DNA of 64,000 nt, taken from positions 672,001 to 736,000 of the forward strand of contig CAXXWQ010000003.1 of NCBI GenBank assembly GCA_963674945.2, given 5' to 3'. Both the position numbers and the translations under genes were made by a program. Positions 1 to 64,000 of this stretch are shown here, piece by piece. The notes below the pieces were generated by a model. The model made no database searches. It was not told where the DNA came from and worked only from the letters and a program-made list of their open reading frames with translations. This DNA is from an uncultured Desulfosarcina sp. Its GTDB lineage: Bacteria > Desulfobacterota > Desulfobacteria > Desulfobacterales > Desulfosarcinaceae. The first letter of the stretch is position 1. Each line of letters begins with the position of its first letter.

Positions 1-807
1 TGCCTGTCCCCGGTTGATAAGTGAAAGTACCATGCGGTCGGCAATCAACGGCCTGAACTCCTCCATCATGTCCAACGCGAGACCTGGACGACCGGGCCTG
101 TCCCGATGTAAAAACCCCACGGCCGAGTCTAATCCAACAGATTCCAAAGCGGACCGAACATCATGGAGAAGAAGCGTATAGACAAATGACAACAGACAAT
201 TGACCGGATCAAGAGGTGGCCGCCGATTTCGTCCTTTGAAAGAAAATCCATTGCCCTTATTGATGATAAGGTGGTCGAAAACACCAAAATAGGTCCGAGC
301 CGCATCCCCTTCCATTCCACGAAGGGAATCGATCGGCATGTCTGCGCGAATGCTCTTGAGAATTGCCGCTATATGCCTTGATGCGTCATTAACAGGATCG
401 GCATTCACCTTGTCTCCGTGGTCCCGTAACGTACGCTGAAGTACGCTGCGGGTATTGGCCAACTTTCCGACCAGAATGCCGTGGGCAATTCGGGCCGATG
501 ATTTCCCGTCATCCGCTTGCCGATACTGTTCACGCCGAAGCAGCACATTGCCAGATACGGGACCCTGAACCCGTGCCAGAAATCGCCCATGTTCCGACAA
601 AAAACTGATCGCCACATCTTGCTCGGCACAAAACCCCATGAGATAGGGGCTGCACATTACCCTGCCGAAACAGACGATGCCATCCAAGGTATGAATGGGT
701 AGTTGCAGCTTCTTTTCACGATCAACGGAAACGACGACCGTCTCTCCCTCCTTGTTCAGATAGGCCCCTTGTGTGGTCACAAAAAGAGTATTAAGATGTT
801 TTTTCAT
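1..807 (-). CDS. cas1: CRISPR-associated endonuclease Cas1, type I-C (runs off the left edge of the window)
   Basis: Not in the ORF track. Manual translation from ATG at 807 gives MKKHLNTLFVTTQGAYLNKEGETVVV...GRFLARVQGPVSGNVLLRREQYR, a typical I-C Cas1 N-terminus. The start overlaps the cas4 stop (ATGA). Confidence 0.95.
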   Translation of the reverse strand, partial: MKKHLNTLFVTTQGAYLNKEGETVVVSVDREKKLQLPIHTLDGIVCFGRVMCSPYLMGFCAEQDVAISFLSEHGRFLARVQGPVSGNVLLRREQYRQADDGKSSARIAHGILVGKLANTRSVLQRTLRDHGDKVNADPVNDASRHIAAILKSIRADMPIDSLRGMEGDAARTYFGVFDHLIINKGNGFSFKGRNRRPPLDPVNCLLSFVYTLLLHDVRSALESVGLDSAVGFLHRDRPGRPGLALDMMEEFRPLIADRMVLSLINRGQA

Positions 808-1448
808 TCTCCTTCACATATCCCATCAAGGTATCGTTTAGCGGACTTTCCGACGCCTACTTTATCCGGCAAACACAACTGGAAAAACGAACAATTGGGA
901 CAACGTTTGTCGAATACAGGCCTGGGTGTAATCCGTGCATCGAACAACGAGTAAAGCTTGATGGCCATGGATTCCGTTTCAGAACGAAGCAGTTCGTCGA
1001 AAGGGACATCCAAGCGTCTACGCGTCTTGCCATAGAACAGGGCTCCACTTTTAATCTCGTTTCCCAGCATCTCCTCCAAACAGAGAGCCTGAGCACAAAG
1101 TTGAATCTTGTCGCAGTTGTCCTTTTTCGGCCGACCTCGTTTGTATTCCACCGGAAATGGTACCCAAATCTTTTTCCCGGTCGGACTTTCTTTCCGATGA
1201 AACTCCACGACATCCGCCTTTCCAACAAGGCCCATCCGCAGTGACCGAAGGGAAACGGAAAAGGCGATACGCGTATCTTTGCGTTTTTCGCTTTTCCCCG
1301 TATCCACTCGTTCATGCATGATCCGTCCTTCGGCGGTAAACCGGTTTTCAAGCCACACCTGCTCCACATGGATCAGGGCGCATTGGCGCTCGCAGAAACA
1401 GATGTGCTGTAAGGCGGAAAGGGGCAAAAGATCCGGTTCGGCAAACAA
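804..1448 (-). CDS. cas4: CRISPR-associated exonuclease Cas4
   Basis: SALQHICFCERQCALIH, RecB-like GKADVVEF...PVEYKRG, QLCAQALCLEEM and C-terminal CxxCSFxxxC Fe-S ligands. Start is TTG. Confidence 0.95.
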   Translation of the reverse strand: MFAEPDLLPLSALQHICFCERQCALIHVEQVWLENRFTAEGRIMHERVDTGKSEKRKDTRIAFSVSLRSLRMGLVGKADVVEFHRKESPTGKKIWVPFPVEYKRGRPKKDNCDKIQLCAQALCLEEMLGNEIKSGALFYGKTRRRLDVPFDELLRSETESMAIKLYSLFDARITPRPVFDKRCPNCSFFQLCLPDKVGVGKSAKRYLDGICEGE

Positions 1449-1463
1449 AACTTATATTTCCAT

Positions 1464-1492
1464 TTGATAAACTGATAAAATTAGTTTATTTT
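1464..1492 (+). promoter_or_regulatory. Putative sigma70 promoter with overlapping palindromic operator for the HTH gene
   Basis: TTGATA(1464-1469)-N17-TATTTT(1487-1492). Inverted repeat ATAAACT(1467-1473)/AGTTTAT(1483-1489). Confidence 0.45.
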
Positions 1493-1529
1493 ACGAAAAC
1501 CATCCTCATCGAGGAGGTTAAAAAACGAA

Positions 1530-1874
1530 ATGAACGCACCTACACTTCATAATGTCCAAGTCATCAGTCGAGATGGAAAACCCGAATACGCCGTCGTGCC
1601 ATATATGGATTACCTACGACTTCTCGAAAAAGCCGAAGACAGCGATGCCCTCATACCCCATGAAGTCGTCGGGTTGGTCATCGAAAAAGAGTTCAACCTA
1701 CTCAAAGCCTGGCGCAAGCATCTCGGTCTGACCCAGAAAGAGGTTGCCCAACGCGCCGGTATCACCCAATCGGCCCTGTCCCAGATGGAACGTACAGCAA
1801 GCAACAACCGAACGGCTACTCTGGAGAAACTGGCCAAGGCCCTGGGGATCGAAACCGGACAGTTGGTTGACTAA
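1530..1874 (+). CDS. XRE-family HTH protein, HigA-like antitoxin type (no adjacent toxin)
   Basis: Strong RBS GAGGAGG. N-terminal GKPEYAVVPY segment and C-terminal HTH (WRKHLGLTQKEVAQRAGITQSALSQME). Confidence 0.85.
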   Translation: MNAPTLHNVQVISRDGKPEYAVVPYMDYLRLLEKAEDSDALIPHEVVGLVIEKEFNLLKAWRKHLGLTQKEVAQRAGITQSALSQMERTASNNRTATLEKLAKALGIETGQLVD

Positions 1875-1931
1875 TAGGTTCAGCCTATCATCTATTATGT
1901 TCTTTTTCGATTACTGAGTAAGCTTTGAAAA

Positions 1932-2834
1932 TCATTTGCAAAGCCTTTGTAACGCCTCGCCTTCTAACTGATCCAGTTCTTCCAATTCAAGATGTTCCAA
2001 TTTATCCCGCAATTCATTTGATTCGTATGAACCATCTTTGTTTATTTCCAGAAGTTCGCGTAACGCCCTGTGAACTCTGGCTGAAGAGTACTGACCGCTT
2101 GGGCTGTTGTGTTTCCACCAAAGGACTTTCATGACTTCCATGCTTCCTTCGGGTCGTGCAGCGGAAACATCGTTGACGAAAAGCGTTTGTAGAGCCAATT
2201 TAATTTTCTCGGCGTCATCATCCGAAAAGGCTGTCTTGCTGGCAAGTTGTGTGTTGATAGCACCGTAAGAAACATAAATCCCCTTATCAACGCGGTGCTT
2301 CATCCCCATCGTATCCGCATTTTTTTTATCCGGTTCGTTCTCATTAGTTTCGAGATTGACGCTTTTAGTAATTTGCAGACTATCGGGTGTAATCGGGTCG
2401 ATGCTGAACGCACTCTGAATGGTTACAGGGCCCCGGATTCCAATAGAAACGCTATCGCTGCCCTCGCCTTCGTCTTTTGTTTTCTTTTTTGCCTTAAAGG
2501 CAAAGACCTGCCCAAAGGCGCGAACATCAAACCACTTTTTACATGCTTCTTCCCTTGTTTTCTCTCCCGGAATTTTGGCCGCGGCAAAACGAGAGTTCAA
2601 CGAACGATGCTCATCAACACGATTTTCATCTGACTGAACAAAAATGGATTCGCCCATATCCTGCAGACGGTTGCGGATTTTACGTTTGAGACAAACGTCC
2701 GAAATTTCACCAAAGCCGTCGTAGGTTTGGCGGGGACGGTTTCCGTTCAGCGGGTCGCCATTTGGATTCGCCCGGTTAACAGAGATAATCACCGCAAAAT
2801 CAATTTTTTTCGTGAGCACTTTATTGTCCGCCAT
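1932..2834 (-). CDS. cas7c: Type I-C Cascade backbone Cas7c (Csd2)
   Basis: NPNGDPLNGNRPR, SDVCLKRKIRN, DVRAFG, RGPVTI and TMGMKH motifs. Confidence 0.96.
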   Translation of the reverse strand: MADNKVLTKKIDFAVIISVNRANPNGDPLNGNRPRQTYDGFGEISDVCLKRKIRNRLQDMGESIFVQSDENRVDEHRSLNSRFAAAKIPGEKTREEACKKWFDVRAFGQVFAFKAKKKTKDEGEGSDSVSIGIRGPVTIQSAFSIDPITPDSLQITKSVNLETNENEPDKKNADTMGMKHRVDKGIYVSYGAINTQLASKTAFSDDDAEKIKLALQTLFVNDVSAARPEGSMEVMKVLWWKHNSPSGQYSSARVHRALRELLEINKDGSYESNELRDKLEHLELEELDQLEGEALQRLCK

Positions 2835-2845
2835 ATGTTACCCTC

Positions 2846-4822
2846 CTATTTGTTGCAATCGGTTGATTGTTTTTTCTTTTCAGCAGCAGCCTTAACCAAA
2901 CTGTCGATGTAGGCGCGTTCATGGTAATAGCCTATTAGATACGAACCGTTCAGCGGCAAATCTTTTTCGTAATCACCCGTAGTAAACTGATTCGTCACAG
3001 CTTGAATTTCATTAAATGCAAATCCGCTTTTCACCGTTTGAATATACGGGTTTAGGCAACCGTGAATGGTTTGCCATGTCCTGAACGGACGCTGGACAAA
3101 GGCTTGCATGTGCCGAATCGCAGCGGTAACCACACGGTCATTACCTTTTATGCGGAGGGCGTACTCCTCCAATTTGTCCGCCGCACCAAGCAGTCTGCCG
3201 TAAAGGTAATCACGGTCGGTTCTGTCGAGTTCAATGCTCAATTTGTAGTCCTCCTCGTTGCGTTGTTGAAAATCCTTGCGCACCAACGCACATGCCGTTG
3301 ATGCGATTTGCTCAAAACCATTACGGTCAAATTTGCCATTCCTTGTAATTGCCAACGGATTGGCGGCCCGCCGAACAGCCGCCACCACATAATCCTTAGG
3401 CAAAAACGCTCCGTCAAAAACACAGCGGAGCAACCGTTCCCGTGCCGCTTTTTTGATTTTTATATAGCTCTCATCCTTGCCGCCGCGTGGCTTGCCGTAA
3501 ACCGCCTCGGTGATTTTATCCACGGACGGCGCGCCGATATAGGGAACATATTTCTCATCAACTTTGTCCCAAAACTTTTGATGCCATTTACAGGAGCTAT
3601 GCCAGTCGGCGACCCTTTCAAGATATTCGTTTTTGTCCAGTTCCCGGTAAAAGGTGATGGACAACCGGCCGGTTGTGGCTGCGTCCAGTGCAATCACCGC
3701 CGTCTTTGCATGGTGCTTCAACGCCTGACCGTGCCCGAATCCGCCAAGGGAGTTTCTTAGCGCATCAGCATAAACAAAGCCCGTTTCGGCGCGAAGGTCG
3801 ATCCGGATGTCGCTCTCTGTTTGCACCGAATTTTTTTGCAATACGGCCCAAATACTGTTGTCTTCTATTGGCGGAGGCAGCAGTTTTTCCGTGGAACCAA
3901 TCGTGAAGGATAAAATGACCTGTTCACCGCAGTAGTATCCCCGATCATTGATAAGATACCGCAAAAATTGGTGCGCCTTCTGGGATGTCTCATACCCGAT
4001 GGAGACGGCTTCGGAGGAGTCTCTGAATTTTCCTCTAAACGTGTAATTCGTTTTGTCGTTATCAGAAACAAGCTTTGAATTTCCTGAAGCGTTGGAAATC
4101 TTTTTGGGGTGGGATGTCGCTATGAGTTGCTCCACGCCCGTAACATAGTCCAAAGCAACCTTGCTCTTCAGTTTCGTCTCTTCTGTTAATTTCTTCTTTT
4201 CAGCCAACGGCAATTTTTTCTTGCCGGCCAACTCATCTTCAGCCCGTTTTTTTCTTTCAGCCAGTTTCTCCTTTTCAGCCACATAATATTGATGCCACGC
4301 ACTGAAAAGCGTGTCGTCTTCCCAAGCTTTTGTTTGCTGCTTATTGGGTATTTCTACCTGAAAAATAATGTTCGTTTTATCTTTCAGTTTCATCTCCGAC
4401 AAATCAGAAGCGATAGTTCCTTTCGAAACATATTGATAAATGGCGTTAACCTGCTCAGTCGCAAATCCGGATTCGGTAAAACTCTTCAGTTGCGCAATGT
4501 AGGCATCATATTTCTTTCCATCTCCCTTCAAATACCCATACTGGTCAAAAACCGGATGGGGTGAAACACCGCTTGAACGCCCCAAGCTTTCTTCCGTAAC
4601 CGGAATTTTGATATTAACGAGAGGGTTTCCTGAGCCTTGGCTGGTTGGTTTTGTCTTTTTTGAAATTTTATCGGAACCAACAAATTTTCCTTCACCATCA
4701 ATAACGATGACGGCAATAATATCACTGTTGTTGGAAATGGATGTCGTCGAAAGCGGATACGTTTTTTTCAACGCATCCGAATTCTTGTCGTAACTGTCCA
4801 CTAAATGTTGCCAGAATCCCAT
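2846..4822 (-). CDS. cas8c: Type I-C Cascade large subunit Cas8c (Csd1)
   Basis: Lies between cas5c and cas7c. PHPVFD, KAHQFLRYLI, ATTGRLSITFY and C-terminal DYLYGRLL motifs. Confidence 0.93.
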   Translation of the reverse strand: MGFWQHLVDSYDKNSDALKKTYPLSTTSISNNSDIIAVIVIDGEGKFVGSDKISKKTKPTSQGSGNPLVNIKIPVTEESLGRSSGVSPHPVFDQYGYLKGDGKKYDAYIAQLKSFTESGFATEQVNAIYQYVSKGTIASDLSEMKLKDKTNIIFQVEIPNKQQTKAWEDDTLFSAWHQYYVAEKEKLAERKKRAEDELAGKKKLPLAEKKKLTEETKLKSKVALDYVTGVEQLIATSHPKKISNASGNSKLVSDNDKTNYTFRGKFRDSSEAVSIGYETSQKAHQFLRYLINDRGYYCGEQVILSFTIGSTEKLLPPPIEDNSIWAVLQKNSVQTESDIRIDLRAETGFVYADALRNSLGGFGHGQALKHHAKTAVIALDAATTGRLSITFYRELDKNEYLERVADWHSSCKWHQKFWDKVDEKYVPYIGAPSVDKITEAVYGKPRGGKDESYIKIKKAARERLLRCVFDGAFLPKDYVVAAVRRAANPLAITRNGKFDRNGFEQIASTACALVRKDFQQRNEEDYKLSIELDRTDRDYLYGRLLGAADKLEEYALRIKGNDRVVTAAIRHMQAFVQRPFRTWQTIHGCLNPYIQTVKSGFAFNEIQAVTNQFTTGDYEKDLPLNGSYLIGYYHERAYIDSLVKAAAEKKKQSTDCNK

Positions 4823-4824
4823 GA

Positions 4825-5565
4825 TTATTCCTCCTCCAACAAATCCGCCATGGAAAAATCATCATCGATGGATAAGAAGTTCAGGCCTTTCTCGAATTCT
4901 TTTGCCGTCATCTTGCGGATAAAACGTCGCATGGAAGAATCACAATCCTTCGGTATTGGAAACTCGATGATGCCGTCTTTCATTTTTGGCCTCCACAGAC
5001 GGACCACCAGTTCATGCTTTCCGGTTTCATCGGGATAGTCATATCCGTGAAACATCACGCCAAAATCGAGTTCCCCATATTGGTCGTAAAAACCTTCGCC
5101 GTCTTCGCCGAAAACACAAGGTTCAACATAGCCCTGACACTCCCGCGTTCCGAGAAAAACATCCCGCCGTCCGCCTTTTTTGATGCTGCGTCTGGCGATG
5201 TTGTGATGCTTGTGTTCGTTGCGATCATCGAAAAGTTCTTTTCGGTGTTCGTTCCATTCGAAATGAGCAAGAACCTGATACTCCACATCCCGCAAGTAGG
5301 TGTAGTAGGAAAGGTCATTGCCACCGCTCATTTTAATCGGCTTGACCCCCTTGGACTCGGTTTGAATCTTTTTCATCACCCGAACGGCATCGATGTACCA
5401 AATAAAAGTCGGCTTCCAGTAAACGCTTTCAATAATGCCTTTGAGTGCCTGATAGGTCGGGATCTGATAGGAAAATTTCTCACCGCCTACTCTTGTGACG
5501 GGATCGGCAAACATCGCGTATCGGCCCGTAATCTTAAATTCCACTGAATTGCGTTTTTTGTCCAT
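4825..5565 (-). CDS. cas5c: Type I-C crRNA-processing protein Cas5c (Cas5d)
   Basis: [45 protein letters not shown] and FLGTREC motifs. Confidence 0.96.
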
Positions 5566-5585
5566 CTGACACCCCTGTTCTTAAT

Positions 5586-7120
5586 TTACACATTCAACAA
5601 AGAAAACATCGCTTCGCGCCTTAACCCCAGCTCTTCCGCGTCGTAATAATCCGGACTCAACAAGTAAAACGTGTCATCTACGAGACCGGCCGCATGTTTG
5701 ATTTTATCCAGAGAATCTGAATAGACGGAGACCGTATATTTCTGCAATTGCTTCAAAACACGCATTTTCTCCTTCGGTTCATGACTGCGTTGGAATTCAT
5801 CCACAAGTTTCAGAGCTTCTCCATAGGGCACAACCACACCGGTCTGGACACCATCAATCACTGAAAATTCGTCTGCCGCAGTTTGAAAAGCACAAGGCAG
5901 TCCCTTGTAATCCCTGTTGTTGCGGTTCCGGTAAGCAACCGCTCCCAAAGAATTCTTGTTGAGCAAGTTATAGATCGTTGTTTTACCATCCTTTGTTTTG
6001 TAATCCATTTTGCCGACGTTTTCCCCTTTTTGCTGGTCAAAAAAGTAATACTGATAAAACAAATTGATCACCTCATCACTCAGCATATTGCCATCCCGTT
6101 TTTCACGGAATACTCTTGCCGTAACATCCTTGCCGTCCTTAATTTCCGGTAAGCGCGAAAGCTTTTCATCCTGGATATCGACGACAAAGACCGGCTGTAG
6201 TGTTGGATTCTCTTTGTTGCGGTTACAGCGTCCGGCCGCCTGGATAATGCTGTCCATACCTGCCTGAGCCCGGATCACACAGTCAAACGACACATCCACG
6301 CCCGCTTCAATCAGTTGCGTACTGACGCATAACGTCACTCGCTTTGTTTTAGGGGATAGGTTTTCCCGTAATCGCTCAAGGACATTCAAACGGTGAGCAG
6401 GACAAAGGTCGGTCGTCAAAAACGCTTTCTCACATTCAATCGACCGGCACTCTTCATACACCTTGCGGGCATCACCTTTGGTATTGAGGATAACAAGTGT
6501 GCTCTTTTCCTGTTCAATCTGTTTTTTTACCATTTCCGCGATCTGCTCGTGATCCCTTGCCGGCTGGGTTTTATTCTCAATGTAGACTCGCTCAAAAACT
6601 TCCAATTCACCCTGTGTGATACTTACAATATCCGGTTTGCCAGATAATAATACCGGACGCTCCATCTTATGAAAGTGAGGTTGTGTTGCGGTACACAGCA
6701 GGATGGTTGATCCTCCAAAGATTTGCAAAAAATTTACAGCCTCATTGAACAAATGAATGCACTTGACCGGCAAAGCCTGGATTTCGTCAAAAATCATAAC
6801 AGCTTCCGACATATTATGAAATTTTCGGAGCTTGGACGCTTTGTTGCTGTAAATTGATTCAAGAAATTGAACCATTGTGGTTAAAATAATTGGACTGTCC
6901 CAACGGGAAGTCAGCAAACGATATTGTTCGTCGGCGTCATCCTCGTGCGGCGGTTCGATGTTTGAATGATGTTCTAAAATCAACTCATCTGTTTTTCGAT
7001 ACGCTTCACATTTCTTCCGTTCTTCCTCACTTTTCTTACACTGTTTACTTTTATCACATTCCGCTAAAGCGCACCTAATTGTCGTTGCCGTTTGATCAAG
7101 AATCGACAAATAAGGTATAA
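5586..7120 (-). pseudogene. cas3: cas3, C-terminal helicase fragment (interrupted by IS)
   Basis: DEIQ (motif II), TATQP, STQLIEAGVD and QAAGRCNR (motif VI). Joins in frame with the 8872-9687 fragment when the IS and one TSD copy are removed. Confidence 0.93.
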
Positions 7121-8871
7121 CCTAAATTTTGCACGACGAATCATAAATAAGGAAGAAACCATCTGGGAATCCTGTTATAAAGGGAGGTGACATGCTTCCA
7201 CAATAAAAACAGGAGGTACCCAGATGGTAAAATCAAGTAAATCAAAAAGCCGTAAAAACCGCAAGAACAAAGGGTTTAAGAAAAACGCTGCCAAGGCCAG
7301 AAAAATCAACGCTTCTACGCCGCATGAGACATGCAGCGAGCAACTAAGTCCATTTGGCGGGCTTTTAGCGATGATCAAATTTTTCGATTTGATCGATTTC
7401 AAACAAATATTTAACTCCACCTATCATGCGCCTGTCCGGCAGCCAAAGCTGGGCCACTATTCGATGGTGGCAGGACTTCTGATGCTACTGTTTATAGGCT
7501 TTAACAGAATCTGGCATTTTACCTACATCCGACTCGATGCCATGCTGTGTGGATTTTTCCGACTGACAAAGTTGCCGGTGTCGAGCACCTTCTGGCGATA
7601 CCTTGACAGCTTGGGAATTAACCAAGCCCAGTCCCTTCAGAAGCTCATGAGCATTCTGCGAGAACGGGTGTGGCAACAACTGGGTTTCAATTATTACCGG
7701 ATATGCATCGATATCGACACCACCGTCGAGACGCTGTACGGCAATCAGCAAGGAGGCAGGAAAGGCCATAACACCAAAAACCGGGGAAAGAAAGGTTACC
7801 GTCCGGTGCTGTGCTTCATTGAGCAGACCCGGGAGTGTCTTATCGGAAAGCTTCGAAAAGGTGAAACACTCAGTGGCAAACAGACCGCTGCCTTTATCCT
7901 CCAGACAAAATCCCATTTACCCGGTTGTGTTCGCCAAGTCCTGCTGCGGGCCGATGGAGAGTTCCTGAGCTGGGAAAGTGTCCAGACTGCAAGACACTGC
8001 GGCTATGACTTCATCATCGCCAACAAGAGATGCGACCCGCCCTTTGATCCGAGAGGTTGGTATCGGCCCTGGAAACGCAAGGATGTTGAGTATAACAGCT
8101 GCGTCTATCAGCCCCTTGGTTGGGATACCCCGTGCCGGTTTGTGGCCATGCGTATACCGAAAGCCAAATCAACTTCAAACCAGCAAGTGCAATGCCTACT
8201 CTTTGAAGACGACAACTATACATACCGGATATTCTGCACGAACCTTTCAGGGCCGGCCCATGAGGTGGTCAGCAAGTATGATAAACGCGCTGACGTTGAA
8301 AACCTGGTGGGTGAGGCCAAACGTGAAGGGCTTGAGGCCATCCCATCAGCAAAGTTCAAAAACAATTATGCGTTCTTTCAACTTGTAGTGCTGTCGTATA
8401 ACATTTGGCGTTACATCAAGATGCTTGCCGCCATGAGCCAGGACAGAAAAAAGATGCCGCATTTAAAAACGGTGGCATCCAATACAATCCGGATCGCCAG
8501 GTTGAAGCTGCTTTTCATTGCCGCAAAAGTTGTCAAAGATCAAAACCGTGACAAGGTCAAGTTCTCCGTACACGATGCGAGAACGCCCGCGATGATCCAT
8601 TTTCTCGACTTCCTGGATCAAGCGCGATTGAAACCGAAGCCGTGGAGACAAGTGGCATGTTGAACGTCTGCGTAACTCGGGAAAATATCATGCAAGAATT
8701 TTTTTTCACGACAATTTCCTTTGTATATGGGCAGTTAAACGAAACACGTGCAAACCGTATACTTCACACTAAAGGCAACGATCATGTGTTAGAGTAGAAA
8801 ACGAACTCTTCGTCATTTTGAAAAAATTGGCCACCGTGGCCAATTAAAGCTAATTGCGTGCAAAATTCAGG
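7121..8871 (+). mobile_element. IS1380-family insertion sequence, 1751 bp
   Basis: 15-bp terminal inverted repeats CCTAAATTTTGCACG (7121-7135) and CGTGCAAAATTCAGG (8857-8871), 1 mismatch. 5-bp target duplication TATAA at 7116-7120 and 8872-8876. Confidence 0.93.
7224..8663 (+). CDS. IS1380-family DDE transposase
   Basis: 479 aa. LSPFGGL, IDIDTT, GYRP, LLRADGEF and YDKRADVENLVGEAK motifs. RBS AGGAGG. Confidence 0.9.
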   Translation: MVKSSKSKSRKNRKNKGFKKNAAKARKINASTPHETCSEQLSPFGGLLAMIKFFDLIDFKQIFNSTYHAPVRQPKLGHYSMVAGLLMLLFIGFNRIWHFTYIRLDAMLCGFFRLTKLPVSSTFWRYLDSLGINQAQSLQKLMSILRERVWQQLGFNYYRICIDIDTTVETLYGNQQGGRKGHNTKNRGKKGYRPVLCFIEQTRECLIGKLRKGETLSGKQTAAFILQTKSHLPGCVRQVLLRADGEFLSWESVQTARHCGYDFIIANKRCDPPFDPRGWYRPWKRKDVEYNSCVYQPLGWDTPCRFVAMRIPKAKSTSNQQVQCLLFEDDNYTYRIFCTNLSGPAHEVVSKYDKRADVENLVGEAKREGLEAIPSAKFKNNYAFFQLVVLSYNIWRYIKMLAAMSQDRKKMPHLKTVASNTIRIARLKLLFIAAKVVKDQNRDKVKFSVHDARTPAMIHFLDFLDQARLKPKPWRQVAC

Positions 8872-9687
8872 TATAATATAAATGATGCGTTTAAGCTTAT
8901 GCTTCTTGGCGTGTTCCAAAGCGAACCGAAAGCTCGACAATGTTTTGCCCCCACCGGTTGGAACAGACAAAGTATAAATCCCCTGATTTCGGCCGCCTTC
9001 TTGCTCGCACTGTTCCGAAATACTCTTGCGGACTTCGTCAATATCACCATCACCGGAAAAAGAACCAAGATAGTTTTCTAATTGTTGAATCAAATTTTTC
9101 CAATCCGGCACAACATTATCAATTTCCAATCCGGCGCTGTTGCATCTATCCGCATCTACAAGGCCGGAATAAACGGCTTTCGTAAGAAAATGCAGCATAA
9201 ATAACGGGTTTAAATTTTTCGTTTGGCATTTTTGGCAAAAGCCCCGAATTTCCCCCTTCAATTTGGTTTCATTGATGCTGGGACTAAAATTTTTGATCGC
9301 TTCTTCATAGTGGAGCTTATCTTCGCTTTTATTGGTCCTGACGGACAAAGTCCTTTCACCGTCGATAATATTATCAAACAAACCGCCGTGATGTGTTGCG
9401 ATGACATTGCCGATGATGTCCGCAAGCAGGTGGTCATCGATTTTTTTCTCCGCAAACTTCGCTCCTTGCAGAGCATGGATAACTTCGCCACGCTGTACTT
9501 TATCGCCCCGCAGGCTACGTTCCAGATAATCCTGAAATGCCTTTGTGTATTTCCCTAAATCATGTAGCAGACCAGCTAAATAGGCCGTATTCTCACAACT
9601 GAAAACACCAGCGAATGTTTTTGCAAGTCTTGCAACATTTGTTATATGTTCAGAAAGTTTCTGCCCTTTGCGAGCGATATAATCCAT
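8872..9687 (-). pseudogene. cas3: cas3, N-terminal HD nuclease and Walker A fragment (interrupted by IS)
   Basis: LSEH, LLHDLGK (HD), HHGGL, LVDAD and VPTGGGKT. The tail of the ORF-track protein after IIYIIP is IS-derived. Confidence 0.93.
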
Positions 9688-9721
9688 AAGGTATCTTTCG
9701 TCTGTTGCAGCGAAGGATGCA

Positions 9722-9811
9722 ATTTGGAATCAGCACCCCGAAAATTAGGGTGCTTCATCCACCAAAATGATAGTAATATTGTTTCAATCCACACCCATCG
9801 AATAGGGTGAC
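9722..9811 (-). CRISPR. Degenerate one-spacer mini-array (crRNA-like regulatory RNA candidate)
   Basis: Minus strand: repeat GTCACCCTATTCGATGGGTGTGGATTGAAAC (9811-9781; CACCC/GGGTG stem plus I-C-type TGGATTGAAAC end), ~24-nt spacer AATATTACTATCATTTTGGTGGAT, then degenerate hairpin repeat GAAGCACCCTAATTTTCGGGGTGCTGATTCCAAAT. Confidence 0.8.
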
Positions 9812-9824
9812 AAAAATAAATTCA

Positions 9825-10451
9825 CTATCGCCAAGAAGTTGGCCGAGCAAGCCTAAAACCATCAGCCTTTTTTACAATATCGGAAAATTGACTGTCCGCT
9901 ATTTTTTTCCGGCCTATTGTAAAGAAGGCATTTGCCGCCATTTGCAACTGCTTTGAATGCCTGTTGGGAGGAAAAGCAACAATAATTCGTTTGTTTGGAA
10001 AAAGGTCACGAACGGATTTAACGGGGCCGGTTAAATCACTGTCCCCTGATAATAATAATGCTGTATCGAATCGGTTATTAAATGCGTCAGTCATCAGTTC
10101 TATTGCAATATTCACGTCTGTCATTTTTTCTTCATGAGTTCGCCATGATGATCCGCAATTATGGCAAACGACTTTTTTAGACAGATAGTGGCCAAAATAA
10201 ATACTGCAATCGTGAAGTGTCTCAACGGCCTCGATATAGGCTGCCTGGCGTTTGCTTTTGTCTGGGTCTTGCTTATTTGATGAGACCCGGCTTGTAAAAT
10301 ATTTGGTATACGATAGGGTTTGATACTGTTTTAGAAGTGAGCGAGATAATTGTTGAATATTCAGCCAGTAATATCTGCGGTACCCCTTGCTTTTTAGACC
10401 AAAATAAAGGTTAAAGCCATCGATATAGGAGATCACGCGCTGCATTTCCAA
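9825..10451 (-). CDS. NYN-domain (LabA/DUF88, PIN-fold) predicted ribonuclease
   Basis: YIDGFNLY, EEKMTDVNIA and SGDSDL acidic catalytic motifs are intact, plus a CHNC segment. Start is TTG 10451 or ATG 10445. Confidence 0.9.
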   Translation of the reverse strand: MEMQRVISYIDGFNLYFGLKSKGYRRYYWLNIQQLSRSLLKQYQTLSYTKYFTSRVSSNKQDPDKSKRQAAYIEAVETLHDCSIYFGHYLSKKVVCHNCGSSWRTHEEKMTDVNIAIELMTDAFNNRFDTALLLSGDSDLTGPVKSVRDLFPNKRIIVAFPPNRHSKQLQMAANAFFTIGRKKIADSQFSDIVKKADGFRLARPTSWR

Positions 10452-10512
10452 ACAAGCCTCATTCCGCCAACAAACTACTTGACTTCCGCCGGCTAATATT
10501 CATATATATTTT

Positions 10513-10576
10513 CAATAGCACCCTCAGTGAGAGCATCACTGGGCCGACGCTCCCGCAAGGGAGCGTTTCTTTTTTT
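10513..10576 (+). ncRNA. Putative ~60-nt two-hairpin small RNA divergent from the NYN gene
   Basis: TTGACT at 10479-10484 followed by an AT-rich -10-like stretch (10501-10510). Hairpin CAGTGA-GAGCA-TCACTG, then a terminator. No plus-strand ORF explains the terminator. 5' end is approximate. Confidence 0.5.
10547..10576 (+). terminator. Rho-independent terminator
   Basis: ACGCTCCC-GCAA-GGGAGCGT followed by TTCTTTTTTT. Confidence 0.8.
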
Positions 10577-10579
10577 ACC

Positions 10580-10650
10580 ATTATAAAAGCAACTTGTATC
10601 TTAAATTGGTTTATCTGTCAATAAAATACAGTTCAATATTACTATGATAA
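10580..10650 (-). promoter_or_regulatory. Putative promoter region of the NYN-cas operon containing a PAM-flanked target of the mini-array spacer
   Basis: Minus-strand TTGACA (10621-10616), TATAAT (10585-10580) and TATCAT (10649-10644) boxes, exact -35/-10 pairing unclear. Plus strand TTC + AATATTACTATgAT at 10632-10648. Confidence 0.55.
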
Positions 10651-11309
10651 ATAAGGCTTCCTTAATCCCAAGCCAATACCTCCGGCCCGCATACCATCGT
10701 GTAACAGGAACGACATCAGCGCCCAATGCTACAGGCGACATATTGACCCAGTTGAACATGAATTTTGAATTGTTATCGACACCAAACCCAAGTCGCCCCT
10801 GTTCTAATGAAGTTTGGCCGGTGAGTATAAAATTGTCTAAAAACTACGGATAAAGGAATTCCGCTCTAATCAACCTGCTTAATATACGTAGTCTCGAAAA
10901 AAAATATCAACTTCACAAGTGCCCGCACGTAAATCCTAAACAACCGTCACAATAATAAAAAGGATCGATGGAACAGTGGATCTGGAAATGAAGAAAAAAG
11001 AGAGAAATTCTTATAAAAAGCTTTTCCCCAATTTGACCATCGGGGAAAAAGGCAAAATGAGTTTTTTGTGTGACTGTTTGGCCATAATCGGCCTGAAAAA
11101 GCTTTTTAGCAAATGCCCACACATCAATCAAGCCTAATATTTCGGGAGGAAAGCAGGATGTATGGAAAAAGGATTCAGGGATTCGAGAATTCGTTGATTG
11201 ACCGGTGCTGTTCGAAATTCCGACAAGAACAGCATCACTGCGCAAGGATGCCGGCGGAACATTCCGATTTCTGCACCTGGGCGCCGACATTGGAAATCAT
11301 GTGATCTCC

Positions 11310-12329
11310 TCATTGAGGACTCTTGGTGCTACTCCTACCATCGCTCAACAGAGTTAGCGGATTCTTGTGAGATGTGAGCAGAATCAGGGATTCGTAATTC
11401 ACCACGCCAGGCATATTTCCCAAATCGCGGGTCATAAAATCGGTCATCTGATCTGAATTCTGAAAGGATGTCATGAACGCACAATTGAATGCCCCGACAG
11501 TAAGGGCCGCATACTTGACAGGCGAAAGAGACTGCAACGCTTCGGTCACGTTTTTCAGGATGGACGGATGGAATTGGACCAGCGTATATCCCCGAATGGC
11601 ATCCTCAGCGCTTGCCGGATCGGGGGTGGTGATCACGCGGATAACCCTCTGGGAGGTAATTCTGCGCAGACAGGAACGCACAGTCGGAATACTGGCACCA
11701 ATGTTGCCGGCAAGATCTTTTACGGGTATTCTGGGCGATTTTTCCAGTTCCCTGATTACGGCGAGATCCAGCTCACCGAGCTTGATGCGGAATCGCGAAG
11801 TGACAGCGGCACCATCGGAGGGAATCTGATCCATACTGCTCTTGATTATTTTCACCGACAACATCGTCTCTATCTTGACGTCTGCCGGGAGATTACCGAA
11901 ATCCTCCGCAAAAGCACCCAAATACTCATTGAGATTCTGATACATCGCCATCGCCAGAATATCATAGCGTCCTGCCGTCGCCCAAACGAACTTAACACTG
12001 TTGATGGCGGCAAGTTGCCTTGCCAGAGAATGCACCGCCCAGGGAAAGGTGTTGACCGCCAGAATAATTCGCGTCTCGTATCCCAATGCCGCATAATACG
12101 GTTTCACGGTAATTGAGATGACGTCTCGTTCGATGAGCCTGTTAAATCGCCTGTTAACCGTCGATGGGGATGTGCCCAGTCTGGAAGCGAGTGTCGCATA
12201 GCTGGCACGAGCGTCCTTTTCCAACTCTCGAATGAGCATCAGATCCAATTCATCAAGGTTCGGAAGGTTGTTTTGCATGCTTTTCATAAATTTACATCGT
12301 GTGAATCTATTTTGCGCTGCTTGTACCAT
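11310..12329 (-). CDS. Lrp/AsnC-family regulator with two tandem HTH-AsnC units
   Basis: LDELDLMLIRELEKDARASY and LGELDLAVIRELEKSPRIP repeats, TAGRYD. True start may be slightly downstream. Confidence 0.85.
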   Translation of the reverse strand: MVQAAQNRFTRCKFMKSMQNNLPNLDELDLMLIRELEKDARASYATLASRLGTSPSTVNRRFNRLIERDVISITVKPYYAALGYETRIILAVNTFPWAVHSLARQLAAINSVKFVWATAGRYDILAMAMYQNLNEYLGAFAEDFGNLPADVKIETMLSVKIIKSSMDQIPSDGAAVTSRFRIKLGELDLAVIRELEKSPRIPVKDLAGNIGASIPTVRSCLRRITSQRVIRVITTPDPASAEDAIRGYTLVQFHPSILKNVTEALQSLSPVKYAALTVGAFNCAFMTSFQNSDQMTDFMTRDLGNMPGVVNYESLILLTSHKNPLTLLSDGRSSTKSPQ

Positions 12330-12747
12330 ATGTCCCGCCGGCTGCGCAACTCAGTTACATTCGACTCGAGCAAACCACTTCCCTCACCATTGAAAAATCA
12401 ATGAATGATTTTTGATGAGACCGCGTTTTCGCATATCCTGCGCGAACAAACATGTTTGTTACCATACCATTTTCACGAAATGCTAACGATACCAGATGTA
12501 ATATGGCATTTCGGAAAAATCATAGCCGACATCGCGACCGATTTTATCTTTTTATCGATTTTTTTTCTTTATTAATCATATTTATTTTGTATTTACGGTT
12601 GATAATGAAATTTTAACATGGTATATTTTTTTACGAATCATGAATAGAGGATGGAATGTCACATGCATTGCCGCAAAGGACGGTTCATCACCCTGGCACC
12701 GCCTCGGTAAATGCTTTGTACCGGCTGCTATTGCCCAGAAAGGAGAT

Positions 12748-13602
12748 ATGATGCGTTTTCATCGATACGTCAGATATTTTTTCGTTTTCTTGTCGATTTG
12801 CCTGTTTTTATTTTCCTGTGACAGTGGAGGCGGAAAGGTAGGCTATTTAGAGTACGAAAACCATATTGCCTTGGAAGGTGAGGACAATATGAGAGACTTG
12901 GGAGGTTACTTTGGTGAATCAGGCCGAAGAGTGTTATACCGCAAATTGTTCCGTTCCGGCGAACTCTTTGAATTAACACCAGCGGATTTGGAAGAACTGG
13001 CCACGCTTGATTTGTTTAATGTAATCGATCTGCGCACGGATGAAGAGTTCGATGATGAACCAGATCAATTACCAGAAGGTCCCGTTCTTCACCACTTGCC
13101 GTTATTGGAAAACTTGGATTATGGGGATATTAAACGAGAGGAATTATCCTCGAAAATCTTCGCCGGGGAACTGGATGCTGAAGAGTACATGATTGCAATT
13201 TATTCAACCATCGATGAACTGAGAATTCAAAGCTGGACAGCAATTTTTGACCTGCTGGAAACCGGAGATACAACACTCTGGCATTGCACGGAAGGGAAAG
13301 ATCGTGCAGGCATGACAACTGCTTTGGTGCTGCTTTCCCTGGGTGTCGATGAAACTGATGTGATCGAAGATTTCATGCTGTCGAATGAGTATCTGTCTGA
13401 ATCTATCGAATCTACTGTCGCGCTCATCGATCAGCATAGAGGAGAAGGAATGGGCGAACTGCTACGACCACTGTTGAGTGTTAAAGAAGAATACATTATT
13501 GCATTTTTCGATGCCATCGAGGATCAATACGGCAGTATCGACGCGTTTTTAGCTGAGCTGGATGTAGACATCGATGCCATGCGTATAAACTTTCTCGAAT
13601 AA
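12748..13602 (+). CDS. Lipoprotein tyrosine/dual-specificity phosphatase (PtpB/Y_phosphatase3-like)
   Basis: NMRDLGG, LFRSG, IDLRT and P-loop HCTEGKDRAG. Lipobox LFSC. RBS AGGAG before ATG 12748/12751. Confidence 0.85.
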   Translation: MMRFHRYVRYFFVFLSICLFLFSCDSGGGKVGYLEYENHIALEGEDNMRDLGGYFGESGRRVLYRKLFRSGELFELTPADLEELATLDLFNVIDLRTDEEFDDEPDQLPEGPVLHHLPLLENLDYGDIKREELSSKIFAGELDAEEYMIAIYSTIDELRIQSWTAIFDLLETGDTTLWHCTEGKDRAGMTTALVLLSLGVDETDVIEDFMLSNEYLSESIESTVALIDQHRGEGMGELLRPLLSVKEEYIIAFFDAIEDQYGSIDAFLAELDVDIDAMRINFLE

Positions 13603-13909
13603 TTATAACAACATATATCTTCCGAATGTGCTAAGGAAAGTGTTATTTCATCATTTCTTCGGTCCTGATTCGGTTGATAAAAAATGCCTTGACGAACTAT
13701 TTCCATCACAATGGAAGCTACGGGTGTGAAAAGGGGAAAACAGCGAAATCGCCGTTTTCCCCTTTTCGTAAACAACGCGACAAAAATCGGTTGACCTCTA
13801 CCCGATGCGATTTCACATGTCTTTGGTCAAAAAAAGATGTTTGCTCTAACAAGCTGAATCATATAAGAAAATAGTACTTTGGAGATAAAAGGTGCCGAAG
13901 GAAGGATTC

Positions 13910-13926
13910 TTGGCGCTCTTTTTGCT
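13910..13926 (+). promoter_or_regulatory. Putative sigma54 promoter upstream of mltF
   Basis: TTGGCGCTCTTTTTGCT matches GG-N10-GC. Confidence 0.5.
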
Positions 13927-14010
13927 AATTATTTGGCGCGACCGGAGATGCATATCGCTCTCTTTTGTTTTGCGTTGAACGGTTCACGGTGTTATCGTTT
14001 ACACGTTGAT

Positions 14011-15405
14011 ATGAATGAAACTACGATAAAAACAGCATGCTTCGCAAGCATCATTTTCGCAGCCCTTTTTATCCTTGCGTGCGACAAACCCCTTGTTCGC
14101 AATGATCTGGAAGCGATCAAGGCTCGCGGAGAGCTGGTTTTGATCACCCGGAACAATTTTGCCTGTTATTATGAGGCATCCCATGGCCATGCCGGTTTTG
14201 AATATGAACTGGCCAGGGCATTTGCCGATCATCTGGGCGTCAGGCTGCGCCCCCTCATTATTGAAGATGAAGCGGACATGGTGGAGGCGCTGCTCCAGGG
14301 AAAAGCCGATATTATCGCGGCGGGTTTTCCCTTCGGATCCCCGTCAACGCGTTTGTTGGCGTTCGGCCCCGGCTATCTGCCGGTTAGAGAACAGGTGGTC
14401 GGTCGCAGGGGTGGCCCGGAAGTCACGTCAGAGAAAGATCTGTCTCAGATGCCGATATGGCTGTCCGGCAACAGCGGCAGCCTGGAACAGCTCAGAAAAT
14501 TGAAAACCAACCATCCTGCCCTCACCTGGCACACACTGGCTGAATACAGTAGCGAAGAGATGCTGCACATGGTCTGGACCAACGCCATACCATTTACGAT
14601 TGTCGAATCAACGGCATTTATCATGAACCGGCGCTTCTATCCGGAATTGGTTGTTCAAATGGATTTGGGAGATTCCCGGCAATTGCGGTGGGCGATGAAC
14701 CCCCAAAGCAGGCAACTGCATCGTGAGGTCGCCAAATGGTTTGCCAACAGATCGGCCCAAGACGTTGTGGCCAACCTTTCGAGCCATTACTACAGCCACC
14801 TGGAAGACTTTGACTACGTGGATATCGCCCGCTATCGACGGCGCATATTCAACCGCCTGCCCAAGTACAAGGAACACTTTCAGGAAGCCGCCAGACAATT
14901 CGGCCTCGACTGGCAGCTGGTAGCCGCGCAGGCCTATCAGGAATCCCATTGGAATCCGAGAGCAAAAAGCTTCACCGGCGTAAGGGGCATCATGATGCTC
15001 ACCCAGGAGACGGCGAAACTTGTGGGCTTAAAAAATCGTCTGGCGGAAAAGGAAGGTATCTATGCCGGCACGAAATATCTGGCCCGGCTGCATGGCATGC
15101 TGAATCAAACGATTCCGGAACCCGATCGCACGTTGATGGCGCTGGCTGCCTACAATCTCGGTCCCGGACATCTCCAGGATGCACGTGAGTTGGCCCGCCG
15201 CCTGGGCAAATCCCCCAATGCCTGGGGCAGTGTCCGGGAAGTACTTCCCCTGCTCCAGCAAAAAAAGTACTACAAAACCGTAAAGCACGGATACGCCCGC
15301 GGCAAAGAGGCCGTGCAATATGTCGATCGCATCCGCACCTACCATAAAGTCCTGCACATGGCTTTTTCCCCCACAAGCTTCGTAAGGCTCGGGGCCAACT
15401 CATGA
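14011..15405 (+). CDS. mltF: Membrane-bound lytic murein transglycosylase F
   Basis: SBP domain (GFEYELARAFA) plus SLT domain (YQESHW, GVRGIMML, LAAYNLG, GYARGKEAVQYV). Start chosen downstream of the sigma54 motif. Confidence 0.9.
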   Translation: MNETTIKTACFASIIFAALFILACDKPLVRNDLEAIKARGELVLITRNNFACYYEASHGHAGFEYELARAFADHLGVRLRPLIIEDEADMVEALLQGKADIIAAGFPFGSPSTRLLAFGPGYLPVREQVVGRRGGPEVTSEKDLSQMPIWLSGNSGSLEQLRKLKTNHPALTWHTLAEYSSEEMLHMVWTNAIPFTIVESTAFIMNRRFYPELVVQMDLGDSRQLRWAMNPQSRQLHREVAKWFANRSAQDVVANLSSHYYSHLEDFDYVDIARYRRRIFNRLPKYKEHFQEAARQFGLDWQLVAAQAYQESHWNPRAKSFTGVRGIMMLTQETAKLVGLKNRLAEKEGIYAGTKYLARLHGMLNQTIPEPDRTLMALAAYNLGPGHLQDARELARRLGKSPNAWGSVREVLPLLQQKKYYKTVKHGYARGKEAVQYVDRIRTYHKVLHMAFSPTSFVRLGANS

Positions 15406-15426
15406 TACACTGTCTTTGGTAGAACC

Positions 15427-15579
15427 TATCTAGTGTCTATCCAGAAATAGGCAAATTTGGTCGAGATCAAGGCGCACGAAAAATTTTACCGCAGGCATAT
15501 GGTTGATATTCCGAGGATAAGATTTTTCGTGCAACGCGGGTATCGGGCAAATTGGCCATTTCTGGATGGGTACTATCTA
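15427..15579. mobile_element. MITE-like ~141-bp palindromic element with target duplication
   Basis: Imperfect TIRs GTGTCTATCCAGAAATAGGCAAATTTG / CAAATTGGCCATTTCTGGATGGGTAC. TATCTA direct repeats at 15427-15432 and 15574-15579. Confidence 0.65.
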
Positions 15580-15611
15580 AAAATTCAAAGGGGGAAATCT
15601 ATATCATCGTA

Positions 15612-16574
15612 TTAATGGTTCTGCAGGTAGATCTTCGCATCCCGCGCGGAGATCGGCATTGATATTGATTTGGGATAGAAAATGATTTCACTGCTCCGAA
15701 TGCTGTGAATCGTTTCCAGTTCGTTGATGAGAAAGTCCGACATCTCTTCCGCGTCTTTGAATGTGGCGAATACCAGCAGATCGTATCTGCCTGAAATGGC
15801 CATAGCGGTGTTGACCAGCTTATAAGCCGCTATCCTCTCGGATACTGTCAGGATGGTTCCGGGTTCAACTTTCAGAAATATTCCTATGCTTAACTGATTT
15901 CCAATCATGGCATGAGAAACAACGCAGTGAATTCTGACGACATCTTCATCAAGCAACCTCTGCAATCTGATAGTGGCAGTTTGTCTGGTAATGCCGAGTT
16001 TGGTGGCAAGATGGGATATTGCTATTCTGGGGTTATTCTCAAGATAGGTAAGTAAATTCCAGTCATGCTCATCAAGCTGTCGATACACTTTTGATGAGAT
16101 TGGTTTATACTCGGCGTCTCCAAGGAGGTTGAAGGAATATTTCATCACTTTCATGTTCGGGAAAACTTCAATGTTTGTGATGCGGGAGATCTTTCCCAAA
16201 TCGATGGAGACCAATTTAAAAAGCATTTCCGGATCGTTGTAGGCAGTCCACGCCAGAATATCAAATCGCCCCGAAGTTATCGACACAAACATCAATTCAT
16301 AATTGGCCAGTTCGTAAGCCACGGATTTGGCATATCCCTTAGATACATTCAGGCCGAGCATTGCCGATTGGAAACCGACCGAGGCAAGGTTGAGAGCACT
16401 ATAAAAGGAGATGGTGCCTTCATCCAGCAACCGGTTCATTCTCCTTTTGACGGTGGATTGATCGATTCCCAATCTGTCAGCCAGATAGGCATATTTTTCT
16501 CTGGGACTGTTCTCCAACTCCGAAATTAATTTTAAATCCGTGGCGTCCAGATCGCCCTTTTTTTTTCGTGACAT
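15612..16574 (-). CDS. Lrp/AsnC-family regulator with two tandem HTH-AsnC units
   Basis: LDATDLKLISELENSPR and LDEHDWNLLTYLENNPR repeats, SGRFD/SGRYD. Divergent from the GRE operon. Confidence 0.85.
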   Translation of the reverse strand: MSRKKKGDLDATDLKLISELENSPREKYAYLADRLGIDQSTVKRRMNRLLDEGTISFYSALNLASVGFQSAMLGLNVSKGYAKSVAYELANYELMFVSITSGRFDILAWTAYNDPEMLFKLVSIDLGKISRITNIEVFPNMKVMKYSFNLLGDAEYKPISSKVYRQLDEHDWNLLTYLENNPRIAISHLATKLGITRQTATIRLQRLLDEDVVRIHCVVSHAMIGNQLSIGIFLKVEPGTILTVSERIAAYKLVNTAMAISGRYDLLVFATFKDAEEMSDFLINELETIHSIRSSEIIFYPKSISMPISARDAKIYLQNH

Positions 16575-17024
16575 GTTTCTCCATACCCCAGAATTTCGTT
16601 AAGGGCAACAATGACGGATTCGCAAAAAGCGTTTCCAGGCCAAGTATGGCCGGGCAACTTCGTGTCAAGGAACTCATCTTACCAATTATTGCCGATTCCC
16701 TGAAAGGGGAAAAGCGTTTTTATTTCAAAGTCTTTTATTGCACGGTTCTTTCCTAGTCAAAAATCGGAATTTCGCTCTTAATGACATAAATAATTTAAAT
16801 CACAGAAAATGCAATAATCGGACTGTTTCAAAGTACGCCATATTTAACACATCAAGCATTTTAAATAAAAAATTAGCTTGATAAAGCAAATTATGACATT
16901 TAATTTTTTACATTAAAATATATAATAACCAAAAAAATGCCTTGACAAAAATATTCTACGGGCCGATTATAAGGACAACAATGTTCATAATTTTCCTTTA
17001 CATCTTCTTTGCGGAGGTTTCATT

Positions 17025-19499
17025 ATGGCTACGGAACTCAAAGTAATAAGGCAGACACCGAGCCCGCGCATGCCCCAACCGACAGCGAAAAAAGGGGGCC
17101 CGAGCACGCCACGGATGCAACGGCTGAAGCAGGCCTTCAGGGAAGCGAAACCCACGATTTGCGCTGAGCGTACTGCGCTGGTTACCGCGTCTTACAAAGA
17201 GACCGAGGCATTGCCGCCGATACTGCGACAGGCCATGGCCTTTGAAAAGGTGATGGACGAGATGCCGATCTGGATACAGGATGACGAACTCATCGTATCC
17301 AACCTGGCCTCCAAACCGGGAGGCGCCTTCCTTTTTCCGGAGTACGATGATGCGTGGATCATGCCGGAACTGGACACCATCTCGACACGGAGAGTTGATC
17401 CTTGGAAACTGCAAGAGGATGACAAAGAGATCATCAGAAGTTGTCGGGAGTACTGGAGCGGCGGCGGCGGACGAACCCTGTCAGCCAAGGCCGAAGCCCT
17501 GGTCACGGACGAGGTGCGCAAAGCCATAGAGATTCGCACCCTGTTTAATGGCCCCCTGGGGAAGATGTGTGGTGTCGGCCACATAGCGCCGGATATCGAC
17601 GGCGTCATCAAGCGGGGGCTCAATGCCTTCATTGCCGAGGCCGAAGCCCATATCGCCCGATTGGATCTTACGAAGCCGGAAGATATCGCCAAGCTGCCGT
17701 TTTTAAAAGCCGTCATCATCGTGGACAAAGCCGTGATTCGATGGGCCGGCAGATTCGCGGCACTTGCCAGAGAGAAAGCCGCGGTCGAGAAAGATGAAAC
17801 CCGAAAAAAGGAATGGGAAGAAATCGCCGCCGTATGCGAACGGGTTCCGGCCAACCCGTCGCGGAATTTTCGCGAGGCGGTGCAGGTCGCCTCATTCATC
17901 ATGGCAGCGGTACAGATTGAGCAGCCCGGTGTCTCAATCAGCACCGGCAGGCTGGATCAGTACTTCTTCCCGTATTACGAGAAGGATATCGAAGCCGGGA
18001 CGATCACGAAAGACCAGGCGCTGGAGATGCTGGAATGTCTCTGGATCAAACTGTCGGAGTCCAAGCGTGTGAGTCCGGAAATGGGCACGTTCGCCCTGAA
18101 CGGGTATCCCATCTGGATGGCCGTGACCGTGGGCGGTCAAACGGCGGACGGCTACGATGCCACCAACGATGTCTCCTATCTGTTCCTTAAGGCCTCCAGC
18201 AATCTGCAGTTACACGAACCCATGCTGATATCACGGATACACAAGCGCACTCCGGACAGGTTTTTAATGGCCTCCTGCGAGTCAATCAAGGCCCATGGCG
18301 GGGGGCTTCCCGCTTTGTTTAACGACGACCCCATCATCGCGAGCCAACTGATCCACGTGCCGGGCATCACCAAGGAGGACGCGAACGATTACAGTATTAT
18401 CGGTTGCTCGGATGTCGTATGCGCAGGAAAGGGCACCGAGGGACTGCCCTACCAGATTATAAGCTTGCCACGGGTGCTGGAGCGCATGATGACGGGAGAG
18501 GACCCCGGCAGTGGGAAGCCGCTGACGTCGGGTGTGGGAGACATGCTCACGTGGGAAGGCTTCGATGATATGATGCGAGCATACCACGAACATGTGAAAA
18601 TATGGGCCAGGCTGTCGTTCATGCAGGTGCTTCCGCTGCTGGAATTACATGGGAAGCATTTGCCCTGTCCCCTGATGTCTTCGCTGATGCAGGACTGTAT
18701 CGGCCGCGGCAAGGCCTTCTACGACGGCGGCGCGATCTATGGGAGCCATGCTGTCGTCAGTTGCCTCGTCGGGGTCGCCACCCTGGCCAACTCCATGGCC
18801 GCGATTCGGAAGCTCGTTTTCGACGATAAGATTCTTACCATGTCCCAGCTCAAGCATGCGATTGAGACGAATTTCGACGACGAGTCAACGACGCCCAGCG
18901 GTCCGGCAATACGGGGGATGTGCCGTAAAGCACCGAAGTATGGCAACGATGATCCATATGTGGATCACATCGCCAAAGACTGTTTAAACATCATCACAAA
19001 GGAAATGTGGAAATTCGAAACCGAACCCGGTCTGGGCTACGGCGCTGTCGTTTCACCGGTAACGGCCCATATCTCCCTGGGTTTCCTCTCTGGTGCTACC
19101 CCGGATGGGCGCAAAGCGATGACACCACTTTCCGATGCAACCTCCCCTGCCCAAGGCACAGATCTGAACGGACCCACTGCCGCGATAAAATCGGCAACCA
19201 ACCTGGAGTATGTAAATTTATCCCAGGGGGCCGTTTATAACATGCGCATGCACCCGGCATCGCTGCAGAGCACGGCGGGAATGGCAAAATGGGGCAATCT
19301 TATCCGCACTTTCTTCGACCTTGGCGGTTGGCAGGCCCAATTCAACGTGGTCGACGCCGAAGTATTGAAAGAGGCACAACAGCATCCTGATGACTACAAA
19401 GATCTCGTGGTGCGCGTGGTTGGCTACAGCGCATTTTTCGTGGATCTGGACAAGATGGTGCAGGATGATCTTATCAGCAGGACGGAACACGCGGTATAG
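17025..19499 (+). CDS. Glycyl radical enzyme (PFL-like family), substrate unknown
   Basis: 824 aa. GRLDQY, PKYGNDD, GATPDGR and C-terminal glycyl loop LVVRVVGYSAFF. Cys loop IIGCSDV. Confidence 0.93.
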   Translation: MATELKVIRQTPSPRMPQPTAKKGGPSTPRMQRLKQAFREAKPTICAERTALVTASYKETEALPPILRQAMAFEKVMDEMPIWIQDDELIVSNLASKPGGAFLFPEYDDAWIMPELDTISTRRVDPWKLQEDDKEIIRSCREYWSGGGGRTLSAKAEALVTDEVRKAIEIRTLFNGPLGKMCGVGHIAPDIDGVIKRGLNAFIAEAEAHIARLDLTKPEDIAKLPFLKAVIIVDKAVIRWAGRFAALAREKAAVEKDETRKKEWEEIAAVCERVPANPSRNFREAVQVASFIMAAVQIEQPGVSISTGRLDQYFFPYYEKDIEAGTITKDQALEMLECLWIKLSESKRVSPEMGTFALNGYPIWMAVTVGGQTADGYDATNDVSYLFLKASSNLQLHEPMLISRIHKRTPDRFLMASCESIKAHGGGLPALFNDDPIIASQLIHVPGITKEDANDYSIIGCSDVVCAGKGTEGLPYQIISLPRVLERMMTGEDPGSGKPLTSGVGDMLTWEGFDDMMRAYHEHVKIWARLSFMQVLPLLELHGKHLPCPLMSSLMQDCIGRGKAFYDGGAIYGSHAVVSCLVGVATLANSMAAIRKLVFDDKILTMSQLKHAIETNFDDESTTPSGPAIRGMCRKAPKYGNDDPYVDHIAKDCLNIITKEMWKFETEPGLGYGAVVSPVTAHISLGFLSGATPDGRKAMTPLSDATSPAQGTDLNGPTAAIKSATNLEYVNLSQGAVYNMRMHPASLQSTAGMAKWGNLIRTFFDLGGWQAQFNVVDAEVLKEAQQHPDDYKDLVVRVVGYSAFFVDLDKMVQDDLISRTEHAV

Positions 19500-19516
19500 T
19501 GCGGCGGGAGTGACAG

Positions 19517-20440
19517 TTGGCAAAAAGTATAAAAGGACGGATTTTTAATATCCAAAGATACTCGCTGCATGACGGTACCGGGATCAGAACGCTTGTTTTC
19601 TTAAAAGGATGCCCGTTACGCTGCCTCTGGTGCAGCAATCCGGAGTCACAAAAGAGAACGCCGCAACTGGGATTCATCGAATCCCGCTGTGTGGGCGCCG
19701 ACCTTTGCGGTGGAGCATGTTTATCCGTGTGCCCTGTGGAGGGGCTGCATTTAAACAAAGAGGACAAACCGGTCATTGACCGGCAGGTATGCGATGCTTG
19801 CGGCCGATGTGCCAAAGTGTGCTATGAAGACGCACTCAAAGCCGTCGGTCATGATATGAGTGTCGATGAGGTAATCGCGGAAGTTGAGAAAGACAGACCT
19901 TTTTACCGGAGGTCGGGTGGAGGTGTCACCATTGGCGGTGGCGAACCGCTGCTGCAATACCGTTTCGCCGCTGCCCTTCTTGAAGCTGCCCATGGCGCCT
20001 ATTTGCATACCGCACTGGAAACCTGTGGTCATGCACCCTGGGAACACTTCGCGCCTGTGCTGGAACATGTGGACCTGTTGCATATTGACCTCAAACACAT
20101 GGACCCGGTCCGGCACAGGGAACTGACAGGTCAATCGAACGAACTGATCATCGCCAACGTAAAAAAAATCCCCTCGGTCAAGCCTCCTGAATCGGTAATT
20201 GTGAGATGCCCTGTTGTCCCGGGATGTAATGATTCGATGGAAAACATCAGGGACATGGCAAAGTTCGTGGTGAGTCTTGGATTCAAGCAGATTGAGCTTA
20301 TACCGTACCACAAAATGGGGCTTTCCAAATACGCGCAGTATGACATGGATTATCCGCTGCCGGCGTGTGAATCGCCATCGGCGTCCCATATGTCGCGTCT
20401 CAGAGAAATCGTTTCTACTGAGGGCGGAGAGAACATCTGA
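19517..20440 (+). CDS. Glycyl-radical enzyme activating protein (radical SAM with ferredoxin insert)
   Basis: HDGTGIRTLVFLKGCPLRCLWCSNPES, extra Cys clusters and GGGEP. Confidence 0.95.
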   Translation: MAKSIKGRIFNIQRYSLHDGTGIRTLVFLKGCPLRCLWCSNPESQKRTPQLGFIESRCVGADLCGGACLSVCPVEGLHLNKEDKPVIDRQVCDACGRCAKVCYEDALKAVGHDMSVDEVIAEVEKDRPFYRRSGGGVTIGGGEPLLQYRFAAALLEAAHGAYLHTALETCGHAPWEHFAPVLEHVDLLHIDLKHMDPVRHRELTGQSNELIIANVKKIPSVKPPESVIVRCPVVPGCNDSMENIRDMAKFVVSLGFKQIELIPYHKMGLSKYAQYDMDYPLPACESPSASHMSRLREIVSTEGGENI

Positions 20441-20548
20441 CCCAAAGCATTTTTATCAACGGGCCTTACGTGTTGTAGCTGATGCAGGTGGTTACGACTT
20501 GTGTAACTTCAGAAACGCAGCCGGCATTCACCGGCAACAAAGGAGGAA

Positions 20549-21370
20549 ATGATGTCCAAAGACCTTTTTGATCTTAGCGGCAAGGTGGCCATGATCACCG
20601 GTGGTAACGGCGGCATCGGGCTCGGTTTCGCCCGCGGTATTGCCAAGCAAGGCGGCAACATTGCGATCTGGGCGCGCAACGCCGAAAAGAATGCGGCGGC
20701 AAAAGCCGAGCTCGAGGCTTGTGGTGCGGGAAAAGTGCTTACCTATCAGGTGGATGTAACCTCAGAAGAGGCGATCATGAACGGCTATGAACAACTCATC
20801 GGTGATTTTGGCCGTATTGATTGTATTTTTGCCAACTCAGGCCGCTCGTCAAAATCTCGCTCCGTACTGACCCTGGATGCCCAAGAATGGCATGACCTGC
20901 TCAATGTCAACTTGCACGGTGCTTTCTTTACCCTCCGAGAGGGAGCCAAACAGATGGTTAAGCGGGCGGAAGCGGGCGAACCCGGCGGTTCGCTGGTTTA
21001 TTGCGGCAGCCTGTCCATGTTCCATGGCATCCCCGGCATTAATAACTACGCTGCCTCCAAGGCCGGTATGGGTGCGGTGGTTCGCGGCATGGCGGCAGAA
21101 TTGGGCAAGTATGAAATTCGCGTCAACACAATCGCGCCGGGGTATATCAAAACCGGTATTGGCCAGGGTGAAAATTCGGAAGAGATGGCCGAACTGATAA
21201 AACAAGTGGATGCGCATTTTTCAGCCAAGACACCGATCCATCGTGTCGGCGCCATAGAGGATTTTGAAGGCATCGGTGCCTATCTGTGCAGCGATGCCTC
21301 CTCTTTCCACACCGGTGATACCATTGTGATCGATGGTGGCAGCGCGATTTATCCACCCTATGCCTTCTAG
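20549..21370 (+). CDS. SDR-family oxidoreductase
   Basis: TGGNGGIG and YAASK motifs. Confidence 0.92.
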   Translation: MMSKDLFDLSGKVAMITGGNGGIGLGFARGIAKQGGNIAIWARNAEKNAAAKAELEACGAGKVLTYQVDVTSEEAIMNGYEQLIGDFGRIDCIFANSGRSSKSRSVLTLDAQEWHDLLNVNLHGAFFTLREGAKQMVKRAEAGEPGGSLVYCGSLSMFHGIPGINNYAASKAGMGAVVRGMAAELGKYEIRVNTIAPGYIKTGIGQGENSEEMAELIKQVDAHFSAKTPIHRVGAIEDFEGIGAYLCSDASSFHTGDTIVIDGGSAIYPPYAF

Positions 21371-21397
21371 ATCGTATCGATCCGGAAACAGATTCCG

Positions 21398-21432
21398 TAA
21401 ACGGGTCGCCCCCTTAAAAGGCGACCCGTTTA
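21398..21432. terminator. Probable bidirectional terminator between convergent genes
   Basis: TAAACGGGTCGCC / GGCGACCCGTTTA perfect 13-bp stem followed by TTTT. Confidence 0.8.
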
Positions 21433-21488
21433 TTTTCTCTGTATTGACCGGCTTATGCCATTGCACACTTGTCTTCAGCAACGGATAT

Positions 21489-23516
21489 TTAATTTTTAAG
21501 ATCGCCTCTAACCACCAGATCCGGCGGTCCCTTTAAACTCGCATAAATATTTCTTTTAACAAAAATCGGTTCACCGTTGCTATCCGGCAGTATTACATCA
21601 ACCGCTTTAAAATTTATGGTTTTGCTGCTGGTTCCGGCTTCTTGGGCCTGTTTTCGAACCAAGAAGGCAAGCTCTTTCCTGGCAAACCTGTCCGCGCCAT
21701 CGAGATCCGTGAACTTAGGGGCGCCGGAGACACCTTCCACTAAAAAAACACCTTTTTTATCGGGTATAATCTCAAGTTGTTTACGAATAAACACGTGGCT
21801 CGTAATTGCGCCGATCGCATTTGCGACATCGGCGTCTTTGGGAATGATGGCTTCCGTTTTAAAGGGGATGACAGCCTCTGGCAGAAAAAAGTGGATGGGA
21901 GCCCCAATACCGATCACCGGGTGATTGAAGTTAATCGCCACCTCATAATCCGGGTGCTGTTTATGGAAAAGATGAGAAATCAGGGTTTTGCATGCCCGGT
22001 TGTTATCGAGATCTGCCGGATCTACATCGCTTAGACGGTGTTTGAGCAACTCCAAAGAGAGTTTTTTCGTGCCCAGTTCCATGAGAGTATCGACCATCTC
22101 ATGCAGGGATTGGCCGGTAACGGTTGAATAAAAACCGGCGTATCGTTCTGCTGATTTGGTATCCCATTGCTCAAATAATCCCTTGATATGGAAAAGATCC
22201 GTAAATGTCAGTCCTGATCTTTGAATGATAAAATTTTCCTCAAGACGCCGCAAAGGCAATGACCATCCCTTCACACCTTTCACTGCCTGAATGAGCTCAC
22301 CGATGGAATAGGGCCGTTGTTCCAGCTTGGAGATAATTTGTTCTTCCAACGTCGTGAGTTGCAGAGACTTGACATCACCCGTCTTGACCAGCACCTGCAT
22401 ATTCTGGGTAGAGTGCGAATAGCGATGGAGATTATTGTTTAAGAATGTAAAGGCAGTATCTGTACCGGGATAATTCCGGCCGATCCAGGCAATGGGCGCA
22501 ACCCGTTTGGGACCGATGAGAAATTCTCTCTTTTCATAAAGGATCAGACTGTCACCTCCCAGTCCGGTGGTGCTGATGTCAAGGGCCTTGACATGGGTCC
22601 TGTGCGACCCGACATGAGCGCCTTTTTCATTCAGGTTGACCAGTCCAAAAGAGAGTGACGCGGCATCCGTCGTTGTCCCTCCCATATCCACGACCAGGGC
22701 ATCATCGAGGCCCGTCAGATGTTTGGCTCCCGCCAGGCTGGCCGCGGGCCCTGAGAGGATCGTTTCAATGGGACGCTCCCTTGCCATTTCCGTGCTCATA
22801 AGAGTGCCATCCCCTTTGACCACAACAATCGGCGCCGTAATGCCGTATCCGGCCATTATCGTTTCAAGATCCGAGAGAAGACTCATGAGCCTGGGGATTA
22901 TCCGTGCATTGAGCGCGGCAGTGGCCGCCCTTGTCTCTAAATTGAGGGTGTCGGATAATTCATGGCCGCAGCACACGAAAAGTCCGAACTCCTCCCGAAT
23001 AATTTTTTTCACCTGCAATTCATGCCGGGGATTAATGGCGCCTGCATAACCGGATACGGCAAATGCCGTCACATGATCGTTTTCCATCATTTGTCTGACT
23101 GCTGAACTCACTTCATCATGATTTACCGGCTCGTTCTCTTCTCCTGAGATGTCCATCTGTCCCCGAATGAGGGAATTGGGCTGGTATGTATTTTGTATCG
23201 TATCATCGATACCATAAGGCGTCATAAGAAGAAGTCCGACGTTTTGACCCTCATTCTCCACAATGGCGTTGGTGGCCAACGTCGTGGATAATGAGATCAG
23301 TTCTATCCGATGCAATAGATTTCGATCCAGCTTCTCCATGGCCCTTTTGATGCCGACGGTAAAATCCCATTTGGTGGTCAGGGATTTTGCCTTGCAAAGC
23401 GTTTCATTGTTTTCAAGATCATAGACAACGGCATCCGTATAGGTTCCGCCCGCATCAATGCCCAGACCGATTTTTATGGTTGTTCCGGATTCATCTTCTG
23501 AAGGACTCGTCTTCAC
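21489..23516 (-). CDS. Hydantoinase/oxoprolinase A-family protein
   Basis: GIDAGGTYTDA, STTLATNA, ETILSGPAAS, VDMGGTTTD and GLGGDS motifs. Confidence 0.9.
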   Translation of the reverse strand: MKTSPSEDESGTTIKIGLGIDAGGTYTDAVVYDLENNETLCKAKSLTTKWDFTVGIKRAMEKLDRNLLHRIELISLSTTLATNAIVENEGQNVGLLLMTPYGIDDTIQNTYQPNSLIRGQMDISGEENEPVNHDEVSSAVRQMMENDHVTAFAVSGYAGAINPRHELQVKKIIREEFGLFVCCGHELSDTLNLETRAATAALNARIIPRLMSLLSDLETIMAGYGITAPIVVVKGDGTLMSTEMARERPIETILSGPAASLAGAKHLTGLDDALVVDMGGTTTDAASLSFGLVNLNEKGAHVGSHRTHVKALDISTTGLGGDSLILYEKREFLIGPKRVAPIAWIGRNYPGTDTAFTFLNNNLHRYSHSTQNMQVLVKTGDVKSLQLTTLEEQIISKLEQRPYSIGELIQAVKGVKGWSLPLRRLEENFIIQRSGLTFTDLFHIKGLFEQWDTKSAERYAGFYSTVTGQSLHEMVDTLMELGTKKLSLELLKHRLSDVDPADLDNNRACKTLISHLFHKQHPDYEVAINFNHPVIGIGAPIHFFLPEAVIPFKTEAIIPKDADVANAIGAITSHVFIRKQLEIIPDKKGVFLVEGVSGAPKFTDLDGADRFARKELAFLVRKQAQEAGTSSKTINFKAVDVILPDSNGEPIFVKRNIYASLKGPPDLVVRGDLKN

Positions 23517-23755
23517 CTTTGAAATACCTTCCCTTTTCTGGCTGCCAGCGATTCTGCGTCATCAAGCTTTATCCAGGCATAGGAATAGCCGATTGAATCC
23601 ATTCATTCAATTTATTTCTTTGTTATTGGTCGAATCAAGGACGTTCCGATTTGGAAATGGTTGTCGGGATAATGTTTCCTGAGCCGTCATTGGATTCCGT
23701 AGAAGGCCTATCAAAGATAAGTAGACGCGACAGTGTACGGAAATGAAGCGCTATT

Positions 23756-24144
23756 TTCGTCACTTTTTTGACTCGCAAAACGATAAACAGCCTTCAACCA
23801 TAGCATTCATTTCTTTTTATTTGGTGTACACCATCCCATCCAGGAAATAATTGCCCATAAATCCTGTTATTTGGTGTAATACATTGTATTTCAATTGAAT
23901 TTAGGCATATAATTTGCTGTGATACCGCCGTATATTAGAATGAAAACGCGAATCGGCAACGAACATCGTATCATTACATCTGTAAATTACGGACAGAAAG
24001 CATCTGGATGTACAAAGACAAAACAATCGGCATCGTCATACCGGCACACAACGAATCGGCGCAAATCGGCTCGGTTTTTAAAACAATGCCGTCTTTCGTC
24101 GATAAAATCCTGGTGGTAGATGATTGTTCCACGGACAATACCGC
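23756..24144 (+). repeat. ~389-bp direct repeat, copy 1 (sigma54 promoter region plus 5' end of a GT2 gene)
   Basis: Near-identical to 29600-29988 (offset 5844). Confidence 0.95.
23902..23918 (+). promoter_or_regulatory. Putative sigma54 promoter
   Basis: TAGGCATATAATTTGCT (GG-N10-GC), preceded by repeated TTTGGTGTA motifs and an AT-rich tract. Confidence 0.6.
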
Positions 24145-25009
24145 TGAAACGGTTCGACAGTATCAGCTGGAAGATGAGCGGATTGTTCTGTTGCTACACG
24201 AAACCAATCAGGGATGCGGCGGGGCCTTGGCCACCGGCTATAAGTGGGCGCGGGACAATGGCATGGATGTCGCCGTGCGCATGGACGGAGACGGGCAGAT
24301 GAATCCGGCGGACCTGCCCGCCATCCTCGATCCCGTCGTGGAAGATCGGACAGACTACTGCAAGGGCAATCGGCTGTTTACCGGCGAAGCATTTCAGAAA
24401 ATCCCCCGGGTTCGCTATTTTGGCAACGCCTTTTTGTCCCTTTTGACCAAGATTGCGTCGGGATATTGGCACGTGGCCGATTTCCAGTCCGGATACACGG
24501 CAATCAACCGACACGCATTGGAAACCATCGATTGGGACCGGATGTACAAACGGTTCGGCCAGCCCAACGATCTGTTGATTCGGTTGAATGTATTCAACTT
24601 TCGGGTAACGGACGTTCCAGTGGAGCCCGTCTATAATGTCGGAGAAAAATCGGGGATGAAGATCGGAAAGGTAATCTTTACGATCAGCTGGCTATTGGTA
24701 AAAATGTTTTTCTGGCGAATGAAGGAGAAATACATCATCCGCGACTTTCACCCTCTGATTTTCTTTTATTCTCTCGGCGGCCTTTTTGGCCTGTTTACGA
24801 CTTTCCTGTTCATCAGGTTGTTTGTTATGTGGTTCATGCACGGGTACATCCCTCCGATCAATGCGCTGGCCGGAATGTTTGCATTCATGAGTGCCAGCTT
24901 TTTCATTCTGTTCGCCATGTGGTTTGATATGGAAACCAACCGGGAACTCAAGGGAATAAACAGGGGGCGACGGTTTTCAGACCGGGCCGGAAATGACAGA
25001 CAAAACTGA
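24008..25009 (+). CDS. GT2 glycosyltransferase (DPM1-like, C-terminal TM helices)
   Basis: VIPAHNE, VVDDCSTD, DGDGQM and DFQSGY motifs. Confidence 0.9.
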   Translation: MYKDKTIGIVIPAHNESAQIGSVFKTMPSFVDKILVVDDCSTDNTAETVRQYQLEDERIVLLLHETNQGCGGALATGYKWARDNGMDVAVRMDGDGQMNPADLPAILDPVVEDRTDYCKGNRLFTGEAFQKIPRVRYFGNAFLSLLTKIASGYWHVADFQSGYTAINRHALETIDWDRMYKRFGQPNDLLIRLNVFNFRVTDVPVEPVYNVGEKSGMKIGKVIFTISWLLVKMFFWRMKEKYIIRDFHPLIFFYSLGGLFGLFTTFLFIRLFVMWFMHGYIPPINALAGMFAFMSASFFILFAMWFDMETNRELKGINRGRRFSDRAGNDRQN

Positions 25010-25067
25010 CAAAAGGAAATCACGCTTTTGTATTTTGAGGCTCATCAACCAACCAGCGTTTTACTGG

Positions 25068-26942
25068 TTATTGCATCCTGAAAACACTATCCGGGTTGCC
25101 GAGATTGTTTCGCCATACGAAATAAATATAAATATTCCAGAGCCGGTGTGCATGATCACGGCGCCCCTCAACATGGGCTTTCAACATTGAGTGAATCGTT
25201 GAAAGATTCAGTGGTGACTCCTTTTCTCTCGCCAAAGCGTCCAGATGGTATGCGAGATCCTCCTTGAACCAGCGATGAATCGGAACGGAAAACCCTTGCT
25301 TTCGACGTTTCACAATCTTGGCGGGGAGCAAATCCGAGAAGGCTTCCTTAAGAATCCGTTTTCCGCTGAAACCTCGCCTGTGCCAATGCGGGGGGAGAGA
25401 GAAGGCATGCTCAATTACTCTCCGATCAAGGAAAGGGGCACGCGTTTCTAAAGAATACGCCATGCTGGCGCGGTCAACTTTGGCCATTATATCCTGAGGA
25501 AGATAGATCAACGCGTCGGTCGCCATCATGTTGAAGAAAGAACCGGCTTCGGTTTCTGTCGGCAGGCCTGGCGGGGCATGACCTTTACCAACCAATTCTG
25601 GCGCCAGCACCTGAAAATCCTTTGGGGAATACAACAAAGGTGCAATGTACGGCGTATTGGCCTGTTCTTGTTCTAAAAGATCGAGAAACAGATGTGCCTT
25701 TTTAAGAAAACTGCGACTATGATGTGACATTGGCTCTGGAAATAAATTGATCAAACCGCCGATATTCTTGCGCACGATTCGGGGAAGCCTTGAATACCAC
25801 CTCATCAGCACCCGGGCCTGATATCGTTGGTAGCCGCTGAACAATTCGTCTCCACCATCGCCGGATAGAACAACCTTAACATATTCCGACGCCAATTGAG
25901 ATATCATAGCGGTGGGTAAAAGAGATGAATCCGAGAACGGCTGCCCGGAATGGTCAAGAATCAGGGCTAAGAGTTCTTCCTTGTCCATCTTTTCCAGACG
26001 CTTCACAATATGATGGGTTTTGCACGTTTCTGCCATTAAATCAGCATAATTGGTCTCATCGAAGGAAGCGTCGGAAAACCCGATGGTAAAGGTTTTGGGC
26101 TGAACGCCCAATTCTTTTACGAGAACGGCGACAATCAGTGAGGAGTCAATACCACCGGAAAGAAAAGCGCCCACCTCCACATCGGCAACCAGACGACGTT
26201 TGACAGACTGGATGAACGTGTCCCGAAATATTTTTCGTGCCTGAAGCTTGGATCCGTTAAAACCGCCGATGGGGAGCGACCAGTAGGGTTTCTGCCGAAC
26301 ACCTTGATCCGGCGACCATTTTAGAATGTGGCCGGGCAGCACTTCGTGCACGTTTTGGTATGCGGTGGTTCCTGGAAGATAGTAGCCATACCGAAGATAA
26401 TCGGCGGTACTATCCAGGTCCTCGGTAAAGTGAATTGGGGATAGACACGCGAGAGCGCTCAACTCGGAAGCGCACGAAAAGAGCTGCTTTTCATGGTAAT
26501 AAAAAAGTGGCTTCTTTCCTATGCGGTCACGGGCGATGAAGAGATTTTCGTCTCGTTTATCCCAAAAGGCAAACGCCCACATCCCTTCCATTCGTTCGAG
26601 AAAGGATTCACCGTGGAGCACCAATCCCGCCAAAAGGACTTCCGTGTCCCCGCTGGTTCTGAAATCCCAAAAATGATGCAGCGATTCACGGAGTTCGTGA
26701 AAATTATACAATTCCCCGTTATACGACAGAACATAGCGGCCGGATGGGTCCGTCATCGGTTGCTGACTTCCGGAGAGATCGATGATGGAAAGGCGGGAAT
26801 GACCGATGACAACAGGCGGTTCGTGCCATACTCCGTTGTCATCGGGACCACGATGACGTATGCGCCGTATCGCATTTTGCGCGGAAACCAATTGTGCATT
26901 GCTGTCCGGGCTTTTTCGATATTGAAAAATTAATCCACACAT
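25068..26942 (-). CDS. asnB: Asparagine synthase-like glutamine amidotransferase (probably glycan amidation)
   Basis: N-terminal MCG, HRGPD, NGELYN, LSGGIDSS and SGDGGDELF motifs. Confidence 0.9.
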   Translation of the reverse strand: MCGLIFQYRKSPDSNAQLVSAQNAIRRIRHRGPDDNGVWHEPPVVIGHSRLSIIDLSGSQQPMTDPSGRYVLSYNGELYNFHELRESLHHFWDFRTSGDTEVLLAGLVLHGESFLERMEGMWAFAFWDKRDENLFIARDRIGKKPLFYYHEKQLFSCASELSALACLSPIHFTEDLDSTADYLRYGYYLPGTTAYQNVHEVLPGHILKWSPDQGVRQKPYWSLPIGGFNGSKLQARKIFRDTFIQSVKRRLVADVEVGAFLSGGIDSSLIVAVLVKELGVQPKTFTIGFSDASFDETNYADLMAETCKTHHIVKRLEKMDKEELLALILDHSGQPFSDSSLLPTAMISQLASEYVKVVLSGDGGDELFSGYQRYQARVLMRWYSRLPRIVRKNIGGLINLFPEPMSHHSRSFLKKAHLFLDLLEQEQANTPYIAPLLYSPKDFQVLAPELVGKGHAPPGLPTETEAGSFFNMMATDALIYLPQDIMAKVDRASMAYSLETRAPFLDRRVIEHAFSLPPHWHRRGFSGKRILKEAFSDLLPAKIVKRRKQGFSVPIHRWFKEDLAYHLDALAREKESPLNLSTIHSMLKAHVEGRRDHAHRLWNIYIYFVWRNNLGNPDSVFRMQ

Positions 26943-28166
26943 TTATTTGGCTGGATATTGGATTTGGTGGTATATTTCTGAGTAGCGAAGAGCGGCATGT
27001 TCCCACGTAAGACCATTTTGGATAATAAATTGTCTTCCGGCGTTTCCAAGTCGATTCCGCAGCACCGGATCTTGGGCAAGTTTTTTAATTTTTTCCGCCA
27101 ACTGGGCGGCATTACCAGGCTCGAATACCAATCCTGTTTTTCCTTCTTTTATCAATTCACGAGTCCCGTCAATATTACTAGCGATGACCGCAAGTCCGGT
27201 CGCCATGGCTTCAAGAACAACATTCGGACGTCCCTCACTGTAGCTGCTCAGAATCATGAAGTCAGAATTTGCTAAAAATTCTGGAATTTTCTGAGGCGCT
27301 ACCTCTTGCACGAAATGAATGTGTTCTGAGATATCCAGTTCATGTGTCAGGGATGATAGGTATTCTTTTTCCGGGCCGTCACCAACAATGTGCAAGAAGA
27401 TGTTTTCAAGATCGCCCAATTGTTTTAATGCGTATAATATGGTTTCGATTCCTTTCCGAGGAATGAGACTTCCGACGGTAATCATTTTTACCTTTTGGGT
27501 TCGGCTTCCCGATAGTCGTTTTTCTCCGATCCGTAAAAAGTCGCCGCCGACACCATTGGGGATCATGGCGAGCCGATGAGCCCGATGGGGATATTTTTTT
27601 GCGACAGTATCTTTAATGGCGTCACTTACCGTAATAATTTTTGTGTTTATTCGCAAACAGATCCGAAGCAAAAGATTATCCAGGGATGAATCCTGGCACC
27701 GTTGAATATCGAGCCCCCTTAAGGTGGTGATGACCGGCTTTCGGGTCAAAAGACCTGCAAAGCCCGCGATCACGCCGTTAATCGACCAGTTGGCATGGAT
27801 GACATCCGCCTTCCTGGAAAGTCTAAGGCAGGAGAAAAACATCGATAGAATAAAAAAAGGCAGCAAAAAAAACAGATGGGGATACTTTTTGAGGGAGACG
27901 ATGATTCCGCCAGGCTGATGGGCCAGTTTTTGCCAGGATTTGGGTGCGTATCGGAAACATTTCAACACATATTTGTCGGATCCACGATGATCTGGTTTCC
28001 GCGTATACGCCGGAGTAAGTACCGTCAAACCAAAGGAGTCCGGCAGTGACTCGATGAGACGCAAGATAAAAACCCCACTCACCGTATTGTCTGACAAGGG
28101 AAACGATGTGGTCAGCATTAATATGCGCAATCTTTTTGAAGGGTCCGATTCAAGATTTTGACTCAC
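26943..28166 (-). CDS. GT4 glycosyltransferase
   Basis: EGRPNVVLEAMATG motif. Confidence 0.9.
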   Translation of the reverse strand: MSQNLESDPSKRLRILMLTTSFPLSDNTVSGVFILRLIESLPDSFGLTVLTPAYTRKPDHRGSDKYVLKCFRYAPKSWQKLAHQPGGIIVSLKKYPHLFFLLPFFILSMFFSCLRLSRKADVIHANWSINGVIAGFAGLLTRKPVITTLRGLDIQRCQDSSLDNLLLRICLRINTKIITVSDAIKDTVAKKYPHRAHRLAMIPNGVGGDFLRIGEKRLSGSRTQKVKMITVGSLIPRKGIETILYALKQLGDLENIFLHIVGDGPEKEYLSSLTHELDISEHIHFVQEVAPQKIPEFLANSDFMILSSYSEGRPNVVLEAMATGLAVIASNIDGTRELIKEGKTGLVFEPGNAAQLAEKIKKLAQDPVLRNRLGNAGRQFIIQNGLTWEHAALRYSEIYHQIQYPAK

Positions 28167-28421
28167 TTTCCCCCCAATGTGATGAGCTTCGGGAACGCTC
28201 CTCGATACAGAAGATCTAAAATAAAATTGACAATATCAATCCATCAAAATTTGTGCAACCTCTTTAAAACGAAGCAAAAAAAACTTGCGAAAGCTGCGAT
28301 GACGTGATTACCTGAAAACAAAGTTGATATAATGAAATAATTCTTAAAGTATTTGAAAGTATTGATTGATTTGATTCGTGAAAAGATAAGACGCATTACA
28401 TATAACGATTGAAGAAATGAG

Positions 28422-29468
28422 ATGGTGCAACAGAAAAATTTCGAAAAAGCATCGATAAACAATATCGTCTGTTCCGTCTGCATCGCTAATTACAATGGTG
28501 AAGAATATCTCAGTGAATGCATTGATTCCGTTCTCAGCCAGGATATCGATTTCAACATTGAAATTATTGTTCATGATGATGCTTCCGATGACAATTCAGT
28601 TGAACTGGTTGAATCGACCTATCCCAGCGTTATCCTCATCAGGAGCCAGCAAAACAGGGGGTTTTGTGATAGCAACAACATTATGGTTGACACAGCCAGG
28701 GCAAAATTCATCCTTTTATTGAATAACGACGCCAAACTACATCCGAATGCGCTTAGAACTCTTTTCGAAGCATATACGCAACATGGTGAAGGAATTTACG
28801 GGTTAACCCAGTATCATTGGGAGACAAAGGCGCTGATCGATAATGGATCCGTATTCGATTATTTTCTGAATCCGATTCCCAATACCGATGTACAAAAAGA
28901 AGACGTCGGGATGATTATTGGGGCCTGCCTGTTTCTTTCTCGAGAACTATGGTATGAATTGGGAGGCTTTCCATCCTATTTTGGTTCCCTTTCTGAGGAT
29001 ATGTACATTTGTTTTCTCGCCAGATTGTGGGGATATCCAGTCAAGGCGTTGAATCGCTCAGGCTTTGACCATTGGGTGGGCAGAAGCCTGGGCGGAGGGA
29101 AAATCACTTCGAAACAATCACTTTCCACAACCCTGAATCGGCGGGCGAAGAGTGAGCGCAACAAAACGTTTGTCATGTTCATCTGTTTTCCTTCTTTTCT
29201 GATGTGGTTGTTCCTTCCGTTTCACCTCTTTCTGCTTTCAATCGAGGGAATTGCCCTCAGTCTTGTAAAATGGGAAAAACGTCTGTGGCGGGAAATTTAC
29301 CTGAATTGCCTAAGGGAGGTCTGGTGCCGTCGTCATCAATTGTACAGCCACCGACGAAAAATTCAAGCGAAACGAGACATTCCTGCGACAGAATTCTTTC
29401 GGAACTTTTCCTTATTTCCCCACAAGCTGCGAATGTTGATTCGACATGGTGTACCCGTCGTAAAATAG
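28422..29468 (+). CDS. GT2 glycosyltransferase
   Basis: IANYNG, HDDASDD, LLLNNDA and IGACL. Paralogous to 31038-32075. Confidence 0.9.
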   Translation: MVQQKNFEKASINNIVCSVCIANYNGEEYLSECIDSVLSQDIDFNIEIIVHDDASDDNSVELVESTYPSVILIRSQQNRGFCDSNNIMVDTARAKFILLLNNDAKLHPNALRTLFEAYTQHGEGIYGLTQYHWETKALIDNGSVFDYFLNPIPNTDVQKEDVGMIIGACLFLSRELWYELGGFPSYFGSLSEDMYICFLARLWGYPVKALNRSGFDHWVGRSLGGGKITSKQSLSTTLNRRAKSERNKTFVMFICFPSFLMWLFLPFHLFLLSIEGIALSLVKWEKRLWREIYLNCLREVWCRRHQLYSHRRKIQAKRDIPATEFFRNFSLFPHKLRMLIRHGVPVVK

Positions 29469-29599
29469 CCACGCGAAACTACAGAATCCGTTTTCCGCGT
29501 GCACCTCGCCCTACTGAAAACAAGGTCTTTGTCCGATTTGAAAATCGGCTGTCTTGATATTCTCTTCCACCCGTCAATTGTTACAGATTTTCTTGTCCG

Positions 29600-29988
29600 T
29601 TCGTCACTTTTTTGACTCGCAAAACGATAAACAGCCGTCAACCATAGCATTCATTCCTTTTTATTTGGTGTACAACAGTCAGTCCAGGAAATAATTGCCT
29701 ATAAATCCTGTTGTTTGGTGTAATACATTGTATTTCAATTGAATTTAGGCATATAATTTGCTGTGATACCGCCGTATATTAGAATGAAAACGCGAATCGG
29801 CAACGAACATCGTATCATTACATCTGTAAATTACGGACAGAAAGCATCTGGATGTACAAAGACAAAACAATCGGCATCGTCATACCGGCACACAACGAAT
29901 CGGCGCAAATCGGCTCGGTTTTTAAAACAATGCCGTCTTTCGTCAATAAAATCCTTGTGGTTGATGATTGTTCTACCGAAAATACCGC
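29600..29988 (+). repeat. ~389-bp direct repeat, copy 2
   Basis: Near-identical to 23756-24144. Includes the sigma54 motif at 29746-29762. Confidence 0.95.
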
Positions 29989-30106
29989 ACCGTCGATCTC
30001 AATTGGGCAATGGTTTCCCAAAGCCCATGGTCCAATCACATTGAGTCGGCATACGGAAGACTTTGTTAACCGGTACGATCATATCGATAAAAGGATGTCT
30101 CGGTAA
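29852..30106 (+). pseudogene. Truncated copy of the GT2 at 24008 (first ~46 codons, then unrelated tail)
   Basis: MYKDKTIGIVIPAHNESAQ... nearly identical start. Its stop overlaps the next ATG (TAATG). Confidence 0.85.
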
Positions 30107-31041
30107 TGATTTCCTCAAAGGATGCCATTCTGGTTGCAGGGGCAGAGGGATTTATCGGAAAGCACATCGTTAAAGAAATTCATAAAACTGGGAGGAAAGT
30201 CATTTCTGTCGGCCGACATCCGGCGAAAAATGACTTGCCTGGCATTCAACACATCGTAGTTGAATCTGGAAATCCGGAACATTTTTCCGATCTTCTAAAG
30301 GAATGCCATGCGGTCATCTGGCTGGCGAGTGTCAGCACGCCTGGCTCTTCGGCCGGTAAACCACTGGACGAACTTTATGGCAACTTGCAGCCGCTATTGA
30401 CGTTGCTCCATAACATGCAACACAGGAAAGGCTGCAAGCTAATCTATATTTCTTCAGGAGGCACCTTGTACGGTGATGTTGAAAATGACAATGCCACAGA
30501 AGATATGCCAGTGCAGCCCAAGTCATACTACGGTGCAGGAAAGGCGGCCGCCGAACATTTCATTACCGCCTGGAGTCACCAGTTCCGCAGGACAGCTATT
30601 ATCATTCGTCCCTCCAATATATACGGGCCTGGTCAAACCCAACGATATGGATTCGGCATCATCCCCACCGTATTTCAAAAACTTGTTCAAAATCAGCCTG
30701 TCGTCGTCTGGGGAGACGGTGAAGCGACTCGCGATTACCTTTACATCGACGATTTTTCGTCCCTTTGTATGAAGGTACTGGAAAATGAGGTTTTTAGCGG
30801 TACTTGTGTCCTGAATGCGGCAAGTGGCGAGGGTACAAGCCTCAACCACCTTTTAGACCTGATCGAAAAAGTAACCGCAAAACCACTTCACCGTACCTAC
30901 GAACGTGGTCGTACCGTTGATGTAAGACGCGTTGTTCTAAATATTTCATCAGCAATGAAAAGCTGTGATTGGTGCCCCGAAGTCTCCTTGGTAGAGGGGC
31001 TTAACCGGACATGGTCGTGGTTCGAGACATTATACCGATGA
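30106..31041 (+). CDS. NAD-dependent epimerase/dehydratase
   Basis: GAEGFIG, SSGGTLYG, YGAGK, NIYGPG and RDYLYIDD motifs. Confidence 0.92.
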   Translation: MISSKDAILVAGAEGFIGKHIVKEIHKTGRKVISVGRHPAKNDLPGIQHIVVESGNPEHFSDLLKECHAVIWLASVSTPGSSAGKPLDELYGNLQPLLTLLHNMQHRKGCKLIYISSGGTLYGDVENDNATEDMPVQPKSYYGAGKAAAEHFITAWSHQFRRTAIIIRPSNIYGPGQTQRYGFGIIPTVFQKLVQNQPVVVWGDGEATRDYLYIDDFSSLCMKVLENEVFSGTCVLNAASGEGTSLNHLLDLIEKVTAKPLHRTYERGRTVDVRRVVLNISSAMKSCDWCPEVSLVEGLNRTWSWFETLYR

Positions 31042-32075
31042 AAACCAAATCCCAAGATACGCAAGCCAACCCGATTTGTAGTATTTGCATTGCTAATTAT
31101 AATGGTGCAACTGTTCTCGCCGATTGCCTTGATTCGGTAATGTCACAAAAAGATGCACCCTCATTTGAAATAATTGTGCATGACGATGCGTCGACAGATG
31201 ATTCCGTTAAACTCTTGCGAACTCACTATCCACAAGTGATAATCGTTGAAAGCAAAAACAACGTAGGTTTTTTTATCAGCAACAATCGCATGGTGGAACG
31301 GGCCCGTGGAGACTTTATCCTATTACTAAACAATGATGCCGCATTGCATGAAGATGCAATTGCATCATTGTATGACCACGCAATGATACAAAGGCCGCAA
31401 GGAATTCTGACGCCTCCCCAATATGATTGGCGAACCGGCAAACTCGTAGACCGCGGTTGCTTTTTGGATCCTTTTTATAACCCGATTCCGAATCTTTCGG
31501 CAGATCGCAACGATGTTGCAATGGTCATCGGCGCCTGTTTATGGCTGCCGCGGGAATTGTGGCATAAAATTGGCGGATTTCCGGAATGGATGGTATCCAT
31601 CGCCGAGGACATGTACCTTTGCTGTGTGGCCCGCCTTTTTGGATACCCCGTGCAAGTCACCCGATCCAGTGGGTATCGACACTGGCAGGGAATGAATTTC
31701 AGTGGCAGACAAACTGAATGCAGTCTACTGGTTAGCACCTACAAGCGTAGGATTCTCAGTGAGCGGAACAAAACAATAACGATGTTAATAGCGAGCCCGG
31801 CAAGTTTATTATCTGTTGTTTTTCCTTCTCATATAATTCTTCTTGGTATCGAAGGTGCAGTTACTTCACTGTTTACAAAAAACAGAAAACTATTTACCGA
31901 GGTTTATCTACAACTGCCTTTTCTAATATTGAATGTTCGGAGAAAAATTCTCTTTTTTAGGAGGCGAATTCAAAAAAACAGAGTAGTTGGATGCAGCTTT
32001 TTTTTATCTAAATTTCGATTGGTTCCACGAAAACTCATTCTTTTACTTCAATTCGGATTGCCTGAAGTAAATTAA
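31038..32075 (+). CDS. GT2 glycosyltransferase
   Basis: IANYNG, HDDASTD and LLLNNDA. ATGA overlap with the upstream gene. Confidence 0.9.
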   Translation: MKTKSQDTQANPICSICIANYNGATVLADCLDSVMSQKDAPSFEIIVHDDASTDDSVKLLRTHYPQVIIVESKNNVGFFISNNRMVERARGDFILLLNNDAALHEDAIASLYDHAMIQRPQGILTPPQYDWRTGKLVDRGCFLDPFYNPIPNLSADRNDVAMVIGACLWLPRELWHKIGGFPEWMVSIAEDMYLCCVARLFGYPVQVTRSSGYRHWQGMNFSGRQTECSLLVSTYKRRILSERNKTITMLIASPASLLSVVFPSHIILLGIEGAVTSLFTKNRKLFTEVYLQLPFLILNVRRKILFFRRRIQKNRVVGCSFFLSKFRLVPRKLILLLQFGLPEVN

Positions 32076-32208
32076 TGAGAGCTGACTCGAGTATGGAACC
32101 TGAACCAATACTGATAAATTGTCTACATTTCTTCAAGCGAGAATAGGATGAGTAGCATTGAGGAAAACAAATATTAGTAGATAGAGATTTCATTAGGACG
32201 TAAATACC

Positions 32209-33384
32209 TTGAAAGATATACAGAAACCAGAAGATTTGGCTATCAACGGAGCTCCTCCGGCTTTTGATCAAACATTGCATGTTGGCCATCCAAACATTGG
32301 CAACCGTGATGCGTTCATGAACTATATCACAGATATACTCGATCGACGCTGGTTGACCAACAACGGGCCGCTCGTACAGAAGTTCGAACAAAGGGTTGCA
32401 GACTATTTGAGAGTCAAACACTGTGTGTCGATGTGCAATGGTACCGTAGCTCTCGAAATCGCCATCCGAGCTTTGGGTTTGGAAGGTGAGGTTATTATCC
32501 CTTCCTACACCTTCATTGCGACCGCCCATGCATTGAACTGGCAAGCGATCACCCCGGTTTTCGCCGATATCGACCCGAGAACGCACAATCTTGATCCTAT
32601 GGCCGTTCGCCAAATGATCACCCCTCGAACAACGGGAATAATTGGAGTTCACTTATGGGGACGTGCCGCACCCGTTGAGGAATTACAATCCATCGCCGAC
32701 GAGTTTGGTCTAAAGTTGATGTTCGATGCCGCTCATGCCTTCGGCTGTTCGCATGGTGGGACTATGATCGGTAGTTTTGGGATTTGTGAAGCCCTTAGCT
32801 TCCATGCGACTAAATTTCTCAACACTCTCGAGGGTGGTGCAGTAGTTACCAACGATGATGAGCTTGCTGCAGCCATGCGCCTGATGCGCAACTTTGGGTT
32901 CTCAGGCTTAGATAATGTCATCCATCCCGGTACCAATGGCAAAATGATAGAAGTCGCTGCGGCCATGGGCCTCGTTAATATGGAGATCATCGATAGCCTG
33001 ATTGAAACAAATTATAATAATCACATGGCTTATCGAAAAGCGTTGGCAGATATACCAGGTTTAGCCCTACTATCGTATAGCGAGACAGAACGAAACAACT
33101 ACCAATATGTTGTTGTGGAAGTAGACGAGGACAGCCAAGTCTCCCGAGATCGAATCGTAGACGTGTTACATGCCGAAAATGTCCGTGCACGTAGGTATTT
33201 CTGGCCAGGTTGTCATAAGATGCAGCCTTATCGCGCGTTATATCCTCATGCGGGACTCTTGCTGCCGAATACACAGTGCGTTGCTCGGCGGGTAGTGGTA
33301 TTACCAAACGGTCATACGATGAATGAAGACATGATCAACGAAGTCGCCGCCGTGATTCGTGTAGTAATGGAAAACCCGACATGA
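32209..33384 (+). CDS. DegT/DnrJ/EryC1 sugar aminotransferase (VioA-like)
   Basis: NGTVAL, FDAAHAFG and SFHATK (PLP lysine) motifs. Confidence 0.92.
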   Translation: MKDIQKPEDLAINGAPPAFDQTLHVGHPNIGNRDAFMNYITDILDRRWLTNNGPLVQKFEQRVADYLRVKHCVSMCNGTVALEIAIRALGLEGEVIIPSYTFIATAHALNWQAITPVFADIDPRTHNLDPMAVRQMITPRTTGIIGVHLWGRAAPVEELQSIADEFGLKLMFDAAHAFGCSHGGTMIGSFGICEALSFHATKFLNTLEGGAVVTNDDELAAAMRLMRNFGFSGLDNVIHPGTNGKMIEVAAAMGLVNMEIIDSLIETNYNNHMAYRKALADIPGLALLSYSETERNNYQYVVVEVDEDSQVSRDRIVDVLHAENVRARRYFWPGCHKMQPYRALYPHAGLLLPNTQCVARRVVVLPNGHTMNEDMINEVAAVIRVVMENPT

Positions 33385-34097
33385 AGCTCGCCATCATGCA
33401 GCCCTATTTTTTACCATACATCGGCTATTGGCAGTTGATTCATGCTGTGGATCGTTTCGTCATTTACGATGATGTAACCTATATTAAAGGAGGATGGATT
33501 AACCGAAATAGACTCTTGATCAATGGAAAACCTACCTACATTACGGTCCCGTTGGTTCATGCATCATCATATAAGTACATTTATGACACGATTTTACATC
33601 CTTCACTCAATTGGCGCAAAAAATTGTTAAAAACAATTAGAAATACCTACAGAAAAACGGCTTACTTTTCGAATGTGTATCCGATCGTCGAAAAGCTAAT
33701 CAACCATGAGACAAATAACCTTTCCGATTTCCTGGCCAATCAGCTACAAACCCTTTCCACATTCATGGGTATTAAGACTGAATTCGTATTGACCAGCCGT
33801 ATTTATGATAACTGCAGTCTATCCGGAGAGGAAAGAATTATTGATATTTGCAAGCGAGAACGGGCCAAAACTTATATTAATCCAGAGGGAGGACAGACGC
33901 TTTACAATAGCAGCGTCTTTCGTGCCGCAGGCATGGACCTATGTTTTATCGTGATGCGCGTTTTGCCTTATAGACAACGATCGGCCAATTTTACTCCTTA
34001 TCTTTCAATCATTGATGCGCTTATGGAGATTGGACCAATCAATATAAAAAACCACCTTGCAGCGTTTTCCATTGTTAGAAAGTCAGTTTCCACATGA
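33381..34097 (+). CDS. WbqC-family protein
   Basis: MQPYFLPYIGYWQLI, WINRNR and LSIIDAL motifs. Confidence 0.9.
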   Translation: MKLAIMQPYFLPYIGYWQLIHAVDRFVIYDDVTYIKGGWINRNRLLINGKPTYITVPLVHASSYKYIYDTILHPSLNWRKKLLKTIRNTYRKTAYFSNVYPIVEKLINHETNNLSDFLANQLQTLSTFMGIKTEFVLTSRIYDNCSLSGEERIIDICKRERAKTYINPEGGQTLYNSSVFRAAGMDLCFIVMRVLPYRQRSANFTPYLSIIDALMEIGPINIKNHLAAFSIVRKSVST

Positions 34098-34302
34098 TAG
34101 GCGAAACTGCCATGCAGATCTTACAAATAGAAGTGGATGGGTTTGTTTTATCTGTACAAATTGATTATCTCAACGCATGTTATAACTTAAACCGGCTACG
34201 CTGATTTTTATCACACTATGTGGACGAAAACATGTCGAAAAGATTTTTATTCCACCGATGTGAAGGAAAACTTCAGCAACACGTATACAGCGATGGAAAA
34301 AT

Positions 34303-35301
34303 ATGACGGTCCCAAAAGAAGAAAAATTCCGAACAAAAGCTTTTCAACGAAATGAGCAGCTGGAAAAATTACTTCATAAATTAAACGCTTTATTAGGTTG
34401 CTCTGAGGAAATGGCCTTAGACTACTATTCCAAAGAAAATGAAGATTTTCCTATCGTATTCGTAATGGGTCCGCTCAGGAGCGGAACGACTCTGTTCATG
34501 CAATGGTTGGCAAACACAGGTATAGTTGCTTATCCAACCAACCTCATGTCTAGATTCTATGGCGCACCGGTAATGGGTGCATTATTCCAGCTTCTTTTAA
34601 CTGACGATCGTTTCAATTTCCGAAATGAGATACTGGATTTTACTATGCCGATCTCCTTTAACTCTGAAAATGGAAAAACCAAAGGTGCGTTGGCGCCAAA
34701 CGAATTCTGGTATTTCTGGCGGCGCTTCTTGCCATTCAAGGAACTGGACTGGCTATCCGACGAAGAATTGTTACATGTTGTGGATAAAGAGAGACTTGTG
34801 GCTGAACTCACAACATTGACAAGGGTTTTCGGAAAACCTTTTGCACTAAAAAGCATGATTTTGAATTACAATATTCCATTCCTGAATGAAATTTTTCATA
34901 AATCACTTTTCGTTCAATTAAAACGTGACCCAGTGACAAACGTGGCATCCATTTTAGATGCACGAAAGCGGCAACTAGGTAACGAAAATGAGTGGTATTC
35001 CTTTAAAATCCCAGAGTATCCGCAACTAAGAGATCTTGATCCGGTCACCCAGTCTGCCGGACAATTGCATTTCATAAACAAAGCAGTCACACAAGCGATG
35101 TCTATGGTGGATCAATCAAAAAAAATTGTTGTCCAATATGAGACTTTTTGCCAAAATCCTCGACAATTTTTTGAGGAATTAGCCGATAAATTAAGAATCA
35201 ATAAAAAGTGTTACATAGGGCCTGATCGCTTTAACATTTCACGCAACGTGAATTCAAACTGTTTAATTGAAACCGCTTTGGCAAGATTCGTTGGGAAATG
35301 A
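34303..35301 (+). CDS. Sulfotransferase-family protein
   Basis: PAPS-loop GPLRSGTT, RDPV...S and YETFC motifs. Confidence 0.8.
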   Translation: MTVPKEEKFRTKAFQRNEQLEKLLHKLNALLGCSEEMALDYYSKENEDFPIVFVMGPLRSGTTLFMQWLANTGIVAYPTNLMSRFYGAPVMGALFQLLLTDDRFNFRNEILDFTMPISFNSENGKTKGALAPNEFWYFWRRFLPFKELDWLSDEELLHVVDKERLVAELTTLTRVFGKPFALKSMILNYNIPFLNEIFHKSLFVQLKRDPVTNVASILDARKRQLGNENEWYSFKIPEYPQLRDLDPVTQSAGQLHFINKAVTQAMSMVDQSKKIVVQYETFCQNPRQFFEELADKLRINKKCYIGPDRFNISRNVNSNCLIETALARFVGK

Positions 35302-36752
35302 TGACCTTACGTCAAAAAACAACCAATGCATTTAAGTGGAGTGCACTTGATGTGTTTATGCGCCAAGGCCTGCAATTTCTCATTTCAATCATCTTGGCTC
35401 GTATTCTATCACCTAATGATTTTGGTGTGGTTGCGATGCTTGCGTTGTTCGTTGGCGTGGCCAGCATTTTCATCGACAGCGGTTTCAGCGCAGCTCTCAT
35501 TCAGAGGCAGAACACAACGCATACGGATGAGTCCACAGTGTTTTTCTTCAATATCGGAATGGGTTTTTTGGCCGCATTATTACTCAGCATTGCTGCTTTC
35601 TGGATCGCAGCATTTTTTAACGAGCCGACCCTACAATATCTTACATATGCAATGTCTTTCAACCTGTTTGTTAATTCCTTCGGTTCTATCCATAATACGA
35701 TGCTTATCAAGGAAATGAACTTTAAGACCATAGCCAAAGCCGGCATCGTCAGTTCATCGACAGCAGGTATGTTGGCTATATTTTTGGCTTTCAGGGGCTA
35801 CGGTGTCTGGAGCTTAGCAGTACAGTCAATAACAACAAGCATCATTTCGGTCCTGCTACTTTGGTACTGGCACTCGTGGCGCCCCAAATGGACGTTCAGC
35901 TTAATTTCATTGCGGTCTTTTTTTCGATTTGGCGGCTATGAGATGGCAGCAACACTGATTGACGTCTTTTCCAACAACCTTTATTTGATTTTAATAGGGA
36001 AAATATACTCCCCAAGCGATGTGGGGTATTATGATCGGGCGCAACGGACGCAGCAATTGCCCATCACACTGATGATGAACATTACAAATAGAGTATTTTT
36101 CTCAGTATTTTCAACTTTATCGAATGACAAACCCAAATTGATTAAAGGGTTACGCAAAGCGCAAGCCGTAGCAATGTTTGTGAACATACCGTTAATGGTA
36201 GGTGTCATCTTGCTCGCCGAGCCACTTATACTAACTTTATTCGGACCACAGTGGTTACCCTGCGTTCCAGTTTTACAAGTCTTAGGAATAGGCGGTTTCT
36301 TGTGGCCTTTACATGTTCTGAACTTAAACATTTTAAAGGCGCAGGGGTATTCAGATTTGTTCTTTCGAATCACAATACTTAAAAAAGTCGTTTCGATCAG
36401 CCTGACTATAGCCGCAAGCTACTACGGAGTCATAGCAATTGCCTGGGCGCAGGTCGCTACCTCCATCATTGCTTATTTTGTTAACACTTATTATACCAAA
36501 GTGTTTTTGTCCTACAGCGGATTGAAACAATTGGGCGACTTGGCTGCGAATTTTATATCGGTTCTTCCAATGGCGATTTCACTCTACTTCTTAACAAACC
36601 TGATGCAAGAAGCATCGTATTGTGTGAAACTTATTTCTGCAAGTGTTCTTGGCGGTCTAATTTATTTGGTGACTTGTCGATTGTTGTGTTCGGAAATAAT
36701 AAATGAATTTTTATATATAATTAAGGAACGAAAACATGTTCCGCAGATGTAA
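35298..36752 (+). CDS. wzx: Wzx-type polysaccharide flippase
   Basis: ILARILSPNDFG, DSGFSAALIQ and many TM helices. Confidence 0.88.
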   Translation: MMTLRQKTTNAFKWSALDVFMRQGLQFLISIILARILSPNDFGVVAMLALFVGVASIFIDSGFSAALIQRQNTTHTDESTVFFFNIGMGFLAALLLSIAAFWIAAFFNEPTLQYLTYAMSFNLFVNSFGSIHNTMLIKEMNFKTIAKAGIVSSSTAGMLAIFLAFRGYGVWSLAVQSITTSIISVLLLWYWHSWRPKWTFSLISLRSFFRFGGYEMAATLIDVFSNNLYLILIGKIYSPSDVGYYDRAQRTQQLPITLMMNITNRVFFSVFSTLSNDKPKLIKGLRKAQAVAMFVNIPLMVGVILLAEPLILTLFGPQWLPCVPVLQVLGIGGFLWPLHVLNLNILKAQGYSDLFFRITILKKVVSISLTIAASYYGVIAIAWAQVATSIIAYFVNTYYTKVFLSYSGLKQLGDLAANFISVLPMAISLYFLTNLMQEASYCVKLISASVLGGLIYLVTCRLLCSEIINEFLYIIKERKHVPQM

Positions 36753-36802
36753 ATAAAAAAAACACAAAGAGGTTTGCTGTTTTACATATTAAGGTGCGCT
36801 AA

Positions 36803-37456
36803 ATGGATCCACGCAATACTATTTTAAATTTCATAAAAATTATTATTGTTCTTGCAAGAGAACAAAGGAATAAAGCGAGAATAGCAGCAGCAAAAAAAAT
36901 AGTAAAGAAAAATACAAAGCCTTACCGTCTCAATATAGGTTGCGGAAAATCATATTTTGATGGATGGTTGAATATTGATCTTGATGAGAAAGGACCTGCG
37001 GATATAAATATTGATGTCCGATGGCCACTACCATTTGAGGAAAACTCCTGCGAGTTGATTTTTACGGAACATACTCTCGAACATCTAACCGTAGAACACG
37101 GGGTCGGATTTCTAAGAGAATGCTTTCGCATACTGAACAAAGGTGGAATATTGAGAATTGCAATTCCATCTTTAGATAAGCTCATCCAACGAAGTTATGA
37201 AGGGAATTGGCGTGATGCCGATTGGTTATCTTGGCCTGAATATAAACATGTCAGTACGCGAGCTGAGATGATTAACTTGGCGTTTCGTTCATGGGGACAT
37301 CAATGGTTGTACGACCAAGAAGAGCTTTACAGAAGATTAAGAGAAGCGGGATTTGCAGAAATTACTAGCTGCGAGTGGGGAAGGAGCAGACTTATTGACC
37401 TTTGTGGACGCGAGACAAGAAAAGATTCATTGTTAATCGTTGAAGCGGAAAAGTAA
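36803..37456 (+). CDS. SAM-dependent methyltransferase
   Basis: LNIGCG, GWLNID, EHTLEHL and RILNKGG motifs. Confidence 0.85.
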   Translation: MDPRNTILNFIKIIIVLAREQRNKARIAAAKKIVKKNTKPYRLNIGCGKSYFDGWLNIDLDEKGPADINIDVRWPLPFEENSCELIFTEHTLEHLTVEHGVGFLRECFRILNKGGILRIAIPSLDKLIQRSYEGNWRDADWLSWPEYKHVSTRAEMINLAFRSWGHQWLYDQEELYRRLREAGFAEITSCEWGRSRLIDLCGRETRKDSLLIVEAEK

Positions 37457-37457
37457 A

Positions 37458-38417
37458 ATGAAACAATATAGAACCAACCAGTCGTGCAAATCTGAGGAGT
37501 CAATGCACCATTCCCCACTGGTTAGTGTATGCATCATTACTTACAATCATGAAAGATATTTATCTAGGGCAATAGACTCCGTGTTGCGCCAGGAAGTTGA
37601 TTTCGAATTTGAAGTAATCATTGGTGAAGATTATTCCAGTGACTCTACACTGCAAATCGCATTCTCATATCAAGATCAATACCAGAACCGCATCAAAGTG
37701 GCACAATCTGGTAAAAAAAAGAAGTTATTGATCGATGGCCATCAAACCGGTCGATTTAATTTCCTCAATGCGCTGCAAAAATGTCAAGGGAAGTACATTG
37801 CCCTTCTTGATGGAGATGACTATTGGCTTGATTCGAATAAACTGCAAAAGCAGGTTGATTACCTGGAGAATCATCCGGACTGTTCATTTTCTTTTCACAA
37901 TGTTTACTTGCAAGTTTACGACAACCAGTCCACATTTAAGAAGACGTATCTATCTGATACATTCTATAATAATAAGAACTTGCGGCATCTCTTGGTACAG
38001 ATCAATTATGTTCCGACATCTTCGGTTGTTTTCAGGAACAATGTTCCCGAATTTTTTCCTGAAATATTCTACAAATGCATGTTTGGAGACTGGCCCCTCC
38101 ATATTTTGAACCTAAACTACGGCAATCCTGGATATCTGAAGGAAACCATGAGCGTATATCGATTCGGATCAGGAATATGGACGAAAAAAACAAAGGTTGA
38201 TCAAATGCAGCCTATACTAAAATTTTACGATTGGATTTATGAAATCGCCCCCCAAGATATACGTGGTTTAATCCCGTTTGCCTTGGCGAAAAATAATATT
38301 AAAATGGCATTTGAATGCTTAAAGACGTTAAAATTATATAATTTTTGTGTTCATTTGACCATGGGTGTGTATCACTGGTTGTTTTGGTGTCTAAAAACAA
38401 GACGGCTTTCTTATTGA
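37458..38417 (+). CDS. GT2 glycosyltransferase
   Basis: VSVCIITYNHE, GEDYSSD and LDGDDYW motifs. Confidence 0.9.
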   Translation: MKQYRTNQSCKSEESMHHSPLVSVCIITYNHERYLSRAIDSVLRQEVDFEFEVIIGEDYSSDSTLQIAFSYQDQYQNRIKVAQSGKKKKLLIDGHQTGRFNFLNALQKCQGKYIALLDGDDYWLDSNKLQKQVDYLENHPDCSFSFHNVYLQVYDNQSTFKKTYLSDTFYNNKNLRHLLVQINYVPTSSVVFRNNVPEFFPEIFYKCMFGDWPLHILNLNYGNPGYLKETMSVYRFGSGIWTKKTKVDQMQPILKFYDWIYEIAPQDIRGLIPFALAKNNIKMAFECLKTLKLYNFCVHLTMGVYHWLFWCLKTRRLSY

Positions 38418-38420
38418 GAG

Positions 38421-39701
38421 GTGTTGACGATGTCTCCCAATATTACCGACGTTAAACCTCTGATCCTTAACACCTACGATAGTCACGGCGGCGCGGCAAT
38501 CGCAACCTATCGCATTCATGGTGGCCTTCGTTCAATAGGTATCAATTCCTTCATGTTAGTACAGGCTAAAAAGACCAATGATCGCAGTATTATCAACCCT
38601 TCAACGAGACTTTATAAACTAATGGGATCACTGAGCGGCGATCTTGATAAAATACCATTATGGTTCTACCCTCAACGAAAGGCACCCCTTTTTTCTCCAT
38701 CCTGGTTTCCTGGTTTTCTATCTCGGGGATATAACCCTTGTAACTATGATATTGCGCATCTATTCTGGATTGCTAACGGCGCGCTCAGGATAGAAGCCAT
38801 AAAACGAATACGGCAACCGATTGTCTGGACCCTACACGATATGTGGCCTTTCACTGGAGGATGTCACTACGATGATGAGTGTGGAAAATTCAGGCACTCT
38901 TGTGGAAGTTGCCCCCAATTGCTTTCATCCAAAGATAATGATTTATCCAGACGCGTTTGGAAACGCAAACAGCGAACCTTCAAGTCCCTACCCATCGTTG
39001 TTGTCGCGACAAGCCAATGGCTCGCCTCGATGGCGGCTGAAAGCTCTCTTTTCAAAAATAAGCGGATTGAGGTAATTCCCAATGGCATTGATACTGATCA
39101 TTACAGACCTCTGGATAAAAGAGCAAGCCGTACAGCATTTCATTTGCCGTTGGAAAAACGTCTTATTTTATTCTCCGCTTTCGACGCGGCGTCTGACAAG
39201 CGTAAAGGAGGGCAATTTCTTCTTCAGGCCCTAAAAAGAATCACACAGAAAAAAAACGATGATTCTACTGAAATAGTCATATTAGGAGCATCTTCACCTG
39301 ATAACTTTCCGGACTTAGGCATAAAGGTTCACTGTATGGGCTATTTGAATGATGAGATCAGCCAGATATTACTGTATTCGGCAGTCGATGTTCTCGTAGC
39401 GCCTTCATTGCAGGAAAACCTATCCAACACGGTGATGGAATCTCTTTTATGCGGCACCCCGGTTGTTGCTTTCAATATTGGGGGAATGCCGGATTTGATT
39501 GATCATCGCAAAAGTGGATATTTGGCAAAGGCATTCGATGCTGAGGATTTGGCGAAGGGTATCGTGTGGACAATCGAAAATGATGATCGCCACAACAAAT
39601 TATCTCGCTGTGCTCGAGAGGCGGCCAAGATGAAGTACAACCTTCAAAAGGTTGCTCATCAGTATCTGTCTTTGTACGAAGATGTCTTACATCAGAATTG
39701 A
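38421..39701 (+). CDS. GT4 glycosyltransferase (WcaC-like)
   Basis: GGAAIA, WTLHDMWPFTGGCHY and ENLSNTVMES motifs. Confidence 0.9.
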   Translation: MLTMSPNITDVKPLILNTYDSHGGAAIATYRIHGGLRSIGINSFMLVQAKKTNDRSIINPSTRLYKLMGSLSGDLDKIPLWFYPQRKAPLFSPSWFPGFLSRGYNPCNYDIAHLFWIANGALRIEAIKRIRQPIVWTLHDMWPFTGGCHYDDECGKFRHSCGSCPQLLSSKDNDLSRRVWKRKQRTFKSLPIVVVATSQWLASMAAESSLFKNKRIEVIPNGIDTDHYRPLDKRASRTAFHLPLEKRLILFSAFDAASDKRKGGQFLLQALKRITQKKNDDSTEIVILGASSPDNFPDLGIKVHCMGYLNDEISQILLYSAVDVLVAPSLQENLSNTVMESLLCGTPVVAFNIGGMPDLIDHRKSGYLAKAFDAEDLAKGIVWTIENDDRHNKLSRCAREAAKMKYNLQKVAHQYLSLYEDVLHQN

Positions 39702-39744
39702 TCATTCACTGAAGAATTTTATTAACAAACAATCATGAAAGATA

Positions 39745-40647
39745 CTAGGGGCGCCTTCTTGTTATTCTTTCAAAAGCATCGAACGCAGTACAATACATTT
39801 TTGTACCAAGGAATGAAATTAAGAGACATGCAAACGCAGTAGGATCGCTTGGCTTCGCCCTCATGGATTTGATTAAGTATTTTCGTCCTTCCGATAACTT
39901 ATTTGCCAAACAATAATTACTTCCTATGCCTAAAAGATGTTTTGCTTTAATATTTTTCTTTCCAACAATATCATCGTAATATTTTTGATAGATCCGTTTG
40001 TAGGAAATGGCCTTTACAAGTCGATTCGACTTATTCACACTTTTAGGCGTATCACCGACTGTTACCAGTGAGTCGCTGATAAAACCAAATGAATACGTTT
40101 TCGCCAATCTGAGAATTAAATCCCAATCTTCAAGACAGTACAATTTATCATCAAAAAAAATTCCTTCGAAACATCTTTTGTGCGCCATCAAAGTAGGAAG
40201 GCCAATAAAATTATACAACAACAAATCATTATAAATTTGGCCATATTTCTTTTTAACATTTTTTCCTGGAGTAACTCTTTCTTCACCTTGAATGCTTTTT
40301 GTAAATGCGGAATAGACAATATTTATTTTATTATCTTGAATAATTTCTATTTGCCTTTCAGCTTTTGTTCTATTCCATATATCATCATCATCATTAAACG
40401 CGATATATTCACCTTTGGCGATGTTTAACCCAACATTCCGTGAATTGGAAGCCGATCGATTGATCACTTTACGATAGTTGATTCTTTCATCATTTAAACC
40501 AACAACAACTTTGTTGGTTACATTATCTTCAGATCCGTCTACAACAATTATCTCGATATCCTTTATCGTCTGATTTAGAATACTATTGATGGAACGCGCA
40601 ACCAATTTGGGCCGGTTAAAGGTTGGTATAATCACACTAATTAGCAT
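39745..40647 (-). CDS. GT2 glycosyltransferase
   Basis: ISVIIPTFNR, FNDDDD and EDWDL motifs. Confidence 0.9.
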   Translation of the reverse strand: MLISVIIPTFNRPKLVARSINSILNQTIKDIEIIVVDGSEDNVTNKVVVGLNDERINYRKVINRSASNSRNVGLNIAKGEYIAFNDDDDIWNRTKAERQIEIIQDNKINIVYSAFTKSIQGEERVTPGKNVKKKYGQIYNDLLLYNFIGLPTLMAHKRCFEGIFFDDKLYCLEDWDLILRLAKTYSFGFISDSLVTVGDTPKSVNKSNRLVKAISYKRIYQKYYDDIVGKKNIKAKHLLGIGSNYCLANKLSEGRKYLIKSMRAKPSDPTAFACLLISFLGTKMYCTAFDAFERITRRRP

Positions 40648-40678
40648 TTGATTTTCTTCGCTACCGGCAAAGGCATCT

Positions 40679-41551
40679 TTAGTCTACCGTATAAAACCTT
40701 GTTTTTCCTGAAATAATCCTTACAAAATCAGCCAATATTTCGACGATTTTTTTACCGTATACGATTTCAACAAAAGAATACATTTTATATGCGATCAAAT
40801 TAGCCCTGCTTTTAAATAAGTTCGGTGAAAAACCATTTTTTAATAGCACATTGTTAAATTCAATCTGCATTGCAGATAAGCTACTGATGCGTGTACTTAT
40901 ACCAGCAGACGCCATTTTACTTACGATTAAATCATCTAAGAAATATGCATCCTCGTTTTTCAATGTCCTAACCAAAAGATCGTAGTCAGACGCTATCTCA
41001 AATTGTTCATCAAAGGTTCCTTTTTCCTGGAAAACGGAGTGATGATGAAAGCAAGCTTGATGGGGTATCATCATTTTTTCGGTAAAAAATTTTGATTTGA
41101 TGCTACGCCAATCTTCACCGTGGGAACTTAATACATTTCCATTTTTGGAAATCAAGTGCAGCCTTCCATAGACGATTCGATATCGTTTGGTGTTCAATGG
41201 TTTTATTAAGGCAATATATTTCTCCAATGTACGATTGTCATGAAAACAATCATCCGCCCCTATAAATATGATCCAGTCGCCTTTCGTTCTCATCAAGGCT
41301 TTATTCCATGCATGCGCAATTCCTCTGTCCGGGGATGATTCCCAGAAAGAAATGAAATTGTTGTTTTTTCGGATTATATCTACGGTACCATCTTCCGACC
41401 CACCATCGATGATTACAAGCTCTTTAGCGGGAAATGACTGATGGACGAAACTGTCTATACATCTTTGCAGATGCGAAGCCCCGTTCTTGACTGCAACCAC
41501 GACAGAGATAAGCGGCTTTCGTTTAGATTTTTCTTGATCGGTACGGATCAT
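40679..41551 (-). CDS. GT2 glycosyltransferase
   Basis: IDGGSEDGT, GIAHAWN, GADD and PHQA motifs. Confidence 0.9.
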   Translation of the reverse strand: MIRTDQEKSKRKPLISVVVAVKNGASHLQRCIDSFVHQSFPAKELVIIDGGSEDGTVDIIRKNNNFISFWESSPDRGIAHAWNKALMRTKGDWIIFIGADDCFHDNRTLEKYIALIKPLNTKRYRIVYGRLHLISKNGNVLSSHGEDWRSIKSKFFTEKMMIPHQACFHHHSVFQEKGTFDEQFEIASDYDLLVRTLKNEDAYFLDDLIVSKMASAGISTRISSLSAMQIEFNNVLLKNGFSPNLFKSRANLIAYKMYSFVEIVYGKKIVEILADFVRIISGKTRFYTVD

Positions 41552-41625
41552 TTCAGACCTTTTACGTTAACAGTTCCGCACTTCTATAATTGGGAAAAAT
41601 ATTACTAATCGTTTTTGTGAATTCT

Positions 41626-43341
41626 TTAGGGTTGCTGGAGTGAAAGCAACCGGACACCATTTTTCTGATACAACAATTCGGTATTTTTTTGAAAGGCATT
41701 TTCAAAAACCCGTCTGTCATCGACGCTTAATGATATCATCCATCTGAAAAAGATATTCGTATCGATGATAATATGGGTCGTACCATATCTATGAAGCCTC
41801 TTTAACAAAACCGCTTCACTATAACTTCCGTCTACCTTCTTATAGAAATCTTCAGCCAGATGAGCCGATCTTTTCAGATAATAGGTTCTGTCTCCAATGG
41901 AAAGGCATAAAACACGCGCCGATTCCGGAAGGATCCGGTTCGCTTCTTCAATAACAGGATATTCGCTGCGGTACCGCGTTATATAGGCATCCCGATCAAC
42001 TTTCCCGGTGATGTATTCTATCGGTCTTATGTATCCGAATTGACCGTATATGTATTTCACGTTGAGAGCGAGGGTGATGAACAACAAGATCGATACCACC
42101 GTCCAGCCGTATCTTCTTGCGATGTTGCCCCGCTGCCGAATCATTTGACAGAGATTCTGCAAACCGAAAACGGAAAGGACGACAACTGCCGGCAGCGCGG
42201 GCGCCATGTATCGGATTCGGTAGTCGGCGCGAAACAGCACAAACAGGGGAAACAGAACAGAAAAGATGAGAAAAAAACGTCGGTGTTGCTTCCACCTTTG
42301 ATTACGGATAGATTTTGAAGGCAAAAACGCCAGAATGGAGAAAAACAATAAAAAGGGATTCAGTTTCCCGTCGAAATATTTGGGGTTGTTGTCCTGCCCC
42401 TGAAAGAACGCTCTTACGGGAATGAGCAATGTCTGCAAGAAAGATTCGTGGTAAACATGGCGGCGCATCCAGAATGCATTGCGTGGTGCCTTTTTTTCCT
42501 GTTGCACCGGTTTGTCCACAGCGACTTTTCCAGGCGGATTGAACACACTATTGAACAGTGGATAGACCGGATTATGCTTCCATACGACGTTGCGAATCAT
42601 CCATGGTGAAAAAACAGTCAACGCGATCAGGATAAAAACAATCCCGAAACCTGCGCCCTTTACCGAATTTTGATAACGTTTTTTATAGTCACGTCTCAAT
42701 ATGGCCTGATTCGTTTTCATGGAATAGGTCAACGGAATCAGGGTGGACATGATCAGCAAAAGGATCAATCCATTGTATTTGGTACCAAGAGCCAATCCGC
42801 AGGCGATACCGGAGGATACAAGATACCGTTTCGAGAAATCATTGTCATACCATCGGACAAAGCAGAAAAGCGTTGCCCATGAGAAGAAGATCAGCCCCAG
42901 ATCCACGTAAGCCGTGACGGAAAGCTTTACAACGATGGGAGTACTTAAAAAAAGAAGGGCGCCAATGAGCGCATAGATTCGATTTGAACCGGCCTTCAGG
43001 TACCGGTAGATCAGTCCGGCCGTCAGCAGGGCGAACAAGAAATGGATATACTTTGCCCCGATATCGAAATCGAGATAGAGCGGGATCATATACAACAGAT
43101 CCAGATTCATGGGAAAGTAGGAAAAATGCATGGAGGGAATCTCATATATCCCGCCATGCGCGAGATACATCTTGGGTACCACCAGGTGATGAATCAATGC
43201 GTCTCGACTGACCGGGGGCACACTGGCGAGAATGGTCACACAGCAAAGGCAGGCCAATATCCCAGCCGCCAGCAACCAGGCGATGGTGGCCTGACATCGC
43301 GGTGATTCCTGCTCTTCACTACTATCATATTCCGTAATCAT
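41626..43341 (-). CDS. Multi-TM GT-C-like (ArnT/PMT-type) lipid-carrier-dependent glycosyltransferase
   Basis: Many TM helices, RDALIHHL loop, AYVDL, LALGTKY and RYMAP motifs. Confidence 0.65.
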   Translation of the reverse strand: MITEYDSSEEQESPRCQATIAWLLAAGILACLCCVTILASVPPVSRDALIHHLVVPKMYLAHGGIYEIPSMHFSYFPMNLDLLYMIPLYLDFDIGAKYIHFLFALLTAGLIYRYLKAGSNRIYALIGALLFLSTPIVVKLSVTAYVDLGLIFFSWATLFCFVRWYDNDFSKRYLVSSGIACGLALGTKYNGLILLLIMSTLIPLTYSMKTNQAILRRDYKKRYQNSVKGAGFGIVFILIALTVFSPWMIRNVVWKHNPVYPLFNSVFNPPGKVAVDKPVQQEKKAPRNAFWMRRHVYHESFLQTLLIPVRAFFQGQDNNPKYFDGKLNPFLLFFSILAFLPSKSIRNQRWKQHRRFFLIFSVLFPLFVLFRADYRIRYMAPALPAVVVLSVFGLQNLCQMIRQRGNIARRYGWTVVSILLFITLALNVKYIYGQFGYIRPIEYITGKVDRDAYITRYRSEYPVIEEANRILPESARVLCLSIGDRTYYLKRSAHLAEDFYKKVDGSYSEAVLLKRLHRYGTTHIIIDTNIFFRWMISLSVDDRRVFENAFQKNTELLYQKNGVRLLSLQQP

Positions 43342-43351
43342 ATTCTATTCA

Positions 43352-44554
43352 TCACCTTGTTGATTCGATTACCGGAGACAGGACCTCTTTGGGAATCACC
43401 CCCGAATAGATCGATCCATTGATCAGAAAACTCGGCGTCGCGGTAACGTTATGGGAGGCAGCGGCATGAATATCGGCCGCCAACTGGGATAGCAGACGAC
43501 CATCGGTCAGGGCCTTTTGAAACTCTTTGAGATCCAACCCCGCCTCTTCACATATGGCTTTTAAGTGAAATGATTTTTTTTCTCGTGCCTCCCGAAAAAG
43601 AATATCATTGACCTGCCAGAATTTATTTTGTTCGTGAGCGTAAATGGCCAGAAGGGAGAGAAGGCCGGATTTCTCATGAACCGGCTCCTTTATCAACGGA
43701 TTGGACTGATGGTCCAACGGAAAATGCCGGTGAACCAAGCGTATTTTATTCGGATATTCGCTCACCAGTCCTCTCAAATGCCGATGCATTTTACCGCATT
43801 GAAAACACATGTAGTCGGTGAACTCGACGATGGTAAGCATCGGTTCTTCCGCCCCGATCCAGGGAGTGCCGTCGCCGTTTGTGCCGGTCTTGATGCTCGG
43901 ATCGCTGGGCAGCGGTCGGTATTGCCAGTAATTGGGATAAAAGGCAACGGCCGACGAAAATAGGACGACATAACAAACAGCGATGGCAACCCATCTTCCG
44001 CGGTTGCGGATCATCGATCGGATATCCGCCTTCAGATTCTTGACGAAAGATCCGGATTCAAACCGTTTGCCGGCCATCCATGTGATTAGCAGCAAGAGGA
44101 GATTGACGCCGTAAGTGGCGATACACATGATGCAATAGCTTTTGATGTAAAACTGGGAAACCAATGCCAGGGCCAGGCTGCATAGGGAGAAGAGGCCGGA
44201 TGTGACAACCAGAATGCCCAGTCCCTCAAATCGTCTCTCCCCGGACCTGAAGAAAAACATCGTCGTAAGGAAAAAAAGATAGCCCGCAACGCCCCATGCG
44301 GCGACGGGCACGCCCATGAAAACGGCATAAGGGCTTTGGGACACCGTGTCGCAGTTCAGGGAACGGCTGATGGCGCAAAAACTCTGGTATTGAAGGTCGG
44401 CAAAGTTGCGGTAGTGGGAAAAGACAAGATAGGCCGATGTGGCGATACCGGCCAGGCAGATTACAAAAATGATGATGAAATATGTGGTCGATGAGAAGCG
44501 GCTGTCTTGAAGTTGATGTTCTTTGGTATTCACCGGGCTGCCGAATCGTATCAA
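43352..44554 (-). CDS. VKOR-DsbA/thioredoxin fusion
   Basis: VKOR cysteines (FCAISRSLNC, CIMC), thioredoxin CFQC and cis-Pro motif ATP. Confidence 0.88.
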   Translation of the reverse strand: MIRFGSPVNTKEHQLQDSRFSSTTYFIIIFVICLAGIATSAYLVFSHYRNFADLQYQSFCAISRSLNCDTVSQSPYAVFMGVPVAAWGVAGYLFFLTTMFFFRSGERRFEGLGILVVTSGLFSLCSLALALVSQFYIKSYCIMCIATYGVNLLLLLITWMAGKRFESGSFVKNLKADIRSMIRNRGRWVAIAVCYVVLFSSAVAFYPNYWQYRPLPSDPSIKTGTNGDGTPWIGAEEPMLTIVEFTDYMCFQCGKMHRHLRGLVSEYPNKIRLVHRHFPLDHQSNPLIKEPVHEKSGLLSLLAIYAHEQNKFWQVNDILFREAREKKSFHLKAICEEAGLDLKEFQKALTDGRLLSQLAADIHAAASHNVTATPSFLINGSIYSGVIPKEVLSPVIESTR

Positions 44555-44635
44555 GAGAAAGGGTAATAATTACAGGTTCAGTTTTCTGTATACCATTGGA
44601 ACTGTTTTTTTATCAACGAGGAGATTGAAATAGCG

Positions 44636-44668
44636 AAAGGGAGGGGCATATCGCCCCCCCCCCCATTT
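44636..44668 (-). terminator. Terminator after pilA
   Basis: Minus strand: G-run/GCGATATGC/CCCTCCC stem followed by TTT. Confidence 0.55.
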
Positions 44669-44703
44669 GAATCGCTTGTTGAATATCAGCTCAGGCTAAT
44701 GAA

Positions 44704-45150
44704 TTACTCCATGGCCATGATTTTGAGATATACATTGCTACCATCCCAGTATCCGCGGGGATCGTTATCCGCATCCTGCGAGGCCTGATAATCCGCGGGG
44801 CAACGGGCGGATACGTCGTTAACGGTGATTTCGATAGCATCAAGATCGGTTGCATCGACAGACCAGGTATTTTTATTGGAAAGAAGCGCTCTAACATAGG
44901 TTTTTCCATTGTCATCCGACAAAAGCGATGCGTTGGTCACGCTGATGTTTGCGGGAATGGCAAAGTAATCGGCGATGGCGGCGGCGATGGAGTTGGCATC
45001 ACTTTCACCGGCGGAGCAGAAGCTCTTGTTACGATAGGCGATGAAGTTGGGGATGGCGATGGCCGCCAAAATACCGATGATGGCGATGACGATCATCAAT
45101 TCGATCAGTGTGAAACCCTTGCTGTCCATTTTTCTCATTTTGCTAAGCAT
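44704..45150 (-). CDS. pilA: Type IVa major pilin
   Basis: KG|FTLIELMIVIAIIGILAAIAIPNF prepilin motif. RBS GGAGG. Confidence 0.93.
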   Translation of the reverse strand: MLSKMRKMDSKGFTLIELMIVIAIIGILAAIAIPNFIAYRNKSFCSAGESDANSIAAAIADYFAIPANISVTNASLLSDDNGKTYVRALLSNKNTWSVDATDLDAIEITVNDVSARCPADYQASQDADNDPRGYWDGSNVYLKIMAME

Positions 45151-45270
45151 GTGGAACCCTCCTAAGTAAGTTAATGATAAATAAGTTAGTGGTAAAAAGT
45201 TAGAGTTAACAAAACAGTCGAAAAAGCGTTATCGGTAATTTGCCTCCTTTGTAATCTCGTCTACGTACAT

Positions 45271-45287
45271 AGCAGATAGCATGCCAT
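45271..45287 (-). promoter_or_regulatory. Sigma54 promoter of pilA
   Basis: Minus strand TGGCATGCTATCTGCT (GG-N10-GC), with TGTCA-type motifs ~110-140 bp upstream and pilR nearby. Confidence 0.7.
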
Positions 45288-45580
45288 TTCAAAAAAATAT
45301 GAATATTTTTCCTTACGAACTGATTTTACAGTATATTTTATCCATCCTGCTGAAGCGATGTTTTGGATCCAACGAGAATGCGGCTGTGAGCTGTCAAAAA
45401 TTGTTTGATCTTTGCCAAAATTTGTCATCGTAGAAGCGGGCCTTTGCAAAGGTACTCGTTAACGTTCTATAGTCGTTATCGCACTCAGGTGGAAAAGGTT
45501 TAGGTATTTTTCTTCAGTTCGGAAATTCTTGCTCGCAGGCAGGCGCCAATGAATAATGATGCCAACGAAATGTTGTAGGA

Positions 45581-45688
45581 AGAATTCAGAAGTCAGGAGT
45601 CAGCATTAAGGAGCCAGAATGAATTTGATGTCGCTTCGCTTAACCGATTGGACTAGAATGGATCAAGCCGAAGGTGACTACCTGGTTC
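45581..45688. repeat. Dispersed heptamer-armed repeat, copy A
   Basis: 45601-45640 matches 61195-61234 at 38 of 40 positions. Confidence 0.8.
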
Positions 45689-45901
45689 CCGTGTGAAACT
45701 AGACCAAAATGGGATAGTTTCAGTCAAGGTTCAAACCCACCAAGGTCGGCGGCGGCGCTGAATTCTGACTTCCGGATTTTTGTAACAATCAAAAGGAAAA
45801 GCCAATGAACGCTGATATAGTCCAGAGAACCAAGTTTTATACACCTCAATAAAAATTCAAAAACCGAAAAGCGATTCGGGGGTGAATCGTCGATGAGGCA
45901 A

Positions 45902-46312
45902 TCAATCAAACAGGGATAGAAATTCCGTTGGCTCAAAGATCTTAAGGTCGGATACTGAAAAGTCTTTTGCATTTCTGGTGATAACAACATCAGCACCAAC
46001 CATCTTGCCGGCTTCTTCCAGGACGGCATCTTCAAAATCATTGATCTTGCTTGCCAGCGCGCGTTCGATTACCGGCCTGTTTACCCCGGCAATTTCAAAC
46101 AGGCTGATAAGTCCGCTTAAAGCCTTCCGGGCCTCCGGTTTCGGAAGCGCCTTTTCCAGAAGGTAATCAATGGTTGTTACGGTAGTGGCACAAAGGTAAG
46201 CATCAACAAGGGACATTTCTGCCAGGCGGAAAACAGCAACAGCGGAATCCACGAAAGGTTCACGTGCGAGCAGCACATCGAGCACGACATTCGTATCGAC
46301 AATTACTCTCAA
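45902..46312 (-). CDS. PIN-domain (VapC-like) toxin
   Basis: VDTNVVLD, DFEDA and TRNAKDF motifs. Confidence 0.9.
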   Translation of the reverse strand: MRVIVDTNVVLDVLLAREPFVDSAVAVFRLAEMSLVDAYLCATTVTTIDYLLEKALPKPEARKALSGLISLFEIAGVNRPVIERALASKINDFEDAVLEEAGKMVGADVVITRNAKDFSVSDLKIFEPTEFLSLFD

Positions 46313-46548
46313 AGGTACTTTTCCCGAAGATAAGCCTTGTAATCTTCCTCGGAGATTTTCTTTCCTTTTATAACGCCGACAAGGGAAGCCGTTGTGGGAG
46401 GTAATTCCTCTTCATATTTCCGCTGCAATCCAATCGATTCAATATACTCGGCCACCATAACGGATACAGATTTTCCACGGCGTCTGGCCTCTTCTTTGGC
46501 CTTTTGAACTATCGTGTCGTCCATTCGTAATGTGAGCTTTGTCTTCAT
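46309..46548 (-). CDS. RHH-type antitoxin (DUF6364-like)
   Basis: MKTKLTLRMD...AKEEARRRGKSVS. 4-nt overlap with the PIN gene. Confidence 0.85.
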   Translation of the reverse strand: MKTKLTLRMDDTIVQKAKEEARRRGKSVSVMVAEYIESIGLQRKYEEELPPTTASLVGVIKGKKISEEDYKAYLREKYL

Positions 46549-46626
46549 GACGTATACTATAAATCCACGTGTACGTCACCGTCAAGTTTTTTATATGAAA
46601 ACAAGTGAATTCTCAGGGCCCCACCC

Positions 46627-48018
46627 TCAATTGGGGGCAAGCTTGTCGACACGATAACGAAAGGATCGCAGACTCAGGCCGAGAAGGTCGGCGGCCCTTT
46701 TCTTGTTGTTGTCGGCACAGGCCATGGCTTTTTCGATATACGCCCGCTCGATTTCTTCCAGAATGCTGTCCAGCGATACGCCGTAGGCCACCTCATCGAT
46801 GTCGAAACGGCGTTTTCCCACCCCCTCGATCCATCTTTTTTTATGGATGGACATCGCCAGGCTGTCGGGGAGCAGGATGTTGGTATTGGACAGTGCGACG
46901 CTTCTTTCGATCAGGTTCTCCAGTTCACGGATATTGCCCGGAAAATCGTATTTCTTCAACAGATCGATGGCATAACTGGAAAATTTGGTGACCTGCTTTC
47001 CCGTCTCCTTTGAATATTTTTCCAAAAAATGCTGGGCCAGCGGCAAAAGATCGTTTTTTCGTTCCCGCAACGGAGGAAGGGTAATCTCGATCACATTGAG
47101 GCGGTAAAACAGATCCTCTCGAAACTTACCGGTAATCACCTCGTCTTCCAGTTTTTTATTGGTGGCGGAAACGATACGGATATCCACCGCGATGTCCTTG
47201 GTACCCCCGACAGGCCTGAATACCCGTTCCTGCACGGCCCGTAGCAGTTTCACCTGCATGGGAACGCTCAACTCGGCTACCTCGTCGAGAAAAAGCGTGC
47301 CTTTGTGGGCGATTTCCATCAGTCCCTGCTTGTCCGATGTGGCTCCGGTGAAAGCCCCTTTGCGGTGACCGAAGAATTCACTTTCCAGAAGGTTTTCGGG
47401 AATCCCACCGCAGTTGATGGTCACAAACGGCATATCGACCCGATCGCTTTGTTCATGTATGGCCCTTGCGATCAACTCCTTTCCCGTACCGCTCTCGCCG
47501 GTAATCAGTACGCTCGTTCGGGTCTTGGCCACCTGCCGAATCATATCGTAAATATGGCACATGCGAGGGCTGTTGCCGACGATCTTTCCGAAATGGACAC
47601 TTTGTTTCAGCTCATCATCGATGGCGCGTTTGTCCTTCTCCAACGTCTTTCGCTCCAATGCGTTGGCGATGGTCTGGAGCAATTCTTCATTATCGAAGGG
47701 CTTGGGGACATAGTCGAAGGCACCCTGGTTCATGGCCTCCACGGCAGTCTCGGTAGTGGCGAAGGCGGAAATCATGATCACCGTTACATCGGGATTCTTT
47801 TTCTTTGAGGCCGTTAGCACATCCAGACCGGTCATATCGCCCAGGCGGATGTCGCAGAGCAAAAGATCGTGGTGATCGCTTTCGATCTCCTTGAGCGCCG
47901 CTTTGCCGCTATCGGCACAGCTGACTTGGTATCCTCGTTTTTTCAGTATGATCTCGAGTATTTCACGCATACTACGATCGTCGTCCACGAGAAGAATGCG
48001 ATATTGATGGCTGTCCAT
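46627..48018 (-). CDS. pilR: Sigma54-dependent response regulator, PilR-like
   Basis: Receiver domain (LLVDDD), GESGTGKE, GAFTGA, FREDLFYRLNV and C-terminal HTH ending RSFRYR. Adjacent to pilA. Start taken at MDSHQY. Confidence 0.8.
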   Translation of the reverse strand: MDSHQYRILLVDDDRSMREILEIILKKRGYQVSCADSGKAALKEIESDHHDLLLCDIRLGDMTGLDVLTASKKKNPDVTVIMISAFATTETAVEAMNQGAFDYVPKPFDNEELLQTIANALERKTLEKDKRAIDDELKQSVHFGKIVGNSPRMCHIYDMIRQVAKTRTSVLITGESGTGKELIARAIHEQSDRVDMPFVTINCGGIPENLLESEFFGHRKGAFTGATSDKQGLMEIAHKGTLFLDEVAELSVPMQVKLLRAVQERVFRPVGGTKDIAVDIRIVSATNKKLEDEVITGKFREDLFYRLNVIEITLPPLRERKNDLLPLAQHFLEKYSKETGKQVTKFSSYAIDLLKKYDFPGNIRELENLIERSVALSNTNILLPDSLAMSIHKKRWIEGVGKRRFDIDEVAYGVSLDSILEEIERAYIEKAMACADNNKKRAADLLGLSLRSFRYRVDKLAPN

Positions 48019-48043
48019 GCGTTTCTCTTTCGTAACTTTTACC

Positions 48044-48727
48044 CTATTCAAGCAAATGTCCCAATCGATTCCATCGAACGCCAAAATTGTCCTTATCCCA
48101 GGACCAATAGATAATAAAGGCCTTGCCCTTGACCGCGACCAGGTCGACAAATCCCCAAAATCGGCTGTCATAGGAGAAGTCCCGGTTGTCTCCCATCACG
48201 AAAAGCTTTCCGGGAGGCACGGTGATGGGACCCAGGTTATCACGGGGCTGTACCGTTGCAGGGTATATCTTATGGTCTTTGTAGACGCCATGGCCATTTT
48301 CAAAACGAACGCCGTTGACGAACAGTTTTTTATTTCGAATTTCGATGACGTCACCAGGGGTGCCGATGACTCGTTTGATGAAGTCTTTGCTTGGATCTTC
48401 CGGAAATTCGAAAACGATGATGTCGCCCGGTTTCGGATCTTTGATGGGAATCACCGTCTTTCGCAAAAACGGTGCCTTGATACCATAGATGAACTTGTTG
48501 ACGAGGATGTGGTCACCGATCAGCAGGGTATCTTTCATGGAGCCGGACGGGATCTTAAATGCCTGAACGACAAAGGTTCGGATGAATAGCGCCAGGATGA
48601 TCGCGACAATAATCGCTTCGATATTTTCACGCAGAGCCCCCTTTTTTTTGGGTGTGTCGTCCGAGTCTACTTTTTTTTTCAAAATAATCGCGGGCCTTTC
48701 CTTTTTATTTCTGTCGGTTATTGTCAT
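48044..48727 (-). CDS. lepB: Signal peptidase I
   Basis: IPSGSM, FIKRVIG and GDNRDFSYDSRFWG motifs. Start taken at MTITD. Confidence 0.95.
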   Translation of the reverse strand: MTITDRNKKERPAIILKKKVDSDDTPKKKGALRENIEAIIVAIILALFIRTFVVQAFKIPSGSMKDTLLIGDHILVNKFIYGIKAPFLRKTVIPIKDPKPGDIIVFEFPEDPSKDFIKRVIGTPGDVIEIRNKKLFVNGVRFENGHGVYKDHKIYPATVQPRDNLGPITVPPGKLFVMGDNRDFSYDSRFWGFVDLVAVKGKAFIIYWSWDKDNFGVRWNRLGHLLE

Positions 48728-48864
48728 GGGCGTTCTTCGATCGTGCTCGATACTGGGTCGGTTAATGGCACCAGCGGTTACGTTGTCGTTTAATCCGTTC
48801 ACCTGAACCGATTTACCGGCTACATGACGACGAATTTTTACGAATCCGTCCGAACAGCGACTTT

Positions 48865-49329
48865 TTACGAGATCATCAATTTTACCAATCGAAAAAGACA
48901 ATTGGCAAATAGTCCGGCGATGATGTCGTCCAAAACGATTCCCAATCCACCAGACACCTTTCCATCGATCCATCGGATTGGAAAAGGTTTACATATATCA
49001 AAGAGTCGAAACAATGCAAATCCACAAATGACATTGGCAACGGTAAATGGAAATGCAAACAGGGCGATGGTCATCCCACAGATCTCATCGACCACCACCT
49101 GCCCGGGATCCTTTTCGTCCTCAATTTTTTCGGCAAGATGGGAGATCCAGATGGAAATTAAAGAAACGGCTGAAATCAGTAAAAAAGCCAATGGAACGGA
49201 AAGTCGCGTGATAAACCAGCACAATGGCAGTGCAGCAAGGGAGCCAAATGTCCCCGGTGCTGCAGGCGCGTAACCAATCCATCCTCCCGTAGCAAAAAAG
49301 ATAATGGCTTTGTGTTTTATCTGCTCCAT
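48865..49329 (-). CDS. pgpA: Phosphatidylglycerophosphatase A
   Basis: APGTFGS, DPGQVVVDE, FRLFDICKP and LDDIIAG motifs. Confidence 0.95.
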   Translation of the reverse strand: MEQIKHKAIIFFATGGWIGYAPAAPGTFGSLAALPLCWFITRLSVPLAFLLISAVSLISIWISHLAEKIEDEKDPGQVVVDEICGMTIALFAFPFTVANVICGFALFRLFDICKPFPIRWIDGKVSGGLGIVLDDIIAGLFANCLFRLVKLMIS

Positions 49330-49408
49330 GCCGTTTCGCTCGTGAATTCCGATCTTCTATGAAACACGTTCATTGTTCCGATGAAAAGGACCTTTTTACA
49401 CGAATTGT

Positions 49409-50647
49409 TCATTGGATTCTTTGCGTTTCTTTTTTATCGCGGTTCGCAAGCTCTTCCTTACCTATTATATGGCCCCGGGAAATGGCATCGTTAACCTTTT
49501 CGTAAACCAATCGAAGTGCGAGACCGCTTTCTTGCGCAGCCTTTTTACATGCATGATATTCCGGCGTATACCGTGAATTTCCATCCGGATCGACGATACA
49601 TTTCACCTGAACGATTCCCAGATCCGTCGTAACGTTTTCAATGGATCGGGGTAACGTGAGCCGGTGAACGTTTCGATAGCGAAGACCAATGGTCGATGTT
49701 TCATCGAACAGGCATCTTGTGATCGTTGATCGTTTTTCCATTGGACACATCACCTCGATTTTTGTGCCCGGCCGGTTTTTTTTCATCATGACGGCGGTAT
49801 AACTTACATCCAATGCACCCTCCACAAAAAGCCGATCCATCAAATAGCCAAAAACCTCGGGGCTCATATCATCGATGTTACATTCGACCACACATACATC
49901 CACTTCCTCCCGTAACGTTGCTCCCGTCTTCTTTTCGCCGACGAATACCCGCAACAAATTGGGCATCTCCGTAAAGTCACGGGAACCACTACCATAACCA
50001 ATATCGGATATCTTCATATCGGGAATCGAACCGAATTCTTGAACCATCGTCGCAATGATGGCGGCACCCGTGGGCGTAACCAGCTCTCCGTCCACCGCAC
50101 TACCATAGACAGGAAGCCCCTTGAGGATTTCTGCGGTGGCCGGCGCTGGAACCGGAAGCCTTCCATGCCGGGTCTGGACGAAACCGTTTCCAAGCGGTAG
50201 TGGTGAAGAGGAGGCCGATGTTATATTGAAATGGTCAAAGCACAGGGCGGCCCCAACGATATCCACGATGCTATCCACGGCACCCACTTCGTGAAAGTGA
50301 ACCTTTTCCTTCGGGCATTGGTGTACCTTCGCCTCTGCATCAGCAATGCGGTCAAAAATATCCACGGCTGCATTTTTGACCGACGGTGCAAAAGGACCAT
50401 TTTCAATCAGACATCGTATATCATTGTAATTTCGAATGGGTGCCGGCGACGTTTCAATCACCTCGATCCTTTTTGCGCCAATCCCATTTTTTCGAACCTC
50501 CCTGGAGACGATTTCAATATCGCCAATGGACAGTCGCGCCATCTGATCGGCCAGCCATTGGACGGAAATTCCCATGTCGACGAAAACGCCGAGCACCATA
50601 TCCCCACTGATGCCGGAAAAACAGTCAAAATGTGCGTGCATCATCAT
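49409..50647 (-). CDS. larC: Nickel pincer cofactor nickel-insertion protein
   Basis: DCFSGISGDM, HFHEVGAVDSIVD, PVPAPAT, NIDD, MKKNRPG and PEY motifs. Confidence 0.92.
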   Translation of the reverse strand: MMMHAHFDCFSGISGDMVLGVFVDMGISVQWLADQMARLSIGDIEIVSREVRKNGIGAKRIEVIETSPAPIRNYNDIRCLIENGPFAPSVKNAAVDIFDRIADAEAKVHQCPKEKVHFHEVGAVDSIVDIVGAALCFDHFNITSASSSPLPLGNGFVQTRHGRLPVPAPATAEILKGLPVYGSAVDGELVTPTGAAIIATMVQEFGSIPDMKISDIGYGSGSRDFTEMPNLLRVFVGEKKTGATLREEVDVCVVECNIDDMSPEVFGYLMDRLFVEGALDVSYTAVMMKKNRPGTKIEVMCPMEKRSTITRCLFDETSTIGLRYRNVHRLTLPRSIENVTTDLGIVQVKCIVDPDGNSRYTPEYHACKKAAQESGLALRLVYEKVNDAISRGHIIGKEELANRDKKETQRIQ

Positions 50648-50696
50648 CCCTATTGACAAAAGTGCCAATTTTTTTAATAAACGAAAAAATCAAAAA

Positions 50697-50794
50697 GGAA
50701 GTGCGCAGCTTACTGGTGAGGCTCCCGGACTTCAAATCCGGTGTGGGGCGCTAATACCGTCCCGGGTGGGTTCGATTCCCATGCACTTCCGCCA
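50697..50794 (+). tRNA. selC: tRNA-Sec (UCA)
   Basis: GGAAGTGC/GCACTTCC 8-bp acceptor stem plus GCCA, anticodon arm CCGGA-CTTCAAA-TCCGG, long variable arm, GTTCGATT. TTGACA at 50653. Confidence 0.95.
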
Positions 50795-50843
50795 TTTTTT
50801 CCTTTCATTTCAGACACTTTACCTTCCAAAAACCCTTAAAATC

Positions 50844-50865
50844 CTACTACAAAACTACTACAAAA
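50844..50865. repeat. Tandem CTACTACAAAA x2 downstream of selC
   Basis: Seen directly in the sequence. Confidence 0.7.
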
Positions 50866-51123
50866 ACAACAGGGATAACCCTTTTTGTTGCGCCATCTCT
50901 GTCAATTGGAAGCATGGGTGTCGACGATGGCGGCAAATTTACAAATTATATCATTCTAATATCAATAATTCTTACGATTAAGCGCTATTTTTAGCAATTC
51001 TGCAAAATTAAGGTGTGATTTTTCTTAAGATTTCAGAGTGCGTCCCGATAGTAGTGTTAGGATCAAACTTTGAATTTGGTTAACTCATTAATATAAAACA
51101 TTAATTACAAAGTTGAGGCACAA

Positions 51124-52785
51124 ATGATGAAATCGATGCGGATATCAAACAAGGTCTGGATCAGCCTGGGAATTTTGATCGTCGGATATTTCATATCCAT
51201 GGTGGCCGGCTACTATCTCGGGCAGAAAACGGAATCCATTGTTCTCCAAGCCTCGGACGCCCTGTTTCCCGCTACCATGAACAGCAACGCGGCCCTGACC
51301 GCCTTCAAGGAACAGATGAAGGGGTACAACGACGCGGTGCTCATGGGGGAAGAGTCCATATTCACGCAGACGAAGGAAAAATCCGAAGAGGTGAAGCAGA
51401 ACCTGACGGACATCGTGAAGATGGAAGGCATCGATACCGCCCTGGCAGCGGACATCAACAAAACCATTTCCGCACTGACCGCATTCACCGCCACGGCCCA
51501 GGAGGTCTACGGTGCCATCAGCCGCGGCGAGTCGTCAGGAAACGACAAGCAGATGGCGCAACTGGCCGAGCAGACCCAGGGGATCCAAGAATCCCTGGCC
51601 CGATACAAATCCGAGCTGTCCAAACAACTCAAAGACGAACTGACCCGCATCGGAACCAGCTCCAAAACCCAGCGAATGATGAACATCTGGTTCTTTGTGG
51701 CCGTCGTTGCGTTCGCCCTGGTATTTGTCTGGTTCATCGTAACCAGAGCCATTACCCGCCCCTTGAACAACACGGTAACCATGTTGCGTGACATCGCCGA
51801 GGGGGAAGGCGACCTGACCAAGCGGTTGAACATTGCCTCCAATGACGAGGTGGGGGAAGTGGCCAAGTGGTTCAACACCTTCATCGAGAAGCTGCAAACC
51901 ATCATCCGCGATTTTTCGGACAATGCCAATGGATTGAACGACGCATCCAACAATCTGGCCAAACTGTCCGAGCACATGTCCCAGGAGGCGACGGACATGT
52001 CGTCCAAGTCCGATGCCGTATCCAGATCCACCGAGGAGATGAGCTCCAATCTCAACAACGTGGCCGCCGCCATGGAACAGTCGAGCACCAACACGTCCAT
52101 GGTCGCTTCTGCCGCCGAGGAGATGAACACCACCATCAACAATATCGCCCAGAACGCGGACCAGGCCCGCTCGATCTCCAATGACGCGGTTCAGCAGACC
52201 AAGAACGCGGCCGAAAAAATGAGCGCCCTGGGCAATGCGGTCCAGGCCATCGGCAAGGTGACCGAAACCATCAACGAGATATCGGAGCAGACCAATCTGC
52301 TGGCCCTCAACGCCACCATCGAAGCCGCCCGTGCAGGCGAGGCAGGCAAGGGGTTTGCCGTGGTGGCCAACGAGATCAAGGAGTTGGCCAAGCAGACCGC
52401 AGCGGCTACCGGCGATATCAGGAGCCAGATCGAAGCCGTCCAGTCGACGACGGCGGACACGGTGGAGGAGATCAACCAGATCAGCGCGGTCATCGACACC
52501 ATCAACGAAAACGTCGCCACCATCGCCAACGCGGTGGAGGAACAGAGCGCCACCACCAGAGAAATTGCCAACAACATTGCCCAGGCGTCCGAGGGAATCA
52601 ATGAAGTCAACGTCAACGTGAATGACTCGTCTGCCACGGCCTCCCGGGTCACCGGCACCATCGGTGAGGTGAGTCTGTCGGCCAACGAAATCTCCAACAG
52701 CAGCGAACAGGTCAACCTCAGTGCCCAGGGGTTAAAGGATATGGCAACCAAACTCAACGAAATCGTCAGCCGTTTTAAAGTATAG
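51124..52785 (+). CDS. Methyl-accepting chemotaxis protein
   Basis: Two TM helices, HAMP domain and [29 protein letters not shown]. Confidence 0.96.
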
Positions 52786-52887
52786 CACCAGCCAGTTGAA
52801 AGATGTAGATCGATTTTTTTTCTCATTTGCTTACGGAACCTCGATGATCATTCGTTTTAACTTAAATCAACTCAGGAGGAAGAAAAT

Positions 52888-53334
52888 ATGAGAAAAAGGA
52901 CCTCTTTGCTACGAACAGCAATGGCCTTCCTGGTGTTTTCCCTGGCCATCATGGCACTTTGGCAACCGGCGGAGGCGGCCGACGTTCTCGTCATTGCCAA
53001 CAAGAGCGCTCCAGCAGACGCCATGGATGAGGCAGTGATCAAAAATGTGTTTCTGGGAAAAACAACATCCTGGGACGACGGAAGCTCCATGGAATTCGTT
53101 CTCCTGGCCGATGGCCCGGCGCACGAGGCCTTTTTGAAGGGCTTTGTCAAAAAGACGCCTTCCCAGTTCTCCACCTACTGGAAAAAAATGGTGTTCACGG
53201 GAAAAGGCGCTACACCGAAATCATTTGCCACGGAAAGCGAGTTGGTCTCCTATGTGGCCGGCCATGCCGGCGCAGTCGGGTATGTTTCCGGCGCCGCCGA
53301 TGTGACCGCCGTAAAAGTGGTGAACCAGCAATAG
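52888..53334 (+). CDS. Small periplasmic protein, phosphate-binding-protein-like fold
   Basis: Signal peptide, VIAN...IKNVFLGK...W, YWKKMVFTGKG and GAVGYV motifs. Confidence 0.7.
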   Translation: MRKRTSLLRTAMAFLVFSLAIMALWQPAEAADVLVIANKSAPADAMDEAVIKNVFLGKTTSWDDGSSMEFVLLADGPAHEAFLKGFVKKTPSQFSTYWKKMVFTGKGATPKSFATESELVSYVAGHAGAVGYVSGAADVTAVKVVNQQ

Positions 53335-53349
53335 GAAAGGAGCGAATCG

Positions 53350-54561
53350 ATGAAACGAAAATATATTGGTGTAATGACACTTTGTGTGTTGGCCGCTGTT
53401 GGCCTCTTGGCAAACGCTGCTGGGGCGATGACGACGGCAGGAGTGGATATCCACGGTTTTATTTCCCAGGGCTTTTTATACAGCGACGAGTACAATTACC
53501 TGGCCCACAACAGCACGGACGGCAGCTTTGAGTACAACGAGTTCGGCATCAACTTTTCCAAAAACCTCACCGACAAGCTTCGCATGGGAATTCAGTTCTT
53601 CAGCCGGGATATCGGAGATGCCAGCAACAACAAGGTTACGGTGGACTGGGCCTACGGCGACTACCGATTCAAGGACTGGCTGGGCGTCCGGGCCGGCAGG
53701 ATCAAACTGCCCATGGGCCTGTACAACGAAATCCGGGACGTGGACATGCTGCGCACCAGTATCGTCCTTCCCCAGGGGATTTATAACGACCTGCTCCGGG
53801 ACACCCTCATCGCCGTGAACGGTGTCGGCCTGTACGGTAACTTCGATTTGGGAGCCGTCGGCGGGTTGGAATACCAGGCCCTCTCCGGTGGTATTTATTC
53901 GGATCCCGATAGCGGCGTCAGCAAGTATATGGATGATGGTGTGGCTGAAATGGGGCTAGAAGCGATCGGGGCTACCGAAAACGGTACCGCCTATGCCGCT
54001 TCGCTCCGATGGGAGACGCCGGTGCCGGGGCTTCGGTTAGGGTACTCCTTTTGGAAGTCGGACCCAACAAATAAAATCGGAGCGAATGGCGTCGTAATGG
54101 CGACCATGGAGGGTACGACCAAGACGCATATCGGTTCCGCCGAATTCGTATGGAACGATCTGACGGTGGTGGGAGAATACCTGCTCCGGCAATCCGATAT
54201 CAAGGTCGGGTCTTCGGACGTGGGCAAAGACATGGAAACCTATTACGTCTCCGCCTCATACGTGTTTACCGACTGGTTCACCCTGGGCGCCTACTATTCC
54301 CTATATTACCCGGACAAGGATGATAAGGACGGCGACGATCTGGTGGCCGCGGACGAGCCCGATCATGGTGCCTGGGAGAAAGACCTGGCCATGACCTTGC
54401 GTTTCGATATCAATCCATACTGGGTGTTCAAGGTCGAGGGGCATTATGTGGACGGAACAGCCCTCGTGTTGGGACTGGACAATCCCGGCAGCAACCCAAA
54501 TAGCCCAAATAGCGAAGACACCTGGTACTATGGTGCCGCCAAGGTCACCTTCAGTTTCTAG
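53350..54561 (+). CDS. Outer-membrane beta-barrel (porin-like)
   Basis: Signal peptide, IHGFISQG, GRIKLPMGLYNE, amphipathic strands and terminal Phe. Confidence 0.75.
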   Translation: MKRKYIGVMTLCVLAAVGLLANAAGAMTTAGVDIHGFISQGFLYSDEYNYLAHNSTDGSFEYNEFGINFSKNLTDKLRMGIQFFSRDIGDASNNKVTVDWAYGDYRFKDWLGVRAGRIKLPMGLYNEIRDVDMLRTSIVLPQGIYNDLLRDTLIAVNGVGLYGNFDLGAVGGLEYQALSGGIYSDPDSGVSKYMDDGVAEMGLEAIGATENGTAYAASLRWETPVPGLRLGYSFWKSDPTNKIGANGVVMATMEGTTKTHIGSAEFVWNDLTVVGEYLLRQSDIKVGSSDVGKDMETYYVSASYVFTDWFTLGAYYSLYYPDKDDKDGDDLVAADEPDHGAWEKDLAMTLRFDINPYWVFKVEGHYVDGTALVLGLDNPGSNPNSPNSEDTWYYGAAKVTFSF

Positions 54562-55132
54562 TTCCCGGATCAGGGACTATTCTGCCCGGTGGGGAAAGCC
54601 CCCACCAGGCAATCCGGTTGACACAACCAAGCGCTATCAATTTGGGGGAGCACGTTGAATTGCAAGCGCTTTCGACTGTTCTTTTCTCCCGTACACATCC
54701 CCCTCTTTCACATCCACTTGCCGGGATTATTCGAACAGGGTAAATTCCGGCAAGTGGATGTTTTTCCGGCCCTGTCTCATATCGCCCGCACTCTTTCAGC
54801 CAAGATAGCCGATTCACCCATATCCTTATTGTCTGCCCCGCTCATTTCTCATCTTTTCCGCAAATCTATGAAACGTGCGATGAATAAAGAGCTTTTCCCG
54901 TTTTTTCCCACCGGTGGGAAAATGGGAAAAAGAATTTTTTCCGCAATGCAATACTGTTTGGCCATCTTTTTCATGACAAAGCCCCCTGTGAGGATGGGAG
55001 GCGTGAGTTGAAATTGGTAATTTCGTTGTTATACTGAATTTTATCGAAAAATTGGCAAGATACCACGATCCCACAATCAATTAAGATCGTATTTCATCGG
55101 GGTAAGTGCCACTTGGCGGCAAGGAGGACGAC

Positions 55133-55651
55133 ATGATGTATTCGCAGACAGTCATGGATCATTTCAGAAATCCGAGAAACGTGGGCGTAATCGACGACGC
55201 CGATGGCGTCGGAGAGGTGGGCAACCCCCTGTGCGGCGACATGATGACCATCTACCTGAAAATCGAAGATGATATTATCAGGGACATCAAGTTCCAGACC
55301 TTCGGATGCGGATCAGCCATCGCTGTCTCCAGCATGCTGACGGAAATGGCCAAAGGGAAAAACCTGGAAGAGGCGAGAAAGATAACCAACAAGGATGTCG
55401 CCGAAGCACTGGAAGGATTACCCAAAAATAAACTTCACTGCTCCAATTTGGGAGCCGATGCCCTGACGGCGGCAATAAAAAATTACGAAGACCGAAAGGC
55501 CGGCAGAATAAAACCGGAACCCATCGAACAGGAAAAACATGCACATCATGACGGTGACAAGTGCTACTGCCCCTATTGTGACGCGGAAGTGGATGGAAAG
55601 GTGGATTTTTGCGTCACCTGTCAATCTGAAATAGAGGTGGAAGAGGATTGA
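55133..55651 (+). CDS. iscU: Fe-S scaffold NifU/IscU with C-terminal zinc ribbon
   Basis: VMDHFRNPRNVG, GNPLCGD, FGCGSAIA and KLHCS motifs. RBS AGGAGG. Confidence 0.92.
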   Translation: MMYSQTVMDHFRNPRNVGVIDDADGVGEVGNPLCGDMMTIYLKIEDDIIRDIKFQTFGCGSAIAVSSMLTEMAKGKNLEEARKITNKDVAEALEGLPKNKLHCSNLGADALTAAIKNYEDRKAGRIKPEPIEQEKHAHHDGDKCYCPYCDAEVDGKVDFCVTCQSEIEVEED

Positions 55652-55706
55652 TCCGCATCCTTCGATACCAGGTGCCACTCCTATCTGCTGAAGAAAGGAC
55701 AATGCC

Positions 55707-56879
55707 ATGCCGAAAATCAACTTAGACCATATGTCCGCGAACCCGCTGCTGCCGGAGGTGAAAACGGCCATGATCGATGCCATCGGTAAGGATTTCGGTA
55801 ATCCGGCCAGTCAGCACAGTGTGGGGGAAACGGCGGCCCAGGCCCTGGACGCGGCGAGGCAAAGCGTTGCCAGACTGCTCAACTGTGCCGATGAAAGAGA
55901 GGTGGTGTTCACTTCCTGTGGCACGGAATCGGTCAATCACGCCATCAAGGGAGCGGCACTTTCCAATCAAAAAAAAGGCAACCACATCATCACCTCAAAC
56001 ATTGAACATACATCGGTCAACAAGAGTCTGAAACGACTGAAAACCATGGGGTATCATATCACTTCGGTGTCGGTGGACAAATATGGACGGGTGGATCCGC
56101 ATGAGATTGCCGATGCCATTACCGATAAGACCATCCTCGTTTCGATCATGCACAGCAACAATGAAATCGGAACCATCCAACCCATCGAAGAGATTGCCCG
56201 GATCGTAAAGGAGAAAAAGATTCTGCTCCATACCGATGCCGTTGACTCAGTCGGCGTCGTCCCCATCGACGTTCAACGGTTGGGTGCGGATCTGGTCAGT
56301 TTTTCTTCCAATACCTTCCATGGACCGACCGGCGTCGGCGGATTGTACATCCGTCGCGGGACACCGCTCTGGCCGCTTTTGGACGGCGGGATGCAGGAAA
56401 ACAACAAACGGGCCGGCGCCGAGAATCTCGTCGGTATCATCGGTACCGGCGTGGCCGCCGAATATGCCCGAAAAGATATGGACTCCCGAATCGCTCACGC
56501 ACGAAGCCTTCGCAGGCGACTCATCGACAACTTGCCAAACCACTTCGACGAGTATGTCATCAACGGCCACCCGGAGTACTGTCTTCCCAACCTTGTCTCC
56601 ATTTCCATCAAATACATCGAGGGCGAAAGCATTGTGTTGATGCTGGACGACGATGACATCCTCGTCTCCACCCGATCCGCCTGCGCAACCGGCTCACTTC
56701 GGGCATCCCACGTATTGTTGTCCATCGGATTGGGTCATGCCGATGCCCAGGGGACGCTGGTGGCCACCTTCGGAATCGACAACACGGAAAAAGACGTCGA
56801 TGATTTTCTGACCGCCCTGGAAAAAATCGTCAAGACCCTGCGCGACATGTCTCCTCTTTACAAGAAGAAGCAACCGTAG
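55707..56879 (+). CDS. iscS: IscS/NifS-family protein, atypical (PLP Schiff-base lysine absent)
   Basis: GNPAS, FTSCGTES, NNEIGTIQP and SACATG motifs, but SSNTFHGPTG in place of SGHKxYGPKG. Confidence 0.85.
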   Translation: MPKINLDHMSANPLLPEVKTAMIDAIGKDFGNPASQHSVGETAAQALDAARQSVARLLNCADEREVVFTSCGTESVNHAIKGAALSNQKKGNHIITSNIEHTSVNKSLKRLKTMGYHITSVSVDKYGRVDPHEIADAITDKTILVSIMHSNNEIGTIQPIEEIARIVKEKKILLHTDAVDSVGVVPIDVQRLGADLVSFSSNTFHGPTGVGGLYIRRGTPLWPLLDGGMQENNKRAGAENLVGIIGTGVAAEYARKDMDSRIAHARSLRRRLIDNLPNHFDEYVINGHPEYCLPNLVSISIKYIEGESIVLMLDDDDILVSTRSACATGSLRASHVLLSIGLGHADAQGTLVATFGIDNTEKDVDDFLTALEKIVKTLRDMSPLYKKKQP

Positions 56880-57311
56880 CGACCATATACACCCCGAGGT
56901 CAATTCCTTCGGAGTGCCTGCAGTAATAATTCCAAACCAACATTGACGGATCCGTAAAATCTCCGCGGATGGGAGCGTCGACGCGCCGGATTACTGTAAC
57001 GACCATCAGAGGCCACGATGGCGTTTACACCGATCCGTCTAGTGCGCATCACCTCACCAATTTGAATACATAATATTGATGCAATCCATTTCACTTTGAA
57101 TCATTGACAAAATATCACGGGTATGCTTATAGTGTACTATTGTAGCAAATAAAAAAATACATTATGTTAGTATGTTATGATTATTCGAAAGAAAAAAGCC
57201 ACATTACTTATGTTTTGTATACAAAAGAAAATTGCTCTCAAAAATAGTTTGAGGTGTAACTATTTTTTCTGGCAAATGCCCCCCCAACATTCTCCCCGAT
57301 GGACATGATCA

Positions 57312-57866
57312 ATGGAAAACAATCGTGACGCCACCAGTGTCTGTGATGACGTGTTGATCGCCATACGCCGCATCATCCAGCGCATTGATCTTCATTCCAA
57401 ACGTCTGGTCAAGCAGTTTGGCCTTACCGGTCCCCAACTCATCATCCTGCGGGAGATCCAACAGGCCGGTGAAATCACGGCAAGCGATATTTCCAAGGCC
57501 ATCAGCGTCAGCCAGGCCACGGTGACGGGCATCTTGGATCGGCTGGAGAAGCGTGGGTATCTGGTCCGGAAGAAAAGCGACAGGGATCGAAGGCGGGTAT
57601 TGGTCAAAATAACATCCGCCGGTGAACATCTGTTGGCTGCCGCGCCGCCCCTGATGCAGGAATCCTTCACCACGCAGTTCGCCAAGCTACAGACATGGGA
57701 ACAACACATGATCCTCAGCGCACTTCATCGACTGGTGACCTTGATGGACGCCAAACAGATCGATGCGGCGCCCTTGTTGACCACAAGCATCCTCGTCCCA
57801 CCATCAGAGGAGTCCAAGGGCATGCCCGAGGCGGGGCCGTATAGGACAACAACCGTAAACCCATAA
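57312..57866 (+). CDS. MarR-family regulator (EctR/CosR-like by context)
   Basis: GLTGPQL, SQATVTGILDRLE and DRRR motifs. Directly upstream of proVWX. Confidence 0.85.
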   Translation: MENNRDATSVCDDVLIAIRRIIQRIDLHSKRLVKQFGLTGPQLIILREIQQAGEITASDISKAISVSQATVTGILDRLEKRGYLVRKKSDRDRRRVLVKITSAGEHLLAAAPPLMQESFTTQFAKLQTWEQHMILSALHRLVTLMDAKQIDAAPLLTTSILVPPSEESKGMPEAGPYRTTTVNP

Positions 57867-57884
57867 CCAAATGGTCAAAAAGCT

Positions 57885-59114
57885 ATGGAAAAAATCGTCG
57901 TTAACAACTTGTACAAAATCTTCGGAGACCAACCGCGAAAGGCCATGGGCCTTTTGAAGGAAGGCAAAACAAAGGCGGAAATCCTGGAACGAACGGGCAT
58001 GACCGTCGGGGTGGACAACGCCAATTTTACCATCGAATCCGGTGAAATCTTCGTCATCATGGGTCTGTCCGGCTCCGGCAAATCCACCATCGTCCGTATG
58101 CTCAACCGGCTCATCGAACCCACTGCCGGCAAGGTCATCGTAGACGGAAAGGACGTCATTCAGATGAGCCAGGAAGAACTGGTAAAATTTCGGCTGCACC
58201 ACATGAGCATGGTGTTCCAGTCCTTCGCCCTCATGCCCCACCTGTCGGTTCTGGACAATGCGGCTTTTGGCTTGGAATTGGCCAAAATCGAAAAGAAAAA
58301 GAGAAATGATCGCGCCATGAAGGCCTTGGAACAGGTAGGACTGGCCGGTTGGGAAAACGCATATCCCTCGGAACTCTCCGGTGGCATGCAACAGCGGGTG
58401 GGACTGGCCCGTGGCCTGGCAGTGGATCCGGACATCCTTCTCATGGACGAGGCCTTTTCCGCCTTGGATCCCTTGATCCGAACGGAGATGCAGGACGAAT
58501 TGCTCAAACTCCAGGAAGAGCAGCAACGAACCATCGTATTCATCTCCCACGACCTGGACGAGGCCCTTCGCATCGGCGACCGCATCGCCATCATGGAAGG
58601 AGGCCGGGTGGTTCAGGTGGGAACACCGGAAGAGATCCTGCAAAACCCGGCGGATGATTACGTACGCGCCTTTTTCAGGGGAGTGGATCCGACGAACGTC
58701 ATCTCGGCTGGCGATATCGTCCGCGACACCCACCCAACCTACGTCAAAACCAAAGAGGGAAGTATGCGGGCCACACACGAGCTTCTCAGCAGCAGCGAAC
58801 GTGACCACTGCTACGTGCTGGACGCCAAGCATCGTTTCCTGGGGATCGTCTCGTCCGATTCCCTGCGCGCAGCCATGGAGAACGGCAAACCCGACAAACC
58901 CATCGACCAGGCCTTTTTGGATGGCGGCACGCCGGTCAACCTGAACGACTCCATGCAGGACATTTTGCCTTTCGTTGCTTCCAGCAGCTGGCCCATTCCG
59001 GTGGTTGACGAAAAGGAGGTCTACAAGGGAGTGGTTTCCAAAAACCGATTCTTACGGACCCTGCATCGAACCGAAACCGAAATGGACGAGCAGACGGATA
59101 AGGCCGTCGCGTAA
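57885..59114 (+). CDS. proV: Glycine betaine/proline ABC transporter ATPase
   Basis: GLSGSGKS, LSGGMQQRVG, DEAFSALDPLIR and CBS tail. Confidence 0.95.
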   Translation: MEKIVVNNLYKIFGDQPRKAMGLLKEGKTKAEILERTGMTVGVDNANFTIESGEIFVIMGLSGSGKSTIVRMLNRLIEPTAGKVIVDGKDVIQMSQEELVKFRLHHMSMVFQSFALMPHLSVLDNAAFGLELAKIEKKKRNDRAMKALEQVGLAGWENAYPSELSGGMQQRVGLARGLAVDPDILLMDEAFSALDPLIRTEMQDELLKLQEEQQRTIVFISHDLDEALRIGDRIAIMEGGRVVQVGTPEEILQNPADDYVRAFFRGVDPTNVISAGDIVRDTHPTYVKTKEGSMRATHELLSSSERDHCYVLDAKHRFLGIVSSDSLRAAMENGKPDKPIDQAFLDGGTPVNLNDSMQDILPFVASSSWPIPVVDEKEVYKGVVSKNRFLRTLHRTETEMDEQTDKAVA

Positions 59115-59226
59115 TCATTGATTCAAGATTGCCGGACCGCACTCTTTTTGCCCTTCGCACATGATTCGCTGCACAGATCATCATCGCGCAGCGTCATGTG
59201 GTCAAACCGAACGTTGGAGAAAGACC

Positions 59227-60057
59227 ATGTTTGAAGACAAAGTCATTCCACTGGATGTCTGGGTTTCCCAGTTCGTCGACTGGCTGGTGGACAACTATCG
59301 AGATTTTTTTCAGGCCATCAAATGGCCCGTGGAGCAAACCTTAACCGGGTTCGATTCCTTATTGAACTGGATTCCCCCTTTCGTTATCATTGTGCTTCTC
59401 GCCGTGGCAGCATGGCGTTTTTCCGGAAAGGGATTGGCCATTTTCACGGTGATCACCATGACCCTGATCGGGCTGCTCGGCCTTTGGGGTGAGACCATGA
59501 CAACCCTTGCCATGGTGCTTTCCGCAGTCATTTTTTGTGCCGTGGTCGGCATCCCCCTGGGCATCATTTCCGGCCGTAGCGACAAATTCGAGGCCTGGAT
59601 GAGGCCGGCACTGGATGCCATGCAGACCACACCGGCCTTCGTCTACCTGGTACCCATCGTCATGCTCTTTTCCGTGGGCAACGTGGCCGGCGTACTGGCA
59701 ACCATCATCTTTTCCCTGCCGCCCATCATCCGCCTCACCAGCCTGGGCATCCGACAGGTTCACCCCGAACTGGTGGAAGCGGCCCAGGCTTTCGGCGCCA
59801 GCCGATGGCAGGTGCTGATTCGGGTTCAGGTCCCCCTGGCCATGCCGACGATTTTGGCCGGGCTCAACCAGACCATCATGATGGCCCTGTCCATGGTCGT
59901 CATCGCGGCGCTCATTGGCGCGGGTGGTTTGGGTTCACCGGTTATTCTGGGGCTGAACACACTGGACATCGGTCGGGCCGTCATCGGTGGACTGGGAATC
60001 GTCTTAATGGCCATCGTATTGGATCGTGTCACACAGTCCATGGCCCAGAAGAGTTAA
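59227..60057 (+). CDS. proW: Glycine betaine/proline ABC transporter permease
   Basis: MQTTPAFVYLVP and EAAQAFG motifs. Confidence 0.95.
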   Translation: MFEDKVIPLDVWVSQFVDWLVDNYRDFFQAIKWPVEQTLTGFDSLLNWIPPFVIIVLLAVAAWRFSGKGLAIFTVITMTLIGLLGLWGETMTTLAMVLSAVIFCAVVGIPLGIISGRSDKFEAWMRPALDAMQTTPAFVYLVPIVMLFSVGNVAGVLATIIFSLPPIIRLTSLGIRQVHPELVEAAQAFGASRWQVLIRVQVPLAMPTILAGLNQTIMMALSMVVIAALIGAGGLGSPVILGLNTLDIGRAVIGGLGIVLMAIVLDRVTQSMAQKS

Positions 60058-60126
60058 CCTTTATTCGGAATCACCGAAAACGTTCGACACTCATTTTCGC
60101 AACATTATTCTAAAGAGGAGGTTTTT

Positions 60127-61167
60127 ATGAAATTCGGAACACGACAGTTGATCACACTTTTTATTTGTATCTGCATGGCATTTTCAGTAGCGCCTGCCTT
60201 TGCGGACGACATGAAACCGGGCAAAGGAACGACGGTCCAGCCCGCCCGGGCCACCTGGAACACCGGTTTCTTCCAGGAAGCACTGGTGCGCCGTGGACTC
60301 GTGGAATTGGGATACAAGGTCAAAACCCCCAAAGACCTGCAAAACCCGATTTTCTACAAATCCGTCGCCCTGGGCGATGTGGATTACTGGGCCAACGGCT
60401 GGTTTCCCAACCACAACAGCCAGCTTCCCAAAAATTTTTACGAAGATGCCGGTGTGTACGGCTATGTGGTGAAATCCGGCGGTCTCCAGGGCTACCTGGT
60501 GTCCAAAAAGGCCGTGGAAGAGTTCAACATCAAGTCCCTGGACGATTTTAAGCGCCCCGAGGTCATGAAGGCATTCGATAAAAACGGTGACGGCAAAGCC
60601 GATCTGACCGCCTGCCCACCGGGATGGGGATGTGAGAACGTCATCAGCTGGCACATGAAGGTATACGATCTGGACGACTACATCAATCCCGTCAAGGCGG
60701 CATATGAGGCCGGCATGGCATCGACGCTGGGAGACTACAAGAGCGGAAAACCGATCTTCTTCTACACCTGGGCCCCCAACTGGACGATCTTCAAGCTGCA
60801 ACCGGGCAAAGATGTCATGTGGATCAACGTACCCAAGATCATCCCCAAAGAGTCCCAAAAAGAAGCCGTGGATCGAATGACGGCTTCGGGCATCGTAGGA
60901 GCGGTCACCGATCCCATCAAGTTGGGGTTCGTCGTATCGGACATCCGAATCGTCGCCAACAAAAAATTTGTAGACAAGAATCCGGCCGCCAAGAAATTTT
61001 TCGAGGTGTTCACCCTGCCGTTGATCGACATCAACGAACAAAACACCCGCATGAACGAAGGGGAAAAGTCCCAGAAAGACATCGAACGCCACGTGGATGA
61101 ATGGATCGCCAAAAACGCCGAAAAATGGAACGGATGGCTGACTGCGGCGCGTCAAGCCGCAAAATAG
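60127..61167 (+). CDS. proX: Glycine betaine/proline ABC transporter substrate-binding protein
   Basis: Signal peptide, CPPGWGC and YTWAP motifs. Confidence 0.93.
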   Translation: MKFGTRQLITLFICICMAFSVAPAFADDMKPGKGTTVQPARATWNTGFFQEALVRRGLVELGYKVKTPKDLQNPIFYKSVALGDVDYWANGWFPNHNSQLPKNFYEDAGVYGYVVKSGGLQGYLVSKKAVEEFNIKSLDDFKRPEVMKAFDKNGDGKADLTACPPGWGCENVISWHMKVYDLDDYINPVKAAYEAGMASTLGDYKSGKPIFFYTWAPNWTIFKLQPGKDVMWINVPKIIPKESQKEAVDRMTASGIVGAVTDPIKLGFVVSDIRIVANKKFVDKNPAAKKFFEVFTLPLIDINEQNTRMNEGEKSQKDIERHVDEWIAKNAEKWNGWLTAARQAAK

Positions 61168-61180
61168 TGTGAAACAAACA

Positions 61181-61305
61181 CAGGAGTCAGAAGACAGCAT
61201 TCAGGAGCCAGAATGAATCTGATGTCGCTTCGCTCCGTCGATAAGATAGATCGAGCCGCAGGCGAATACCTGATTCTGGATTCTGAATTCTGACTCCTGG
61301 ATTCT
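61181..61305. repeat. Dispersed heptamer-armed repeat, copy B (self-complementary arms)
   Basis: Left arm of CAGGAGT/CAGAAGA/CAGCATT units, right arm of ATTCTGG/ATTCTGA/CTCCTGG units. Core shared with 45601-45640. Confidence 0.8.
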
Positions 61306-61382
61306 CGAAACATTCCAACGGCAAAGCCATCTATCTTTTGAATAGGCACAGAGGACCAATTTTCTGGACTGAATGCAGCGAT

Positions 61383-61425
61383 TGCCCGGAACCTGCCACT
61401 GGGGTTCCGGGCATTTCTTTTTTTT
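61383..61425 (+). terminator. Rho-independent terminator after proX
   Basis: TGCCCGGAACC / GGTTCCGGGCA stem followed by a T-run. Confidence 0.8.
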
Positions 61426-61560
61426 GAAGGCCTGTTGTTTAGGACTTTTTTATAAAAAGCGTTTCCCTCGTTTCCGTCTATCTGCGAAGGAAATAATAGC
61501 GAGTTTCTTGCATGCGATTGTTTGGCCGTATTTGGCCTGGAAAAGCTTTCTACGGAGCCG

Positions 61561-61761
61561 TCATTGTTCGATGGGGAAATAATAGTCCTGGCAGGACTGG
61601 CATATGGAGGAAATATTGTATTCCAGTTCGGCCCTTGGCGTGCGAAAAAAAAGTGCAGGTTCTCCACAAATTTTACAGATTCCATGGGCCTTGGCCATGG
61701 ACGTCCGCGCGATCACATCTTTCGCACCCAGTAGCTGTATGAGTTCTTTCACTTTATCCAT
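61561..61761 (-). CDS. Small putative zinc-binding protein
   Basis: 66 aa with CKIC...CQSC. AGGTGA RBS-like sequence upstream. Confidence 0.6.
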   Translation of the reverse strand: MDKVKELIQLLGAKDVIARTSMAKAHGICKICGEPALFFRTPRAELEYNISSICQSCQDYYFPIEQ

Positions 61762-62153
61762 TGATCACCTGAAAAGAGCCTTTCATTTCCTGCAAAAGAT
61801 TATCCACGTATCTCGTTTCCGTTCATCGCCCGACCGCCTATTCAACGTGGCGACGGTTGTGCAAAGATCTTCCGTTGGGTCATGGTATACTATAAATTAT
61901 CGGCAGGGACGACATCGGCTTTAGGCGAACGGGAAAAAAGGGTCTTCCAAGGCGGTTATCACAGGGCCGACGCACTTGCACGCCGTGACAACCACATTGG
62001 CAACGACGGGCACCACTGCCAAAAGACGTGTGACTGTTTTTTCCTTGATTGATCATTACAATCTAACTATTATACAAAGTTTTTAATCATTGTCATCCAT
62101 CTGCGGTTGCATCGCAGCCGGAAACAAGACTTAATCGATCGGGAGATGTATAG

Positions 62154-63146
62154 ATGAGTGTCAAGAAGCGAGTATTGAGCGGTATGCGGCCCACCGGACC
62201 GCTGCACCTGGGGAATCTTCACGGAGCGCTTTCCAATTGGGTAGAGATGCAGGCGGATTATGACTGTTTCTTCTTCATCGCCGACTGGCATGCTTTGACC
62301 AGCGACTATGAAAACCCAAGCAAAATTACCGGATACGTGAAAGAGATGATGATCGACTGGCTCAGCGTGGGTCTCGATCCGGAAAAAAGCACCCTTTTCG
62401 TGCAATCGAGAGTTCCCGAACATGCCGAACTCTTCATGTTGCTGTCCATGATCACACCGGTGCCCTGGCTGGAGCGAAACCCGACCTACAAGGACCAGAT
62501 TGTCCAGCTGGACAACAAAGACCTTTCCACTTTTGGATTCTTGGGCTACCCTGTCCTTCAGGCGGCGGACATCATCATGTACAAGGCCAATGGAGTGCCG
62601 GTGGGAATCGATCAGGTGCCCCATGTGGAAATCACGCGCGAAATTGCAAGACGCTTCAATTTCCTTTACGGTGATGTATTTCCGGAACCGGAAGCGCTCT
62701 TGACCAAGACGGCCAAAATCCTTGGGTTGGATCGCCGCAAAATGAGCAAATCTTACAATAATGCCATCTACCTATCCGATTCTCCGGATGAAATCGCCAA
62801 GAAGGTGGCCCAGATGGTCACCGACCCCCAGCGAATGCGAAAGGACGATCCTGGAAATCCGGACATTTGCAATGTTTTCGAGTTTCATAAAATTTACTCG
62901 GAAGAAAAGACATGGCAGGCCATCGATCCGCAATGCCGGAATGCTGAAATTGGATGCGTGGCGTGCAAGAAAATCATGGCCGAAAGCCTGATCAAGGCCA
63001 TGGAGCCCATCCGGGAGCGAAGAATCCATTTTGAGAAAAATCCCGAACTGGTTGAAAAGATCCTGACTGCCGGCAGTGAAAAGGCCAGGGCTGTGGCCAG
63101 AAAAACCATGGAGCAGGTACGAAAGGCAATACAAATAAAAGAGTAA
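62154..63146 (+). CDS. trpS: Tryptophanyl-tRNA synthetase
   Basis: SGMRPTGPLHLGN, YPVLQAADI, VPVGIDQ and KMSKS motifs. Confidence 0.97.
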   Translation: MSVKKRVLSGMRPTGPLHLGNLHGALSNWVEMQADYDCFFFIADWHALTSDYENPSKITGYVKEMMIDWLSVGLDPEKSTLFVQSRVPEHAELFMLLSMITPVPWLERNPTYKDQIVQLDNKDLSTFGFLGYPVLQAADIIMYKANGVPVGIDQVPHVEITREIARRFNFLYGDVFPEPEALLTKTAKILGLDRRKMSKSYNNAIYLSDSPDEIAKKVAQMVTDPQRMRKDDPGNPDICNVFEFHKIYSEEKTWQAIDPQCRNAEIGCVACKKIMAESLIKAMEPIRERRIHFEKNPELVEKILTAGSEKARAVARKTMEQVRKAIQIKE

Positions 63147-63194
63147 AGCGACACCATTTACGTTTGGAACGAAACCGTTAGGTCAGGATAACCG

Positions 63195-63953
63195 ATGCCA
63201 TCTTTGACAGACAGCACTTCGGACAGGCCATTGGACGATATGGATGATGACCTGTATCGGGTCAGACTCCAGGACGTTTTTGAAGGTCCCATGGATCTTC
63301 TCGTCCATTTGATCAAAAAGGCCGAGGTCAACATCTACGATATTCCCATCGCCCGGATTACCGATCAGTACCTTGCGTATCTGGAGTGGATGCAGCAGAT
63401 GAACATCGATTTTGCCGGCGATTTCGTCCTGATGGCGTCTACCTTGACGCACATCAAGTCCAAGATGTTGTTACCGGTTTCGGAAGGAGAAGAGGAGGAT
63501 GAGGATCCGAGGCTGGAGATCACCAGACCGCTGCTGGAATACCTTCGAATCAAATCGGCTGCAGAGCAGTTGGCCGAGCGCAACCTTCTGGGCGAAAAGA
63601 CCTTCACCCGGAGCCCCGGCCCGGAGCCGATGGAAGATTTTCAAGACGACCAGGTGATACAAATCGGTCTGTTCGAACTCATCGATGCATTTCAGGCGAT
63701 CCTGAACAAGGTGACACCTGGCCACCGTGTCGATTTTTCCCGTGATCGGGTATCCGTTCAGGAACGGATTACCGAACTCACGGAGCTACTCGAGTTAAAG
63801 TCGTCTCTCACATTCGAAGAGATGTTCGACGGCAGCCAAGAAAAGAGCGACATCATCGTCACCTTTCTGGCAATCCTGGAGATGGCCAAGCTCAACCTGA
63901 TCCGCGTTGCGCAACACTTACCCACGGGAATAATTCGCGTATTTTATCAATAA
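63195..63953 (+). CDS. scpA: Segregation/condensation protein A
   Basis: FEGPMDLLVHLI, IKSKMLLP, EDPR and TFLAILEM motifs. Confidence 0.95.
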   Translation: MPSLTDSTSDRPLDDMDDDLYRVRLQDVFEGPMDLLVHLIKKAEVNIYDIPIARITDQYLAYLEWMQQMNIDFAGDFVLMASTLTHIKSKMLLPVSEGEEEDEDPRLEITRPLLEYLRIKSAAEQLAERNLLGEKTFTRSPGPEPMEDFQDDQVIQIGLFELIDAFQAILNKVTPGHRVDFSRDRVSVQERITELTELLELKSSLTFEEMFDGSQEKSDIIVTFLAILEMAKLNLIRVAQHLPTGIIRVFYQ

Positions 63954-63977
63954 TAACTGTTTTACGACTGGACAGCG

Positions 63978-64000
63978 ATGACTGACGACCTCAAATATAT
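63978..64000 (+). CDS. Possible start of the next gene (scpB expected by synteny), truncated by the window edge
   Basis: ATG ACT GAC GAC CTC AAA TAT just after scpA. Only 7 codons are visible. Confidence 0.35.

What the first reader, a model, noticed from the sequence alone, without database searches (positions are those of the whole stretch)
9722..10650. One-spacer CRISPR-like RNA targets a PAM-flanked site upstream of a NYN RNase gene heading the type I-C cas operon
Seen: between the NYN gene and cas3 lies a single I-C-like repeat (GTCACCCTATTCGATGGGTG|TGGATTGAAAC, 9811-9781). Its hairpin has diverged but the 11-nt end is canonical. It is followed by a short ~24-nt spacer and a second, degenerate hairpin. 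Spacer nt 1-11 (AATATTACTAT) match 10635-10645 exactly, nt 12 mismatches and nt 13-14 match again. The match is immediately preceded by TTC (10632-10634) and lies about 190 bp upstream of the NYN start, among promoter-like boxes. Established: TTC is the type I-C PAM, Cas5c cuts at the hairpin base leaving that 11-nt handle, every sixth guide position is unpaired in Cascade, and partially complementary crRNA-like RNAs (CreA/CreR class) repress promoters without cleavage. Inference: Cascade represses the promoter driving NYN-crlRNA-cas3-cas5-cas8-cas7. Loss or anti-CRISPR inhibition of Cascade would then release a PIN-fold RNase with intact catalytic acidic residues, giving a CRISPR-supervised toxin or abortive-defence module. 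I do not know of a characterised NYN effector in this role, but I cannot verify novelty.
Basis: partly seen in the sequence, partly recalled or inferred. Interest (0 to 1): 0.92.

Follow-up and report, generated by a model that had tools for sequence, protein, structure and literature searches.

The report
CRISPR-throttled RNase with its own RNA
A lone CRISPR-like guide RNA most likely makes the cell's CRISPR complex turn down a neighbouring RNA-cutting enzyme gene, which is a known kind of circuit, but this enzyme is a new passenger and carries a second, apparently undescribed small RNA that may be its antidote.

Summary
The solitary repeat keeps the array's 11-nt handle, and its spacer matches a TTC-flanked site beside a -35 box; 1 of 5000 shuffles does as well. 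Three other genomes have the same NYN-repeat cassette in a different type I-C operon, with a different guide that matches its own target. The circuit is therefore real and works like the published CRISIS/CreR repression. The NYN gene belongs to PADLOC family HEC-09, not named as a cargo in the CRISIS preprint text; its one tested member gave no phage defence.

First, cas3 is split by an IS1380 element while Cascade is intact. Second, a 60-nt promoter-hairpin-terminator RNA gene (about 10517-10577, + strand) lies antisense to the NYN leader. It accompanies 94 of 95 close NYN homologues in three orientations, shows compensatory pairing and has no Rfam match. I read it as a probable RNA antitoxin, giving a doubly locked RNase. 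Expression, repression, toxicity and binding are untested. The scan noted I-C guide RNAs and NYN-plus-hairpin units on other DNA before; my look-ups did not find them together.

The parts
10632..10648 (+). crlRNA target: TTC PAM (10632-10634) plus protospacer matching spacer nt 1-11 and 13-14; covers the A/T-rich stretch just upstream of the operon's -35 box
10580..10621 (-). Inferred promoter of NYN-crlRNA-cas operon: perfect TTGACA at 10621-10616; -10 candidates TACAAG (10598-10593, 17-nt spacer, start near 10586, about 46 nt from the PAM) or TATAAT (10585-10580, no good -35)
   Evidence: sequence; TTGACA present at all 4 loci, with the same next 5 nt in L183; not listed by the consensus scan; start site not mapped
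10517..10577 (+). Small RNA gene of the NYN/HEC-09 family: short 5' tail, stem 1 (10523-10543) with conserved 5-nt loop, stem 2 as intrinsic terminator (10546-10567) and U tract; antisense to the NYN leader; candidate RNA antitoxin
   Evidence: z -4.4
10479..10508 (+). Inferred sigma-70 promoter of the small RNA (TTGACT, 18 nt, TATATA; 9 of 12)
   Evidence: at least 9 of 12 in 73 of 86 homologues, 9.9 expected from shuffles
9825..10445 (-). NYN (LabA/DUF88, PIN-like) predicted RNase, 206 aa, PADLOC HEC-09 family; D11, N14, D112, D137, D139 (numbered from the TTG at 10451) invariant in 89 of 89 aligned homologues
9781..9811 (-). Pseudo-repeat 1: diverged hairpin plus canonical 11-nt handle, 14 nt after the NYN stop
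9755..9780 (-). 26-nt guide segment of the crlRNA
9722..9754 (-). Pseudo-repeat 2: 8-bp hairpin and decayed tail; a 3' end in its loop would give a crlRNA of about 49-50 nt
   Evidence: size class from the CRISIS preprint
8877..9687 (-). cas3 5' part (HD domain to start of helicase)
7121..8871 (+). IS1380-family element inserted in cas3, with a 5-bp target duplication; 8 further copies at over 99% identity and one at 92% in the genome
5586..7115 (-). cas3 3' part (helicase C-terminal half)
4825..5565 (-). cas5c, intact; Y49, K119 and H120 align with Y46, K116 and H117 of PDB 4F3M (their catalytic role is recalled)
2846..4822 (-). cas8c, intact
1932..2834 (-). cas7c, intact

Best explanation
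A mobile defence-type cassette (promoter, small RNA, NYN RNase, crlRNA) heads this type I-C operon. One promoter near 10620 drives NYN, the crlRNA and the cas genes; only 14 nt separate NYN from the crlRNA and 35 nt separate the crlRNA from cas3. Cas5c cuts the crlRNA out of that transcript, and Cascade loaded with it binds the TTC-flanked site next to the -35 box. It lowers transcription without cutting, because pairing stops at nt 14. This negative-feedback loop caps both NYN and cas expression (inferred, about 0.85). Separately, the NYN family carries its own 60-nt RNA, made from its own promoter, which most likely holds the RNase in check as an RNA antitoxin (inferred, about 0.5). If Cascade is lost, inhibited by an anti-CRISPR or titrated, the operon is derepressed: NYN rises, and the transcript runs antisense across the small-RNA gene, which could also deplete the RNA. 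The RNase would then escape and cause dormancy or abortive infection (inferred, about 0.4). In this genome cas3 is IS-split, so I-C interference is probably dead, while the genes needed for repression are intact. Shown: anatomy, conservation, guide-target covariation, RNA structure. Not shown: expression, processing, repression, binding, toxicity, defence.
For: Match beyond chance: 1 of 5000 shuffles, 0 of 134 non-CRISPR upstream regions. Three more genomes (L002, L003, L183) have cas3-NYN-repeat-cas5c with a Cas5c only 28-30% identical to ours; their guide differs from ours and matches a TTC-flanked site at their own promoter in 14 of 15 paired positions, while our guide scores 8-9 on their targets and theirs 8-9 on ours. 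4 of the 5 mismatches within nt 1-14 across the four loci fall at positions 6 or 12. A pattern for this pseudo-repeat hit 5 of 401 genomes: 4 are these NYN-linked units and 1 an ordinary repeat; the reversed control hit none. The geometry fits the CRISIS rules. Small RNA: 91 of 95 NYN homologues at 46% identity or more with enough upstream DNA carry it by motif (85 divergent, 6 co-oriented); the model adds L113, L115 and a downstream, convergent copy in L116. 96.8% of cells pair, 13 of 15 pairs show compensatory change, 0 of 500 shuffles reach this. It occurs once in the genome, beside NYN. 8 of 91 loci have tandem copies. AbiF has an RNA antitoxin that binds the protein (PMC12373285, abstract).
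Against: The one HEC-09 member tested gave no defence against the phage panel and was not noted as toxic on induction; whether that clone held the small RNA is unknown, since the supplement is closed. L002, L003 and L183 are one lineage (cross-matches 13-15 of 15), so there are two independent guide-target pairs, not four. Only 3 of 158 NYN loci scored lie beside cas genes, so CRISPR control is an exception for this family. A close I-C relative without NYN has a similar self-targeting repeat unit (L048, 14 of 15), so such guides do not need a toxic cargo. The small RNA also occurs without a neighbouring NYN gene: 2 of 5 hits in 150 genomes and a second copy upstream of cas3 in L183. The best -10 box here lacks the conserved last T. 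The IS in cas3 has a terminator-like site on the operon strand and an outward promoter-like site and may uncouple Cascade from the loop. Co-inheritance of RNA and gene does not show binding.
Confidence: 0.55

Rival explanations
1. Plain cas autoregulation (CreR type). The crlRNA exists to throttle the cas operon, and the NYN-small RNA cassette is a self-contained passenger that inserted behind the promoter, as HEC-09 does in other defence operons.
For: L048 has a cargo-free repeat unit between cas3 and cas5c that targets a TTC site at the next promoter. 38 of 69 close NYN loci lie within 300 nt of an upstream same-strand gene, i.e. they appear to borrow host promoters. HEC-09 gave no defence in its one test. 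Here the targeted promoter must also drive cas3.
Against: This pseudo-repeat family was found only behind NYN (4 of 4 real hits in 401 genomes). The NYN, RNA, repeat and -35 context are homologous in two unrelated I-C operons and at two positions, before cas3 and before cas5c, so the guide seems to travel with NYN.
Confidence: 0.25
2. The small RNA is a cis-antisense or attenuator element (type I-like control of the NYN message), not a protein-binding antitoxin.
For: In 85 of 91 loci it is divergent and would be complementary to a read-through leader; in 6 it is a co-oriented leader ending in a terminator just before NYN.
Against: The same loop and 5' tail are conserved in divergent, co-oriented and downstream-convergent positions, which no single cis mechanism explains. 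Stems vary with compensation while the loop letters stay fixed.
Confidence: 0.15
3. The locus is decaying: after the IS1380 insertion the I-C system is inactive and the circuit is a recent relic; the genome relies on its type I-Fv system.
For: The only I-C cas3 is split. A second system with Cas1f, Cas2-3 and Cas7fv lies at G000:C3 815-822 kb. Contigs of runs X1 and X3 span the IS junctions, and no contig joined the two halves exactly.
Against: NYN, the small RNA, the guide, the target and cas5c/8c/7c are all intact, the IS family is recently active (copies over 99% alike), and repression needs Cascade, not Cas3.
Confidence: 0.1
4. NYN is an ancillary crRNA-trimming nuclease, like the NYN of the Bacteroides fragilis type III-B system.
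For: That NYN is a non-specific ssRNase proposed to trim crRNA (10.1101/2024.04.08.588522, abstract and passages). I-C crlRNAs have ragged 3' ends made by an unknown step.
Against: Our protein does not hit PADLOC's CRISPR-linked NYN profile at E 0.1 (L002 and L003 hit only at E 0.005-0.007) but hits HEC-09 at 4e-92. 155 of 158 loci have no cas neighbour within the DNA held.
Confidence: 0.04
5. The guide-target match is an A/T-rich coincidence.
For: Both stretches are A/T-rich and only 13 bases match.
Against: 1 of 5000 shuffles; unique in the genome; covarying pairs in homologous loci.
Confidence: 0.02

Closest known systems
CRISIS: type I-C crlRNA-supervised defence systems (Nezha, Gabija, Wukong and others; bioRxiv 10.1101/2024.12.27.630466; parts 1-3 of 6 and search passages read)
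   Same: Solitary repeat unit right after the cargo gene, 11-nt handle, 3' hairpin, guide of about 49-50 nt, partial match with mismatches at 6 and 12, TTC PAM, target beside the cargo's promoter.
   Different: The cargo is a NYN RNase; 'NYN' occurs 0 times in that text (supplements closed). Here the cassette lies upstream of cas3, outside the cas3-cas5c interval those authors scanned, so the loop also covers cas3. The cargo has a second, non-CRISPR small RNA.
CreR / mini-array autoregulation of cas operons (bioRxiv 10.1101/2023.03.03.530964, passages read; CreR itself from the review PMC12737573, passages)
   Same: A repeat-derived guide aimed at the promoter that drives the cas genes.
   Different: CreR units carry no cargo; that preprint's main text has no mention of NYN or of I-C.
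HEC-09 (Hma-embedded candidate 9; PADLOC PDLC04163; bioRxiv 10.1101/2024.01.29.577857, passages read)
   Same: Full-length profile match (E 3.9e-92), same NYN aspartates, same habit of sitting inside defence operons.
   Different: Described as a single gene with no defence detected; the main text has no hit for 'ncRNA', 'small RNA' or 'CRISPR'.
Type III toxin-antitoxin systems (ToxIN, CptIN, TenpIN; PMC5086642, passages) and AbiF with its ncRNA (PMC12373285, abstract)
   Same: An RNase gene with an adjacent small structured RNA that has its own promoter and terminator, sometimes in tandem copies.
   Different: The enzyme is a PIN-like NYN, not ToxN or HEPN. The RNA is usually one two-hairpin unit transcribed away from the gene, not a co-transcribed repeat array, and no pseudoknot was evident or tested.
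CreTA / CrePA CRISPR-repressed toxins (bioRxiv 10.1101/2024.01.05.574328, search listing only; passages on them)
   Same: Cascade plus a crRNA-like RNA represses a toxic gene, giving addiction and anti-anti-CRISPR defence.
   Different: Those toxins are a tRNA-sequestering RNA or a phage-derived protein in types I-B and I-F, and the crlRNA is their only antitoxin.

Membership tests
Type I-C crlRNA / CRISIS | Solitary repeat unit with the array's 11-nt handle, directly after the cargo gene | tested here: met
   14 nt after the NYN stop; same in L002, L003, L183
Type I-C crlRNA / CRISIS | Partial guide match with TTC PAM and mismatches at positions 6 or 12 | tested here: met
Type I-C crlRNA / CRISIS | Target 37-46 bp from the cargo's transcription start | tested here: inconclusive
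   About 46 nt if the -10 is TACAAG, about 59 if TATAAT; start not mapped. In L002, L003 and L183 the target overlaps the inferred start instead.
Type I-C crlRNA / CRISIS | Cassette between cas3 and cas5c | tested here: not met
   Upstream of cas3 here; met in L002, L003 and L183
Type I-C crlRNA / CRISIS | Intact Cas5c, Cas8c, Cas7c | tested here: met
   their expression past the IS is unknown
Type I-C crlRNA / CRISIS | Processed RNA and Cascade-dependent repression | not testable with these tools
   needs small-RNA sequencing and a reporter
Type I-C crlRNA / CRISIS | Cargo is anti-phage or toxic when derepressed | not testable with these tools
   One published HEC-09 test was negative
HEC-09 | Full-length match to PDLC04163 | tested here: met
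   E 3.9e-92, profile 1-203 of 203
HEC-09 | NYN catalytic aspartates | tested here: met
   invariant in 89 of 89
Type III toxin-antitoxin | Toxin of ToxN/CptN/TenpN or AbiF-HEPN type | tested here: not met
   Pfam finds only NYN
Type III toxin-antitoxin | Adjacent small RNA with own promoter and intrinsic terminator | tested here: met
Type III toxin-antitoxin | Antitoxin as tandem repeats co-transcribed upstream of the toxin | tested here: not met
   One divergent unit here; 8 of 91 loci tandem, 6 of 91 co-oriented
Type III toxin-antitoxin | Pseudoknotted antitoxin | not tested
   Only the two nested helices were counted
Type III toxin-antitoxin | RNA binds and neutralises the protein | not testable with these tools
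   needs co-purification and rescue in trans
Type III-B CRISPR ancillary NYN | Match to the CRISPR-linked NYN profile and a type III locus | tested here: not met
   no hit to PDLC01154 at E 0.1; locus is type I-C
Known Rfam RNA family | Match to an Rfam 15 model | tested here: not met
   9 loci scanned, only one chance-level hit at E 2.5 elsewhere

The most novel reading that the evidence does not exclude
HEC-09-type NYN genes and their 60-nt RNA form an unrecognised, widespread family of protein-RNA toxin-antitoxin modules, with a PIN-like RNase where known families have ToxN or HEPN. In some sulfate reducers this module has been captured by type I-C CRISPR and locked by two different RNAs. 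Anti-CRISPR action would both raise the toxin and, by antisense read-through, remove its antitoxin, making a sharp abortive switch.
Probability: 0.35. Interest if true: 0.83.

Novelty: new variant of a known kind. Interest (0 to 1): 0.68.

Why it matters
It adds an RNase to the cargoes that type I-C CRISPR supervises and shows the guide being rewired (new sequence, other strand, other side of the promoter) as the cassette moves between unrelated cas operons. More broadly, it offers a testable reason why HEC-09 looked inert: the family carries a conserved small RNA that may have been cloned along with it. If that RNA is an antitoxin, it defines a new class of RNA-neutralised RNase, present in many bacterial groups and with distant relatives on small plasmids. 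The module is two short genes, so it can be tested directly in a laboratory strain.

Tried and rejected
Expression: no RNA holder was listed among public runs; contigs of four runs gave presence only. No structure model of NYN was obtained; the PDB sequence search gave only 2QIP at E 0.0012. Viral contigs: the single-protein scan found no relative; the alignment scan found 35 loci, none beside cas genes; a pattern for the small RNA gave one match inside a long reading frame, which I rejected as chance. Family-level searches found no further close NYN: 0 of 64 other genomes in the window's family, 0 of 51 and 0 of 22 others in the families of G103 and G281. The NYN tree (quick method; careful search and clade test unfinished; L120 and L128 left out; 39 proteins have unknown context) places our gene and L002/L003 in two separate supported clades within an unresolved group, so one or two captures cannot be told apart. 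The leader hairpin at 10546-10567 first looked like a second CRISPR repeat; rejected because it is the terminator of the small RNA and occurs at non-CRISPR NYN loci. The 12 other genome matches to the 11-nt handle outside the array were inspected by eye and showed no repeat-like hairpin. A tRNA anticodon-loop mimic was considered for stem 1, but the position that would be U33 is G here, so I do not claim it. Complex prediction was not used: it cannot score an RNA partner. The journal version of the mini-array paper is not held; the preprint was read in passages.

Full report
Observation. The unit at 9811-9781 ends in the same 11 nt as the 25 repeats of the main array just outside the window, while its stem has diverged. 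The guide segment is 26 nt and is followed by an 8-bp hairpin. Guide nt 1-11 and 13-14 match 10635-10648 on the + strand behind a TTC. The 11-mer occurs only as guide and target in 7.08 Mb. 1 of 5000 shuffles of the upstream 450 nt, and 0 of 134 upstream regions of non-CRISPR NYN homologues, score as well.

Surroundings. The operon on the - strand is NYN, repeat unit, cas3, cas5c, cas8c, cas7c, then cas4 and cas1. cas3 is split by an IS1380 element at 7121-8871 with a 5-bp duplication; the element has 9 further copies in the genome. Contigs of runs X1 and X3 span its junctions. The Cascade genes are intact, and Cas5c keeps the residues aligned with Y46, K116 and H117 of PDB 4F3M (their role is recalled). 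A separate type I-Fv system lies elsewhere in the genome. There is no room for a promoter between NYN and the repeat unit (14 nt) or between the unit and cas3 (35 nt), so the promoter upstream of NYN probably drives all of them; promoter-like sites inside NYN are not excluded. A perfect TTGACA lies 10 nt from the PAM; its best -10 box is imperfect and the consensus scan did not list it.

Homologous loci. Of 158 NYN loci scored, 3 lie beside cas genes: this one, L002 and L003; many contigs are short and some loci are duplicates. A pattern for the pseudo-repeat then hit 5 of 401 genomes of the order, adding L183; the fifth hit is an ordinary repeat. In L002, L003 and L183 the order is cas3, NYN, repeat unit, cas5c, with Cas5c only 28-30% identical to ours. 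Their guide differs from ours and matches a TTC-flanked site on the sense strand, 31-36 nt after the start of a TTGACA and so over the inferred start site, in 14 of 15 paired positions; cross-matches between the lineages give 8-9. Four of the five mismatches within nt 1-14 fall at positions 6 or 12. These three loci are one lineage, so the evidence is two independent guide-target pairs. Named members of one protein cluster in that lineage come from Desulfobacteraceae. Seven closer I-C relatives (Cas5c 55-60%) have no NYN; one of them, L048, has a cargo-free unit that targets the next promoter. That is the main support for the passenger reading.

The second RNA. Between the target and the NYN start lies a conserved double hairpin. 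Read on the + strand it is a small gene: promoter, short tail, stem 1 with a conserved five-base loop, terminator stem and U tract. Among 100 NYN loci at 46% identity or more, 95 had at least 170 nt upstream, and 91 of these carry the core motif, 85 divergent and 6 co-oriented; 8 have tandem copies. I aligned 86 of the 91. 96.8% of cells pair, 13 of 15 pairs show compensatory change, 0 of 500 shuffles reach any of the five measures, and slid controls pair at 36-46%. The covariance model recovers the 5 loci left out, plus L113, L115 and a convergent copy downstream of the gene in L116, giving 94 of 95. It hits the genome once, at 10504-10584. A promoter of at least 9 of 12 precedes the RNA in 73 of 86 loci against 9.9 in shuffles. 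It has no Rfam match. Linkage is not absolute: of 5 hits in 150 genomes, 2 are beside intact NYN, 1 beside a NYN fragment and 2 are orphans, and L183 has a second copy upstream of cas3. Distant NYN homologues (below 46%) have a different but similarly built unit in 27 of 57 loci against 0 of 300 control genes; I set those criteria after seeing some of the same loci.

Mechanism. Shown by sequence: anatomy, covariation, RNA structure. Inferred from the CRISIS work: Cas5c processing, Cascade binding and repression without cleavage. Inferred by analogy with AbiF and type III toxin-antitoxin systems: the small RNA restrains the RNase. Conservation of its loop in three orientations argues for recognition by a protein rather than a cis role. 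My own inference: because the operon transcript crosses the small-RNA gene in antisense, derepression could raise the enzyme and lower its inhibitor together. Against a toxin role stands the one published test of the family.

Comparison with what is known. The circuit works like CRISIS and meets its sequence criteria except position; the functional criteria could not be tested. The protein is a member of HEC-09. In that preprint one member, cloned with about 150 bp upstream and induced, gave no defence and was not among the two clones noted as toxic. The module fails two defining features of classical type III systems, so I do not file it there.

Literature seen: CRISIS preprint, parts 1-3 of 6 and passages; HEC preprint, mini-array preprint, PMC5086642, PMC12737573, PMC10910872 and 10.1101/2024.10.29.618823, passages; B. 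fragilis NYN preprint, abstract and passages; PMC12373285, abstract. Ten searches showed no paper that names NYN or HEC-09 as a crlRNA cargo or describes this small RNA. Several returned more papers than were listed, the library lacks most subscription journals, and preprint supplements were closed, so novelty is provisional. I saw the small RNA before reading the scan's earlier notes on NYN-plus-hairpin units.

Verdict. Real feature, known regulatory principle, new cargo, and a probably undescribed companion RNA. Novelty: new variant of a known kind.

Noticed in passing
window 7121-8871: IS1380 element in cas3 with a terminator-like site on the operon strand (7322-7307) and an outward promoter-like site (7169-7140) that could drive cas5c-8c-7c independently of the targeted promoter.
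   Followed up: partly
window 1530-1874 (+): Orphan HTH antitoxin-like gene lying antisense between cas7c and cas4, with no room for a toxin partner upstream.
   Followed up: partly
G000:C3 about 815400-821900 (L184): Second CRISPR-Cas system, type I-Fv (Cas1f, Cas2-3, Cas7fv, Cas6f).
   Followed up: partly
L048:1360-1215 (-): Cargo-free CreR-like repeat unit between cas3 and cas5c whose guide matches a TTC-flanked site 92 nt downstream, 14 of 15 paired positions.
   Followed up: partly
L183:12233-12311 (+): Second, orphan copy of the NYN-associated small RNA with its promoter, divergent from cas3; possibly left by an earlier cassette at the position ours occupies.
   Followed up: partly
L175 and L177, about 1500-1590: Two orphan copies of the small RNA in one genome, beside methyltransferase-like and other defence-island-like reading frames.
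   Followed up: partly
L006-L029 upstream of NYN: Distant NYN homologues in the same order carry at least two other promoter-CCCC-hairpin-terminator RNA types, co-oriented with the gene; no Rfam match for those scanned.
   Followed up: partly
L186 (plasmid NZ_CP091696.1, 3461 bp): A 34% NYN homologue is one of only three annotated genes on a small plasmid and has hairpins in its leader; fits an addiction-module role but was not tested.
   Followed up: no
L040, L041, L183 between cas7c and cas4/cas1: The spacing and gene content between cas7c and cas4 differ among the three related operons; L183 has an extra 349-codon reading frame splitting cas4 after codon 22.
   Followed up: no
window 11310-12329 and 15612-16574 (-): Two tandem-domain Lrp/AsnC regulators near a glycyl-radical-enzyme-like gene (17025-19499) and an activase-like gene (the last two labels are from my reading of the sequence).
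   Followed up: no
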